Assembly: GCA_030295235.1 (NCBI GenBank)
Contig: AP026127.1
Location: 1,302,001-1,366,000 of the forward strand
Length of the DNA: 64,000 nucleotides
Direction of reading: 5' to 3'
DNA from: Fistulifera solaris
Taxonomy: Eukaryota
This document shows positions 1 to 64,000 of the stretch, piece by piece; position 1 is the first letter of the stretch, and every line of letters starts with the position of its first letter. Made by a program: the position numbers and the translations under genes. The notes under the pieces are model-generated. The model worked only from the letters and a program-made list of their open reading frames with translations, searched no databases and was not told the DNA's origin.

Positions 1-163
1 CAAGTATTGTCGCGATTCTGATGAAAAAGACATCAATTTGGAGGCAGCAAAATTTACTCTTGGACGCTGATTGGGTCTATCTCGCGCAACCTCTGCTAGT
101 ACATGCAACATGTTTAACCCTATAGATTACATTAACACTAACACACTTCCGATACCATATAAA

Positions 164-3100
164 TTACCAAGTGCTGCTTCCAGCAGAAGATTGCTGACAA
201 AACTCTGTGAAAGTCATGTTGTTTTCCGTGGAGATTGCGATAGGTTCAGGATAATTGAAGAGAGTGACGCACTCGCACAGCACTGGACGTCGGCTGGTTC
301 CGTAACCGCTTCCACAGCTGTAAATAATCTCGCACAGGGAGCGCGTCGAATCATGGCAGCCAATTACGTCCTCTAAACTTGTTTCGCAGCGAATATATTG
401 AACGTTTTGAGCTTTGTCGTCAATCATCGGAACTACATCGCGCTCCGGAATGATGTTGAAGGTCTTACTGTCAAGAGCTTCTGCCGAAAGCGGAGGATCG
501 AAGGAACTGCGAGACAACATTGCGTTGGGGGCTGAAAGACCAACCCCGAGAGCCCCTGTTTGTGCAGCAGATCTTAATAATAAGTTGAAAGGCCAGTTTA
601 GTAGAAGCGATCATCATAGTCGGTCACATCGAAGTAGACACTCACATCAAAGTCAAGCCACCCCCTAAGCTGTGTCCTGTGATACCGACTCCACCGTAGA
701 TACCGGCTCGCACGCCTTCCTGAATGTACTTGACAAAGGCCGTTGTATCCCGGTAGAAAGATACGCGGTCGATACTCTCACTCTCAACCTGTGACATCAA
801 CTTAATAAGTCTTCTCATCACCGGCGTGAAAACGATTCCAACCGGTAACAGTTCTCTCAAACCCTGCATCAAAAGGCAGCGCTCCATAATTGAGCATCAG
901 TCAACATGTCCCAATTATTTGTTGTTCCGCGAATGAGCACGTAAGAAAAGTTATTGTTTTGAGGAAATGTGACAAGCTTGAATGAAACTGCTGAAGATTC
1001 GTCCTCAGCCCGAGAACGCCACTCCTCAACCACATCATCCCTATCAACCGCCCCACCATCAAACCATCCATCAAGTTCCCTTTGAGTAACATTTCCTCTT
1101 CCACGGTAAGCAAGGCCAGCCAAGAACGCAAAATCTGTTGTCAAGGTAAGAAATCAGCAGTCGCAGCATTACATAATCAAATCCAATGACGTACCGGCCA
1201 TAGATTGCAAGGGACTGTTGCCTAGATCAGCACTGATTCTGCAGGAAGGATATCTCGTAGAGTCTTGCTGGTCATATCTGTAATCAAATGAATAAGTATA
1301 TGGGGTATCGAACGTAGCCAACGAGTCCACGTCGTTTGACACCGCGCCAAGAAAGAGAGCAAGGAACACAAATCCAATAGTTCCGAGAACAGTTACCCAA
1401 GCGCCCCGACTACGACCCCTTGTAATGTTGCCAATAATCTCACTCATGCGCGATTGATTTTTCCAAACTTCTTCTTCGTTGGCACCGTCGACGATATCCA
1501 TGTGACCAGTTTCCTCTAGTACAAGGACTGCGTTCACATAGTATCGACAGAAACTGATTCCAGCAACGACGAAGAAAATCAAAGCGAGTGGATAGTTTGC
1601 GATGGACATCAAGCTGATCAACGGATAACTGAAGAAGAGACCGACTTCGACAACGAACATGATCCAACAGAAAAATTCCGTCGGTTTGGATATTCGAAAC
1701 ACTTCATCGACCGCGTAGACGGCCTGACTGACCTCAACCTCTTCACTTTTCTGCTGGAACTGATCGCGGGCAAAGTTAATATCCGAACCGAACTTATAAA
1801 GCCGGTAGGACGATTTAAATGTCGGGTAGAAAAAACAGAGCCCAGCAGCAATGATGAACATCGTAAATGGTACTCCCATACCGAGATAAATGAGCAGAGA
1901 AAAGAAGAAGAACACGAGCAAGAAAGAGCCGATACCCGAGCACAAAATCGAGCTTTTGATCTCCGCCTCAGTCAATGCGCCAGGGCCTTTGACAATTGCA
2001 ATGTAGCGCGATTCCCTTTTGCGACAAAATATCTTCTCCAGAGTCCACTGTAAAGTAAGCGAGTGCGAGACTGTGAGATACCGATCAACCGACGTTATTC
2101 GAAGATGAATAACATATGCGTACCAATTCTTTTGTGACAAATGGCCGAACATCGCGGGCATCATCGACTGTGTAGATTCGCTCTTCTTTGTCTTCTTCCC
2201 AGGCCTCGAATAGACCAAGGCCGGTACCTTGACGAAATTTCGGATTCAACGTCAGCTTAGAATAAAATGACATGCGCTCGTCTAACGTCGACGACACCAT
2301 GTTGCGAATCGACGCTTGCTTTCCTTCGGTGTATTCACTATTCACGATGGAGCCCAAGGAAAGATAGTTGATCGTCTTGCGCCCTCCGTATGTCGATACT
2401 TGGCGAAGTAGAATGCATCGATGAAGCACGTTCAACAAGGACGAATCATTGTCATGGTATCGGTTCTTGCAAACTTCCCAGCACGCTTTCTGCTCATAGA
2501 GCAATACGTTCGCACAGAAAATGAGGAAGAATACAAAGACGGAAAAGAGCCAAACCATGAGCGTAATTTCCCACCATTCGTCACTCCCCGAAAGAAGGGT
2601 GCAACACAAAATGAAGATAGGGAACCCCAAAAGCAAAGAAAGAACATCCATTCCACCACGACAGGATCGATGGATCGCAGCGCAAAGTTCCGAATCAAGA
2701 AGTGACCGTTATAGACATCCGAAATGTAAGCACCAGCAATGACGAGAGCGGAAGCCAGCCCATACACCAGCATGGGGAACGCCAGCACGACACCGACGGC
2801 ATTTCCGACGTGAGCATTGCCCTTGTTTGTAACACCCGCTTCGATGGCTAAATCGAGAACCGTAAAAAGAAGGATCTGCATACAAAAGACGAATAAAAAT
2901 CCCGTCCAGAAGGCTGCGACTAAAGTATACATGATACGGAGAAACCGAACCCCTTCGGACGTATCATGAATTCGTCGAATTTCAATTTCGTGTTTCTTTG
3001 ATTTCTCATTGAGCGTTTCTTCGAGAATAAACTGCGAATCATCCGCCGCAATAATACGCGCAGCGCCCTGTTTATCGCGGTAACGCACCGTGCTCGTCCG

Positions 3101-3247
3101 GATGGGAAGAGTAAAGTGATCCTTCAACGCCGTGATGCGAGGTCCTTCTTCCGAGTCTTGAATCTTGACCGCAAATCCTCCCCTCGAGGGGTGTTGAAAG
3201 GCCTCTTCCGGCGTAGGATCTTCGGGATCTGCTTCGTCTTGCGACAT
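164..3247 (-). CDS. Multi-pass membrane protein with C-terminal class-3 lipase (alpha/beta hydrolase) domain; multi-exon
   Basis: ITGHSLGGG nucleophile motif, VLIRGT strand, downstream RDVVP and GCHD (putative Asp/His) and many hydrophobic helices upstream. GT-AG introns at ~573-645, ~1135-1194 and ~2049-2122. Frameshifts in T-runs near 872 and 2630. Confidence 0.85.
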
Positions 3248-3759
3248 GATGGCAAGTAGGTATTTGTTGAATGATAAGACTAACTTTGAATGAATGAATA
3301 GAAGTCTCCTCAGCAGAATGATGAACGCTTTCATTGCGTTTTGCTCGCACAAACGATCTTGTCCTAAACAAAGCAAGTACTTTATAGAGTCACAGTCCGA
3401 TGTAAGGAATGCAGAACATTCAGTCACTATAGACTGGAATGTTATCTTACGGTCCGTTGCTGAAGAATCGTTTACCTTTATCTTAAGTAGAAAACGAGAA
3501 ATGAGAATCAGCGTAATGCGACAAAGAAAGTGCACTTACTAACTTTCATAAGGTTATGGGTTATGGCTGTGTCTTCGGTCTTCGGTTTTCGTGCGATCCG
3601 CCAAAACGCGGCAAGTTCTTGACGACGCGTTTTTATTGCGTCCGGGAACTACCACATCCTTGCCGTGGACGAGCCGTTTTACAAACAGTGCATTCATACA
3701 TTCGTTTATATGCAAAGCATGCACAATTGCTGTTTATTTTCACTAAATATTTGAAAGAA

Positions 3760-5261
3760 ATGGAAGGAGAATCGAATCGCGGGTGCAATGCCGGCCACCA
3801 GCGGCAAAGAATGATGAGAATGTGTTCCCCGACGTGCAACTCGAAAGCACTCCAGATGATGTGCTCTGGATGCAGATCTATCGACAAGTCGTAGCTCTTC
3901 AACAAGTAAGCGGCCAAGTTGCGGTCCACTCACCTAGTGAAAAGTATCTACTGGATCTATGGATTAAAGAACAGCGTCAGCGTCAAAAAAGAGAACATTG
4001 CCAAAGGATCGTGAACAGTTGTTGGTGAACTCCGGTATTCTTTCCAAGCGTAATGTGAGAGCTTCCAACAACTACTACAATGACGAGCAATGGATGGATC
4101 GATACAATCGACTCAAGGCTGTCAAAGAACGAACGGGTGAATTGAAAGTCAAACATGCAGAAGATCCTGAGCTTGCAAATTGGATCGGAAACCAAAAGAA
4201 TTTTCAACGGCAAGGTAAATTCGCGACAAGATCGGGAGGAGCTTCTAACGGAACTTGGTTTGAAATGGTATAAGCCTAAAGGCGTTCTCAATGCCACCAG
4301 TGAGACCGTGCAACCTGTTGCTCCCGAGCAACAGAACGAAGCGTCTAACGTCGACCCCCCTATGATTTCGAATCATCACACGGAGACAACCGAACCCGAA
4401 CCTGAAACGTCGCTACGTTTGGCGAGCACCGCTGCCACTGCCAGCAAGCCGGAGCAGTGTGTCATTCCGGAACAACAGAGCGTGCAGCCGAGCATCGACA
4501 TCCCTATCGGCTGCAGAAACGACGGATTTGATTCACACGGAGGCAAGCAAACCCGAACCAGTTGATGAGGCGTCACTTCTTTTGGCAGGTACCGCTACCA
4601 GCGAGAAGAAGCAAGCTGTTTCTCCCGAACAACACACTGCGCAACCCGACATCGACACCCCCACGGGCTACAGCAACGACGGAATTAATTCAAACAAACA
4701 CCGAACCCAAATCAGTTGACGAGGCTCGCTACTCTTTGCAAGCACCGGGCAACAGTTGTCTACCGCACCATTTGACGCCTCCGTTGATGGACGATTGGAT
4801 GGAGCAGTACAAGCGAGTTGAGGCTTTTCAAAAGAACAAGGGCATTGTAATATCAAGATTCCCGATGTTGACGGAACATTGGCATTTTGGATCGTAGACC
4901 AGCAAACTTCTCAGAAAGAAGGCACTCTGCAAAAAAAATCGCGAGAAGCTCTTGCATGATTTGGGTTTCATATGGATCAAGGAGGAAGACGGTAAAGAGC
5001 CTTGGTGTAGTACTGGGAAATCTGAACAGGCAATGCCAGCCGAGCATCCGGTCCCAAAAGAACAACATCAAAACCCGTCGGAAGCGACCAAGAGAGGCTA
5101 ATCTTATCTCGACTGGAACAACACAGACCGTAACGCTGTCTGTGTCAGCTGATACTTTTCCGCCTGTTGTTGCGCGAAAGAAACCCCGCAAAGGCACCCC
5201 TTACTCACTTGATGCTTACAAGCGCATGTACGCTGCGGGCAAACCTACCAGCGAAATGTAG
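3760..5261 (+). CDS. Helicase-associated (HA) domain repeat protein, copy 1 (about 3 HA repeats plus low-complexity internal repeats)
   Basis: Recurring W..Y..L..F....G / L..W...Q / R.ELL.ELG..W pattern (e.g. WMDRYNRLKAVKERTG...LANWIGNQK, DREELLTELGLKW) spread over overlapping ORFs joined by frameshifts. Confidence 0.7.
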
Positions 5262-6621
5262 CATACGAAGAAGGTCGCCGAGGACTTTGTTCTCGAGAGA
5301 GAGCCTCCACTTGCTTGCCCATAATTCATTGATAGTAGATTGCTTTTTGAAAATGAAGTCCAACGTCTACTTGACTCCGTTAAAATAGCATATTGTGGTG
5401 ATGGGTCAATACGCTTTTGCTCAGGTCTTTTCGTGTACAGGAAAGAGAAGTTTGCTTGGACTCTTTCGTCCGATGAACACAATGACTCGACATGGTTTCC
5501 CATGCAACAATCGAAAATTACAAAATTCCCGGTCTTGTCGTACATGAATTAAATAAAGCGTGTCAATCCTCAACACTCCCCATCGTTTGTTGCAACAAAG
5601 CGAGGCGCGGGTAATTACGACAGCGCAGTGCGTGCTTTGAATCGGAGGCAACTCAATCTGCAGTCACTCTACACTTTCGCAGATGGACTGCAAACCGCAG
5701 CTGCACCAATCATTAAAAATAGACAAGTTCGTAACATCAATGAAAGCTCTGAAACTACAGAACAGTCCTGTGCAATTATCAAGGGGCAGGCACGTGGGAG
5801 GAAGGGATCTTTTCGACGAAAATGAACGACGCGACGGCAACGCTCATTGATTGGCCTATTGGCAGAGTGTGATTCTCTGTAAAGTAATTAGATACGGAGA
5901 GCAAAGTTATTCATTTCGATTCAAATGACCTTATGAGCTTGGCCAACTAAAGACTTTCAATGAGCGCGTTGTGCGTTGCGACTGACTTGCTACCTAACAA
6001 GAACAATCTCCGGGTACCCCCTCTGTCGATAAATTTCCCTACGGCGGTTGCGTGGAAAGTGCGTAGACTTTCGAAGCATTGCATCATTACTATTTTCTGC
6101 GTTTGGAGCGCAAATCGGCCTCAGCCATTACTGAATATACCATCCTTGTTTGAGGATAAAGCTAAACAAGAGGACGCAGGTACAAGTTCAATAATAAACC
6201 TCAATATAATCTGAAAACAATTTGGTTTCATGACTGGAACGCAGTCTTGGTAAAATTGAACGACACTTCGGTTCTATAGTCAAAGGATACGGAAGGGTGG
6301 CAAGACGCGGCAAGACATTATTTCATTTTTCTCGACTTTTGGCAAAAAAATCCTTCCTCCTCATTCACATCGTGCCCAGCAAGAGAAATTCCTACATCCG
6401 CTTCGAATGTTTGTCGCAAACCACTCATTCGTCACGGAATAGTTGATGACCGCAGTAATAACTCTAATTGCTGCTCGTAGGAAAGTCATCCTTGAAGAAT
6501 CGACCAAAGCCGAAAAGATACGTGGTCTTTCTCAATCAAATCGATACAATCACAGTTTGGGTCGAACGGGACTTGATATCGCACTTCTACTCTCTTCGCA
6601 TAAACAAATCATCCAAGCAGA

Positions 6622-7952
6622 ATGCATCAAGTTCTCAACGAAGGCATTAATGACGCGCTTACAACAAATGCCGAGCCCGACGTGCGACTCGAGCGCACCC
6701 TCATGGATCAAATCTGGATGAAACAATATCGAAAAATAGAGGCGTTTGAAAAGAGAATGGGCACTGCGACATTTCATTTCACTACGAAGACAATGCATTG
6801 GTTCGATGGATGGCGAAGCAACGTGTATTGCAGCATAACGGGAAGTTGCGGAAAGATCGAGAAAAAGTATTGCACGATATAGGATTTGTTTGGATAAAAG
6901 TAGAGGATGACGACGAAATGTGGAGGACTGTTTCGTATTCAAACCAAGCGACTACTACAGCGTGTCTGGCTGACTCCCATATCGTGGAAGGCGATGTAGA
7001 TTCATTTTGTGCTACCACGGTCCCTCTGACGCAGTGTGACGATAGCATTTCACCTGCGATGTTGCAATGCAATGACGATGAGCATATCCTTGCGGACGAC
7101 GCCACCGAACACACTGTCCCTCGGCATAAAACAAGCGACGTCTCTTCTGAACGTTTAGCGCGCATTGAGGGGAATGAAATAGCAATAGACACAAAGGATC
7201 CTTCGGCAGAGACGATGCAGTACGGTCACGGCGATGTGTTCATGCGTGCGGGCGACGACACCGAAAACAATGCACCGCGGCAGAGCTCAAGCAACGTTTC
7301 TTGTGAACATTTAGCGCACATTGAGGGAAATGAAAAACGTTCGAAACAGGAGGTCTTTCGACAGAGAAAATGGAATGTGACAACGACGGCGATAATTATG
7401 AATACGTGCCCATGATCGACGTAGCCGAGCACGATGAGCCGCGGCATTACTCAAGCAACTTGCCTTCTAAAGGTGTAGCACACCATGAGAGAAATGAAAA
7501 GGCGTTTAAAGCAAAGGTTTGCTCGGCAGAAATGTTGCTGTTTGATGATCACGGCGATAGCCATGAACATGTGCTCGCGATTGACGTAACTGAACACGAC
7601 GCGCAATTCAAAAAAGTCAAACAGTGTACAATCAGAGCGTTCAGTGCACGAGGAGAGCAATTTGACGTCGACAGGAACGGCATCTATCTCGGTTGCTGTG
7701 GGAGGGGAATCGAACAATGTGCACAGGGAACTTTCACTGAATGTTCCGCCCGAATACTTGCCACATAGCAAAGAAAATGAAAAGGCCTCAAGAAAGACAT
7801 CTCTTCCCAATGCTATGGAAGTGGAAACGGCCAAACCAGTGTCCACCCAAGTGCGCCCTTTCATTCCGGAAATGGTACAGCATGTTCCTCGTAAAAGACC
7901 GCGAAAAGGCACCCCTTACTCACTCAGTGTGTATCGGAAGAATCGTCCGTAG
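6622..7952 (+). CDS. HA-domain protein, copy 2 (one HA repeat plus ~52-aa acidic repeats)
   Basis: WMKQYRKIEAFEKRMG...VRWMAKQRVLQHNGKLRKDREKVLHDIGFVW. N-terminal PDV.LE.T and C-terminal RK.PRKGTPYSL are shared with copy 1. Several frameshifts. Confidence 0.7.
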
Positions 7953-8829
7953 ATTGCATGACGGTGTCGAGAATTGTAACAATTACGTATGTGTTTCATG
8001 AAATTCAAGGTGTCGTAGGTACTACTTGCAATTGGGAATATACCGAGAGGCGATCGTATTCAATTAGACGAGTCGTTGAACTCGGTAGGCATGTTGCGGT
8101 CGAAGCTGATGGCGATGGGTAGGCACCACTACTCTTCAAACACAAAGGTCTGTAAGGCCAATCATTCCGTACGACGCAAGTCGAGAAATGAACATGGTAA
8201 TGATGCTACGGCTTTCGAAATTTGATGTTAAGCGCCCATCTGTTTGTTTCTCAAAACCCTTCAATATTTGATGACTGCCTCCAAATCACTTGATAGCCAT
8301 TGCTTGCCTTGTTCTCAGTCGGTCAAGATAGTTGTTCTGCCAACGAAAAATGTCGAATGCCAGTTCGTATGTAGAGGGACTCGAATGCCAAATCATCCAT
8401 CCCTGTTATAAATTTGTTGTTCATTGATCAGTCTAAGCTCCGGATTGGAATAGTGTTGACAGTATATTGTTCTTCGGAAGGCTTGACGCGTAGACGAGTC
8501 CATACTATAAAAGAGGCCCATTTTTACGCCAACGAAGAACGGAAGAAAGTTTGAGAGGTCGCTTGACGTCGCTGGCGAATATAGTTGGCTGCGATTAGCC
8601 CATTGCTGTTGCAAGGGATAAAAGCGACGTTTGGCTTTAGCATGTGTTGCCTGCGCAATACAGCTTATTTGCGGTTTAAAGGATTGAAATGGTCATTATA
8701 TTTGGTGTTTTCAATTTCAATTGCAATAAATACCGATTAGATTCATGATAAATGCACGACGAATAATGACGACGAAAGGTCGCCTTCACTTGGATCTACA
8801 GTAAATAAGGCAGGTAACAATCCGCTATA

Positions 8830-9125
8830 GTTGCAGAAATTCTGGACTCGGTGTTTGCAACATACGGAAATTCTGTTTGAAGTCCAGAAATTCTGGAATC
8901 AGTGTTTGCGATCATACCGAGTTATGTGGCAGTTCCAGAAATTTTGGAATCGTTGTTTGCGATCATACATCATACCGAGATTCTGTTGACAATCCAGATA
9001 ATCTGGAATAGGTGGTTTGGGTCAAAGAGATTTTGCGGGAATTCCATAAATTCTGGAAATCGGTGGTTTGCTTCAAATAGAAAACCTGTTTTAATTCCAG
9101 AATATCTGGAATCGGTGTTTTGCGT
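8830..9125. repeat. Tandem array of ~6 x ~52-bp units with palindrome TTCCAGAA-A-TTCTGGAA
   Basis: Cores near 8832, 8882, 8933, 8992, 9042 and 9095, mostly followed by TCGGTGTTTGCGATCATAC-like sequence. Confidence 0.9.
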
Positions 9126-9701
9126 CAGAGAAACGTTTCGAGCATTGTGAAAGCTGCTCGAAAATAATTCATTGAATAGACAAGACATATATTACTCAAC
9201 AAGATGGCAGAATGATAGTCTAATAAGAGTTAATGCGGCTCGAAAGAATATTGATTCATGACTCAAATGCAGTCGTGTCGACAACGGACTACACTCTCGC
9301 CTATAGTGAAATTAGGGGCAATCATTCGAAAGGATTATCCACGTAACGAGCCAAAACTTGCATTGAGAGCGCTAGTTTCAAAGATGATTGCATAGCAATC
9401 ACGACAAGTGTTACGCAACGAAAATTTTCGTAGCCATTTGCGGCTCGAAAGAGTATTGATTCATGATTCATGACGGAATCGCAGTCCCTCCGGGTCCTTT
9501 TCCAAGAGATGCGCGATATGCGCCGCAAATCAAACTTCGCGTTGCGTTTTTTTCTTTTGACGACGACAGCACTGACTCACAAACTCTGCGATCTTTTCAT
9601 GCTTCATGCTCAATGGGGTATTGCTACTTAGAATCCTTCGTTTGAGCGTACCTCAAGACTAGCTACTGGCATGATTGACTTTACGGATCTCTGTTGCAAG
9701 G

Positions 9702-10457
9702 ATGAAACTGAAATTCATCTCTGTTTCTTCTCTCGTCGTCACTTCTAGCGTTTGGCCCGTTCTGTCATTTCCTTCCTTCTGTTCATACAGAAACTTTTCC
9801 TCTACTATCTTGGCCATGACACAGAAACAAGAGAATGAATACTATCGTGCGGACGGAGTGCGCATTACTCATGATCCGTACGCCCCCGGAATGGCGGAAA
9901 AGTATGGTCTTCCCGGCGAAACCAACCCCGACGGATTCGACCCTTACGCCGATACCGTCGGACCCGGCATTTATGGAGGTTCCGTAGAACGCAATAAAGA
10001 CGGCACCATCGTGATTGGACAACAATATCAGAATCACAATCATCGACCGGGTCCGGTATACGACGGCCGCGGATATTCGCTCATGTCTCGTGCCATTCAT
10101 GCAGGCCCCGATAAAGTCAAAGCCATTCTCGCCGATTATCTGGAATTGCGCGAAGAGATCAGTACCGGTGGTGCCCGTCCTTTGCACATGTGTGGGATGA
10201 GTCAGAAAGGTCAGCTGTGCACACAGGCATTGATTGATGCCGGAGCGGATTTGCACGCACAAGATACCTACGGATACACTCCTATGCATCGGATGGCATC
10301 CAACAACCTTGCTATCGGAGGTGAAGCGTTGGCGCGGGCGGGTGTTGACCCGAATGCTCGTATCGAAGGAGCGGATTCGACCGCCATTGAAATTGCGAAA
10401 CGATCCCGATCGATACAATTCTTGATGGTCATGCAGAAATTGGGTCTCTACGATTAG
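9702..10457 (+). CDS. Ankyrin-repeat protein with N-terminal signal/targeting peptide
   Basis: GARPLHMCG...LIDAGADLHAQDTYGYTPMHRMA...LARAGVDPNAR ankyrin consensus; hydrophobic N-terminus MKLKFISVSSLVV. Confidence 0.85.
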   Translation: MKLKFISVSSLVVTSSVWPVLSFPSFCSYRNFSSTILAMTQKQENEYYRADGVRITHDPYAPGMAEKYGLPGETNPDGFDPYADTVGPGIYGGSVERNKDGTIVIGQQYQNHNHRPGPVYDGRGYSLMSRAIHAGPDKVKAILADYLELREEISTGGARPLHMCGMSQKGQLCTQALIDAGADLHAQDTYGYTPMHRMASNNLAIGGEALARAGVDPNARIEGADSTAIEIAKRSRSIQFLMVMQKLGLYD

Positions 10458-10614
10458 TACAAATTAGGCTTATAAGTAAATGTTGTTGCCATCTCATAGG
10501 GCAAAATATATTAGCGTGACAAGGATGTAGATCTAGTATTTATAGGTCTAGCCAGTTCGTTTATTAAAGTTACAAGTACTCAATACTTTCTACTTGTAAA
10601 CGAAACAACACCGA

Positions 10615-11571
10615 CTACTCGTCGTCGTCTACGGCGCTCTCACCCCGCAGTTCAGCAATATTCCAATTGGGAGCAAGTTCGAGTGTTTCTTTCGAGAACA
10701 CTGAGATTCCGCAGATGGATTTACACACTTCGACCCAAACGGTGACATCCGGATTCGTCAAATCCACTCTCCAATCTTGCTGTAACAACTCATTGGCGGT
10801 CTTGGCCACCTGATCGGCCACAGCCACAATCATATCCATCCGTTTCACATGACCACAATTTCTTCTTTTGATTTGTACCGCAAACGTTTGAAGTGCCATT
10901 TTCTGTTCCTTCGACATGGCTTTTAGAAAGCGTTCGGTCAAGTTCGCTACTGTCGTCGTAATTTCCTCTAAAGACACGGAACAAGTAACTTGCAAGGGTA
11001 TAATTCGAGTAACAAAGCGTGATCCTGGTATATTCAGTCCTCTGCTCTGCGACGAATTGTCGTGTGTGTCGCGCAGTATTTGTGTAACCATTTTTACTGG
11101 ATCGAACGATGTAATTTCCTCCTTATTATCGGGCACAGCATCGGATACAGTCGTGGTCGTTTCTACGCGCTGTCTCTTTGCTGGTTCCACGCTTGATTCG
11201 GTTTCTCCCTTCTCCTGACTGCCGTTTGTTTCCTGTGATTCTTGTTCCGGATGAAACAAAAACAAAACAGTGCCTTTACAACCAGTCTCGAATTGAGAAA
11301 AGAACGATTTCTCTCCAGTTTTCTTGCTCGTTAATGCTTTCAATTCATCTTCGAGACTCAATTTCTCTTCTTGTTTCTCATTACTAGCAGAGGGAAAACT
11401 CTGTTCCGAGTAATATTTCAAGATATCGAGTCCTTCTCGACGACATTTGCCTTCTCGTCGTTGTTCGCAAGTCAACAGAATACCAGCCGCGCCGCGCGGA
11501 GGATTGCAATGAGGAAGGTATCGGCTTTTGTTTTTCCGTTTCGTTCCTCTGTTGTCTGGTTGTGGAGTCAT
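10615..11571 (-). CDS. THUMPD1: THUMP-domain tRNA-modification adaptor (Tan1/THUMPD1-like)
   Basis: GILLTC..RREGKC..E, FSQFETGCKGTVLF, SRFVTRIIPLQVTC, TFAVQIKRRN, WRVDLTNPDVTVWVEVCKSICGISV; intact 318-aa ORF. Confidence 0.85.
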   Translation of the reverse strand: MTPQPDNRGTKRKNKSRYLPHCNPPRGAAGILLTCEQRREGKCRREGLDILKYYSEQSFPSASNEKQEEKLSLEDELKALTSKKTGEKSFFSQFETGCKGTVLFLFHPEQESQETNGSQEKGETESSVEPAKRQRVETTTTVSDAVPDNKEEITSFDPVKMVTQILRDTHDNSSQSRGLNIPGSRFVTRIIPLQVTCSVSLEEITTTVANLTERFLKAMSKEQKMALQTFAVQIKRRNCGHVKRMDMIVAVADQVAKTANELLQQDWRVDLTNPDVTVWVEVCKSICGISVFSKETLELAPNWNIAELRGESAVDDDE

Positions 11572-11882
11572 GTCTTTCTAATCTACTTGTATTTGTTTCT
11601 ATTGCAATGACTACCGTCTCACTTTCACCACCATCCATTTTATAGCAAAGCGTCATCGTCGCTCAGAAATCCAAAATGGATCTTTTTGCGTCTGCTCCTG
11701 TATCTCGAACCTTATACCCGAAGTTGTAACGAAGAACGCTTTTCGTAGGCCGCACCTATTATTTCTTCTAGTTTAGAAAACCCATGTAGCTTAGATTTAT
11801 TTGATAGATTTGAGAACCAACTAAACTTTAGATTGACAAGAGACGCGAATTGACTCAAATTGAGGCGTGTAAAGGTGTGTTT

Positions 11883-12963
11883 TTAGAATGGCCACACTCT
11901 GTCCCAGAAAGATCTTTTCCGCCATCCGTGTTTGGTTCTCCCCAATCGGGTGATTCGGACTCTTCTGGCTCTTCTTCCGTTTCCTCTTCCTCACCTTCTA
12001 CTGTCTCGGGTTCATCTTGTGGTTCCTCCTCTTCTTGTGGTTCCTCTTCTTCCTCCTCTTCGTCTTCTTTTTCCTCGCCCTTAGACTTCTTCAGTGTTTT
12101 GCCCTTGGAGGCTTTTTTTTGTTACTTGTTTCTACAGGTTCTGCAGCATCCGGTTCTTCAATAAGCTCTTCTTCATCGACGGGCTCCTCTTCATCAAGTG
12201 CTTCGTCAGGTTCGTTCTGAGGAGTCGCAGCGGCCTGCGCCTCACTAACCATTCGATCAATTTCTGGTTGGGCCAGCTCTAACATACCATCGGCAATCTG
12301 TTCTCCAAACAATTCTGTACTCACTCGACGAGAATTGCGACTCACGGGGATGGCGAGTGGAACACACGCAGCTACTTCCACAAAATCGCACGTGACACTG
12401 AACCCCGTCTGCCCGGAGGATGTTGTGCATGGTTCACAGGCTTCACACACACCGAAGGATCCCGCAGTAAAAGTGCATGATTCCAATGTAGGTGTCAAGA
12501 GCGGAGTAGTGGAATTCAAATCAGAGTCAAGCTTGACTTGGCCCTGGAAGCAGACATCGCCAACGTTCAAGGGCATTGGAGCTTCCTCAATGGTAATAGT
12601 AAATCCATCTAGACAGTACCCCACACCAAAGGAAACGTCCATCGGAAGAATTGCTACGGAGAACAAACCCGTGAAGCTCGGCGTGTAGATGATATTTTGT
12701 CGGATGGTGACATCACGAAGTGTGTCGCAATCGAAAGAAAGAGTACCCTCCAATATTTCTGGTACACATTCACATTCCACAGTTGCTCCGAAAAGTCGTT
12801 CGATGCCTGTGCAGACGGACAAGGCTTCTCGTTCTCCTTCGCTCGCAAGGTCTCTGCCCCTTGCGTACTCAATACTGTTGGCCGATCGCAGAGCCGGAGT
12901 TTGCTCATTTGAAGCGGAAGCGCGGGCAAGGACTGAAAAAGAGAGGGGTAAAAGAAGCTTCAT
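11883..12963 (-). CDS. Secreted 12-Cys-domain protein A with Lys-rich and poly-Glu tail
   Basis: Signal peptide, RDL motif and 12 Cys. The ORF stops at 12091, but one extra A in the A8 run near 12115 extends it into KKKASKGKTLKKSKGEEKEDEEEEEEEPQEEEE...; the end coordinate is approximate. Confidence 0.8.
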
Positions 12964-13279
12964 TATCTTATCGTTTCTTGTTAAGAAAAGTTGCTGTTAT
13001 GTTTTCATTTGAGTGTTTTGATATTTTTAGAACATTAATTCATTTTGTGAGCTGTAAATCGTGTACCCAAACACGTCCAAAATTACGTTCATTTTTTAGG
13101 CGAGTGTCAGCCAAGACTCAAAAAGACAAAAAGGCGCATGATACAAAACACCTTTGAGCCGATACGACATCCGAAAATGTCTAGTGTGTTCGTTATTGTA
13201 TCGTCTACTTTGCACCGACGACTGACACTCAAAATAAAATCAGTCCCGTCTCTACTACTGGCAATGATAACAAATACTT

Positions 13280-13670
13280 GCTAAAAGAAATTCTGCCCTA
13301 AAATCACTACTACCGGAGTATGAATTACTTACTCTAGTATGGTGCTTTCGACCAGGCATAAAATCTATGCAAGTTTCGAAATCCTGGATTGTTTGATCAA
13401 ACAAGAAAATCTTTGTAACCTGACGTTCCAGAAATTCTGGACAGGTTGATTTGATCGAACAGAAAACCTTTATTCTTCCACAAAGTCTGGAGACATGAGA
13501 CATGAGACATTGATCTCGATCATGCAGAAAATCTTGTTGGTTAATGAATTCTGAACACGTCGTTTTCGATTATAAGGCAATTGGTTCCGGGCTAGTTCCA
13601 GAAATTCTGTAAAAGGTGTTGTCGAAAATACAGAATACCTTTGTAACAGTTAGTTCAGAAATTTGAGGCT
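13280..13670. repeat. Degenerate copy of the CCAGAAATTCTGG satellite
   Basis: TTCCAGAAATTCTGGA at ~13426 and TTCCAGAAATTCTGTA at ~13596, with decayed CAGAAAA cores between them. Confidence 0.6.
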
Positions 13671-14080
13671 AAGGTTATGAATCACGCTGGTTGATCCGCT
13701 GAAAAACGTCTATCTAGTCTATGCTAGCTTCGTTAAAACGCGAAATCGAAATAAGTACTTTGCAGTAGTGCGTCTAATCAATCCTTCGTGGTTACTATTG
13801 TGTCTATCTTTCCATTACCAACAGCCTTGATCAAAAATTGCATTTGGTGGTCACATTTTTCAACGCTTGTCATAGATGAGCGGTTCCTTCGGTGAAATCC
13901 ATTTACAGCGAAGCTTTCGGATAATCTCGTTCTTACTACACATGTCTTAAGATAAGTAATGGCGTACGAGTATATCGTTTGACAATTAGGACTACAATAT
14001 GTACGAGTTTTACTTATCAGCGTATGAGACAAATCAATCCAAAAGTTTCACTCGGGCAACGCGATTCTCTGCATCGCCAC

Positions 14081-14953
14081 TTAATCGTCCTTCTTGTTCT
14101 TTTTGGGCTTCTTCGGCTTCTTGTTCTTCTTGGGCTTCTTCTCCTTCTCCGCTGACTGAACCGCTGGTGCTTCTGCGACCTGAGCTTCCGGTTCGGCTTC
14201 TTCAGTGACAAAGCGGTCAAGGTTGTTTTCGATGAGTTTTATCATACCATCCGCAATCTGTTCTCCAAACAACTGCGGGCGGACACGGCGGGAACTGCGA
14301 CTGACAGGAAGAGCGAGGGGAACACAGGCCGCGACTTCCACGAAATCGCAAGAAACGCTGAAACCAGCTTGCCCTCCCGATGTCTCGCACGGTACACAAG
14401 AATCACAAACACCGAAGGAACCCGCAGTGAAGGTGCAGGATTCCAAGGAAGTACTGATGAGGCGACTTCCGGCAGGCTCGAGTTTGACTTGTCCAGCGAA
14501 GCAGACGTCTCCAACATTGATAGCCGGAGAATCTCCGATATCCAAATCAACAGTGAATCCATCAAGGCAGTATCCAACACCGAAGGAGATATCTCTATTA
14601 GCAAGGGAGAGTGCGAAAAGACCAGTGAAGCTGGGTGTGTAGACGATGTTGTCTCGGATGGTGACATCACGAAGAGTGTCGCAATCGAAAGAGAGAGTAC
14701 CAGCCAAGATTTCAGGCGTGCATGCACATTCAACAGTTCCTCCAAGAAGTCGTTCGATACCCGTGCAGACAGCACCGTTAAAGAGGCCTTGGGTTTCACG
14801 GTCCGCGTCCATGGCCGACTCGGGAAGCTGAACGGTACCAGAGATTCGACCCGATTCATCTGCTCCGCGAAGAGAACGGAAAGTTAGTGTTTCCTCGCTT
14901 GCAGCAGCTGCGGTAACGAGGAAAGCGGAAACAAGGGCGGAAGAGAGCTTCAT
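14081..14953 (-). CDS. Secreted 12-Cys-domain protein B with KKPKK-repeat tail
   Basis: Signal peptide, RSL motif, domain closely similar to protein A (CTGIERL...SFDCDTLRDVTIR...AACVPLA.PV); ends KKPKKNKKPKKPKKNKKDD. Confidence 0.9.
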   Translation of the reverse strand: MKLSSALVSAFLVTAAAASEETLTFRSLRGADESGRISGTVQLPESAMDADRETQGLFNGAVCTGIERLLGGTVECACTPEILAGTLSFDCDTLRDVTIRDNIVYTPSFTGLFALSLANRDISFGVGYCLDGFTVDLDIGDSPAINVGDVCFAGQVKLEPAGSRLISTSLESCTFTAGSFGVCDSCVPCETSGGQAGFSVSCDFVEVAACVPLALPVSRSSRRVRPQLFGEQIADGMIKLIENNLDRFVTEEAEPEAQVAEAPAVQSAEKEKKPKKNKKPKKPKKNKKDD

Positions 14954-16368
14954 GTTTCTATTATTGATTGCAGAAGATATGATTTCGCGTCTTCGGCTTG
15001 TAAATGAGCCTAATCATTGCGCACCTCGGGGGCAAAAGTCGCCAGGTAGGACTTCGACTGCCGGAAATTGCCAACCACCATCGAGTTGTAGTCGGGAATT
15101 TTATCCGTTGTACTATTCGGATACTACAAGAATGTGAACAGAAACATAATTCATAAAAATAGTTAGGACAAATGCGCAAGATTCAGTGAAATTCGATATA
15201 GCTAAGACTGTACTAAAAACTTTTAGTTGCCGACCGGCGTTCGATCCAACTAAAATGTCGGTCGTGCTCGACGTTGAGCGCGGGATCGCTCTGATAGTTA
15301 TAGCCCCTTGCGCAGCACGCAAGAAAACTCCCCCTCTTCGTTCCGTTTCTCGTCCGAAGTTTTCGACTCTACGTTGAATAGTATAAACAGTCACGGATCG
15401 TGCATGATCCGCGTTTCATGTGTGAAGCTCCTATACTGGGGTTCAGGATAATGTACACAATAATAGAGTGTTCTGTAGCGTGTGACGTGTCTCCGAAGAT
15501 TTTGAAATTATGTGAAACATCTCTGTTGTTCTTGCGAATTAGCTTTACTTTATACTCCGTACTCGTTAACTAACTTGAAAGAGGATCATCATCTGTGCAA
15601 TGAACGCAATCGGAAGATGAGCGAAGCCTTTGTTGGGTCATTCTCTGCTTTGTGCGTTTGTTTTTGTGTTTCCTTTGCTGGCTTCTTGCTGCTTGATTGC
15701 CGTCGGAGATTGCCTTGAGAGGCGTAATCATCACATCTCAGAGGAATCATTACCGCACTATTAAAACCATGACTTCAAAGTCACGTCTCCTAATATCTGG
15801 GATCTGTCTGCGGAACGAAATTGATCAGGAATCAGCCTTTTACATAAAAACGCAGCGCATCTCTCCTTGCCGTACCTGGTCGGAGGAAAGTCTTAAATAG
15901 ACATCCGCCTTGATGCCTCGGGTTTTTTAAGCCATTGGCAACACCTTGGCTTTGCCATGAGAAGTAGTGGTATCGCACCGTGGCGTAGTATCTTTCCACC
16001 TTGCTATGATGTTTGAATGCGGCACAATTCAGCAATCAACCATAGAAGCGTCGACAACCAAAGCCGAATGACTGTATGTAAGACGTGCTAGTTTGACAGA
16101 TTGACTTGTAATCGTTACTGATGTTAATTACTCTTTTCAGTCCATCACTGGATCCTTGTACGGAGTATTAATCAATTTCATCGGTGACTTGTCGTGCAAG
16201 GCGAACGACACAAAAAGTCACTTCACAGAGAGCGTTCTTAACAATTCAACGGTAGAATCAGTAATTTTTCCCGAGATAAAATGTTCGAAAAAGACTTGTT
16301 AAATAGGAGCTGCAAAATAAAGAAACTTTACGTTTGTGCACGATCCAATAGAGTTGGCCATTTTCTAG

Positions 16369-17458
16369 TCATCGATTGCCTCCTTTCGACGTGAGCATCA
16401 CCCACCACGGAATATCTCGATTGTCATTATTCATACTGATTTGTGAATTGCTTTGCGAGGTTACTGGTTTGTTGGCGCTCGCGTAATCGAGCCATTTTGA
16501 GTGTCCTGTGTTAGGTGCCGGATTTTGTTGACCTTGTGCATTCAACCATGTCGTGCTTTGAACAGTATTTCCTGCGGTGCTACCTGCATTAGTTGTGGGT
16601 TGTTCTGCGGGTTGTTGTTGTTGCGGCGATCGTATTATTTCTTCCGTAGCAGCAGCATCCTCTTCGGCCAACATCTCGTCAACTCTACTCTCCATCATTC
16701 GCATAAGACCAAGCGCATCGAATACATCCCGATCATTTGTTTGGACTGTTGATCCGAAAAAGGAATGTTATTGGAGAGACAAAAGGCCCAGGCATGCTCG
16801 GACAATCCAAGTAAAAGCCATTTTCACCGGTTGGACATCTCTGACACGATGTGCAAGTTCCAATATCGCCAAATTGTACATTGCAATCGGCGACCGAAGC
16901 AGACACTTGTCCTTGAAGAGGATCAATGTCGATCGTGAGAGTGCCTTCGATGCAAAAATTCCCAAATGGCACAAATCGTCCGGCGTCCCCCAACCGCACC
17001 GCTTGGTAAGTCACGTCCGTCAAACACACAGAGACCGGCGAAGAGATTTGTGTTTCCAGTAGTCGAATGACAAAAGCACCTTCATATCGCGTTCCGTACG
17101 CTGCTCTTCCAACTTGAGATGGCGACATTCGTTCACATGAGTACGATATTTGCAATGGCAGACCATCTGCGGAACAATCGCAAGTGTATCGACTGGTGAA
17201 GAGTCGTTCTACGTCACCGCAGATGCGACGGATGAAAAGGTCTCGATCTGCATCATCGTGTATCGATCCATTTGCAATCTGGTCATCGAAGAGGTTGAAG
17301 GCTTTGTTGTCATCGGTCTTCAACAAACTACGAGATCCGCGCAGTTCCGGTTTTCTTCTATCCTCAAGATCGCCTGTATTGTTCAAAGTATGTTGTTCGG
17401 AGGCCATACTAATTCCAATTAGACCGAAAGATGTCGAAAGGGAGATCGGCCATCTCAT
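16369..17458 (-). CDS. Secreted 12-Cys-domain protein C with Q/N/T-rich tail
   Basis: Signal peptide, RSL and RDL motifs. ORFs 16733-17458 and 16369-16704 join if one T is restored in each of two T-runs (~16783, ~16759), giving GPFCLSNNIPFFG, which matches PFCVPNDIPIIG of protein D. Confidence 0.8.
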
Positions 17459-18560
17459 GATGCTTAATCGCTTGATTTCTTTTGTTCGGACAACGGCGTC
17501 TGAGACTTATGAAGGAAGATTAAATTTTTAGTGGCTTTCTGCTACCTAACTTCCTCGAATGAATGCATGAGAGGCTACAGCGCATCCACCAAGGAGACAT
17601 TTGTTCGCTATAGAAGGAAGAAAACAAGCAGCGCCGCAACAAAGAAGGCAAGAACGCCACCTATGGTCCCTGGTAATCGTGAAAATGAAAACCAGTGACA
17701 TAGCTGAGTTCGACCGCGAACTGCAACCGGTACAGAATCCCCTAACTAAACTTTTAGAGCCTCCGTATTTACTCATCTGCCGGTACTCGAAAGAGCCGTT
17801 CACATAATTTTCCACATACAAAAATAATGTTGGTTCATGGTCACGATGAACATCGTCTATCGTCTTACCTGATGCGTCTGCGAGTGGTCGTGTTGACGAA
17901 AACGATACCATATTTATGCTGCAAGGCCGGACTGCTGTCTTTGGGTAAAGAGTGTCGGTGAAAACATCTTTGTGTGGCGCGTATTAATCCACAAAAGAGA
18001 GTGGTTGTTGCCTCAACAAACCAAAATGGGGTAGAAGCACACTCTGTATGTTAATACTGCTTGACAAGAACAGTCGAGGACTATATCGCAACTGTGAATT
18101 ACAACAAGTGCAGGTACTTTCTGTGGTGATTCGACTTAATTGCTTCAAGGGTTTTTGAAGCGGACAAGGCCGTACGCCTATGCTTGGCAGATGTCAAACT
18201 GCTTTATTAGATGGCAACCGTCGTTAGCTTGGAGGAAAGCGAAATTTTTCTTGAAATAAAACTCGAAGAGGGTTTATTATAGAACGTTGCCTAAATCCAG
18301 TAACTCTACCACCGTCTCTTAGTCTATTGGACGAGATGATTATTTACAACCACACGGACAAAAAACGATTCAAATTTTCAAATTTGTCGTCACATACACT
18401 TTTCAGTACCGTGCTGCTACATTCTGAATGATACAATGATAACAAACGACTAAACCTCACTTTCTTTTACCCGATTCAACGCAAAATAATAATTTATTTT
18501 TCTTTGCGAGGAACGAAAGCCAAAGCAAAACGAAATCACTTGTCTGACTGAGAAATTAAC

Positions 18561-20606
18561 ATGAGAATTATAAGAGACGCCGTAATATTTGCTTTCCTTT
18601 TGTCCGGGCGCGTCTCCGGTTTCAACGATCGCGATGATGCATTGAAGATAAATGATGCAGACGAGCTTGACCGATCGATATACAAAGTATCCATCAAACG
18701 AGAACTGATGAATGAAGGGTATTCCTTGGAATATTTAAAAAGCATCTCCGATGGAGTTGTACAGATTGAACGAGATTCGGAAGAACGAGATTTGTTTGTC
18801 AGACGGATATGCAATATCATCGAACGTCTTTATAGCGACGGCACATACAACTGCGAATGCAGCATGAAGCCCTTAGCACCTCAAGTCTCCTACACTTGCG
18901 AGAGATACACCCCGACCCAAAGTGGACGGGCATCTTATGGCGTTCGGTACCAGGGAGCATTCATCTTCCGGTATTTGGCACTTTCGCTCTCGACACCGGC
19001 ATCCGTGTGTTTGACCGACATGACGTACAGCTCGTTGGCGTTGAATGGAGGCAGAGGAGGGGTAATTCCTTTCGGCGACTTTTGTATCGAATCACAGCTC
19101 GAAATCGATGTGAATCCTCTCCAAGGAGATGTGACTGTCTCCGTGGATGATTGCAATGTACAGCTTGGCGACAATCTAGGAACCTGCACTTTTTGCGGCG
19201 CTTGTCCGACAGGACCGGGTTTCTACATAGACTGCACAAATATCTGGCCAATACCGTTCTGTGTACCAAATGACATTCCCATTATTGGCGGCAGGATGAT
19301 TAATCGTGAGGGAACCGGAGCAGAAGCGGAAACGCAAGAGGGTGGAGCTCGATCCTTAGAAGATGGTAGCAGTAACCCTACAGGTGTAGGAGGGGGAGGC
19401 TTCCCAAAAGGTCTCGTTGGCGGTACAGGGATGCCGAATCCACAGAAGCTATTTAAAGTATTAGATTTAGCGAGACTCTTGCAAGAGAGAATCCAGGCAA
19501 TTATTGCCGACGACAGTTCTCAGCAATCGCCAACGGAACCAAGCGAAGGCACAACTGGACAACAAACTGGAACCATGAATGATCCTAATGGTCCTTGGCA
19601 GCCTTGGGCCGATAAAGATGAACCCGGTGAGACAGGAAATGAACCCGTGCAGCCTGACGAGGAACCTACGGAAACTTACGATGAGCCAGGTGAAAATGAC
19701 GACGAACCCATGGACGCTTACGATGAACCAGGTCATTCAGATGACGATCAAACTGATGACGGGCCTAACGATGATGACCAAACTGACGATGAACCTAGCC
19801 ACTCAGACGACGATCAAACTGACGACGATGAAGTGACGACTGACGACGCAACACTTGATAGTGCGTATGATCAAGGATCGAGTACGCAGCAAATAGGACC
19901 AATAGATCAGCCGACGGACTCTTGGCAACCGTGGGCGGCTACAGATGATTTACCGCCTATCGAAACGGATGACTACATACCAGCTCCCACTGATGATGAT
20001 ATTGAACAAACAAGTACCGACGATGACGAGCAAGTAAGCACTGATGATAATACCGACGATGACAGCACAGATGATGATGAGCAAATTAGCACCGATGATT
20101 ATGGAGTCGAGGAAGAGCCTAATGATTACTATGATGATCCCTACACCGAGCAAAATTCCGGCTACGGCTCCAAAAAAGGTAAAGAAAAGGGGGCAAGCAA
20201 AGAAAAGAAGACAAAAAGTGCTAAAGGTAGTACAACAGAGAAGGAGGGAAACACGAAGGGCATGGAAAAGGAATCGTCGGTCAAGTCACAAAAAGACGGC
20301 AAAGAAAATAAGAAGTCATCGGGTGGGAAAGACAAAGTTAGAGGAGGAGAAAGTTCCATGCGAATACAAAACTTAAACGGCCCATCAACCGAGCAATTAT
20401 ATGAGGAAGATGTCGGCATGCAAGCTTATGAGGCGGTAGAGGAGACGGAGAACGATCACGGTCCAAGGCCAAACAAACAAGATCCGGAGCAAAACGCCGA
20501 AAAGTTTTCGGAAGACCTTGATGATTCGGAAAGAGGCTGGTGGGGTCGAAATTCAAACCAAGAAAAAGAATCTTGGTTCAAAGGCTTTCTCAGAAAATCA
20601 GGGTAG
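18561..20606 (+). CDS. Secreted 12-Cys-domain protein D with long Asp/Thr-rich repeats and Lys/Ser/Gly-rich segment
   Basis: Intact 681-aa ORF; signal peptide, REL/RDL/RSL motifs, DDQTDD and STDDD repeats, KKGKEKGASKEKKTKSAKGS block. Confidence 0.9.
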   Translation: MRIIRDAVIFAFLLSGRVSGFNDRDDALKINDADELDRSIYKVSIKRELMNEGYSLEYLKSISDGVVQIERDSEERDLFVRRICNIIERLYSDGTYNCECSMKPLAPQVSYTCERYTPTQSGRASYGVRYQGAFIFRYLALSLSTPASVCLTDMTYSSLALNGGRGGVIPFGDFCIESQLEIDVNPLQGDVTVSVDDCNVQLGDNLGTCTFCGACPTGPGFYIDCTNIWPIPFCVPNDIPIIGGRMINREGTGAEAETQEGGARSLEDGSSNPTGVGGGGFPKGLVGGTGMPNPQKLFKVLDLARLLQERIQAIIADDSSQQSPTEPSEGTTGQQTGTMNDPNGPWQPWADKDEPGETGNEPVQPDEEPTETYDEPGENDDEPMDAYDEPGHSDDDQTDDGPNDDDQTDDEPSHSDDDQTDDDEVTTDDATLDSAYDQGSSTQQIGPIDQPTDSWQPWAATDDLPPIETDDYIPAPTDDDIEQTSTDDDEQVSTDDNTDDDSTDDDEQISTDDYGVEEEPNDYYDDPYTEQNSGYGSKKGKEKGASKEKKTKSAKGSTTEKEGNTKGMEKESSVKSQKDGKENKKSSGGKDKVRGGESSMRIQNLNGPSTEQLYEEDVGMQAYEAVEETENDHGPRPNKQDPEQNAEKFSEDLDDSERGWWGRNSNQEKESWFKGFLRKSG

Positions 20607-21134
20607 GGACCTCCCCCAGTAGTCATCTGCAAATGCTCACCTCATAAACAATATTTCTTTAATCAACTTCAGTTACTTTAGTGTACTTGAATTGCAGTAA
20701 AAGATCGTGTCAATGTGTCTGTTCTTATTTTGTTTGGTTCCGCTCCGTTCCGTTCTTCTTCTGTTTTTTATATACCGGGAAAGCGATTGACTCGGCTACA
20801 ATTCGCAAAGCATGTAAACTATAGGCCGCGTAGACCTAGATTAGATACTTTGTAGTTCGTGTTGATTCTTCTTCCTTCGTGTCATGAAACACTTTCCTCG
20901 GATTAGGGAGAAGGATAGAAGGCAGCAAGCCACTACTTTCTATCTGATAGTACAGAGTAAACGTCTTGCATCGTACGCTCGATGAGTTGACCTCACAAAA
21001 ATACTCACAACATCATGCGATGCGAAAAGCTCTGTGCAATCGACGACAATAAGCATCAACATCATTATTATCTCTTTTATCGCCAATTCAGCGCCTTGAT
21101 ACCCCGAATATAAAGGACGACACGAGGGCGAAAC

Positions 21135-22271
21135 ATGTGGGCGTTACGGCAATCGAACGCGCTTCGGAAGGCGTTCGATAGTTCATTCAAGGTGCGATGC
21201 TACTCGACTACCGTTCGCTTATTCAAGAACGACGACAAGAAGGATATTCCCAAATACCAGACAATCAACAATACTGGATTTTCTAACGAAGAAATCGAAA
21301 AGATTTTGCAAGAGGAAGAAGCCAAAATGATCGCTGAACAAAAGGCTAGATTTGTGGAAAGCTGGGAACCCGGCATGCGAAAGAAGCCTTTGCAATCGAG
21401 TTTCAAGCTAGAAGAATTTGAGTATGAGCTGGAACCGGAAAAGCATTTACCGCGATGGACGCTTCTTGATAAACGCTGCGGGGCGCTGGCTATCAAAGTG
21501 GGTATGATGCCTGTATTCGATGAGTGGGGCGTCCGACATCCTTGTACGGTGCTGTTCATGGATCAAAATATCGTTATTGGACATAAAACGATGGAAAAGA
21601 ACGGATACATTGCTGCTCAAATTGCTGCTGGAGAAAGAAAACGTAAGAACGTAGGAAAATCAGTCCTGGGGCAGTATCAGGGCTTCTTGTCGGAAGAGGA
21701 GAATCCACCGTACCTGGTCCGCGAGTTCCGCATTACCGACGAATCGCTGCTTCCCCCATTGCACTCGCAGATTCATGCGCGACACTTTGTTCCAGGACAG
21801 AATATAGACGTCTCGGGAATATCGAAAGGAAAGGGATTTCAGGGACCCATGAAACGTCACAATTTTGGTGGTATGCCCGCTTCACACGGTGTATCGCTGT
21901 CTCATCGAGCACATGGTTCCACAGGACAATGTCAGGATCCTGGAAAAGTATTCAAGGGCAAAAAGATGGCTGGGCATATGGGTACAGAACGAGTCACGAC
22001 TCAAAATGTGCGTATTATCAAGATTGATCGAGGCCGCAATCTACTTTACGTTCTTGGTGCGGTTCCAGGCAACAAGGGACATTTTGTCGAAGTCCGCGAC
22101 GCCGTGAAGAAACCCTTGTGGGGTACAGACAAAGTACTGGATGCAATCGATCGACCTCCTTTGCCAACGTTTGAATTCGAGGAGATTGATGGAAGCGGCA
22201 CCGCCCATGAAGTTTTTATGCCACTACCTGCTACAGATCCGTTCGCTCCGGACGATGAGGAAGCGGCCTAA
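21135..22271 (+). CDS. MRPL3: Mitochondrial ribosomal protein uL3m
   Basis: IKVGMMP, DVSGISKGKGFQGPMKRHNFGGMPASHGVSLSHRAHGSTGQCQDPGKVFKGKKMAGHMG uL3 signature; basic mitochondrial-type presequence. Confidence 0.95.
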   Translation: MWALRQSNALRKAFDSSFKVRCYSTTVRLFKNDDKKDIPKYQTINNTGFSNEEIEKILQEEEAKMIAEQKARFVESWEPGMRKKPLQSSFKLEEFEYELEPEKHLPRWTLLDKRCGALAIKVGMMPVFDEWGVRHPCTVLFMDQNIVIGHKTMEKNGYIAAQIAAGERKRKNVGKSVLGQYQGFLSEEENPPYLVREFRITDESLLPPLHSQIHARHFVPGQNIDVSGISKGKGFQGPMKRHNFGGMPASHGVSLSHRAHGSTGQCQDPGKVFKGKKMAGHMGTERVTTQNVRIIKIDRGRNLLYVLGAVPGNKGHFVEVRDAVKKPLWGTDKVLDAIDRPPLPTFEFEEIDGSGTAHEVFMPLPATDPFAPDDEEAA

Positions 22272-22362
22272 GTCAGTTCAAAAGATGGTTAAATTCTATA
22301 TGAGCGTTTATAACCGTAGCACTTGTGAATTTTATGCATGAATACATTCTAGAGCATGTTAC

Positions 22363-23685
22363 CTAGAGTATTTTCTTTTTACTCAAATAGTCGGCGAAGT
22401 TGATACCAAGGTGCGAGCCCAACAAAAGGACGGCATCCAAGCAGCCAGCGCACTCACCACTCCTGCTGCAGCAGCATAAAGACCCGGTCCGGGGCAGATT
22501 CCTAGTTCGGAAGAGTAAAACGCGTATGTGAGGTCACCAATTACATCAAACACAACCCATCAAAATTTTGTAAAGTCAGCCGTACCTGTCAATCCCCAAC
22601 CTGTTCCGAAAATGACAGCTCCCAAAAGCAGTTTTTTATCAATAGCTCGATTAGTAGGAACGGAGAACGAGGAACCTCTGGGCAGAGAAATGGGACTATC
22701 AATCAAGAACCTCTTTGTAACAGTATAGTCGGACAGCATTTGATACGACAACAACGAGGCCAAGATACCGGATCCCATGACGGTCATCAACGTGGGATCG
22801 TACGTGTTGTTCGAAAAACCCGACAAACAGAGAAAATCGTGTACTTTGGACGTCTTGGTCATTCCCGAAATCGACAGTCCTAGCGCGAACATCATTCCCG
22901 ACAGCGCTGCCCCCAAACCTTTGTTCTGTGCTACAATTTGTTCCTTCTTGTCTTCTACCGTTTCTGGAACAGGAATCGGTCGCACGAGAGCCACCATACA
23001 CACGGCAGACGTAAAAAGCGCACTGGCCCACGGATGCCAGTAGGGTGTTCCCGACGTTCGCAAGAAGCGCGTCCATGCCGACCAATTGCGCAATGGCGAA
23101 ATGACGAACTGCGTGAAAATGGCGGTTCCGGTGAAAGTGCAAGTCGCTACCAAACTGCGCAGACTGAAACGACTAATCCCACAAATACCATGACCCGACG
23201 TACAGCCATTCCCGATCCGCGTCCCGATTCCGACGAGCAATCCTCCCAAAATGTGGGCCGGCCACGAAGGAATGGGAACATCACTGGCGAGGGATCGATC
23301 ATCGCGTAACGCCATTTGCGGATTGATAAAGTAGACATACATATTGACCGTGAGCGAGAACTGGCAATCCAAACCCACCGCCAGTGATGTTTGGAGTCTC
23401 GCAACGTTTTTACAGGATGAAGAAGTGAATTGGAGAGAATGCCGCTAATGCCCATAATGTCTCCATTGAGGACAAGGAGCGTACCCGCCGAGGCTCCTGT
23501 ACATCAGGGATCAGAGAGAAACGAATGAATTATTTGTACGTCGTATAGACATGAGAGAAGAGAACGCGCAATTGAGAAAATAAGAAAGATTCGTCGCCTT
23601 CTGCGCGGATGACATACAACAGCGAGAGCGACGCACCAATGAGCGTTCCTCCTACAATCCCGGTAACAGGAGTAAAGAGAGACAT
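22363..23685 (-). CDS. YeeE/YedE (sulfur-compound/thiosulfate transporter) family membrane protein; 3 exons
   Basis: [52 protein letters not shown]...[24 protein letters not shown]; introns ~23497-23636 and ~22503-22586; homopolymer frameshifts. Confidence 0.9.
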
Positions 23686-24061
23686 CTTCACCTTTTCTTA
23701 TCTCGATGGGAAATGCCTTTTGATAGCAACAAAACGGCCTTATGAATGATGCTTCTTATACACTTTTGCTCTTTTTCGTCTCTTTCGAAAGTCTTCCGTC
23801 GCAATGCGTTCGCAACGGCCGGCGAAAAAAGGAAAAAGGCGAACCCGAACGGGGAAGCAGTTTCGGTGTGACAATGTATGATCGTCGACCGTGATGATGA
23901 TTTCCTCCATTCACTCGCAAAACACGCGCGCATTCATCATCACGATGATATGTTTTGTTCTTTCTCCATTCTCCTTCAACATCACCACCATTTATAACTG
24001 CAAAGCATACAAGTCTTTCAAATACACAAACATAAGATACATACCAACGCATTAAAATCGG

Positions 24062-27000
24062 ATGAAGCGACGCCGGATGCAATTTCACGCGTCTGTCGTG
24101 ATCGTTGTGATGCTTTTCCTTCACATTGCGACCGACGGCTTTGCGTTCTTTCACGCATATCCTTCATTCCGTCGAACATCAGCGCGATCCGCAACAAAAA
24201 CCTCTTCCAATACACAATTTTCGACACAAAATCAAACCGAAATCCTTTCTTCCTATCTTTCAATTTGCAAAAATCACGTCGCCATGTACAAGACACAAAC
24301 GACAACAATAAGCAACATTTACTCAAGCCCGCCAAGTCGTTTGCCTTTTTTCTGTCCTCTACCTATCAACTGACTAATGACGAAGATCCTATATTTGATC
24401 GCACTGTCATACAAGCGATTCGATTGGCTGCTTCATTGAACGATTATCGATTGATTCTACAAATAGTTCAACAGCTCGTCGATCGAGCACAGGAGGCTGG
24501 CGTATCCTTGCATCCACGGATCCTCGGAGAAGCCGTCCGTGGGTTGACTGCGACATCGGCGAGCGTCGGAAAGATACGAGCCGTATGGAATCATTCGCAA
24601 ATTGATTGTTGGAAACCGGCGGTGGGGCCACTGGAAGTCAATGCCATGTTGGAAGCTCTGTGTCAGCGCGGCAAAATCAAAGTCGCTCTGAATTTGTATC
24701 ACGCGGCAAGTCTCAGCAATGACACGGATTCTTATAGTTTGAGTATTCTGTTCAGAGGATTGGCTTCTTCTATACAAGATGAGAGTACTGCAGAAACGGA
24801 TGCCAGTTCCTTTTGGAAGAATACTACGACATCAATGATGCCCGTCGGTTCCGTCTGCTGGCAATGGAATCAAGCTTTGCTGTTGTTCGAATCCTTGTTA
24901 TTACATGAGGACGGAAAACTTGTCAGCAATCCTACAATTGCGGCTCTTTTGGAAATCAATCAACGAGCGAATCAAGTCTTTGGCCGTGTTCATGATGGAG
25001 CTACAAAAGCATCTCTATTATTTGATTTGTTTCAACTTCAGGGCATTCCGCTAGACGCCATAACTTGCACTGTGCTTATGTCGCAATTACAAACCGAGTG
25101 GAAAATAGCGCTTCATATTCTGCGAACGATGAATCAAACAAGTGCTGATCAACCAATCGGGCTTTTGCCGGAGCCAAATGCTCGTGTGTACTCGGCCTGC
25201 ATGGCGGTATGTGCACGGGCTGGGCGGTACGAAGAAACGTTGGAGCTTTTAGAGGACATCAAAATCAACCCTAGATTGAGCTGTGATCTAAATACCGTTA
25301 TGTTTAATTCCGTGCTTCAGGCTATGACAAAAAATGCTATTCAATCGAAACCAACACAAAGAAAACAGCGGTTGATGGATATGTTTGACATTTTCAATCA
25401 GATGAGTTCGGGTCATCAAGAAGGTAGTCACACCGTTCCAGATACTGTGACATACAATACTTTGCTCTCAGGAATAAGCATAAGCGCCACATCTATGGAT
25501 GCCGACGATTGGAAGTGCGTCAAAGTCGAGGGTCTAAACTTCGATACGACAGAGTGTTGCGGAGTTGAAAGTATCGTCCATCAGCTACTGAAGAAGATGA
25601 AGATAGAGGGTGTGGCTCGAGACGAGAGGACTTATGTGCACAGTCTTCAGGCAATGGCCGGGTTTTCAAATTTACACCTGGAAGATCTTCTATCGCTTGT
25701 GAAGCTCTCGGTCAGTGATGTGGGACATATTTTACGTGTATATAACGCGGCTTTAGCTGCTACCATTTCACTAAAGACTTCTCCATTGCAAGCAACACAA
25801 GAAATTTTATCGAAGATACTGCAAGCTGGCTTTTACGTCGATGGCGACACGATGATAATCTTGGTTGATGCATTGTGTGCGGCAAACGAGACGAAGAGCG
25901 TCACTTTTCTTTTCGAGGCTCTTCTCGGTGACGAAGATGCTCAACGTGCACTTGTTGAGCGTACTGGACTATTGATTCTTAGCTCACAAGCCAAGACGCC
26001 GGAGGTCGCCTTATACGCGGAGGCTATTTCTAAGTGTCTCCTGGTCGGTGAATATGAAACGGCAAGAAAACTACTTGATCAAGTAAGAAGCCGCAATCTT
26101 CTGTTAGAGGCCAAGACTCTGGAAATGATCGCTCAATCGTACGCTCTGTCTGCAATTACCACTGAACGAAAGACGAATCATCGAACTAAGAAAAATGGCT
26201 TTTTTGAAGCTTCGTTATCGAGGGCCGAAAGTGCTTTCTCACTTCTAGAAAATGTCGAAAAACCATCATTGGAAAGCCTGGCTTTGGTTTCGAAAGCATG
26301 TGTCGCGACCGGGCTTTTTGACCAATCTCAGATTTGTTTACGACAATCCCACAATCAGTTCCTCAAATCTTTTTCGTCACATCCCACCGCTTATGCAGAT
26401 TCTTCAAGCTATTTACGGTTGCATCGGCGCGACAGAAAGATCATTCAAAACATGCATTCGTCTCTTATGCGGTACTGCGCCAAAACAGGTAATATTGCTC
26501 TCGCGCTTCGTATATGCGAGAATATTCAGAGCCTCGCTGCGCACATCGCATCGTTGGAGTCTCCAAACCATAGTTCTCATTTTTCAAAGGCCATGCCGGG
26601 ACTTTTAGAGACTCAGCTTGAGGAAGTAATGCCCGTGTCTCGAGATTATTTAGGAATGAACTTGCGTGAGTGGAAATGGCTAATACAAGCGGCAGCGAGA
26701 GCTGGTCATTGGAAACTGTGCTTGTCTACGTTTCAAATGCTTCGACCGTATGTTGAATTTTACCACAAAGATGACTCCTCCAGCCGGCTCGGGCATGAGA
26801 AACAATTTGATTCAATTCACGTGAAAAATTACAATGTTCTTTGCAGTGCGATCGGAATAACAATTTCGTGTCTAAGCGAAAATCACCAGCCTGCTTGGGT
26901 GGTACGGAGCATCGACGACTGGATACTGTGGAGCGGACACAAGCCACCGCACGAAGCTGTAATAAAAGCCGTGCGTCTTCTTTCAAACAAAGGTCAACAC

Positions 27001-27630
27001 AATTCAGTAGCTAGCCTCCTGTCAAAATCGATATCTGCTGGCTTCGAAGAAGATCCAACGTACGAGATTAGATTGGTGGTTGGGGCAATCTCAACTCTTT
27101 ACAGAGACGGGCATTACGTGGCTGCTGATGACATATTCCTTTTGGCTGTTACAAATGGATGGATCCCATTCGACTTAAAACGGCAACATGTTGACGGTGG
27201 CGCCCTAGTTTTGGATCTCCATGGGATGAATTTACCAATGGCACATTCCGCTGTCAGGATTGCATTCCAGCAAGGACTGCTCACGGATATATGGCCTAAT
27301 AATGATAAGTCCGTGAATGATTTGGTGATTGTTACCGGCCGAGGTCGCAATTCTGCATTAAAAATGCGCCCAATATTGAGGCCCGCTGTACAGCGAATGC
27401 TTGTTGAAGAGTTTTACCCTCCCATTGGAACAACATCTATACCTGGTAATATGGGAGCTTTGCGCATTTCTTCTGAGGATATTCGCGCTTGGTTAGAATT
27501 TCAGCGTCAGCAAAAAGGGGCGAGAATGATTGAAGTCGCTACTGCTTTGAAGAAGCTTTCATCAGGATCTGCTCTGAAGGCCATTCTTCGTTCCGCGAAA
27601 AAGACCGACACCAACCGAAGAGATATTTAG
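24062..27630 (+). CDS. PPR-SMR protein (pentatricopeptide repeats plus C-terminal Smr domain), probably plastid-targeted
   Basis: PPR-like helices (PNARVYSACMAVCARAG, PDTVTYNTLLSG), Smr motifs LDLHGM and IVTGRG.NS. A signal peptide ending ATDG-FAF plus an S/T/R-rich transit segment lies in the overlapping ORF 24062-24373 (frameshift ~24270). Confidence 0.85.
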
Positions 27631-28100
27631 CCGGTGCTACGGACAGCATGGTTGCTAACCGTGGCGAATGCTTTAGAGTGCCGACGGGCTAGCAGCTACG
27701 AGTTTTGCTACACAAACACCTGCTTTCAAGCACCAATAAGTCGTTGCTCAAAACTGTAAAACAGTTGCTTCGACCACATGCCTCGTTTAGGAGTGCAGTC
27801 GCCGAAATATCGACACCAGGTACACGTTTTGTACTGCCGACTTCCGTCGCTTCGAGTTTTTCCTAAGTTGTTCAATCGGCCGATCCAAGACAACAGTGTC
27901 ATTTGAAATCGCCCATGCCCAGTCTCATTTCTACACAAAAGCATTAAGAAGATGGTTCATGATCGTCTTTCACGCCGCAATACACGATCGAATTCTCTTT
28001 TGCGCTGTTTACTCGGTAATTCAATACATTATATTATATTATTAGACATCTACACAATACGGGACCGCATATGTTTGCGTTCGGGAGGCATCCAAAGTTT

Positions 28101-28751
28101 CTAATGTGAAAACAATCGATTGGACGATCCGCTACCTTTCTTCGAGTTTTTGGGGGTGCCAAAGATGCGCCCAAACGATACTTTACGACCCTCCAATCGT
28201 CGCGATGCGCGACGTCCGTTGCGCGTGACCGATCCCAGAGCCTCATACTTCGAAGACTGAATGGATTGACGCGGGGTCTTGGGGGTGACATTGCCGCCGA
28301 CTGAATCGGGCGCCTTCGCTACGTCCGATGGAGGCACGGGGACGCTCCCCGCAGAGACCATTTCCAGTTCGAGCTTGCCAACTTGAGCGGTTGCATCCGC
28401 AACGGCCGGCGCAACGGCGGGAACGCTCCCCGACGAGACCGTTTGAAGCTCGGCCTTGCGAGGAGTTGAAGACAAGGGACTGCTTTGTATTTCTCCAGTA
28501 ATCGTGCTCGCATCAGACACAAGCTGGCCTCGCGTGTAGTAGCAAAGAAAGAAAACTGAAAAACAAATCGATGCATTGATAATACCAGAAATATAAACGA
28601 TGAGGGCCTGTCGAAGAGTCAAAAGTTACATGATTCTGAGAGGTCCAACAAATAACGCACGAACGTCGATTTGAAGACTTACCAACAACAAATCGAATTT
28701 CGCCTCATAATCAGCGGGGCACGCTTGAATGCACTCCATGGATGTTGTCAT
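28101..28751 (-). CDS. Small single-pass membrane protein with A/P/V/S-rich repeats and basic C-terminus (copy 1)
   Basis: Exon 1 28683-28751 (MTTSMECIQACPADYEAKFDLLL), GTAAGT...CAG intron, TM helix, EL..VS.GSVP repeats, GSVTRNGRRASRRLE motif. Confidence 0.7.
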
Positions 28752-29068
28752 TTTTCAATGTCACTGCTGCAAGAGGTGTGGATCGTCGACAGCATTTATT
28801 TATGAAAGATGGGTGAGACACGAAGAAAGGGCTTTTGCGGAAACGCTACAATTGCGCGAGCTGTTGAAAGTTGACGCCGACGCGCGCCCGCGCGCGACGT
28901 TCTCGGCGCCCGTTCGTGACTAAACGACGACACGAAACGTATTCATTCGATCGAAACTTTTTGCAAAATCAGTTGAACAAGGTTCTCATAACTTCAAGGC
29001 ATTCCTTTTATAAAGGAAACAACAGCGTATTTGCAAGCATACCAGGTAGTTGCTATCAACGAAAAGTC

Positions 29069-30261
29069 ATGCGAACAACTCGACAATCCGTTCGAAAAAG
29101 ATTGAAAATCGACCCAAACCGCAACACGTTGTGATTGCTGGGGCTGGCATTACAGGATTGTCAACAGCTTACTACCTGGCTACGAAATACAATATACGAT
29201 CCGTCCTCGTTGATTGGAGTGGAACGATTGCTCCGGGTGCATCGGGGAAAGCGGCCGGGTTCTTGGCCCGCCACTGGTCCGATGGGACTCTTACGGAACA
29301 ATTGTCGCATCGATCCTTTGATCTACATCAAGAGCTGGCGGATGCGTTTGGAGCAAATTCGATACAGTACAGAAGGTTAACATGTGTGTCAGTCAACCAA
29401 TCTACCAAAATGAAGAAGCTAAAACGAGCAACAGAGAGCAGTAATACGGTTAAACTCGAATGGTTGGATCGCGACAGCAATGAACTATTCATTCGGAGTG
29501 TGCAAGATATGGGCAACGAAACCAACATTGCGCAGGTAACACCCAAGCTTTTGTGCGCAAAATTGTGGGAAGAAGTGCAAAGAAGGGGAGGCGTCCTGGT
29601 GAAGGGTAGAGTCACGAATGCGGTTCATGATGACGAAACTGGGAATTTTATTGGAGCTAAGTTAGATGATGGTCGAACGGTCCCTGGTGACGCATTGCTG
29701 TACGCCTGCGGCCCTTGGTCGGCAAACATCATGTACGGCATCAAAGGCCATGCTGTAACGATTCCGACCGAAAGAACTCTCAGTCAGGTTGTTTTCTTTT
29801 ATAACGACGACGAAGATGATGACGGAGGCACGGAATGTGAAGTGTATGTGAGACCGAACAACACGGCCTTTTGCACCGCACTAGCTGGTGAAATTAAACT
29901 AGTCACAGAAGAGCCCGGCAAAGAAACCGTCGAAACGGATGTGATTGATGGGGTACTAGAAGCCGTACGCGGGTGCTCCGGAACAGAGGGTTTGTTGTGT
30001 GGTGATCCAGTACTTCAATCCGCTTGCTACCAACCCGTTACATCTGACTTTTTACCAGTGATTGGAGCTTTATCAAAAGAGGAAGCGGGGGGAGAGAGTT
30101 GTTACATGGCAAGTGGCAACAATTGCTGGGGAATACTCTGGGGTCCCGCTACTGGGGAATGCATCGCTGATCTGATTGCCACTGGTACGACTCGACTGAA
30201 TATTAGAAATTTCAATCCATCGCGATTTCCTGACCTGAAGCCAGTGCCACATAATAACTAA
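29069..30261 (+). CDS. FAD-dependent oxidoreductase (DAO/glycine-oxidase family, TDA3-like)
   Basis: VVIAGAGITG Rossmann motif, GASGKAAGFL, ACGPWS, ASGNNCWGILWGPATG. ATG 29069 joins the long ORF via an A-run frameshift near 29117. Confidence 0.9.
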
Positions 30262-31083
30262 AGGCACCGGGTAACATATTGGCGAGATGGAGTGCGAGTG
30301 AGAAGAGAACGCAGAGCGCCTGCTCTGGATACTATTGATAACCCGCTCTAGCAAGTGCTTTTCGTGAAGGCGAAAGAAGGATCGCAACAATATTTATAAA
30401 TCTCCGCGGAAACACTGACTTGAAGCCCGACTTGGTGTCATGATTAGTGGGGACGACGTTAGCAGAAGACATCCTGAAGCACTACTAATAAATCGCATTG
30501 AGGTTCTCACATCAAATGGACGCGTTGTAAAGTTTGATTGTGTATTCCGAATCGGACGAAACAGGAGGCTTATGCTCCTCGCGTAAAAATCCCTCTCATA
30601 ATAGAATAACGAAACGAAAACTATAGTTATGCAAATCCGCCACACACAATGATGCAGTTCATTGATACCATAGGAAGACCCATAAAGAGGCGGAGACTAT
30701 GCATTATCAAGTGACTCTCCCTTCCGTAAAAGCAACGTGGACGTATGCACAACGGAATTGCATTTCATTTCTGGGACATCGCTCACGCGCAAACATGGGC
30801 ACCATCATGATTGTTTTAATCTTCGACGAACGTTTTTCATTGCGCGAAAGACTGAAGAGACTAATTTATATTCGTCGTAAAACCAACCCCTACATATCAG
30901 TATCCACACCCTAAACCGTAAATGCATAGAAAGGGAATACGAGCCATCACCGTCCCTCGATAAACAGATTTCACTCGAATGACCTTTGTCTTTCTCCCCA
31001 ACAGTTTTTATTTTCCTTTTTTACATACATCGACAAAATCTAATTTGTCGACTCTCTCTATTTCTCGTGTTCCCATTCTCGAT

Positions 31084-31440
31084 CTACCGCGCTTCAAATT
31101 GAATTACTGTGATAAGTATCAAAGTAAAAGGGCAATGACGAGTGAGATAAAGCGTGGGCTCGAGGGAAAGAGCTCGGCCATCAAAACGAATCGCCAAACA
31201 GTCCTTCTTCTCTACAATTTCACGAGACACGTCACAACAAAGACCAATAAACTCACATCGTTTCGTACGAATCTTGTACAAAATTCGAAAACCACACTGG
31301 CGGCATCGCACTGGATCGCCTCCTTTGATGTTATTCAACGAGCCGCAATCCCCGCAACGATATTCGACACCTCGCTGAATGGGTGCCGGAGCGGCCGGTG
31401 CACCGCCGTTTGTGGACATTGTTGCCGCCGGGGAGCTCAT
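31084..31440 (-). CDS. RPB12: RNA polymerases I/II/III shared subunit RPABC4 (Rpb12)
   Basis: YRCGDCG...[20 protein letters not shown] zinc ribbon; intron 31107-31256 (GTGAGT...ACAG); last exon LIQFEAR*. Confidence 0.95.
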
Positions 31441-31809
31441 GTTGCTATTTTGTTGTTTATATAGATGAATAGGAATGAAATAAAATGAATTGGGTATGAA
31501 TGACAGCAAATCTCTGCTTTGTTCTTTGTTTGCTTTCTCGTTGGCTGCGCGCTTACGATCTTTCCTCGTACAACAGCCAGACCGCAAAGAGAGATTGTGA
31601 CGTCGACTCTCTGAATGAAATAGTACCTACTTTAGTATCTACACCGTCCGTAATATTAGATAGAACCTTTCTGTTTTTCGCCAAGAGTTTATCTCAAATG
31701 CTACCGAGGTATTTTTATAGGTAAAAGTCTCTTTTATCATGGATATAATATCGTTGACGCAGCGTGGGAAAGCATTGAAATAATGTCTGCTAGATGGATT
31801 TCATTCATT

Positions 31810-32156
31810 GTGTGTGTGTCAACCAACCTGGCTCCAACGGGCGATGCCAGACCAGAGATATCAACCCTCACGGGGACGTCTGCAATCTGACAACATAGAC
31901 CCATCTAGCCTCTTTACTACTAAATTGATTATACTACATTACTACGGAATCCGAACGCCCATCTCCCAGCAGAAAGCAGATCCTCAACCCAGTAGAAGCG
32001 TTGTGTAAACGGCGGAAATTAAAGCAGAACACCACATTTGCCACGTGTGGTGGTGGTGGCGAGGGAGGATTCGATATCAGTTTCTTTCGCCCGACTCGAA
32101 CTCCCAACCCCCCGACGACGAAAGCCTTGGGGTTACCACTGGGCCACGGAGTGACC
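31810..32156 (-). mobile_element. tRNA-derived SINE, 347 bp, with 10-bp target-site duplication
   Basis: Minus strand begins GGTCACTCCG; A box TGGCCCAGTGG (32146-32136), B box GTTCGAGTC (32101-32093), (AC)n tail; TTCATTCATT repeated at 31800-31809 and 32157-32166. Confidence 0.8.
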
Positions 32157-32420
32157 TTCATTCATTATTGTCCATTGGGTCAGTTGTCTTTCTCTAACTC
32201 GATTAGGGATTCGGTTCTCTTGTATAAATTCGTGACTGACCAGAAAAAGTAATCTACTATTTGTATCATAGTAAACTGCGGAGTCTTGATTCCTGCACCA
32301 ACGCCACGCAAGGCCTAAAGCTACGAAAGAACGTTACTGGTACAGGATTAATTCATTGAAGTTACCAACTTACTTGAATGCTTTGAAATCGATAGCTATT
32401 TTTGAAGCCACATTACTAAA

Positions 32421-33374
32421 TTAGTTCACTAAAACGGTCGATTCGAGCCTTTCCAAGCGACTTTCAGCTTCTCTCATGTTGACCGAAATGGTTTGAACTT
32501 TACCTGTAAGCATAACTAGACCTGCTTTCGCACCAGGTGGCTTTTTAATGTCTCGACATCGTGTCAAAGAAACTTTAATGACGCTCCCTTGACACTTGGA
32601 CTGTCGCGCGGCCAGAGAGGCAGCGTCTTGAAGAACTTCATTGTCGGGCATTCTATCCTCCGGCCACCGAATAACCACATGACTTCCGGGACAACCCGAA
32701 GCATGCATCCACCAGTCGGATCCGTCCCGATACTTCGGGTTCAACGAGAGTTCATCATTATCTTCGGCCTTCTTACCGACACGAATTTCCGTACCATCTA
32801 ACGAATAGTAGCGCCGATACGGTTTGCGACTCGTGTCTTGCGTCCGAGGGCCTTTTGGTTTGGGCGGACCCCTCGGTATGCGTGCGGGAGGGTGATCGTT
32901 GACGCCCAATTGCACAGCAAGGGTCGCTATGTCGAGTGGCAACACCGTGTCCTTTTTGTTTTTGACATTTCCCAACATTGACTCCAATTGATTCAAGCCC
33001 TCCAAACGAACTTGTAACTCATTTAGTTCGAATTCCAAGCTTTCTACGTCAGGGCATTCTTCCAATCGTTCGAGTGGCGTATTTGGTGTCGTCAGTAACT
33101 CTTCAACCTGCTCTTTCGCTTTCGTCAGTCGTTGACTCGCTTTTCCTATTTTCTTATGTGACCGTGTAATCAACCGATTCACTTCCTTTTTTAAGCCGGC
33201 AATATCCCACGTACTGTCGATTGTTTTTGAATCTTGTGTGTCATTGATATTGTAATCATCATCGTCAGTCGTCGATAAAAACAAGTGTCGACTAAAGAAG
33301 CGGTGTTGTTGGCTTATAGGTGTAGTCGATGGTGAAACTGCAAAAGAATACTTTGTTCGAGAGGAGGATAACAA
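32421..33374 (-). CDS. NFACT RNA-binding (DUF814) domain protein with coiled coil; probable organelle presequence
   Basis: IRVGKKAEDNDELS, DWWMHASGCPGSHVVI, DAASLAARQSK, IKKPPGAKAGLV. The true start is probably further upstream (~33480-33530) across a frameshift. Confidence 0.85.
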   Translation of the reverse strand: MLSSSRTKYSFAVSPSTTPISQQHRFFSRHLFLSTTDDDDYNINDTQDSKTIDSTWDIAGLKKEVNRLITRSHKKIGKASQRLTKAKEQVEELLTTPNTPLERLEECPDVESLEFELNELQVRLEGLNQLESMLGNVKNKKDTVLPLDIATLAVQLGVNDHPPARIPRGPPKPKGPRTQDTSRKPYRRYYSLDGTEIRVGKKAEDNDELSLNPKYRDGSDWWMHASGCPGSHVVIRWPEDRMPDNEVLQDAASLAARQSKCQGSVIKVSLTRCRDIKKPPGAKAGLVMLTGKVQTISVNMREAESRLERLESTVLVN

Positions 33375-33702
33375 AGAAGCGCTAAAACAGCGACTCAGAG
33401 TGACGCCCGGAGATGACCAAGCAAAAGCACCGCGTAAAATACCTCCCTCCGCCTCGTCGACAAAACACGGAAAAGGCCATGAAGAATTCGATAATGATTT
33501 TATGACGAAAACGCTTTGAAAATGACATGAAATTTAATTGTGATGAGAAGTAAAGTAAAGCTTAATGGGATTTCGACAAGACAGGAGCGATAAATGAATG
33601 AGTTTTAGTAATCAACACTCGTCGCTTGCTTCAGAGTCGTCCAGCGCAATAATAGGCGCAAATGAAATAATAATGATGTGGTGTCGTTTATTGCAATCAA
33701 AT

Positions 33703-33815
33703 TCACAGAAAATCTGGGTGTGTGGTAACTCTACTCTCCCAGAAAATCTGGGAATGTGGTAACTTCAAGTACACAGAAAATCTGGGGATGCTGCTAGGTG
33801 CACAGAAAATCGTGA
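33703..33815. repeat. Short array of 4 x ~30-bp units with CAGAAAATCTGGG core (related to the palindromic satellite)
   Basis: CAGAAAATC at ~33706, 33740, 33774 and 33803; TGTGGTAACT repeated twice. Confidence 0.7.
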
Positions 33816-34334
33816 AATACAAGTAGACATTCGAAGCGTTGTATGCTTGCCCTGTTCTGCGTTTGGTGTTCCAAGTAATGTCCATTCTTGTTAAGAGGTT
33901 TCATAAATGTATGTTGATGCATGTTTTGATCTTGGATGACCTGAGACCTATTCAAAGCGACCGATTTCCATTATAGACGATGTCTTTCGTCACGAAACCC
34001 TACACTTAATGATGTTACGCCTTCGTTTGGTTCAACGCCCGTTCGGGAAAAGGCGACGTCACTCTGTCTTCACAGAACGACGTCGATGGCTAAGGTCGAG
34101 GCCACAACTATCTCGAAGATCTCCGCAATATTTGTTTAGCTAGTTGACACGTAAAAAATAAAGCAAGGTTGCCTGATTGGGCACTTGAATAGGTAGACAA
34201 GTAACGCCTTATTTTGCAAGAACTAAACCAGTACTTAAACTAACGTATTGTTCTTGGATCAATCACACATAACACCCGCACACGTAGAAACATAAAGCGC
34301 GCACATTCATTCACAAACACTTCACTAACTGTGC

Positions 34335-34834
34335 TTACTGCTCAACAGTGACAGCAGGGTTGGAACCGTGTTCATCCGAAGGGACCGTCTTGAGCGGAGT
34401 CGTTGACGGTTCTACCACAGGGGCCGGTGCAACGGGGTGGGTTCTACCACCGGGGCAGATTGCGCTGCCGAAGTAGCTGCAGTCGGTGTCGCAGGCTTGA
34501 CGGAGGACTTGTTCGTTTCAATCTTCTTCTTGGCCTCTACCGTGTTGCCTTCAATGACATCTTCATGCTCTTTGATCTGACGTTCCAGCTCGGCAATATC
34601 TTTCTGAGCTGTCTCGAGTACCAACTTCAAGTCTTCTTCGTTCGCACCTTTTTTCATCTTAGTCAAATAGTCGACACCGAAAGTCTTCTTTCGGGATTCG
34701 AGATCGAATTTGAGCTTTTGAATCAAGGCCTTCTCTTTGGTGTTTTTGCCGCATGCCAAAGTACTCGCCCAGCAATTGTTCATGGACACTTTCATTTTGT
34801 CCATGTTGGATGGTTCGTTACTAGTAGAAGTCAT
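34335..34834 (-). CDS. Small coiled-coil hypothetical protein with P/A/T-rich tail
   Basis: 140-aa ORF with heptad region; one extra C near 34436 extends it through a second APVVEP repeat to TAA at 34335. Confidence 0.7.
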
Positions 34835-35210
34835 GGTGAATTGCTTGATAAGGTCAGTTGAGGATAAAGAAGTATCGTCTCTTGTTTGTTTTCAAGAGAG
34901 ATCGTAATAAATCGTCGCAAGCTGTTGAATGTCAAAGGTGAGAAAACGAATGGGGTTCGCATGTTTCTGCAGTTCCGAATGAAACAAGACACGCGGAAGT
35001 CAATCGAGGATTTATTGCGTGTAGAATGCAGTACAAATTCTACACGAAGAGGAACGCGTGTCGCACTGCGCACGTCATGTTTACACGACTCAACTTCAAT
35101 GCCGTAAAAAGTAAAAGCAAGCGGGAACGTTATCAGCCCGTGACTGACTCAATATCCTTTACCGTTTAGTACTGTCTGACAGTCGCCCGACTTGACAATG
35201 ACAAAAGGCA

Positions 35211-35474
35211 AATAATAATAATACTGGTAATAATAATTCAATGTTATATTTTAAGTCCTATCCACGTTGTAGGTGAGTACGTATTTCAGTAAACCGCTAG
35301 AACTGATTCAGACTGGTTGCCTCAAGAGACATCCGCTGGCTGACCGGGAACCACCCCCAAGATTCTCATCTACGGCGCGGAACGCCACCAAGATCAAATC
35401 GATCCACTACCGTATCGAACCCAGCCCCTCCACAAACGAACCTGGAGAGTAACCATCTGTGCTACTCAGACGGT
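35211..35474 (-). mobile_element. Second tRNA-headed SINE-like (or Pol III ncRNA) element
   Basis: A-box-like TAGCACAGATGG (35464-35453), B box GGGTTCGATAC (35422-35412), stem CTCCA...TGGAG between them, (TTA)n tail; no TSD found. Confidence 0.5.
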
Positions 35475-35689
35475 AAACCCATCATGCACCGCTCCGTTCT
35501 TCCTTACATTTTTTTTATCGTCATCGGGTCATCGTCCTAACGATTCATTCGATCAACAAGAGAAGACACTGTAGTGACTACAATACCAGGCAGAAGGTAA
35601 CGATGCTGATAACACGTCGACGGTAATAGCGATCGACGCTCACAAAGATCTTCTGCGTCGACTGGATGGGATGATTAGGATCTTTCGAA

Positions 35690-36670
35690 TGTGAAACCAC
35701 TCCCCCAACTTCCTCCTTTTCCTCAAACTCGTCTTCGACGCACCCTTCCCCGCAGAGGCACAATCATCGACAATAATTGCAATTCCGGACGAAACGAAAG
35801 ATCTCCCTACGGAAAGAATAATCGACGCAACAAATACGAAAACCACCAGAAATCGAGCAAACCGAATAACGACCGCAAAATTATTATGAGAGCATTGAAA
35901 GGCGCTGGATTCGTTCACTTGTACGGCTTGGCGCCTTAAATACATTGCGAGCTCGAAAGAGGGATTTGTATTCGTCCGAAGGATTGACTAGAAAGCCGAC
36001 GAGGTGCAGCACAAATGTTACAGCGCGAACGCAAATCAGAAGCGCAATTCAGCCCCTGGCTACTTGTGCAAGAAACAAAAGGGTACGACAAACCGGGTCC
36101 GGTGACAAACAGTTGAAAGCCGAAGAAGTCTGAGAACTGGTCAAATCACGTAATTTCCCCTTCGCGTATGTTGACAAAGGTGTCCCTACTACACTTTCGA
36201 GTGACCGACCTCATCAAGGGTTTGTATTGTACATTCTTCTTTGAGTCGATTTCTCGGATACCATATCCAGTAGCATCGAATGACGACGACACACCCAATC
36301 TTGGTTGGTGCTGGATGAACTTGTAAATCCACAAAATTTTGGTGCCTTGATCCGTTCGGCATACTTTATAGGCGGATTCAAAATTGGTCTCGTGGTGTGT
36401 GCGAAGAACTTGGCACTCCCGCCACCGGTTGTGAGTGCGGCAAGTGCGGGAGCATTGGAACTTCTCGATGTCGTATTTAGTATGAACAGTCTACCGAAGA
36501 CTTTAGGGAATGCGCGAGAAGATGGATTTCGTATCATGGAAGCTACCCTTCCGAGGTTCCGACGAGTGACGCCGTCATGTATTGTTTGGAACAGCTCCCC
36601 GTATTAAAGGAACCGATTATTGTGGTACTCATTAAATGCGAGCGTTATAGGTGGCATTCTGATGTGGTAA
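35690..36670 (+). pseudogene. Decayed SpoU/TrmH-family rRNA 2'-O-methyltransferase (MRM1/RlmB-like)
   Basis: Fragments HLYGLAP, DRPHQGFVL, WLVLDELVNPQNFGALIRSA, VVSAASAGALE, PIIVVL, SLNASVIGGIL in different frames with stops; the GxEG motif region is absent. Confidence 0.75.
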
Positions 36671-37014
36671 TTGCTGAGGGCCATGGACCCACAGACGCCG
36701 AGGCGCATTAAAAAAGATAAATTCGAAAGGAAGTGTTTTTTTATCGTGCCGCCACAAGTGCACTTTGCCTCCTTCACGAATACCATTAATGCACCTGTTA
36801 GCGATGAACGGCTGAGTTATAATCGCTAGAGAGCGTACAAAAAATGACTACTTAAATCTCTTTGCGCTGCTGTCTCCGTAATTCAACATATTTTTATTAC
36901 AATAATGAATAGACGTGTTCACGGGACCGCAAATGTCTGCATGCGAGAGCATCCAGTGCCTCTCGAATCGCGTTCTTTTGTTGAATACAATCAACTGGAC
37001 AATCTGCTACTACT

Positions 37015-37753
37015 CTACGAGTCGCTGGGGTTGCTGAAGAGGCGCGCCGACAATTCTTCACGATGATTCTCCAATCGTCGCGACGTACGAAGTCCGTTGC
37101 GCATGACAGATCCCAAGGTAGCCTGCTCCACAGGCTCAATCGGTTGAAGCGGGGTCTTGGTCTCCGCAATCATATCAACTCTTGCATCCACAACAGTCGA
37201 CGGGGTTGCCGGAACGCGTTCCACAGAGATCGCTTCCGGCTCGGTCTCATAACAAGGTCGGTGCATCCGCACCCGCAGGGACCTTTTCTTGGTCGGGCTG
37301 GCCAACGGGAGCGGGCGCATTCGCAACGGCCTGCGAAGTTGCGGGAGCGCTCTCCGTAGAGACCATTTCCAGTTCGAGCTCGTCAACGGGAGCGGTTACA
37401 TCCGCAACCGCCGGCGCAACGGTGGGAACGCACCCCGACGAGACTTTTTCGGGCTCGGCCTTGCGTGGAGTTAAAGGCAAGGGATTGTTCTGTACTTCTT
37501 CAATTGTCTTTTTGCATCATACACAGGCTGACATCGCTTGTAGCAGCAAAGAAAGAAAACCGAAAGACAAATCGATGAATGATGACACCAATGAAAATCC
37601 CAGCGAGGACCTGTCAAAGACAAAACAACGTTTGATTGTGAGAGGTTTAACAGATACCGAAAGAACGTCGACTTGTAAGACTTACCGACGCCAAAACTAT
37701 GCCGTCGCATCTCCAGCGGGGAAGGTTTGAATGAAGTCCATGAATGTTGTCAT
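37015..37753 (-). pseudogene. Paralogue of the 28.1-28.8 kb membrane protein (copy 2), disrupted
   Basis: Same exon/intron layout and flanks; ELEMVS repeats and GSVMRNGLRTSRRLE motif; TAG in exon 1 reading frame and several frameshifts. Confidence 0.65.
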
Positions 37754-38173
37754 TTTTTCATGTCACTGCTGCAAGAGGTGTGGATCGTCGACAGCATTGA
37801 TTTATGAGCAATGGCGGGAGAGGGAGACAAAAAAAAAAGAGCTTTGCGAAGAAGCAGGAGGGTGGAGTCCTAAGTTTTTGGAGGTGTACTTGTATAAGGA
37901 AATAAGTACCTCAAATTTGATTCCGACGTGCGCGATTGCACTGCGCGACTTTCGCGTCGCCCGCCCGTCGCCCGGTCTACATCGCAAGCAAAAAACCTTG
38001 GTAGACCTAAGTGCGCGTGCTCGTCCTTTTTTTGTCGTCATTTTATTCGTCAAGGACAACTTACTTTTGGCATCATCGGCAATCCTTTGAAGTTGCCAGA
38101 GTGAATCCCTTTGAATAAAATTATATAGTTATTGCTGTTAATTGGGATATCGTCTCGCAAAAAGCGCAGAGAA

Positions 38174-39816
38174 ATGAGCGATCTAGACGATATTCTTGAG
38201 GATGCCGACGCCAATGAAATCGATGAGGACGACGAAGACAAGGAATACGGCTTTTTTGAGAGAAACCGTGCCGCATCTTCAAGCAACAATGCTGTGAATG
38301 GCTCATATGGGAGAATAGCGACCCTGATTTTCGGAACTGACGTGCAACCGGATGAAATCAAACGAATTATGGTGCTTGCGTCCGCGCTCTTTGCGATCGA
38401 AATGAGTGACGGTATCTTTCATTCGGTACAAGATCCTATTTTCGGAGCCATTGTTGGTCTCAACTTCAAGCCTCTCGCGATGGCGATATCATTTGCTGCT
38501 ACTATCGTCATTCTTTGCTTCTACAGCAAAGTCGTTGGGTGCTACTCCCGACGACACGATCTGTTCGGATTTTTGCAAACTTTTTCTTTGGACTTTTCAT
38601 GCTCAATGCTCTTTTTCTGATTCATCCGTCAATAGGAGCACTCGGCGCAAGAGCGCCCGATCCTTTACGAATACTGGGATGGTTTACATTCGGCGCTATT
38701 GATCAATTCGATATCATCATGATCAACCTATTTTGGTCCTTCACCAACTCTGTCGTGCCACTGTCGTCAGCAAAAGCCACCTATGGTGTTGTTTTCGCGA
38801 TCGGCCAGCTTGGTAATCTTGCTGGCTCGCTCGTATTTCTTTTCTTTGGATCGGTCGTCGGAATCTCGGCCTGTTTCGTACTGGGTATCATGTCTATTTT
38901 ACTGATGCAGTCGGTGATCAACAAATATGTGGAATCGTACGGGGCTGCGCCTGCAATAGAATCATCATCTTCTTGCTGTGCATCTTGTTGTGGTTGCCTC
39001 GAAGGACTGTGGCTTTTTCTCAGGCACAATTACGTCAAGGGCATTTCCGTGATTACGTGTTTGTATCTGATACAGCTATCGGTTGTTTCCAAGACAGCCG
39101 AGTATCTTGCGAAAGACCATTTTTCGCAAGTGTATGGATGCGAGCAGGGCCAAAGCTGTTACAACTCTTACACGGGTATCCATAGTTTGACGTACGAAGC
39201 AGAGAAGCATGTCGAGAGCCTCGTCTATTATGTGAACTTGTTGACACGTCTGGTCACGATCCTTTTCCCATTGTTCGGAAGCCGTATCATTATCGACCGA
39301 TACGGTGTACCGAAGAGTCTACTTCTCTTTCCTGTCATCTGTTTGTTTACATCTCTTATTCTTATCATATATCCACCGAATCTCTACATGGTTGTGCTGT
39401 GCTTACTGCTTCTGGAAGGAGCATCGGCAGCAATCAATACTCCAACCAAAGAAATGCTTTACATTCCGACAGGAATCGCCATTCAGTACAAAGCCAGAAT
39501 TTGGATTGAAAGCATTGGATATGATAGCACCCAATTCCTCGGGTATGCATTCACGTGGAAAACTAGTGGAGGCGATACCACATTTGCCACAACGGCCGGC
39601 ACGCTCTCTACAAAAGGCGGACTTCTCTGTTTCGTTCTCGCTCTGATTTCTTTCGCAGTAGCGAGATGCCTGTGTAATGAATTCGAACAAAAGCTCACCT
39701 CGAGTCGACCGGAAGACCGCGAGGAAAGCTTTATCAACTACCAAAATGTTCCGTTGAACCAGGACGACGACGAAAGGACTGACCAATACGATGTAGAGCT
39801 ACCTTCGCTCTCCTGA
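38174..39816 (+). CDS. TLC-family (NTT, ATP/ADP/nucleotide transporter-like) membrane protein, divergent intronless copy
   Basis: LFWSFTNSVV...AKATYG, LEGLWLFLRHNYVKGI, INTPTKEMLYIPT...YKARIWIE; colinear with the gene at 50.7-52.6 kb; T-run frameshift ~38570. Confidence 0.8.
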
Positions 39817-39836
39817 TTTCTTTGGTTTTACACGAC

Positions 39837-41939
39837 CTACTGAATATACCGACATGTTAAGTCTAATAGCAAACAGGTTTGTGTAGTTTTCAATATTCTA
39901 TGTCCAGTAAACTTCTTGTTGTCCCGAATAGTTGTCCTGTGCTGTAAATTTTGCGAGAGACTGCGCCTCGACGCTAGAATGGGGGACCAACTCTCTAAAC
40001 GTCTTCGCCCGGCGATCGTTAAGAGTAGTAAGATCAAAAGCAAGATACCTCCCGCGGCCAAAAACATCGGGAACACACGCGGCGGTATGAATCCGACGTC
40101 CAATATACTGTCCGGCTCATCGTAAAGTATAGGATCGCGTCCTTGCGGAGCGAGACAGTGGGGACCCGTCCAACCTGCCCTGCACTCACACACCTTGCCA
40201 GCAGTACATCTCCCTCTTTCATCACCGCCACAGGCATCAGGTACGACCCCGGCAGCCGAGGGGACGCAAATGCCACCACCACGTTGTACCCCTTTCAACG
40301 GTCTGACATCGCTTGGAGACTTATAGAGATGTTCTCGAGCTTCAATGAATCGACGAGTCGGACGTTCAGGTGTGGAGCAGCCCACCTTGTGAATTGGGTT
40401 CTGGGGGTCTTGGTAGACTCTTACCCAATTTATCTTGTATTGCGGTCTTGTTTTAATCATGTCGCAAAACCCCTCGGAAAATCCACAGGCGCTTTCCCAG
40501 TGTTCTGAATTACAATCATACTGCTTACAAGGGCAATTTGCTGGACATTCATGAGGAAAACCCCACTGCTTGGATATCGCTGTATTCAACAAAATGTAAC
40601 TTGGTTCGCTCGATATTTCCGCGCCGTATCCTGCTGCTTGAATTCCTGTTCCGTTCAAAGCGAAAACAAGCTCGCCATCCAAGAACCAATGCAAATAGCC
40701 GCCAAAACCTTCGGTTGGTGGCTCCCATTCGACTCGATACACGTGGGGACTTTCGAAGTAAGTTTGGTCCAGTTGTCGATTCATACTGATAGCATCGCTC
40801 CAGTAATCTTGCTCAGCGGGATGAACATCATCCAGAAAGTGATTGTAATCGCCATAGAACAGTATATTGAGACTTGCATTTCTTCCGGGAGTCAAGCCTT
40901 TGTACCACTGTGTGGGACCCGGCCACTCACCGGGTCCCGGTCGATTGGCCGATCGCCCTGGAGCAACTTGGAAGGACGCACTCATGAAAGGTTGTCCAAC
41001 TGTCGTTTTGAGAAAAGGACCCGTGTTTCCTTTAATGTTACCTGGTTGCACTTCGAACACGTCAATTTCTGGCGCACCTCGACCGACACCTTGTTCTAAT
41101 CCATAGTGCGTCGCCCTATCGCACGCAGAAACCGCTTGAGCGGTAAACGACTTGCGCGTGCACGTTGTGGAGCTCCACGGCCAGATATGTTCGGATGTAC
41201 CGACGTAAGTATGTCTCGCCAGATTGCCCAGTAACCAAAATGCCGGCCACAAGCCACCGACATTGTGTTTTCCTGGAAGAATGACTTCCGCCTCCATGAT
41301 ACCTCCCGTAAAGCAAAATTTATTCCACGTTTGCAGCATAGCGGATCGAAAATGTTTCGTCACACGCGTCTTCTTCAACTTGATGTCATCAAAACCCACA
41401 ATATCGGTATTTTTCGCTTCGCTGGTAATCACCAGTTCCCCTTGTTCGTTTGTGATGGCATTTTCCGGAGAATAATAGTGCAGCGCGTCATTTGTGTAAT
41501 CATTCTTATCGAGAGCCGTCCACCGCGGATCGGCGCCATCCGCAAAGGTTCGAAAGGGTGTATTGAATTCATCACTAAACACTAATTGAAAATCGCGCGG
41601 AACATAAGTGGGATAGGAACTCGGGGACGACGACGGCGATTGGGAAGGGAATTCCGTCGAATGCGACGGCGCCGCCGATGGATGTGTACTGGCTTCTTCT
41701 GTCGGTCGTTTTCGTTTGTTACTGGTGCTTGTACTTGATTTCGACGACGAAGAAGAAGAGGGTTGGTGTGGTATGGCGTTGTACTTTTGTGTCGTTCGTG
41801 CCTCCCAAGGCGTGTCCGGGTCGACCCATCCGGCGGGGCTTTCGGACGGTATTAATCCAGGCAATAGACATATTATCAGTAAAACGAGTTTCGTAGGAAT
41901 CCTGGGTGAAGTTTCTGGTTTCGTTGCTGTGAGTATCAT
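39837..41939 (-). CDS. GH16 KRE6/SKN1-type beta-glucan transglycosylase (TGS-like) with EGF-like module and C-terminal TM helix
   Basis: GWVDPDTP, LVFSDEF, SAMLQTWNKFCFTGG, GLWPAFWLLGNLAR, GRGAPEIDVFE catalytic motif, CECRAGWTGPHC, hydrophobic anchor. Confidence 0.92.
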   Translation of the reverse strand: MILTATKPETSPRIPTKLVLLIICLLPGLIPSESPAGWVDPDTPWEARTTQKYNAIPHQPSSSSSSKSSTSTSNKRKRPTEEASTHPSAAPSHSTEFPSQSPSSSPSSYPTYVPRDFQLVFSDEFNTPFRTFADGADPRWTALDKNDYTNDALHYYSPENAITNEQGELVITSEAKNTDIVGFDDIKLKKTRVTKHFRSAMLQTWNKFCFTGGIMEAEVILPGKHNVGGLWPAFWLLGNLARHTYVGTSEHIWPWSSTTCTRKSFTAQAVSACDRATHYGLEQGVGRGAPEIDVFEVQPGNIKGNTGPFLKTTVGQPFMSASFQVAPGRSANRPGPGEWPGPTQWYKGLTPGRNASLNILFYGDYNHFLDDVHPAEQDYWSDAISMNRQLDQTYFESPHVYRVEWEPPTEGFGGYLHWFLDGELVFALNGTGIQAAGYGAEISSEPSYILLNTAISKQWGFPHECPANCPCKQYDCNSEHWESACGFSEGFCDMIKTRPQYKINWVRVYQDPQNPIHKVGCSTPERPTRRFIEAREHLYKSPSDVRPLKGVQRGGGICVPSAAGVVPDACGGDERGRCTAGKVCECRAGWTGPHCLAPQGRDPILYDEPDSILDVGFIPPRVFPMFLAAGGILLLILLLLTIAGRRRLESWSPILASRRSLSQNLQHRTTIRDNKKFTGHRILKTTQTCLLLDLTCRYIQ

Positions 41940-42476
41940 TTTTGCGCTATGTACTGACAACAATCCTGCAATGCTGTATTGATTCTTTCGATGCACGAGT
42001 ATTTGCTTTTGCACAAATCCTTCTGACGGAAATTTCAGCGCTATGTAGGACGGATCTGATAATATGAAAAGCTGCCGTCCCACTCTGTGTTACTTGTCGG
42101 CTCGTGCGCTCTGTGCGTTTATAATTTTGTTTCTTGTTGAAAAGTCAAAAACATGCATTGCATTCGTAAGAGTGTCGGAGATGCGATTTTGTTGCCGTCG
42201 GTCGAGGTCCGCAAGCTATGTCGTTGTGAACTGCCGACGTAAGAAATCGAAACCGAGTTGAAGATCGTACTGGTAATAGCCACTATCATCAGGATTGTAG
42301 GTTCTAAGGTCCGTGCTACCATACGTTTTGCATTTTTCTGAGCCGACCAACGAAAAAATAATGAAAGGAACATAACAACAGAACGAAAATAATGATGTTT
42401 GCTTTGTGAATCTTATCAAGTGTTCTAAAGATCCATTTGCGCCAGTAACCTTCATAATCAACAAACGGGACGATCA

Positions 42477-43451
42477 ATGAGCAACATGAATCGTCATCAA
42501 GCATTCTTCTTCGTTTTGGGGCTGTTTGCGGCCTCCAATCAAGCATACGTCTTGACGACACCAAAGAAATGTGTCACATCCCTTCAAGCTACGGTGGGGA
42601 AAGGAGAATCCATCTACTCACTGCCAGCACTCTACGATCTAGCGTTTGGGTATCGTGATTTTGAAGAAGAAGTGGACTTTTTATTGAATACGCACGAACG
42701 TTTGGCGGGTCGTCCGGCACTTTCGGTACTCGAGTTGGCGGCCGGTCCGGCGCGGCATGCTCTGACGGCTTTGTCGGACACTTCGATACAGACGGCAACA
42801 GCAGTGGATAGTTCGAAAGAAATGGCAGATTACGCAAAAGAAATTGCTTTAGAAATGCTAGATGAACAGCAGCTCAAGTCGTTTCAGTATTGTGTTGATG
42901 ATATGCGCTCTTTTCGATATAAAAACGGCAAAGACTCTGTTGACACGGTATGGATTTTGCTCGGCTCCTTACAACATTTGACCTCCAATGATGATGTTAT
43001 ATCGTGTTTACAAGCAGTTCGGGAAGCATTATCGGAGGATGGCACCGTTGTGCTAGAGCTGCCGCACCCGCGAGAAACATTTTCTATGGTCGAATGCACG
43101 AAAAATAGTTGGAAAGTGCCGCTGGAGGACGATTCTGGAAATGAATCCGGAGAGCTTAAAATTATTTGGGGCGATGATGGGGACACGTTTGATCCCATTC
43201 AACAAGTACGGCAATTCACAGTCGCGATGGAGCTTATGGGTGTTGCACAATCGGAGGGCATTCAGAATATTCGACAAGTTGTACCGTTGAGGCTCTTTAC
43301 AGCCCAAGAAATTGGAGCACTCGCTCGATGTGCGGGTCTCGAGCTGGTGGAAATGCACGGTGCATTAGAAGAAGGGGTTCAAGTGGACGACGAAATGCTA
43401 GCTTTTCGTCTGGTGTGCGTCCTTCAGCACCAGAAGAATCCTAAATTTTAA
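42477..43451 (+). CDS. Class I SAM-dependent methyltransferase with N-terminal targeting peptide
   Basis: LYDLAFGYRDFEEEVDFL, VLELAAGPARH motif I, AVDSS, DDMRSF, L..DGTVVLE. Confidence 0.88.
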   Translation: MSNMNRHQAFFFVLGLFAASNQAYVLTTPKKCVTSLQATVGKGESIYSLPALYDLAFGYRDFEEEVDFLLNTHERLAGRPALSVLELAAGPARHALTALSDTSIQTATAVDSSKEMADYAKEIALEMLDEQQLKSFQYCVDDMRSFRYKNGKDSVDTVWILLGSLQHLTSNDDVISCLQAVREALSEDGTVVLELPHPRETFSMVECTKNSWKVPLEDDSGNESGELKIIWGDDGDTFDPIQQVRQFTVAMELMGVAQSEGIQNIRQVVPLRLFTAQEIGALARCAGLELVEMHGALEEGVQVDDEMLAFRLVCVLQHQKNPKF

Positions 43452-44747
43452 AACAAGACCAACAATGCCACCCAACACATTTTCCAAGTAAATCGATTGT
43501 CTGAAAACGCCCACAATCCTTCATCTTATCTGGATACTTGTTTCACAGAACATGCTCTCGTGATTCGGGAGGATCATCAGGCTTGAGAATGAGCAGCGCA
43601 TTATCGTAAATTTGGTGGCTCCATCTATCGCACCCAGGAAATGTTCGCCGTTCGGTCGGTAATGTTCTGTAGACAACAAGCAAGTGTTTTCTAGTTTTTG
43701 ACTATCATTGATTGGTGATTGGATATAATGATGTAAATAAAACGGAGTACGCCGTACCGCCTTTTTAGAGCGCCCCTAAGAGTTTAGAGCTCCTTGAACT
43801 CGCATGACAAAGCCTCGTATATTTCAACAATTCACGGACCCATAATAATTCTTCACGCGTTAGCTTTCATGTGAATTCAAGGCATTCGGCCAGACCCTGA
43901 CCCAGACTCCGCAATGAGCCCCCGTGCAGCGGCGACGCAAAACAATCTCTACTCTTTAATCATAGTTGTTCTTCCTTTTCCACGCCCCTCAATCCCTTCA
44001 AATTTTGTCGGTGAAAGTGAAGTCCACCGGAAGCCTATTCATGGAAAAGCTTGCATGAGCTTTGCTTGAGATGATTGCTTTCGCTTAGATTTATTGGGCA
44101 CTTCGTGAATTTTGTGACCATGACGGGGAAAATCATCATCGCGAGAGATGCACATGAGAAATCTCCAGTCATTATGCTTTCACGACTCGCCGCCTCGGTG
44201 TCGCGTACACTAATGTATTGTTTCAATTTTCTAAGTGACATGGACGTGACGTTGTAGACTTAGACGTCATTCTTCACGAAACTTAGGCCCTTGTTTTAAT
44301 TACAAGCCGAAGAACCAAGTCAATCAAAAGGGTACTCTAGGTATTTAGTACCGTATGGTTTGACTGTGTGTGAAAGACTTGATTTGAGATCTAAAAAAGG
44401 TTTTTGAATTTTTTATCAATTCAACCAAGATTCATAACTAAAATCCAACTTCGGCAATTGTATTGGTTTCGGCTTAACCAAGACAGCTTCATAGGAAATT
44501 GTAGGAATGAAAAGAAAGAGGTCGGGCAATAGTATTAGAGTACAGAAGCTATTGATAGTAAAATGACCCTGCCATCAAGGAATGTCCATGTCCCCGCAGT
44601 TGCAATGAAGAATGAAGCAAGGGAATGAAGCGTCAAAAGATTTCCAGATCTCGAAATAGCTCCAGCTCCCTCATTCGCGTTGCTCATAAAAATTGCATCA
44701 GTAGTAGCAACCCTTCGATTGCACTAACACCTACTTCCCTCGCCACC

Positions 44748-45305
44748 ATGTACGACATTGAAGCAACTCTTGAAACTAACGCCATCGCTGGTGTCAGCTC
44801 TTCTGAGAAGAGCTTCCGTCGACGATTCCTTTGCGCAGCTGTTGTTTTGGGTTCGGTGATGTTCATTGCTGCCTCTGGCTTCTCCACGTCAACTGGAGGA
44901 CTCTTCGACCGCTCCTTGTCTCACAAGGAAGGTCACGGCCACGACAATGACGGATCGCACGGACACGACGGTCATCGCTCGCTCTTCGACCGTTCTTTGT
45001 CCCACAAAGAGGGACACGGTCATGATAATGATGGCGCTCACGGCCATGATGGTCATCGCTCGCTCTTTGATCGCGCCTTGTCTCACAAGGGAGGACACGG
45101 TCACGACAACGACAGTGAGCATGGACACGACGGTCATCGCTCGCTCTTCGACCGCTCTTTGTCTCACAAAGAAGGTCATGGCCACGATAATGATGGCGCG
45201 CACGGACATGATGGCCACATGCGCTCGCTCTTCGACCGCTCCTTGTCTCACAAAGGGGGACACGGTCATGACAACGACAGTGAGCATGGGCATGATGGTC
45301 ATTAA
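44748..45305 (+). CDS. His/Asp/Gly-rich tandem-repeat protein with signal anchor and RXL motifs (putative peptide precursor)
   Basis: ATG in GCCACCATG context; RRR followed by hydrophobic FLCAAVVLGSVMFIAASGF; five ~27-aa repeats LFDRSLSHK(E/G)GHGHDND(GS/GA/SE)HGHDGH(RS). Confidence 0.9.
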   Translation: MYDIEATLETNAIAGVSSSEKSFRRRFLCAAVVLGSVMFIAASGFSTSTGGLFDRSLSHKEGHGHDNDGSHGHDGHRSLFDRSLSHKEGHGHDNDGAHGHDGHRSLFDRALSHKGGHGHDNDSEHGHDGHRSLFDRSLSHKEGHGHDNDGAHGHDGHMRSLFDRSLSHKGGHGHDNDSEHGHDGH

Positions 45306-45782
45306 GTTCGCTGTTGCATAAAACTCGTTAGTGTGTCTCGCACGTGGCGATTAGCAAGCCAGTCCTTTTCGAATGTCGGCGAGCTATTTGCTCACGAGCG
45401 CTGTTAATTGGTTAATAATTATATTTATCATCTCATGAACTGTGGTTTCATCAGATTTCAGGCGCTCATTTAGAGCTGCTGTGATATATTTTCGGTTTTG
45501 TTTGACCCTCCCTCCGCATTGTTAGCTTCGTACGGGACTCACTCCTCAGTCGCGATTCCCAGTCGCACATGGATATTGCTATACCGAACAGTGTAGTGTC
45601 GACGACATAATCCAAAATGATCTATGATCGTACCACCACTGTAATAATTAAGTAATTAAAACCGTTCCGCATTGAGGACGATTCATGATAAACACAATAA
45701 CAACAACGAAATAAATAGGATCATTGTGCTTATTGACACAAAGACATGACACCATGAGATCAGCACCCCAACATTTTATAAA

Positions 45783-47574
45783 ATGACGGGTGATAAGTGG
45801 ATGACTTCCGGCGCGAACAGATTGAAGTCGCGTATGAATAGGTCTTTCGAAAGACGAGCGTCTTTGGGAGATGTGCCGTCGCCGAGAATCTCATTTTCGC
45901 GTGAGCCTTCAACGACGACAAAAAGACATCCCAGCTTTGTTAGGAGAAGCATTAGAGGGAGTACGTAATTAATTGATGAATCATTTCAATGAATTTGGCT
46001 TCATGCGCTGACTCTTTCTTTGTGTTTTAGTGACGGGAACGTATTCAAAATGGGCCGATCCTCTTTATAGGCGCGCCGTTACCCCGTCTAGTCCTGCACG
46101 TGGTCCCCTTCATCATCAGCATCAAGAAAGCGGCTATCCACCAGGAACAATTCTTCCTCAACCTAGCCGTGATAGCAGAGCAGCATCATGGCACGAACTG
46201 CCCGTTGCAGCGAATCCAGCTTTATTTCAGCGTTGTGATCCTTATCAAGATCAGCAATATCGTTCACCTCACGCACAGCTGCAACAACAACAACAACTCG
46301 CTTTCCTTGAGCCCCATCATCCTGCTTCGTACGGATACGAGCCAACCATTGCAGCTAACCCTACCTATTTCGCACGTCAAACGCTCCCCCTTCCGGAAGA
46401 AATGCCACATTATCGCGAAGCGACTTATCAAAATCAAAATGTTGCGCACTATCAAGGCCCTCAGTCTGGTGATCACGATGGATGGAAAAGTCGTGAGCAC
46501 CTTGTACCATACGCACCTTTTCCGCCGAATGAGTATGGCTATGACGCTATGAATCGCGAACACGCGGATGTGGCATTCTCGCAGCAGTGTTATGCATTTC
46601 AGGGCGATGACACTCTTGCTCACCAAATGGCTCGAATGCCGAAAGACGACGGACGAGGGATAGAGCAGTTTCGGAACCGGAACATGACGTTTGATCGAGA
46701 TGCGGCATCAATCTGCAGTAATGTGGGGATGGGACCTTTACCTTTTGAGCGACATGTTGCCGGAGAAAATTCACTGCACCAAGATTCGCTAATCGGCATG
46801 ACGAATATTCACCCAGAGTCAGATATCAACGATTTTGGAGCCAACTCAAACACGAAATTTCAACTCCCTTTGGATACAGCAGCTGTTCTTTCGTCCTCGA
46901 GAATGCCGGATGAAGCATTTGCGTATTGCAAGCGAGAGAACTTTGTGGACAATGAACATCCTGATTTCCGCGAAAGATGGATTCCCGGCCAGACCAAGTT
47001 CGACCTCAACTTACTAAAAAACAACGAGAACTTCAACGAAGATATCCAGGGATATGAGTTTCCTCAGGGAATAGAACGCTTTAAATGCAGATCGCATGAT
47101 GACGTGAAGGCCAACAAGAAGTCGGACTCGTCAGAGCGTAGAAAAGAAGAAAGCGAGAACAGTAGTAACCTGTCACATGAAAAAATTCAACCAGCAAGCA
47201 TGAATCGCGATGCTTCTCGAGATAGTTTCTCAAGTAGCAAGCGACCTGTCAACGGTGTGAAGGCGACTGAGTCCACTTCATCACAACACAAGGAGGAGCA
47301 AAGCAAAGGAATCACTAACAAAAGGAAACGGCTTGATGTGGATCACGAAGACGATCTCAAAGAGAACGAGCCGCCTCCGAACGAGACGGAAACGCGCTTG
47401 ATCGGTGCTCCGTTAGCCTTTCGCTTTTTCGACGGGGGTGTCGAAGTTGATATAGGTGGACGCCCAGTCGACGCGAAGAAGAGGAACGGTCACTCTGTAA
47501 AGCAGCCACCAAATTCCAGCCCAGATTCCCTCGTAAACATGAATTGGCAAAACGACGAATCTTTGTGGGGGTGA
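45783..47574 (+). CDS. Hypothetical low-complexity protein; 2 exons
   Basis: Intron 45961-46030 (GTACGT...TTTTAG) joins a 178-nt exon in frame to the 514-aa ORF; Q/P/H-rich, with basic NLS-like KRKR. Confidence 0.7.
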
Positions 47575-47932
47575 ATGAAATGAGATGAGTTACGGTTAGC
47601 GGTTGCCTGATGATAATTCGTGCATTTCAATCGAGTTGACTCTGTATACAATACTGTCAATTAAAATAGATTGTGTGTATGATTTCATTTCAAAAATGTC
47701 TAGACTTACGTCCGCCTAATTAATGCAATAGCCGAGATCGCGAAATTTTAGTGTTTTACTATACTATTATTAGACTAGCGAGAAGGAAGATCATAGCTTT
47801 TGCGACAAACTCGTGTATCGTTCGGTTCACGAGTTCACAACATCCACGAAAACACCGACACCATTATTATTTGCATTCGATCCGATTGCCATTCATCCTT
47901 TCAAATGATGCTGAAGGTCATTATTTTATAAC

Positions 47933-50585
47933 ATGACACGTAAAAAAGAACCAAGAGAGACAACAAAAAGGTGCTAGTGCTAGTACTGCTGGAGAGAATT
48001 TTTTAAAAGCAAAGACCAGTAAACTCCTACCTGTTCGTGTGATCGGGGCAACGAAGAGCCCGTCCTGTTCGAAACAAACGATAATCATCAACGTTTCGGA
48101 GCACGATGCATCTTTGCTAAATGTAAAAGTGCAAGATGAACTGATACTTATTTCGGTGGCGGAAGATGGCGGAGTGCGAAAAGTATCATCGATCATCATC
48201 GGTAATGCTGCCATTTCTCGATCCGAGCGCCAGAGTCCAGGGCAACCAAGCTCTAAAACAAAAACAGCAACTCCAGGGACCGTCATCGTGTCGCCTACGG
48301 GATCTCAATCAACAACAAAGCCTCCGCAAACACCTATTGACACGACAAGCGAACTTCCACAACGAACTCCGGATGATAAAAGGGATTTTCATTCAGGCGA
48401 GATGGCCTTACTTCGCCTTCCACCCCATCGAATCCAAAAAATTCTCCGTCTATACGAAGTTTTCAGACACAAGAGAAATGTTGGATCATTCCGATGACAT
48501 CGGCTCTGGGACGTTTCGTTGCACAAAATGTATGCTCTGATGCAGTGAGAGTTGATATTCGACCGGAGATAGAAGGAGACATGGTTGTAACATCAGCCCT
48601 ACGGGTCTTGGAAAGACTAGTATTGGCGAATTGTGTGGGTCGATATTTTCAAAAAGGCGAAACAATCAACATTTCATTTCAGGGGAGGACCATCGATGTC
48701 ATGCTCAATTCTATTGAAGCGTCCCCGAGACTGTACCTTTAGATGCAGCATTCAAACAAATGTCTTTGGAGGAAAACGACATCGTAAGCGATGACGACGA
48801 TGACGGAGGCAAAGAAAACTACTTGAGATGCCTCATAGAAAGGACGGATTGTCAATTGTTTAGAATTCATAAAGATACTCAAGTGATTTGTCGCGCGAAA
48901 GACGACGAAACAAAAGAGAGCTTGTACGATCAAGGACCTTTAGTGGTCGGCCTCGATGACACATTGAGCTCATTGAGAACTTTTCTAGAAACCAGCTTGG
49001 AGCGCAGCGATCTTTTTTCTTTTGGAGATGTTCGAATGAAACCTCCCAAGGGTGTGTTGTTGCACGGTCCAAGTGGCGTAGGAAAGAGCCAAGTAGCGAA
49101 ACAAATCGAACGAGAGCTCAAGATGCGATCTCATGATGTGACATACGTAAGCTGCGCATCACTTCGATCCAAAGCGGCGGTAGTCGGAGAAGCAGAGCGA
49201 TCGCTTACTTCGTTCTTTGATTCGTTAACTCGCAGCAAGCTATTAATTTTAGATGACGTGCATCTTATATGCCCCCGGAGAGGTAGCTCGACCAGTGGAA
49301 CTGATCAACTGGCTGCAACGCTGCTTGCGCTCATGGACGGAGTCTCAAACAAAGAGGAGCGCCCTTTGCTATCCTTGCTATTACCAACAATCCCTCACTG
49401 CTAGACGCTGCCATTCGACGACCTGGGCGGCTGGATACAGAAATTGAAGTCCCTTTGCCAGATCAACCGTCAACTCGAGCGGATATAATGAAATTTATCA
49501 TTCAGAGAATGAAGGTCACGGCCAATTCTGTTAGTGCAGATGATTGGTTGGATCTTGGTAAACTTGCAAAGGGTTTCAGTGGCTCTGATTGCATGCTTGC
49601 AATGAAAGAGGCGATACGGGCAGCATCGGTTCACTCATTACAAAACAGGTTGGAATTTGGAGCAGATTTGAAACTTACAGACCTTCGATCTTCTATCCGG
49701 GCAACTAAGCCTTCCACGATCAAAGCAATAACAGTTGAAATTCCCGAAGTAAAGTGGTCTTCGATCGGTGGAATGGAATCCGTGAAGAGGCAAATCAAGG
49801 ATGCCATTGATTTTCCTGATGAGCATAGCACTGCTTTCCGAGATCTAGGAATATCCGCGCCAAACGGCATTCTTCTTTACGGACCACCGGGTTGTTCCAA
49901 GACCTTGATGGCAAGAGCTCTTGCGACCGAAGGCAAAATGAATTTCCTCGCAGTGAAAGGACCCGAGCTTTTGAGTAAATGGCTTGGAGAAAGTGAACGA
50001 GCGTTGGCATCACTATTTAAAAGAGCTCGAATGGCTAGTCCTTCTATTATCTTTTTCGACGAGCTTGATGCCATTGCTTCAAAGCGTGGTAGCGCCGATT
50101 CGACAAGTAGTGGGCGATTACTCTCTCAGCTGTTGACAGAACTTGACGGCGTTTCTCATTCATCTTTCGGAGGCAAGGCACGACGAGTTGTCGTTGTTGG
50201 TGCGACAAACCGGCCTGACTTGCTGGATAGCGCGCTCACTCGACCCGGAAGAATCGATCGAAAGATATACGTTGGCGTTCCAGACATGAAAAGTCGTGCG
50301 CAAATATTCAAGCTCAATCTCAGCACCAAATCATTGGATGAAGACGTTAACTTTGATCTACTGGCAAGCGACGAAATCAGCGACGGGTTTTCTGGTGCAG
50401 AGGTGGTAGCGATTTGTAAGGATGCGGCTTTGCTGGCTTTGGAAGAGAGCGATGTTCGCGCAGTGGATCCAACACAGGTAACGATTGGTATGCGTCATCT
50501 ATTACAGGCAATCCGATCAACTCCCAAACAAATAACTTCAGAAATGCTCGACTTCTACTCGTCGTACCGTCTAACAGTCCAGTGA
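47933..50585 (+). CDS. AFG2: Double AAA+ ATPase of the CDC48 family (AFG2/SPATA5-like)
   Basis: Walker A GPSGVGKS and GPPGCSKT, Walker B IIFFDELD, SRH motifs IRRPGRLD and ATNRPDLLDSALTRPGRID; split over 4 ORFs by frameshifts. Confidence 0.85.
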
Positions 50586-50671
50586 TGACATAGGGATAAA
50601 AACCAAACAGCTCATTTTGGAGATAACATAAGAAGTAATCAATTCTATCAATGATGGCCTCATCAGACCAA

Positions 50672-52622
50672 CTACACCATTTGTACCTCGGCCTTTTTTG
50701 AAATGTCCGTGGCATCAGAGCCTTGTCCCTCCTCCTCATGGCTCAATTCGTCATCGTCCTCAATTGCACAACTTGTTTCCTCTTTATCGTTCTGTGAAGA
50801 CGCCAATTCCACATTTGTGTATTCATTCTCAACTTGATCTTCATCGTCGCCACCCACGATATACCCGGTCTCAATGTACTCATCAAATTTCTTTCCCATG
50901 AAACGTGCATTCCAAATTAGAAACGATGCAACACCCATTCCCACGAAGCTTCCGTTTGCAATTAGATTGGCTGCACTATCCGAAAAGAAGTTCGTAACGA
51001 GACTGCCAAGTGCTTTGGAGCCTCGTGCACCAAAGATATCGATCCAGCTCTTTGCTTTGTACCGCACCGCAGAACTGGTGGGCTGGTAGAGGATTTCTTT
51101 GGTGGGATTGTTGAGTGCGTACGAATTTGCTTTGAGCAACATCATAGCACCAAAAACAACGTAGAGAGTGGGGTAAAGTCTCACGAAAATGATGACGCAC
51201 AAACAAAGGGAAGGAAAAAGTAGGAGTGTCAATCGGAGGCCAAGGAAGCGAATCACCGCACTGGTTCCGAACAAGCTAAACAAAAACGACAAAGAATTCG
51301 TAGCCTGTCCAAATAGACCCATGAATGAGGCAAAGGCAGCGGTGGCTTGAGCTGATGTTCCATGTTCACCTGTCAGTGCGTCGTAGCAGTCCATTCCCAT
51401 TTCGCAAGGATACTCCTCGGCGAAATACTCTTTCGCAAGAAGTTTCATTGTAAAGTCAACAATAGTCACCTCAACCATAAATAAGCAGCTAATGGCAAAG
51501 ATTCCCTTCACGTAGTTGTGTTTCGCAAAGAGATGCAGTCCTTCCAAAATTCCGGTCTTGGCTTTCTTCGTTGTTGTAGGGTTGCTGGCATTTCTATCCT
51601 GAACACCATAGGTGGCTATGTAAAACCGCATTGTTCCTTGCAACAGCAGCATGCAGAGGGCACCGATCATGTAACATGAAGCCACGCTGCGATTGCGGGC
51701 GAGACGATTCGCATGAGTGAAAGAGCGCCAATCAGAGCAAATACTTTGCAAAGTGCACTCACCCTATTGTTTCCGCAAACCTAGCTACCGTCGGACCAAT
51801 AATACTTCCGATCTGTGCCGTGGCAACAATAATACCGTAACTGGCTTTGGCTGTCTCGAGCGTAATGTTCGAGTTGGCAAACGACCAAAACAAACTGACC
51901 ATGACGGAACCAAAGGATTCGATCGTACAGTAACTTATCCATCCCAAAAGTCGATACGGACTCGGTTTTTCATTTTTCAGCCCGATAGTGGGGTGCATCA
52001 GTAATAGAGCGATAACAATGAATGCGCCAAAGTAAAACGTTCCGAAGATGTAGAAGAGACGATGCTTGGGGATATCCGAGTCCAGTAAATGATTGTAAAT
52101 CGATACGACGCCAAGAACGACGAAAACCGACACAATTTTGGCTTTCGGGATAGTCTCAATTCCACAGAGAGCCGACAGGACAGGGTCTTTCAAAGAGCGC
52201 AGCAGCCAGTAGCCACCGATCATAAAGAAAAGCGTCGAAGCCAAGCAAAGCGTTCGTATCATTTCTGCCGGTGGAAGTTTGTCACCGTAGAGTCGTTTGT
52301 AAATCCTTTCCAATATCCGCAACACGCGAGCCATTCTTCGTTCGGAAGAGTTTCCGTGCGACTCCCACATCGGTCGATCAAAGAACTCGTCTTCGTTTTG
52401 CTCGTCCTTTTCTTGATCATACGACTTGCTTTCGCCTTTAATGAGCCCTTTCGAAGCACTGTTTGCCTCAATCACTTCACCACGCGGTCCTTTTCCCGCA
52501 GACTGCGTATTCATAGAACTCCAAGATTGACCGCTTTGACTTCCTTCACCTTTTCCTACCGATGCCGCAAGGCGCTGTGCCTCGGGAGAACTCATCGGAA
52601 AAGGGTCATTTTGTGGCGACAT
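50672..52622 (-). CDS. TLC-family nucleotide (ATP/ADP) transporter, NTT-like; 2 exons
   Basis: [55 protein letters not shown]; intron 51687-51762 (GTGAGT...GCAG). Confidence 0.9.
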
Positions 52623-53110
52623 TTCTCGTCTAGTTTTGCCGATTAGAGGGCTCCTTTCCTCAACTGTCGCGCAAAGAAAGATAGGAATGCACACGAGACC
52701 TGAAACCACAACAAGTAAGTTACGGATATCAATACTTATTATTATCGCATTGCCGAGACATGCAGCCGCATTGCTCATCATCGTCTTGTTGTCGACCGCG
52801 ATCGCACGCGTGCGTATCAACCAGTACCGGATAAAGTGTGGATATACAGTTACAAAACTTCCCTCTGTCGTAGAAGCACTAACGGATCGTCTGTTTGCGT
52901 ATTCACGAGCGACGACCTACTATGTCATCGCCTAAAAGTCGAGAGACTCTAGACTTCTAGACTAATAGCTCGTGCACCTAACTCTGTTTTCGATGAGACA
53001 TAGCCACAAAACTATCAAATGAATACAACTATGAAAGCCAAAAGTATAAGTAGCATGCCTGAATAATGATTAAGGAAAACACTAACTTTAAGAAAAGCTG
53101 AATAGCAAAA

Positions 53111-54045
53111 TTACCAATCATTCGTTGCAGCCACCATTTCTTGCTGTTCGTCTTCTCTCTCCTCCTCATATTCAATTTCAACTCGAGGACCTCGTCTTCT
53201 GTTTTCTTTCTTCGGCTTCTTGGGCTTTTCGTCGTCGGAGTCGGAACTACTATCGTTTGATTCGTCCGAATCATCGTCACTTCCTTTACCCCATTTGCCG
53301 TCTCCCATGTAATCCATATCTTCCATGTCATCTTCCATTTCCTCTTCTTCAGAGTCAAGATCTTCCACATATTCAACAAGACCTTCCTCTTCTTCCTCCT
53401 CACTTTCTGATTCAGTCTCCTCTTCCACTTCTTCTTCTTCCTCCGCATGATCGAGCGCCTTATTGTACGACATTTCAGGAAAGTTGTAAATATCACCATA
53501 CGCTCCTTTCGCCAGACGTTGTACGAGCTCTTTCTCGATAGACTTTTCTAACTTGGCAGCAATCAATGCCTTTCTCTCTCGGCGTTCTTCTCTTTGTTCA
53601 ATCTTACGATGAATGCCGACCACCTTGGCTTTGCGACCGGCCCGTGCCTTGAGTTCAATCTTCCTCATGCGAATCAAGTACTGATGTATTTTCGTCAATC
53701 TTTGTTTGTTGCGATGAATCAATACTTTGGGAAAATACGCTAAATGTTCGTCGATTTGCGCCAGGGCTTTGCTGTAGTTCCGTGATAAAGTGATGCGTTC
53801 CCAGAGATTCTTGGGAGAATGCGCTCGTTCTACAGTCTTGATGTAGAGGCTGATTTTACCTTCTTCCTCTCGAATCGTAGCGTATCTCGAATTCGCCAGA
53901 GGACAACTGGTGCGATTGCAAAGACCCGTCACCGAATAGGGATGCCGACAGAAATGGGTCTTGTCGGAAGGGCTTTCCCAATTGTTGTCTTGTACGAACA
54001 AAATTGGTGGTTGATAACCTGCCATATCATCTCATCGTGCTGCAT
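53111..54045 (-). CDS. MAK16: Ribosome biogenesis protein MAK16
   Basis: [19 protein letters not shown] (from ATG 54045, frameshift ~53971), [26 protein letters not shown], acidic tail, VEIEYEEE. Confidence 0.95.
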
Positions 54046-54507
54046 GATTCTGTAAGAGAGAAAGGAAGTATTCACAACAACTTGAATCGATAGTTTAGGA
54101 ACAGATTATTCTTTTTGTTGTTGCACTTATCTTTTGTCTCGATGAACTTTGGTTGGTTGTTGCAAAATGCAAAATGGAGGTTGGATGGCCGGAGAAGGAG
54201 TGGAGGACAGACGTAATAACCGTAACCTTATCTACCTACTTCGTAGTTACAACGCATTTCAGTTAGAAACTGCCATCTAACGGCTTGATTTATGGGGAGT
54301 ACATAATTCTACAGAGATACCTTCAAATAGATTCTACATACACGAATGTTAATTAGACGCACGTCGGCGTGATACAAAAACATGCCGCACTTTTCCATTT
54401 TCCATTCGCGCACTGTTGCATTCTGTGGAATCATCATTCTCATCATTCCTTCACAAGCTTGTAGATCTTCTTCGTTAGTTCACAACAAGTCAGCAAGTAC
54501 ATCAATC

Positions 54508-55941
54508 ATGAGCACTCTCATCAAGCGTGCTATGGAAAGAGGCGATATCCGCTTGAAATCATTTCATCGCGTGAAGACCCTCGATCAATTCTTATGCAGC
54601 GTCGAACGACTGCGGCGTGTTTGGATCGACGAGCTTGACGTGTTCGTAACTGTCTTGAAAGCAAATTTTCGACAGGACGAGGCGTTTTTTCGTAAGCGCT
54701 ATAGTTTCTGGATTCGTTTCGTAATCAGGATTGATGAAGATATGTTTTGTTTTCACGGGAAGGATTCGATGCAACTGGCCTCCACTATCACACACGTGCT
54801 TGCACTTCCGGATCCTGAACCTGACGACTCTATGCAGAACGCTACTCAATCTTGAGAAATACTAGTTCTGGGGTCGAGCTTCGATTTAGAAGTTATGATG
54901 GGGGAGCTAGTCCTCTCTCCCACCCAGCTACGGACCATCCTGTCGACCCATGCTACCCATTCGTACAGTTTTTTCAGACTTAATCTTTCTCCGTCGCAGT
55001 CCGTTGTCCTTGCTGAGATGGACATACTGCATTGTGCTGGTTATTGTTCGATCAGTGACGAGGGTCTGGCATTGGTAGACTATCTTGAACATGACAATGG
55101 AACACGAACTTTGAGTACATTTGAAAGTCTTTCTTGTGAAGCTGCTTGGATGAAAATACTTGAGTTTATACAGCGTTCTACGTACCCTGTTTTTAATGAA
55201 CTCGTGCATGAAAACTATGACGAAATGAACCTTGAGAAATGGACTTTCTTCGCTCGCGCAAATGTCAATTCAATCAAATCATATGTCAGCCGCCGTTCTG
55301 TGGAAGAAGGTCAACTCGACGCTATTGTTGAAAGTCTACGAAATGGTACAATGAGAGCGCATAAACTTGACTTGCGCTTTTCTTGGCCTGATGAGTCTAC
55401 GTTTCGGGATCTGTTTGATGCGTTGTCTTCTACCGAGTGTCGTCTAAAAGATCTACGCTTCCATGCAACAAATACTGACAGTCGTATGGCTGCTCTTATC
55501 AATGATAAATACATTATCAATATGCTGCACGCGAATATAAGCCTCGAAACATTGGGTATCAAGTGCGAGGACGACTCGCCAGGATTTCTTTCAATGGGAA
55601 TTTTGAACGCCGCTGCGGAGCACCCTTGTCTTCGTAAACTCATTTTTCGGCCGCCTGCGGAACTGGATCCGCCCCCAGTTAGACAGTCCGATCCATTCAA
55701 CATTTGGTACCGAAACAATCCTTCTCTCTGTATTCTGATTGATACCAGTAGAAGTTACTGGAACAATGGAGCAGAAAACTGGCAAGATTACGTCCATTTT
55801 TGTCGATTCGGGCTTTTGCAACAAGTTAGCAATGAAAGAATCCGCTCCCATTTGCTTGTCGCGGCCTTGGCCAACCATTCTAGCTCTCCCAAACGCATCC
55901 ACTATCTCTTGTCGGAGAACCAAGACGTATTTGCAAAGTAA
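54508..55941 (+). CDS. Lineage-expanded hypothetical protein (possible RNI-like/LRR fold), copy 1; in-frame TGA at 54853
   Basis: ORFs 54382-54855 and 54895-55941 are in the same frame; colinear with copies 2 and 3 (WIDELDV, GKD...LASTIT.V..LPD, LSP.QL, ...LLSENQD.FAK). Confidence 0.7.
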
Positions 55942-56571
55942 ATGCGTGCTCATGACGATTCGACGGTATTTATTTCATATGTCACAATATTGTGGCTGCT
56001 CGCAGCTTCAGTCTCATACAGAACAAACATAATAAGGAGTAGCAAGTATAGCTTTACTTAGACGATACGTTAGTACTTGACCTCATTCGGCTTCCTTTTA
56101 CTGCTGAAGCTTCATGCCCAACTAATCACCGATTGTCCCGCAAAAAGCGTATATTGCATCAATTAACCCCGTTGCGTCGCTTGGAGACCCAAATTGTTAT
56201 CTTTCTGCGACAAGGAGCTAGGTCTACCTTGTTGACTATCGTGATAGAGGCCTTATTTTAATTTGCTAGGGAGTGGACTTACCTCATGAATCATGAATCA
56301 TGAACTGGGAACGGGAACGGGGAGAGGACAGACGCAATATTCTTATCCTTAATTTGATTTAGTACCAGGTACACCTACAATTTTTTGCGCACGACGACGC
56401 AATGACACGCGCGCGGTCGCATCAAAATCACCCTCCCGATCGCGTCGCGAGCCGCATTGCCTTTGCCCTTTACCAGGTATTTTGTTCTCCTTCCTGGAAC
56501 CTTCCTTTCTTCATTATATGTTTCTCTTATAAGTCGCACATCCATCAACTACCACGTAAAGCGTCTTTACT

Positions 56572-58027
56572 ATGACTTATTATATCGAGAGTCTCCCTAA
56601 AGAGGGGGATTATCGCTTGATTGGATTGCAACACATGGAGAAACTCGATGACTTTTAAGCCAACTATATGAGGACGAGCGACTTTGGATCGATGAGCTTG
56701 ACGTTTTCGTTACTGCTAGTATTACGTGGGACCTCGAATGGCGCCCACAACAATCTTTTATTGACTACACTGAGTTCAAATTGGATATCGAAGCATACGA
56801 AGGAAATGAGGAATACCAGTGCTTTTTCTATGGGAAGGACTTGATGCATTTGGCATCCACTATCACCCATGTCCTTGCGCTTCCGGATCCTGACTTTAGT
56901 GCCGTTGGCCCTCCGTATCCCTGTCGATATCGAAATATCACTCTATGGGGAAGAGAACCTTGCGGCGGGCGTGACTTTGTACGGAAGGACCTGATCCTCT
57001 CTCCAGCTCAGCTACGGACTGTTCTGTCTACAAACGTTCTACACCGGTGCACATTACTTGGATTCAATCTTTCTCCTTCACAATCCATCGTTCTAGCTGA
57101 AACCAACAAACTCAATCGTGCTACTTCGTGTTCGATTAGTGACCAGGGGCTCTAGGGTTGGTGCATTACCTTGAACATGACAACGGGACTCGAACGTTGG
57201 GCGTTTTGGATGACCATTTTGGGGGTGCTTGGAGGAACATGTTCGAATTTCTACGACGTTCCACGTATCCTGTCTTCGAAACACTAAATTTAGCTTCACG
57301 CCGCGGAAATCCGGAGGGATGGGCCCTCTTCACTCAAGCGAATGTCAACTCAATCTACATACTCGCCGATACCCATGACTTGGAAATAGATACTGGTTAC
57401 TACAGTCCTATTATCGAAGCTCTTCAAGATGGTACATTGAGGGCTCCAACAATCGAATTGAGGATTAATGTTTGTAGAAGAGACGGGGAACTTCATGTGT
57501 GCACCTTTCAGGATCTGTTTCATGCTTTGTCTTCTACTGAGTGTCCCCTGAAAGAGTTACTTTTTCTGGCAGACATTTCTGACAGTCGTATTACTACTCT
57601 TCTCTTTGACGAACACATGATCAATATGCTGCGAGCTAATACGAGCCTCGAAATATTGGGTATCAAGTGCGAGGACGACTCATCAGGATTTCTTTCAATG
57701 GGAATTTTGAACGCCGCTGCGGAGCACCCTCGTCTTCGAAAACTTATTTATTCGCCGCCTGTGAAACTGGATCCGCCCCCAGTTAGACAGTCCGATCCAT
57801 TCAACATTTGGTACCGCAACAATCCTTTGCACGAAATTGTTTTTGAGGGTATGCGGTCAGAGAAATGGCAAGATTACGTCCATTTTTGTCGATTCGGGCT
57901 TTTGCAACAAGTTAGCAATGAAAGAATCCGCTCCCATTTGCTTGTCGCGGCCTTGGCCAACCATTCTAGCTCTCCCAAACGCATCCACTATCTCTTGTCG
58001 GAGAACCAAGACGTATTTGCAAAGTAA
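56572..58027 (+). CDS. Same family, copy 2
   Basis: MTYYIESLPKEGDYRLIGLQ start; two homopolymer frameshifts (~56655, ~57148); C-terminal ~50 aa identical to copy 1. Confidence 0.7.
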
Positions 58028-58169
58028 ATGCGTGCTCATGACGATTCGGCGGTATTTCGATGTATTTCATAGTTTGTGGCTGTTCTCAGCTTCAGTTTCA
58101 TACAGAAAACATGATAAGGAGTAACAACCAAAGTTTACGTAGACGAATGGCTAGGTACCAGCTTTTTTT

Positions 58170-58875
58170 GTCATACAGATTTTCTTTTGTATTTCCAGAA
58201 ATTCTGGAGTTGGTGTTTGCAATCATACAGAAATTCTGTGGCACTACCAGAAATTCTGAAAGAATCATTATTTGTTTGCGATCATACAGATCTTCTGTTG
58301 TCGGTCCAAAAATTCTGGAATAGGCGTTTGCTTTCATACAGAAATTCTGTATCATTTCAAGAAATTCTGTATCATTTCAAGAAATTCTGTAACTGGTGTT
58401 TGCGATCATACAGAAATTCTATGGTCGTACCAGAAATTCTGGAATCGATGTTTGCGACCATTCCGAATTCTGTGGCATTTCCAGAAAATCCGGAATCGGT
58501 GTCTTGCGGTCTGCGACCATACAGATATTTTGTGGTTCCAGAAATTCTGGAATTGGCGTTTGCGATTATACCGAATATCTCCGGGCGTTCCAGAAAATCT
58601 GGAATCGGTGTTTGCGACTTGCGACCATTCCGAATTCAGTGGCATGTCCAGAAATTCTGGAGTCGGTGTTTTGCGACCATTTAGAAATTCTGTAGACCCT
58701 AGTCGTTCCAAAAAAACTGGACTGAATCATTGGTGTTTGCGATACTGCAGAAATTCTGTGGCGTTTCCACAAATCTGGAATGCTGCTTGCGTTCATACAG
58801 AAATTCTGTGGGCTTCTCCATAAACTCTGGAATAATCGGGGTTTACAATCACACAGATTTTCTGTGGTTTTCCGG
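58170..58875. repeat. Tandem array of ~12 x 52-58-bp double-palindrome units
   Basis: Consensus TTCCAGAAATTCTGGAA-TCGGTGTTTGCGATCAT-ACAGAAATTCTGT-GGCA; exact 20-bp internal duplication near 58340-58390. Confidence 0.95.
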
Positions 58876-58888
58876 ACAATAAAGTACA

Positions 58889-59134
58889 ATCCGGATCAAT
58901 AGATTACCCACAGTTTTTGTCCGCTGAAGATAATTGTACTACGTACTGTTCTTGGTTACTCTTACAGGCATGTAAAATACAGGAAACGACGTTAAAATTC
59001 TGCCTAGCCGTTGGCTCTACGTAGAAACTTGTACTGAGAGGCAGAATTTTAACGTCATTTCCAGGCCGGCACTCGAAGGATCACGTGAGCCGTACGCTCA
59101 ACGGACAAAAACTGAGGGTATTATTGATCCGGAT
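58889..59134. repeat. Nested inverted repeat (fold-back; MITE-like or structured RNA)
   Basis: Outer arms 58889-58927 / 59098-59134; inner 24-bp arms 58982-59005 / 59039-59062 with one mismatch. Confidence 0.85.
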
Positions 59135-59274
59135 CCATAAAATTCAAGCACTTCCCTTCTGAGCGTACCAGATACGTCGTACAACTGATCCTCGTGTTAG
59201 ACAAGCATAGTAGAGAAAGTAATACTATAAAGGACAAGTTTCAAAAAAAAAAAAATTGATTGCATCGCAACTTA

Positions 59275-61605
59275 TATATCCTGGAGGAATTTTTAGTGTA
59301 CTCAGGAGTCCAGTTACGAAATAACTGGTCTCCCTCATTTTGCCCGTAGCACTCGGTAGGATTTGTACGTGTGCATCATTTTTCCTCCGGACGCGGACGA
59401 CAAAACGACTTTTTTGTTGTTGACGAGTAAAAAAGCAAACCAAAGCCATTTTTATAATTATAAAAGCTCAGTCTGCAACAACAAAGTCAAGGCAGAGTCA
59501 GTGTTGCCCTCGGAACGGGCCAAGCTGTTGCCAGCGCGTGTTTTTTGACGCAAGAAACTCTTCCTATCGACCGCCGGGCCGCAGCGGTCAAATCAAGGGA
59601 CTTCTCACCCCCAATAATAACCTCTCTCAGAGTCTCGCCGACGCATAAATCCGGAAACCATTGAAAGGAAGAGCTCTTCATGAAATCGTATAGGATCGTT
59701 GGTACTCCGAAGCCAACCTGGGAGGCTCGCTATCTCATGTCGAAAAAGGGTATTTGTCGCGAAACAATTGACTCGAGGCGGCTGAAAAAGAGCCCAAATT
59801 CATGCCGTATCTCGCGGTAGAGTCTTCGTTCGGATGGCAAGGTCGCAAGATTATTCTGAAGCGGAATACACTCACAACAAAGTGCTCAAATGGTGCATTT
59901 TCACCTCGTGAAATTCCCGACAGCGATGAGGGTATCGCTCTATCACTCGAATAATTCGGCTCTTGATCGACATTTAGGTTGTGTCGCTACCTCCATACTT
60001 TGAACTCCCCGACAATTGACACAATGGTACTGATCTAGTAAACGTGAGAATGCTTGCTGCAATTCGTCATTATTGTCTTTGCCGTCGACGTCTATAGATG
60101 ATGCGGCAAATTTCAACATTAAATAATAACACGACGATGACTTAACTGACCACCATTGAGCATTGTGGGAACTAATCATAAAGAATGAGTTAGCGTGATT
60201 TGCGTCAAGTTGCGTGATCTGTGACTGCAGTATATTATTTCCTCCGTAGTCCTACACTCAAACATGAGTTCGCGGCGATGAGCAAACATTGCTGCTGGCG
60301 CAATATTTAGAGGTTTCTGCACGCCCTACTTGACGAAAACAAATCCTTTTTAGGGTCTGAATGAGAATTATGCGGTCCAATAAGAGTATATCTAGCCGTC
60401 TAGTGTCTAGTAGATGGTTGAAAGCGTAACGCCATCATCAAATAATTATGATACTCAATTGAACGGGAGATCTCTCAAACAAAGTGAATCTCAATCTTCT
60501 AGAGAATTAAATAATATTAAAAAATAATGAAAGAGTTATTTAGCAGCGATCACAAGTATTAATTGAGTTGAATTTGAATCTACGCACGACGCATTGCAAA
60601 AACTCGATGAGCCAACAATATTCTCAAAAATGCAGTTCTGCCGCGTATCAGACAAGATCGCTTAATGTGCGAAGAGCTCTCGAAGAGGATGTGCGGTGAG
60701 GACGTGTAAATCCCACGTTACCTGCGGTATAAGTTTAATCCGGCCGTTTCGTGGAATTCAGATCGAAAGCGGAAAGAGAGGCGTGCTAAACAAACCAGAA
60801 AAGAGCACCAATGCAGTATCACCAATCAAAGCGGTTGATGTTTTGCAAGGCAACGGAAGTAGATGATACAAAAGACGCAACAAGGGAAGGCAACTCAAGC
60901 TCAGGCTACTTCCAAATGGAGCAACAATCAACACAAATGCCACCCAACCGACCTTGCCGTATTCTCGGACTTAGCATTTATCCGCTCCAAAACATCAATC
61001 CTGTACTCTTCGGCAATTTCATTCATTCATTTTCGATAAGAATATGTTCATTCTCGCTAAAAATCTTCCTATCATTCGGTCGTAGAGTAGAACGGCCTCG
61101 ATAAGAATTTGGTCGTCGGTCAAATTTGCCCAATATTGCCAAATGCTGCTGTTTTCCCGTTAGTTCTAGTCATTTCATCCCGCTTCCGCGCTTAAATATA
61201 AAAATAGCTTTCTTGTGCGGCAGATTCGTCTGCCTCGGATTGTGCAGCCTCTCATTTTCCTCTCTTTTTGCATGTACTCGGTCTTCCGATGCTGTTCGCC
61301 CTTGTCACAATAAACAACCCAAGAGCGCTTGTTCGGCTAATCAGTGCTCCTCGAGCAGCAGATACCAACACGGTAGTTTTATAGATTTACAAAATGCAAT
61401 TTTTGATCTCCTTTGCAACCGAGACGATCATTGTTTGCTCGTCAACGACATCATTGTCGTTTTATTGTCGTCCCCGTCGGGAGGAGAAATGGCTGGACAC
61501 GTACAAATCCTACCAAGTGCTACGGCGAAAAATTAACTGTTCCAGAGAGACCAGTTACGGCCAAAAAGGGGTAATGAGCCCACAGAAAAATTCTTCCAGG
61601 ATATA
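59275..61605. mobile_element. Non-autonomous or decayed DNA transposon with long imperfect terminal inverted repeats
   Basis: 59275-~59468 is the diverged reverse complement of ~61376-61605 (shared CACGTACAAATCCTACC.AGTGCTACGG, GAGACCAGTTA, AAAAATTC.TCCAGGATATA); no recognisable transposase ORF inside. Confidence 0.7.
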
Positions 61606-61650
61606 GAATCATTGTTTCGACTATACGTATGCTTTTGCTTCATTTAAAAT

Positions 61651-63067
61651 ATGACTTACTTTATCAAGCGTCTTCAAGACGGCGATGATTATCGTCTGAT
61701 TGGGTTGCAAAGCGTCGAGTCTCTCGATGACTTTGTACGCATAGCAAACAAAGTTACGCGACTTTGGATTGACGATCGTGACGTGTGCCTGTCGATTCAT
61801 TACAAACGTCCTCGTGACTATCTTTACTATTTTTTTAAAATGGATGCAGATAATGATTCAAGCTTGACGATTGCATTTTATGGGAAAGACGCGGCGTCGC
61901 TGGCATCAACGATCACAACTGTCTTTTTGCTTCCGGATACCCACCAAAGCCGGTGTCATTCGATTCATACCAGAACGAGCTATCAAGGGCAAACCAAATC
62001 CAGACTTGATCTTGTCGCCAACTCAGCTAGAGAGTATGTTTTCTGCTCATAAATCACGCTTGTACAAGATTAGTCATTACAATCTCTCCCTTGAGCAATC
62101 CGTTGTGCTAGCGGCAAAGACGGACCTGGCAGGGATAGAGAGGTGCACCATCAGTGACAACGGCCATGCAGTGGTAAACTATCTTGAATTTCACAATGGA
62201 ATGCGCACTTTAGGGACGCTTGGAGAACACTTTCATGGCAAAGTGCGGGAGACCATTGTCGCGTTTTTGGAACGCTCAACTTACCCCGTTTTCGAAGAAC
62301 TTTGCTTCGATTGCTTCTATATCAGTGACCGTGCTATGCTTCAGCGCCCTGCTACGTACCAGTCAAATGTATGTTCGTTCTCGGTGAAAGTTGGTCCAGA
62401 TGAGGTGATCCCAGATGAGCTTTTGGAAGCTCTTCGACATGGCTTATTCGCGCCTTCAAAGCTGAAAATGCTCTTCTCGTGCCCTCCCAATCAACAAGCG
62501 ACTGCAGTAGAGAATCTGTGCGATGCTGTTGGCTCTACCGATTGTCAATTGCATGAGCTTTCTGTACACTTGAAAGGAGGGCCACTATCGTCCACCGGAC
62601 TTGAGGGACACTTCATTGACATGCTGCGTGGCAATGCAAGTTTACAAACATTGAGCATCCTTGACGAGAACGGCGACGTTTTGCCATTCCCAGCAACGAA
62701 GCTTTTGAACGTCGCTACACAGCATCCACGCCTTCGAAAGCTGGCTTTCGTTCCGCCTTGCGTAGATCCACCCACAATTGGTCAGGCCGGCCAATTCCAC
62801 CTGTGGTATCGGGCCAATCTGTCCCACAAAATTGTTTTCAAAGACGTAGCGTTACCTGGATCAGATTTGTCGGAGAATACAAATGCGGTGACGTATGCAG
62901 CAAAATGGCAGGACTCCGCTTTCTTTTGTCGATTTGGGCTTTTGCAACAAGTTAGCAATGAATGGATCCGCTCCCATTTGCTTGTCGCGGCTTTGGCCAA
63001 CCATTTAAGCTCTCCCAAACGCATTCACTTTCTCTTGTCGGAGAACCAAGACTTATTTGCAAAGTAG
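61651..63067 (+). CDS. Same family as 54.5 and 56.6 kb genes, copy 3
   Basis: MTYFIKRLQDGDDYRLIGLQ start; one frameshift ~61940; ends FCRFGLLQQVSNEWIRSHLLVAALANHLSSPKRIHFLLSENQDLFAK. Confidence 0.75.
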
Positions 63068-63547
63068 ATGCTGGCTTAATATGGTTCGACGGTATTTCAT
63101 ATTTCAAAATTTTGTGGCTGCTCACAGCTTCAGTTTCATACAGAGCAAACATAACTAGGAGTAACAACTATAGTTTTACTTAGATTATATGGCTAGGTCT
63201 GACGTTAGTAATTGACCTTTTCCCCCAGTTTCCATTCGCCTCCCTCTCACTACTGGAGCATCGTGTCCATGATATTATCACTAATTGTCCCACAAACAAG
63301 CGTATATTGCGTCACTCAACCCCGTTGCGTCGCTCGGGGACCCAAATTGTTAGTTTTCTCTGACTTTTAGTCACGTTGACACCCGTATAACAGCTTTTAG
63401 ATTCCCATTCAATGTAAATCAGCAAGAATAGTCAGGCAATCTTTTGCACCGAGCATCAAGCTCATCCCGGAATAGTTTTCGTTGTTTCGAAGCATCAGCT
63501 GATGAATCTTTGATGCTATATTGGCGTTACGATAAATTGACAACTTT

Positions 63548-64000
63548 CTAGACGAAGAAAATCGGAGCCAGCAGCCAACCTCCCAGAAGCGTGATTAAAG
63601 CTGTACTCACCAGGTTCACTTGTTCATTCGTCAGTAGATTCGTGCCACAAATAGGTTGAATGGCATGACCTCCGCGACTCGCATGAACGACTTTCTTCAT
63701 CTGTGTTTCATAACAAGTAATTTGAGCAACCGCTCCTAAGAAAGAATCGAGTAACGATCCGAGAAGTCCACATATGGAGGCAAAGGATACTGTAGCAATA
63801 GAATGCACCGGTAGCGTTCCTCCCACCCAGTCGGTGATAACGTACAACACGCCGATCAGGAATCCTCCCACGAGACTCCAAAGCAGCCCGGTAACAGTGA
63901 TTCCGCCATTGGTTCCTGGTGGAACTCGCTTCCATGGTCGAGTAATCAGAAATGGTGATTTCTTTGCCAATATCCCCATTTCGCTGGCTAATGTATCCGC
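63548..64000 (-). CDS. TMEM19: DUF92/TMEM19-family membrane protein (3' part; runs off window)
   Basis: ADTLASEMG, PFLITRPWKRVPPGTNGGIT..G, GLLGSLLDSFLGA..Q, LLTNEQVNLVS. Confidence 0.88.
   Translation of the reverse strand, partial: ADTLASEMGILAKKSPFLITRPWKRVPPGTNGGITVTGLLWSLVGGFLIGVLYVITDWVGGTLPVHSIATVSFASICGLLGSLLDSFLGAVAQITCYETQMKKVVHASRGGHAIQPICGTNLLTNEQVNLVSTALITLLGGWLLAPIFFV

Follow-up and report, generated by a model that had tools for sequence, protein, structure and literature searches.

Silica formation in diatoms is attributed to a few fast-evolving, low-complexity protein families (silaffins, silacidins, cingulins, silicanins and SAPs), and restriction to particular lineages is usual for diatom silica proteins. 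In the case of silaffin Sil1p of Cylindrotheca fusiformis and silacidin of Thalassiosira pseudonana, one secretory precursor carries several short, disordered, low-complexity units that are bounded by RXL sites. Mature silaffin-1 is devoid of the C-terminal RXL-containing tetrapeptide (PMC4557024), the RXL removal being ascribed to a “yet unknown protease” (PMC5525289). RXL sites are described as “thus far only found in biosilica associated proteins”, and their role in precursor processing “remains to be proven” (PMC5647440). Outside the diatoms, His and Asp together account for >30% of glassin of the hexactinellid sponge Euplectella, whose HD domain plays a crucial part in the formation of silica (PMC11733937; PMC10772126).

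The locus described here lies in a window of 64,000 nucleotides (the whole stretch of DNA analysed) of diatom origin; the best named matches of a neighbouring SKN1/KRE6 gene come from pennate diatoms (60–64%). Judged by its layout, the encoded His/Asp-repeat precursor looks like a so far undescribed relative in kind of the silaffin and silacidin precursors, and no diatom His-rich biosilica peptide was found in the literature searched. Like them, it belongs to a lineage-restricted family in which composition is conserved over sequence, the units of its relatives P0003 and P0004 being rich in Lys, Ser, Gly and Asp. However, the Pfam and HMMER scans revealed no sequence similarity to silaffins or silacidins, and the cores of the window protein are rich in His, Asp and Gly instead of Lys/Ser or phospho-Ser/Asp/Glu. 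Furthermore, the described precursors have a classical signal peptide and an RXL pro-domain, whereas the window protein begins with a long N-terminal tail followed by a 19-residue hydrophobic segment, and its RXL sites are doubled and lie inside a longer conserved context, (L/M)FxRxLxxK. The likeness to the HD domain of glassin (His/Asp-rich, disordered and, by prediction for the window protein, secreted) is compositional only. Glassin comes from an unrelated organism, is larger and is described as comprising HD, Pro-rich and His/Thr-rich domains, without RXL-delimited peptides; no homology between the two was found among 1.84 billion representatives, in Pfam or in the PDB.

Gene and transcript

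The open reading frame (44748..45305, plus strand) comprises 185 codons and a TAA stop codon and contains no intron. The gene is transcribed and polyadenylated. The expression evidence consists of assembled contigs from sequencing run X3, the RNA nature of which is a guess in its record. Coverage by this run is limited to 44710–45433, with zero depth in the flanking bins, and hence the minimum extent of the mRNA is 44710..45433 (plus strand). A cDNA-like contig of 646 nt is collinear with 44798–45433 with zero joints and carries 13 loose A residues behind position 45433, where the genome reads CATGAA; the poly(A) is therefore non-templated and the 3′ UTR is 128 nt long. The sequence AATAA at 45414–45418, upstream of the poly(A) site, is a putative polyadenylation signal. 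The absence of transcription, which the sequence-only reading had named as an observation that would speak against it, is thus contradicted.

The start codon at 44748 (context CCACCATGT) is the likely one because the closest relative, P0001, opens with the identical MYDIE and because the RNA-like cover begins only at 44710. For the same two reasons a 226-aa form from the in-frame ATG at 44625 was rejected. One X3 contig starts, at its 5′ end, with 30 letters that have no match; a 21-letter part of these is absent from the window when up to three mismatches are allowed.

Two forms of the gene occur in run X3: that of the window (118 nt, 0 differences) and a variant with 29 differences and a 3-nt deletion. 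The deletion falls in the fourth repeat unit and is listed at 45197; the extra codon of the window form in this unit (Met158) lies further on. In the variant form 17 codons differ synonymously and seven non-synonymously, and all 30 His residues are kept. Five of the seven non-synonymous changes (SE to GA twice, G to E once) represent an exchange between already existing unit variants. Contigs that are 90–95% similar were also detected in run X8, a freshwater metatranscriptome from a separate study that is RNA by its record, and the loose end of one of them continues through the conserved Gly-Gly-Leu-Phe-Asp-Arg-Ser stretch. The uncovered stretches in run X2 (44462–44769) and in X8 (flanks) carry no evidential weight. 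The same applies to a contig join in X2 that skips 166 nt, which may represent a shorter allele or an assembly collapse, since the longest exact repeat in the array (32 nt) just exceeds the word size of 31 letters. The runs with the locus or its relatives come from wetland and freshwater samples.

The 11 neighbouring ORFs encode, among others, SKN1/KRE6, a methyltransferase, AAA ATPases, TLC transporters, a PPR-Smr protein and ribosomal protein L3, and three belong to no family. None of the 11 is a silica, protease or metal (transporter, chaperone) gene, and the gene order is therefore uninformative with regard to function.

Repeat units and RXL sites

The array consists of five units of 27 or 28 aa (25 aa in the last one), each composed of LFDR(S/A)L and a 19-aa His/Asp core, in accordance with the five repeats of about 81 bp reported from the sequence alone. 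All units lie on the plus strand. Unit 1 (aa 52–78, 44901..44981) consists of LFDRSL, core 1 (44919–44975) and RS, and unit 2 (aa 79–105, 44982..45062) of LFDRSL, core 2 (45000–45056) and RS. Unit 3 (aa 106–132, 45063..45143) begins with LFDRAL, followed by core 3 (45081–45137) and RS, while unit 4 (aa 133–160, 45144..45227), with LFDRSL and core 4 (45162–45218), ends in MRS and thereby contains the one extra codon. Unit 5 (aa 161–185, 45228..45302) is made up of LFDRSL and core 5 (45246–45302). Its last codon is that of the last His of the core and the stop codon follows directly, just as had been noticed before. Tandem Repeats Finder reported a period of 81 with 4.6 copies (44901–45278, 76% matches, score 456) as well as a period of 162 with 2.5 copies (44901–45302, 85% matches, score 585), the latter indicating that the array can also be described as a duplicated two-unit block.

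Three core sequences are encoded, SHKEGHGHDNDGSHGHDGH (once), SHKEGHGHDNDGAHGHDGH (twice) and SHKGGHGHDNDSEHGHDGH (twice), in line with the three peptide variants proposed earlier. Each core has six His residues with two HGHD pairs and three to four acidic residues. The array (residues 52–185, 134 aa) contains 30 His, 25 Gly, 20 Asp, 16 Ser and 5 Lys residues; in the 140 residues past the hydrophobic segment, 30 His stand beside 25 Asp and Glu. These 140 residues harbour nine RXL sites (R55, 77, 82, 104, 109, 131, 136, 159 and 164), eight of them RSL and one RAL, and RXL precedes every core. The site is single in unit 1 and forms a doublet, RSL-FD-R(S/A)L, in units 2–5, which bears out the earlier description of RSL/RAL as usually doubled. 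All 9 Arg and all 10 Leu residues of this part are located in the linkers, with none in the cores.

The units are subject to purifying selection, and the reading frame is fixed by it. Among the five units 3 of 25 columns vary at the first codon position, 2 of 25 at the second and 22 of 25 at the third, a third-position bias far above chance. Summed over the 10 unit pairs, 105 synonymous codon differences stand against 24 non-synonymous ones, and the Nei-Gojobori estimates among units are 0–0.09 for pN and 0.43 to saturation for pS. The earlier claim of protein-level selection, based on third-position changes, is hereby substantiated.

The calculated pI of the core is 5.97, with a net charge of +3.0 at pH 5.0, +1.7 at pH 5.5, −3.3 at pH 7.2 and −3.9 at pH 8.0. 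The charge is equal in all three core variants, since the change of E to G goes together with that of GA/GS to SE. The peptides are thus predicted to carry a net negative charge where the pH is neutral and to turn cationic or zwitterionic at pH 5–5.5.

Membrane segment and topology

The N-terminal tail (aa 1–26, 44748..44825, plus strand) is predicted to be cytosolic and closes with the conserved motif E-x-x-F-R-(R/K)-R. Next comes the hydrophobic segment FLCAAVVLGSVMFIAASGF (aa 27–45, 44826..44882, plus strand), which may be a signal anchor or an uncleaved signal. It is the top-scoring 19-residue Kyte-Doolittle window (mean 2.23), with FRRR just before it, as expected from the basic-then-hydrophobic signal anchor noted earlier. 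AlphaFold2 run with a 4-row alignment gave no fold (mean pLDDT 47.3, pTM 0.18); the sole confidently modelled part was a helix at residues 4–42, with a pLDDT of 71–78 in residues 21–40. The hydrophobic segment, FRRR and the modelled helix together indicate an N-terminal signal for co-translational entry into the ER. Since the N-terminal tail is long (26 aa) and the hydrophobic core measures 19 aa, the segment resembles a type II signal anchor that stays uncleaved more than it does a classical signal peptide. Because FRRR lies on its N side, the positive-inside rule predicts that the repeats, also predicted to be disordered, face the lumen or the outside, and not the cytosol, the location that would have argued against the initial proposal. 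Two other kinds of targeting were rejected: plastid import, as no bipartite presequence is present and the hydrophobic segment begins 26 residues in, and tail anchoring, as this segment is N-terminal.

Relatives and searches

An exhaustive HMMER scan of 1.84 billion representatives (E ≤ 0.001) yielded four matches, one of which is a 28-aa fragment. The three longer relatives share FR(R/K)R, the hydrophobic segment, repeats split by (L/M)FxRxL and an invariant Lys three residues past this motif, and have the N-terminal tail, the membrane segment and the linker motif in common at 31–56% identity. In the family alignment, comprising the window protein and the three longer relatives (4 sequences), residues E20, F23, R24, R26, L52, F53, R55, L57, K60, F80, R82, L84, K87 and H90 are invariant in all four. 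The cores diverge across the family while R55, L57, R82 and L84 stay invariant. The RXL site found throughout the family is only the second of the doublet, in the context (L/M)FxRxL; the other copy, HRSL, occurs in the window protein and P0001 only. The assumption that orthologues retain RXL therefore holds for the second site in four of four sequences, but not for the first. Similarly, the His-rich character stated before applies to the window protein and P0001, whereas the units of P0003 and P0004 (both rich in Lys, Ser, Gly and Asp) contain only two and four His residues, respectively; high His content is thus a trait of the window/P0001 branch. The last unit of P0003 and of P0004 likewise has xRxL behind it, ahead of a short tail.

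Searches with other tools gave no further members. The Pfam scan of the window protein returned 0 families and the PDB sequence search 0 chains (both at E ≤ 1), and the ESM Atlas gave no usable match with either the window protein or P0004. A word-indexed protein search yielded one match with the single protein and three, known members again, with the 4-sequence profile, each among 8000 candidates scored. The profile scan of metagenome contigs produced 77 pattern matches, 0 of which were confirmed by tblastn; since P0003 and P0004 are themselves JGI proteins, this confirmation may be too strict for a low-complexity family. A degenerate DNA pattern for H-R-S-L-F-D-R-S-L-S-x-K matched 0 stretches. 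No similarity to named biosilica proteins was found in the Pfam scan, the HMMER scan of 1.84 billion representatives or the profile search, and no member of the family turned up among the annotated diatom proteomes of the libraries searched.

Possible function and alternative explanations

The reading we tentatively prefer, giving it somewhat less than an even chance, is that of an anchored secretory pro-protein from which His/Asp peptides are released at RXL sites, most likely as a pH-switched component of the acidic silica-forming and cell-wall pathway; such a role is suggested by the pI of about 6 and the predicted change from anionic to cationic or zwitterionic at pH 5–5.5. It would then be a precursor of the silaffin/silacidin type whose His/Asp chemistry is like that of glassin. 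All steps after ER insertion are ones that we infer. The N-terminal tail with FRRR would stay cytosolic, the single hydrophobic segment would insert in the ER membrane, and the disordered five-unit C-terminal part would enter the lumen, where a diatom RXL endopeptidase may cut after each RXL. The first cut, at R55-S-L57, about 12 residues beyond the membrane, would free the array from its anchor. Later cuts would yield five peptides of about 19–22 aa, with the C-terminal RSL presumably trimmed as are RRIL and RRNL in silaffin-1, and the stop codon right behind core 5 would define a mature C-terminus. The HxH/Asp sites of such peptides would inevitably bind Zn, Cu and Ni too. A stricter, convergent version appears rather unlikely: pennate diatoms would have a class of silica-pathway peptides not seen before, in which five 19-aa His/Asp peptides, released at RXL from a type II-anchored polyprotein and working like the glassin HD domain, would switch from anionic to cationic between pH 7 and pH 5 and so engage silicic acid, polyamines or silaffins only in the acidic silica deposition vesicle. 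Three of the four findings that the sequence-only reading had held to be incompatible with it (an untranscribed locus, relatives lacking RXL and repeats facing the cytosol) were looked for and none was encountered, so that the parts of that interpretation that can be tested in silico came out favourably, while its account of the anchor, the doublet and the His content had to be corrected.

Against the RXL-precursor reading it must be borne in mind that RXL is a short motif, and that L-F-x-R-x-L-x-x-K, being longer, could serve for binding or sorting and not for proteolysis. RxL processing is also known from apicomplexan PEXEL/TEXEL proteins, which depend on aspartic proteases of the ER and Golgi, and PEXEL has the form RxLx(E/Q/D). 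The first RXL of the doublet, RSLFD, fits this form, which is a lead only, whereas the family-wide RxL is followed by S, G or H and misses it. The protease that cuts PEXEL in the ER is plasmepsin V (PMC4740378).

A core role in silica is further weakened by the non-detection of the family in the annotated diatom proteomes of the libraries searched, which is unexpected even though lineage restriction is usual, and six His per 19 residues are classical metal-ligand chemistry that needs no silica role. Cleaved or tethered by the N-terminal anchor, the His/Asp repeats might be ligands for Zn, Cu, Ni or Co, whether in the secretory pathway, in a vacuole or at the cell surface, and serve capture under scarcity, buffering, storage or detoxification while playing no part in silica. 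This possibility, although on the doubtful side, finds support in the two HGHD pairs and three to four acidic residues of each core and in the preservation of all 30 His residues in the expressed variant. After an RXL cut the peptide would start with Ser-His-Lys, an Xaa-His amino terminus, which as in Gly-His-Lys is known for Cu(II) binding; the wetland and freshwater origin of the runs, where metal supply varies, may also fit. The architecture, in which one predicted membrane segment near the N-terminus leaves most of the protein outside, is that of ZCRP-B of marine diatoms, proposed to be a membrane-tethered, Zn/Co-responsive ligand at the cell surface (PMC9010474), and His-rich regions are described as typical for ZIP transporters (PMC9873189). 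However, ZCRP-B is homologous to NikA (PMC9010474), while the window protein is a short repeat array with cleavage-type linkers and shows neither a NikA-like solute-binding fold nor homology to ZCRP-B/NikA or a metal-binding family (0 Pfam families and 0 PDB chains at E ≤ 1; mean pLDDT 47.3). Moreover, His is not conserved in the family (two per unit in P0003, four in P0004), and the invariance of the (L/M)FxRxL linkers and their Lys points to family-wide selection on the linker and on a K/S/G/D/H composition and not on a metal site; a metal transporter or chaperone is also missing among the 11 neighbouring ORFs.

It is much less probable that the locus encodes a defence-peptide precursor, whose Gly/His-rich products, like the shepherins of a plant, would be directed together with Zn or Cu at bacteria, chytrids or oomycetes. 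The shepherins of Capsella bursa-pastoris likewise are several Gly/His-rich peptides carried with short linkers in one small secreted precursor (PMC4695807), Zn(II) is reported to induce antifungal activity in shepherin I (PMC10698721), and Gly and His make up 25 and 30, respectively, of the 134 residues of the array. The shepherins, however, are antimicrobial plant peptides without Asp and RXL linkers, and antimicrobial peptides are generally positively charged (PMC4695807), whereas the window units, Gly/His-rich as they are, are predicted to be anionic at the pH of natural waters (−3.3 at pH 7.2 and −3.9 at pH 8.0). Similarity to shepherins or any other family was absent from the Pfam and HMMER scans, and the units are under strong purifying, not diversifying, selection. 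Finally, low-complexity repeats tend to keep frames open, and two others are indeed open across the array (151 aa on the plus and 137 aa on the minus strand); together with the lack of a Pfam family and of a predicted fold this could suggest a minisatellite that is open by chance and whose product has no function. This explanation is extremely improbable, being already contradicted by the polyadenylated transcript, by relatives that carry the N-terminal tail, membrane segment and linker motif at 31–56% identity, and by the codon-position pattern (22/25 versus 3/25 and 2/25, with pN ≤ 0.09 at near-saturated pS).

Significance

On the tentatively preferred reading of an RXL-processed secretory pro-protein, the gene would add a precursor type of a different chemistry, combining imidazole and carboxylate at a pI near 6, and an unusually long, strictly conserved cleavage-type context that occurs up to nine times in 140 residues. 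The repeated linker could be used directly as a substrate in the search for the RXL protease, and if the convergent, glassin-like version were true, L-F-x-R-x-L-x-x-K would be the best-defined natural substrate motif for that enzyme. If the peptides are metal ligands, freshwater diatoms would have in them a novel type of metal buffer, either secreted or tethered. If they are associated with silica, they would be the diatom counterpart of glassin in sponges and, as natural silica or metal peptides that can be switched by pH, of biotechnological interest.

Architecture of the repeat gene

The uninterrupted ORF at 44748-45305 of the forward strand comprises 185 codons and ends with TAA. Its product begins with an N-terminal tail of 26 residues, closed by FRRR, and continues with a hydrophobic segment of 19 residues (FLCAAVVLGSVMFIAASGF) and a short Ser/Thr/Gly spacer leading to five tandem units. 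Each unit consists of the linker LFDR(S/A)L, a core of 19 amino acids and a terminal RS (MRS in unit 4), the cores being of three variants present in one, two and two copies. C-terminal to the hydrophobic segment nine RXL tripeptides were counted; all 9 Arg and all 10 Leu of this region lie in the linkers and 30 His in the cores, and the last His of core 5 directly precedes the stop codon. The ORF, Tandem Repeats Finder and the residue counts bore out the sequence-only reading of the repeats, cores, RXL sites and ORF end in every detail.

Tandem Repeats Finder reported a period of 81 bp (4.6 copies, 76% matches, score 456) as well as one of 162 bp (2.5 copies, 85% matches, score 585), hence a two-unit block was duplicated at least once during growth of the array. 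The longest exact repeat inside the array is 32 nt. In a contig of the wetland metagenome X2, 45033 is followed by 45200 with a single letter in between; the contig omits 166 nt and has two units fewer. This shorter form may be due to collapse during assembly or to repeat-number polymorphism in a related strain. The start codon at 44748 is found in CCACCATGT context. An in-frame upstream ATG at 44625 was rejected as the start, as it lies outside the RNA-like cover described below and is missing from the closest relative, P0001.

Variable codon positions across the five units are distributed as 22/25 third, 3/25 first and 2/25 second positions, and the ten unit pairs differ by 105 synonymous vs 24 non-synonymous codon changes. 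Nei-Gojobori estimates between units gave pN of 0-0.09 and pS from 0.43 to saturation. The units are thus old or strongly diverged as DNA, with the peptide kept almost constant, in line with the third-position divergence originally noted. Other open frames over the array (151 aa on the forward and 137 aa on the reverse strand) were dismissed as by-products of the repeat.

Transcription of the locus

For the expression test, contigs of four public sequencing runs were placed on 44000-46300. Cover by run X1 (organism A) extended over 30/30 bins and was DNA-like; that by run X3, of the same organism and study, was confined to 44710-45433, with zero depth on both flanks. The record of X3 only guesses RNA, the argument for RNA being the pattern of cover and the expression evidence consisting of assembled contigs. 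Over 44798-45433 a 646-nt X3 contig runs collinear with the genome, contains no joint and ends in 13 non-genomic A residues. The locus, whose transcription had been set down as a point to check, is therefore expressed as a polyadenylated, unspliced forward-strand mRNA with a 3' UTR of 128 nt; AATAA, which precedes the poly(A) site by 15 nt, is its putative polyadenylation signal.

The long X3 contig represents a variant form that differs by 29 substitutions and by the loss of 3 nt in unit 4, listed at 45197. Its 24 changed codons comprise 17 synonymous and 7 non-synonymous ones, all His being retained, and five of the latter seven (SE to GA twice, G to E once) are switches between existing unit variants. 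X3 also contains a 118-nt contig without differences from the window, which suggests transcription of both forms. Run X1 likewise contains both, and the variant is either a second haplotype or a paralogue. In the freshwater metatranscriptome X8, from another study and RNA according to its record, contigs of 90-95% similarity were found, one of which extends through the conserved Gly-Gly-Leu-Phe-Asp-Arg-Ser stretch.

Two RNA-like X3 contigs have unmatched 5' extensions, of 30 letters before 44710 in one and of 17 before 44735 in the other. A 21-letter part of the longer stretch had no match within the window, and no AG acceptor was found immediately before 44710. These letters may represent the genuine 5' end, a spliced leader exon or the other haplotype's UTR, or they may stem from contig chimerism.

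Relatives and linker conservation

The HMMER search of 1.84 billion representative proteins yielded four matches at E ≤ 0.001, one of them at E ≤ 1e-10: P0001 (101 aa, 7.5e-22, 63% identity), P0002 (a 28-aa fragment, 96% identity), P0003 (120 aa, 9.4e-6) and P0004 (150 aa, 8.7e-5). None bears a Pfam domain or a protein name, and homology of the window protein to named proteins was not detectable in this set. The family has four full-length members, all except the window protein from environmental assemblies. Its narrow distribution may be an artefact, because gene callers and the composition filters of HMMER readily overlook short proteins of low complexity.

The full-length members share a common plan: an N-terminal tail, similar in length and closed by F-R-(R/K)-R, then a hydrophobic segment and G-(G/S)-L-F-x-R-x-L. 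P0001, P0003 and P0004 contain two or three units with (L/M)-F-x-R-x-L separators. In the alignment of these three with the window protein, the 28-aa P0002 being a fragment, the invariant residues are E20, F23, R24, R26, A41, S43, S46, G50, L52, F53, R55, L57, K60, G72, F80, R82, L84, K87 and H90. The linker and one Lys three residues past it are the best conserved elements of the family, and conservation of the linker is the pattern that would be expected of a recognition site.

The RSL-FD-RSL doublet noted in the sequence-only reading held up in part, the second RXL being family-wide but the His-Arg-Ser-Leu copy occurring only in the window protein and P0001. Across the family the cores are alike in composition only, not in sequence. 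P0001 is rich in His, Asp and Glu. The units of P0003 and P0004 have 2-4 His each alongside Lys, Ser, Gly and an Asp-Asp at the C-terminus, a composition nearer to that of silaffin/silacidin-type peptides. In both proteins x-R-x-L recurs after the last unit, followed by a short acidic tail, so that every unit in the family has the linker motif on its flanks, replaced after the last unit of the window protein by the stop codon.

Predicted topology, disorder and charge

AF2 modelling from the four-row alignment placed only the membrane helix (residues 4-42; pLDDT 71-78 in residues 21-40) with any confidence, 142/185 residues falling below pLDDT 50 (mean 47.3), and the repeats are accordingly modelled as disordered. 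The 15 residues on the N-side of the hydrophobic segment include four Lys/Arg, with FRRR adjacent, and the 15 on the C-side two basic and one acidic residue. Under the positive-inside rule the more positive flank of a membrane segment is cytosolic. These flank charges predict a cytosolic N-tail and place the repeats, about whose exposure to the cytosol a question had been raised, on the lumenal or extracellular side. An N-region of 26 residues before a hydrophobic core of 19 is more consistent with a type II signal anchor than with a cleaved signal peptide. Cleavage at the first RXL (R55-L57), some 12 residues past the hydrophobic segment, would therefore free the array from the membrane.

The computed pI of the core is 5.97, and its charge changes from +3.0 at pH 5.0 and +1.7 at pH 5.5 to -1.9 at pH 6.5 and -3.3 at pH 7.2. 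The three variants have identical computed charge, because E-to-G at position 4 goes together with GA/GS-to-SE at positions 12-13. For the relatives' units, computed pI values range from 5.35 to 6.42.

Genomic neighbourhood

Neighbouring ORFs include those for a SKN1/KRE6 glucan-synthesis protein, TLC ATP/ADP transporters, a PPR-Smr protein and ribosomal protein L3. For the SKN1/KRE6 beta-glucan synthesis-associated (GH16-like) protein (39837-41939, reverse strand), which has a C-terminal teneurin-type EGF domain, 8000 candidates were scored and 904 of them were relatives at E ≤ 1e-30. Within the best 120 of these 904, the top match shows 97% identity and the others 51-71%, so that the protein is strongly conserved among diatoms; the highest named matches are the pennate diatoms Mayamaea (64%), Fragilaria (63%) and Nitzschia (62%), with Epithemia, Cylindrotheca and Pseudo-nitzschia at 61% each and the centric Skeletonema (57%) and Thalassiosira (55%) lower. 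One match at 53% looks like a bolidophyte. These identities assign the window to a pennate diatom, and the diatom RXL literature is thereby relevant to it. Wetland and freshwater samples are among the runs that contain the locus or relatives.

The strand of the His-rich gene also encodes, 1.3 kb upstream of it, a class I SAM-dependent methyltransferase (42477-43451, forward strand; Methyltransf_25, E 1.6e-08) with a hydrophobic, signal-peptide-like N-terminus. As silaffin lysines carry methylation, according to a passage of PMC4557024, a secretory-pathway methyltransferase beside a Lys-bearing RXL precursor is suggestive, adjacency in eukaryotes being weak evidence. Two reverse-strand TLC ORFs (50672-51670 and 51759-52781), covering profile positions 244-456 and 22-200 of 491, are most likely parts of the same nucleotide-transporter gene, interrupted by an intron of about 90 nt, and two adjacent forward-strand AAA ATPase ORFs (48760-49404 and 49488-50585), with one AAA domain each, are probably a single two-AAA-domain gene split by a short intron.

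Possible function

Precursors of RXL-delimited repeat peptides are already known in diatoms as a kind. Sections of PMC4557024, a review on silaffins, describe a highly repetitive silacidin precursor, processed to Asp/Glu-rich peptides, and silaffin-1, whose mature peptides lack the RRIL/RRNL found at the end of each repeat; RXL is considered there as a possible recognition motif of a specific endopeptidase. The protease is called 'yet unknown' in a passage of PMC5525289, and RXL is taken as a canonical cleavage site in the part of PMC5501833 on SiMat7-like proteins. The window protein differs from the known diatom precursors in its His/Asp cores, its predicted signal-anchor entry and its extended and doubled linker. 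A described His-rich RXL-delimited precursor or His-rich biosilica peptide of diatoms was not found in the full-text papers searched, which include few articles of subscription journals.

The gene is transcribed, selected and conserved, and encodes an N-terminal membrane segment followed by a disordered array of His/Asp units with conserved RXL-containing linkers. After the predicted type II insertion, the diatom RXL protease would cut after RXL, releasing the array first and the units next; the C-terminal RSL may then be trimmed, as suggested by the silaffin-1 analogy and by the stop codon right after core 5. The resulting peptides of roughly 19-22 aa would act in an acidic secretory compartment, switching from anionic to cationic. 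A role in the silica and cell-wall pathway is favoured because the RXL context is present, the family composition grades into Lys/Ser/Gly/Asp, one Lys is invariant, the array is disordered, the family is lineage-restricted and there is the case of glassin, a protein of hexactinellid sponges whose His/Asp-rich HD domain is presented as crucial for silica formation in the relevant parts of PMC11733937 and PMC10772126, and which sets a precedent for His/Asp chemistry in another silicifier. The whole chain, this role included, is put forward tentatively, as somewhat short of probable.

The main rival, a metal ligand or buffer, either cleaved or tethered, is rather unlikely, yet chemically natural for HxH/Asp peptides. 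Its architecture has a precedent in ZCRP-B of marine diatoms, a proposed tethered Zn/Co ligand with one N-terminal membrane segment and its bulk outside, as outlined in a passage of PMC9010474, but ZCRP-B is itself NikA-like, and a metal role leaves unexplained why the linker and Lys, rather than His, are conserved. Plant shepherins, Gly/His-rich peptides cut from one small precursor (mentioned in a part of PMC4695807), bring to mind a defence role, which is improbable and hard to reconcile with the net negative charge of the predicted diatom peptides at ambient pH. That the array is a functionless repeat is hardly credible, being contradicted by the transcript, the family conservation, the third-position bias and the low pN.

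Synonymous divergence between units in 44901-45302 reaches or exceeds saturation (pS from 0.43 to more than 0.75), with the peptides almost identical. The units may be very old, or codon diversity may itself be selected, in which case it would stabilise the array against recombination.
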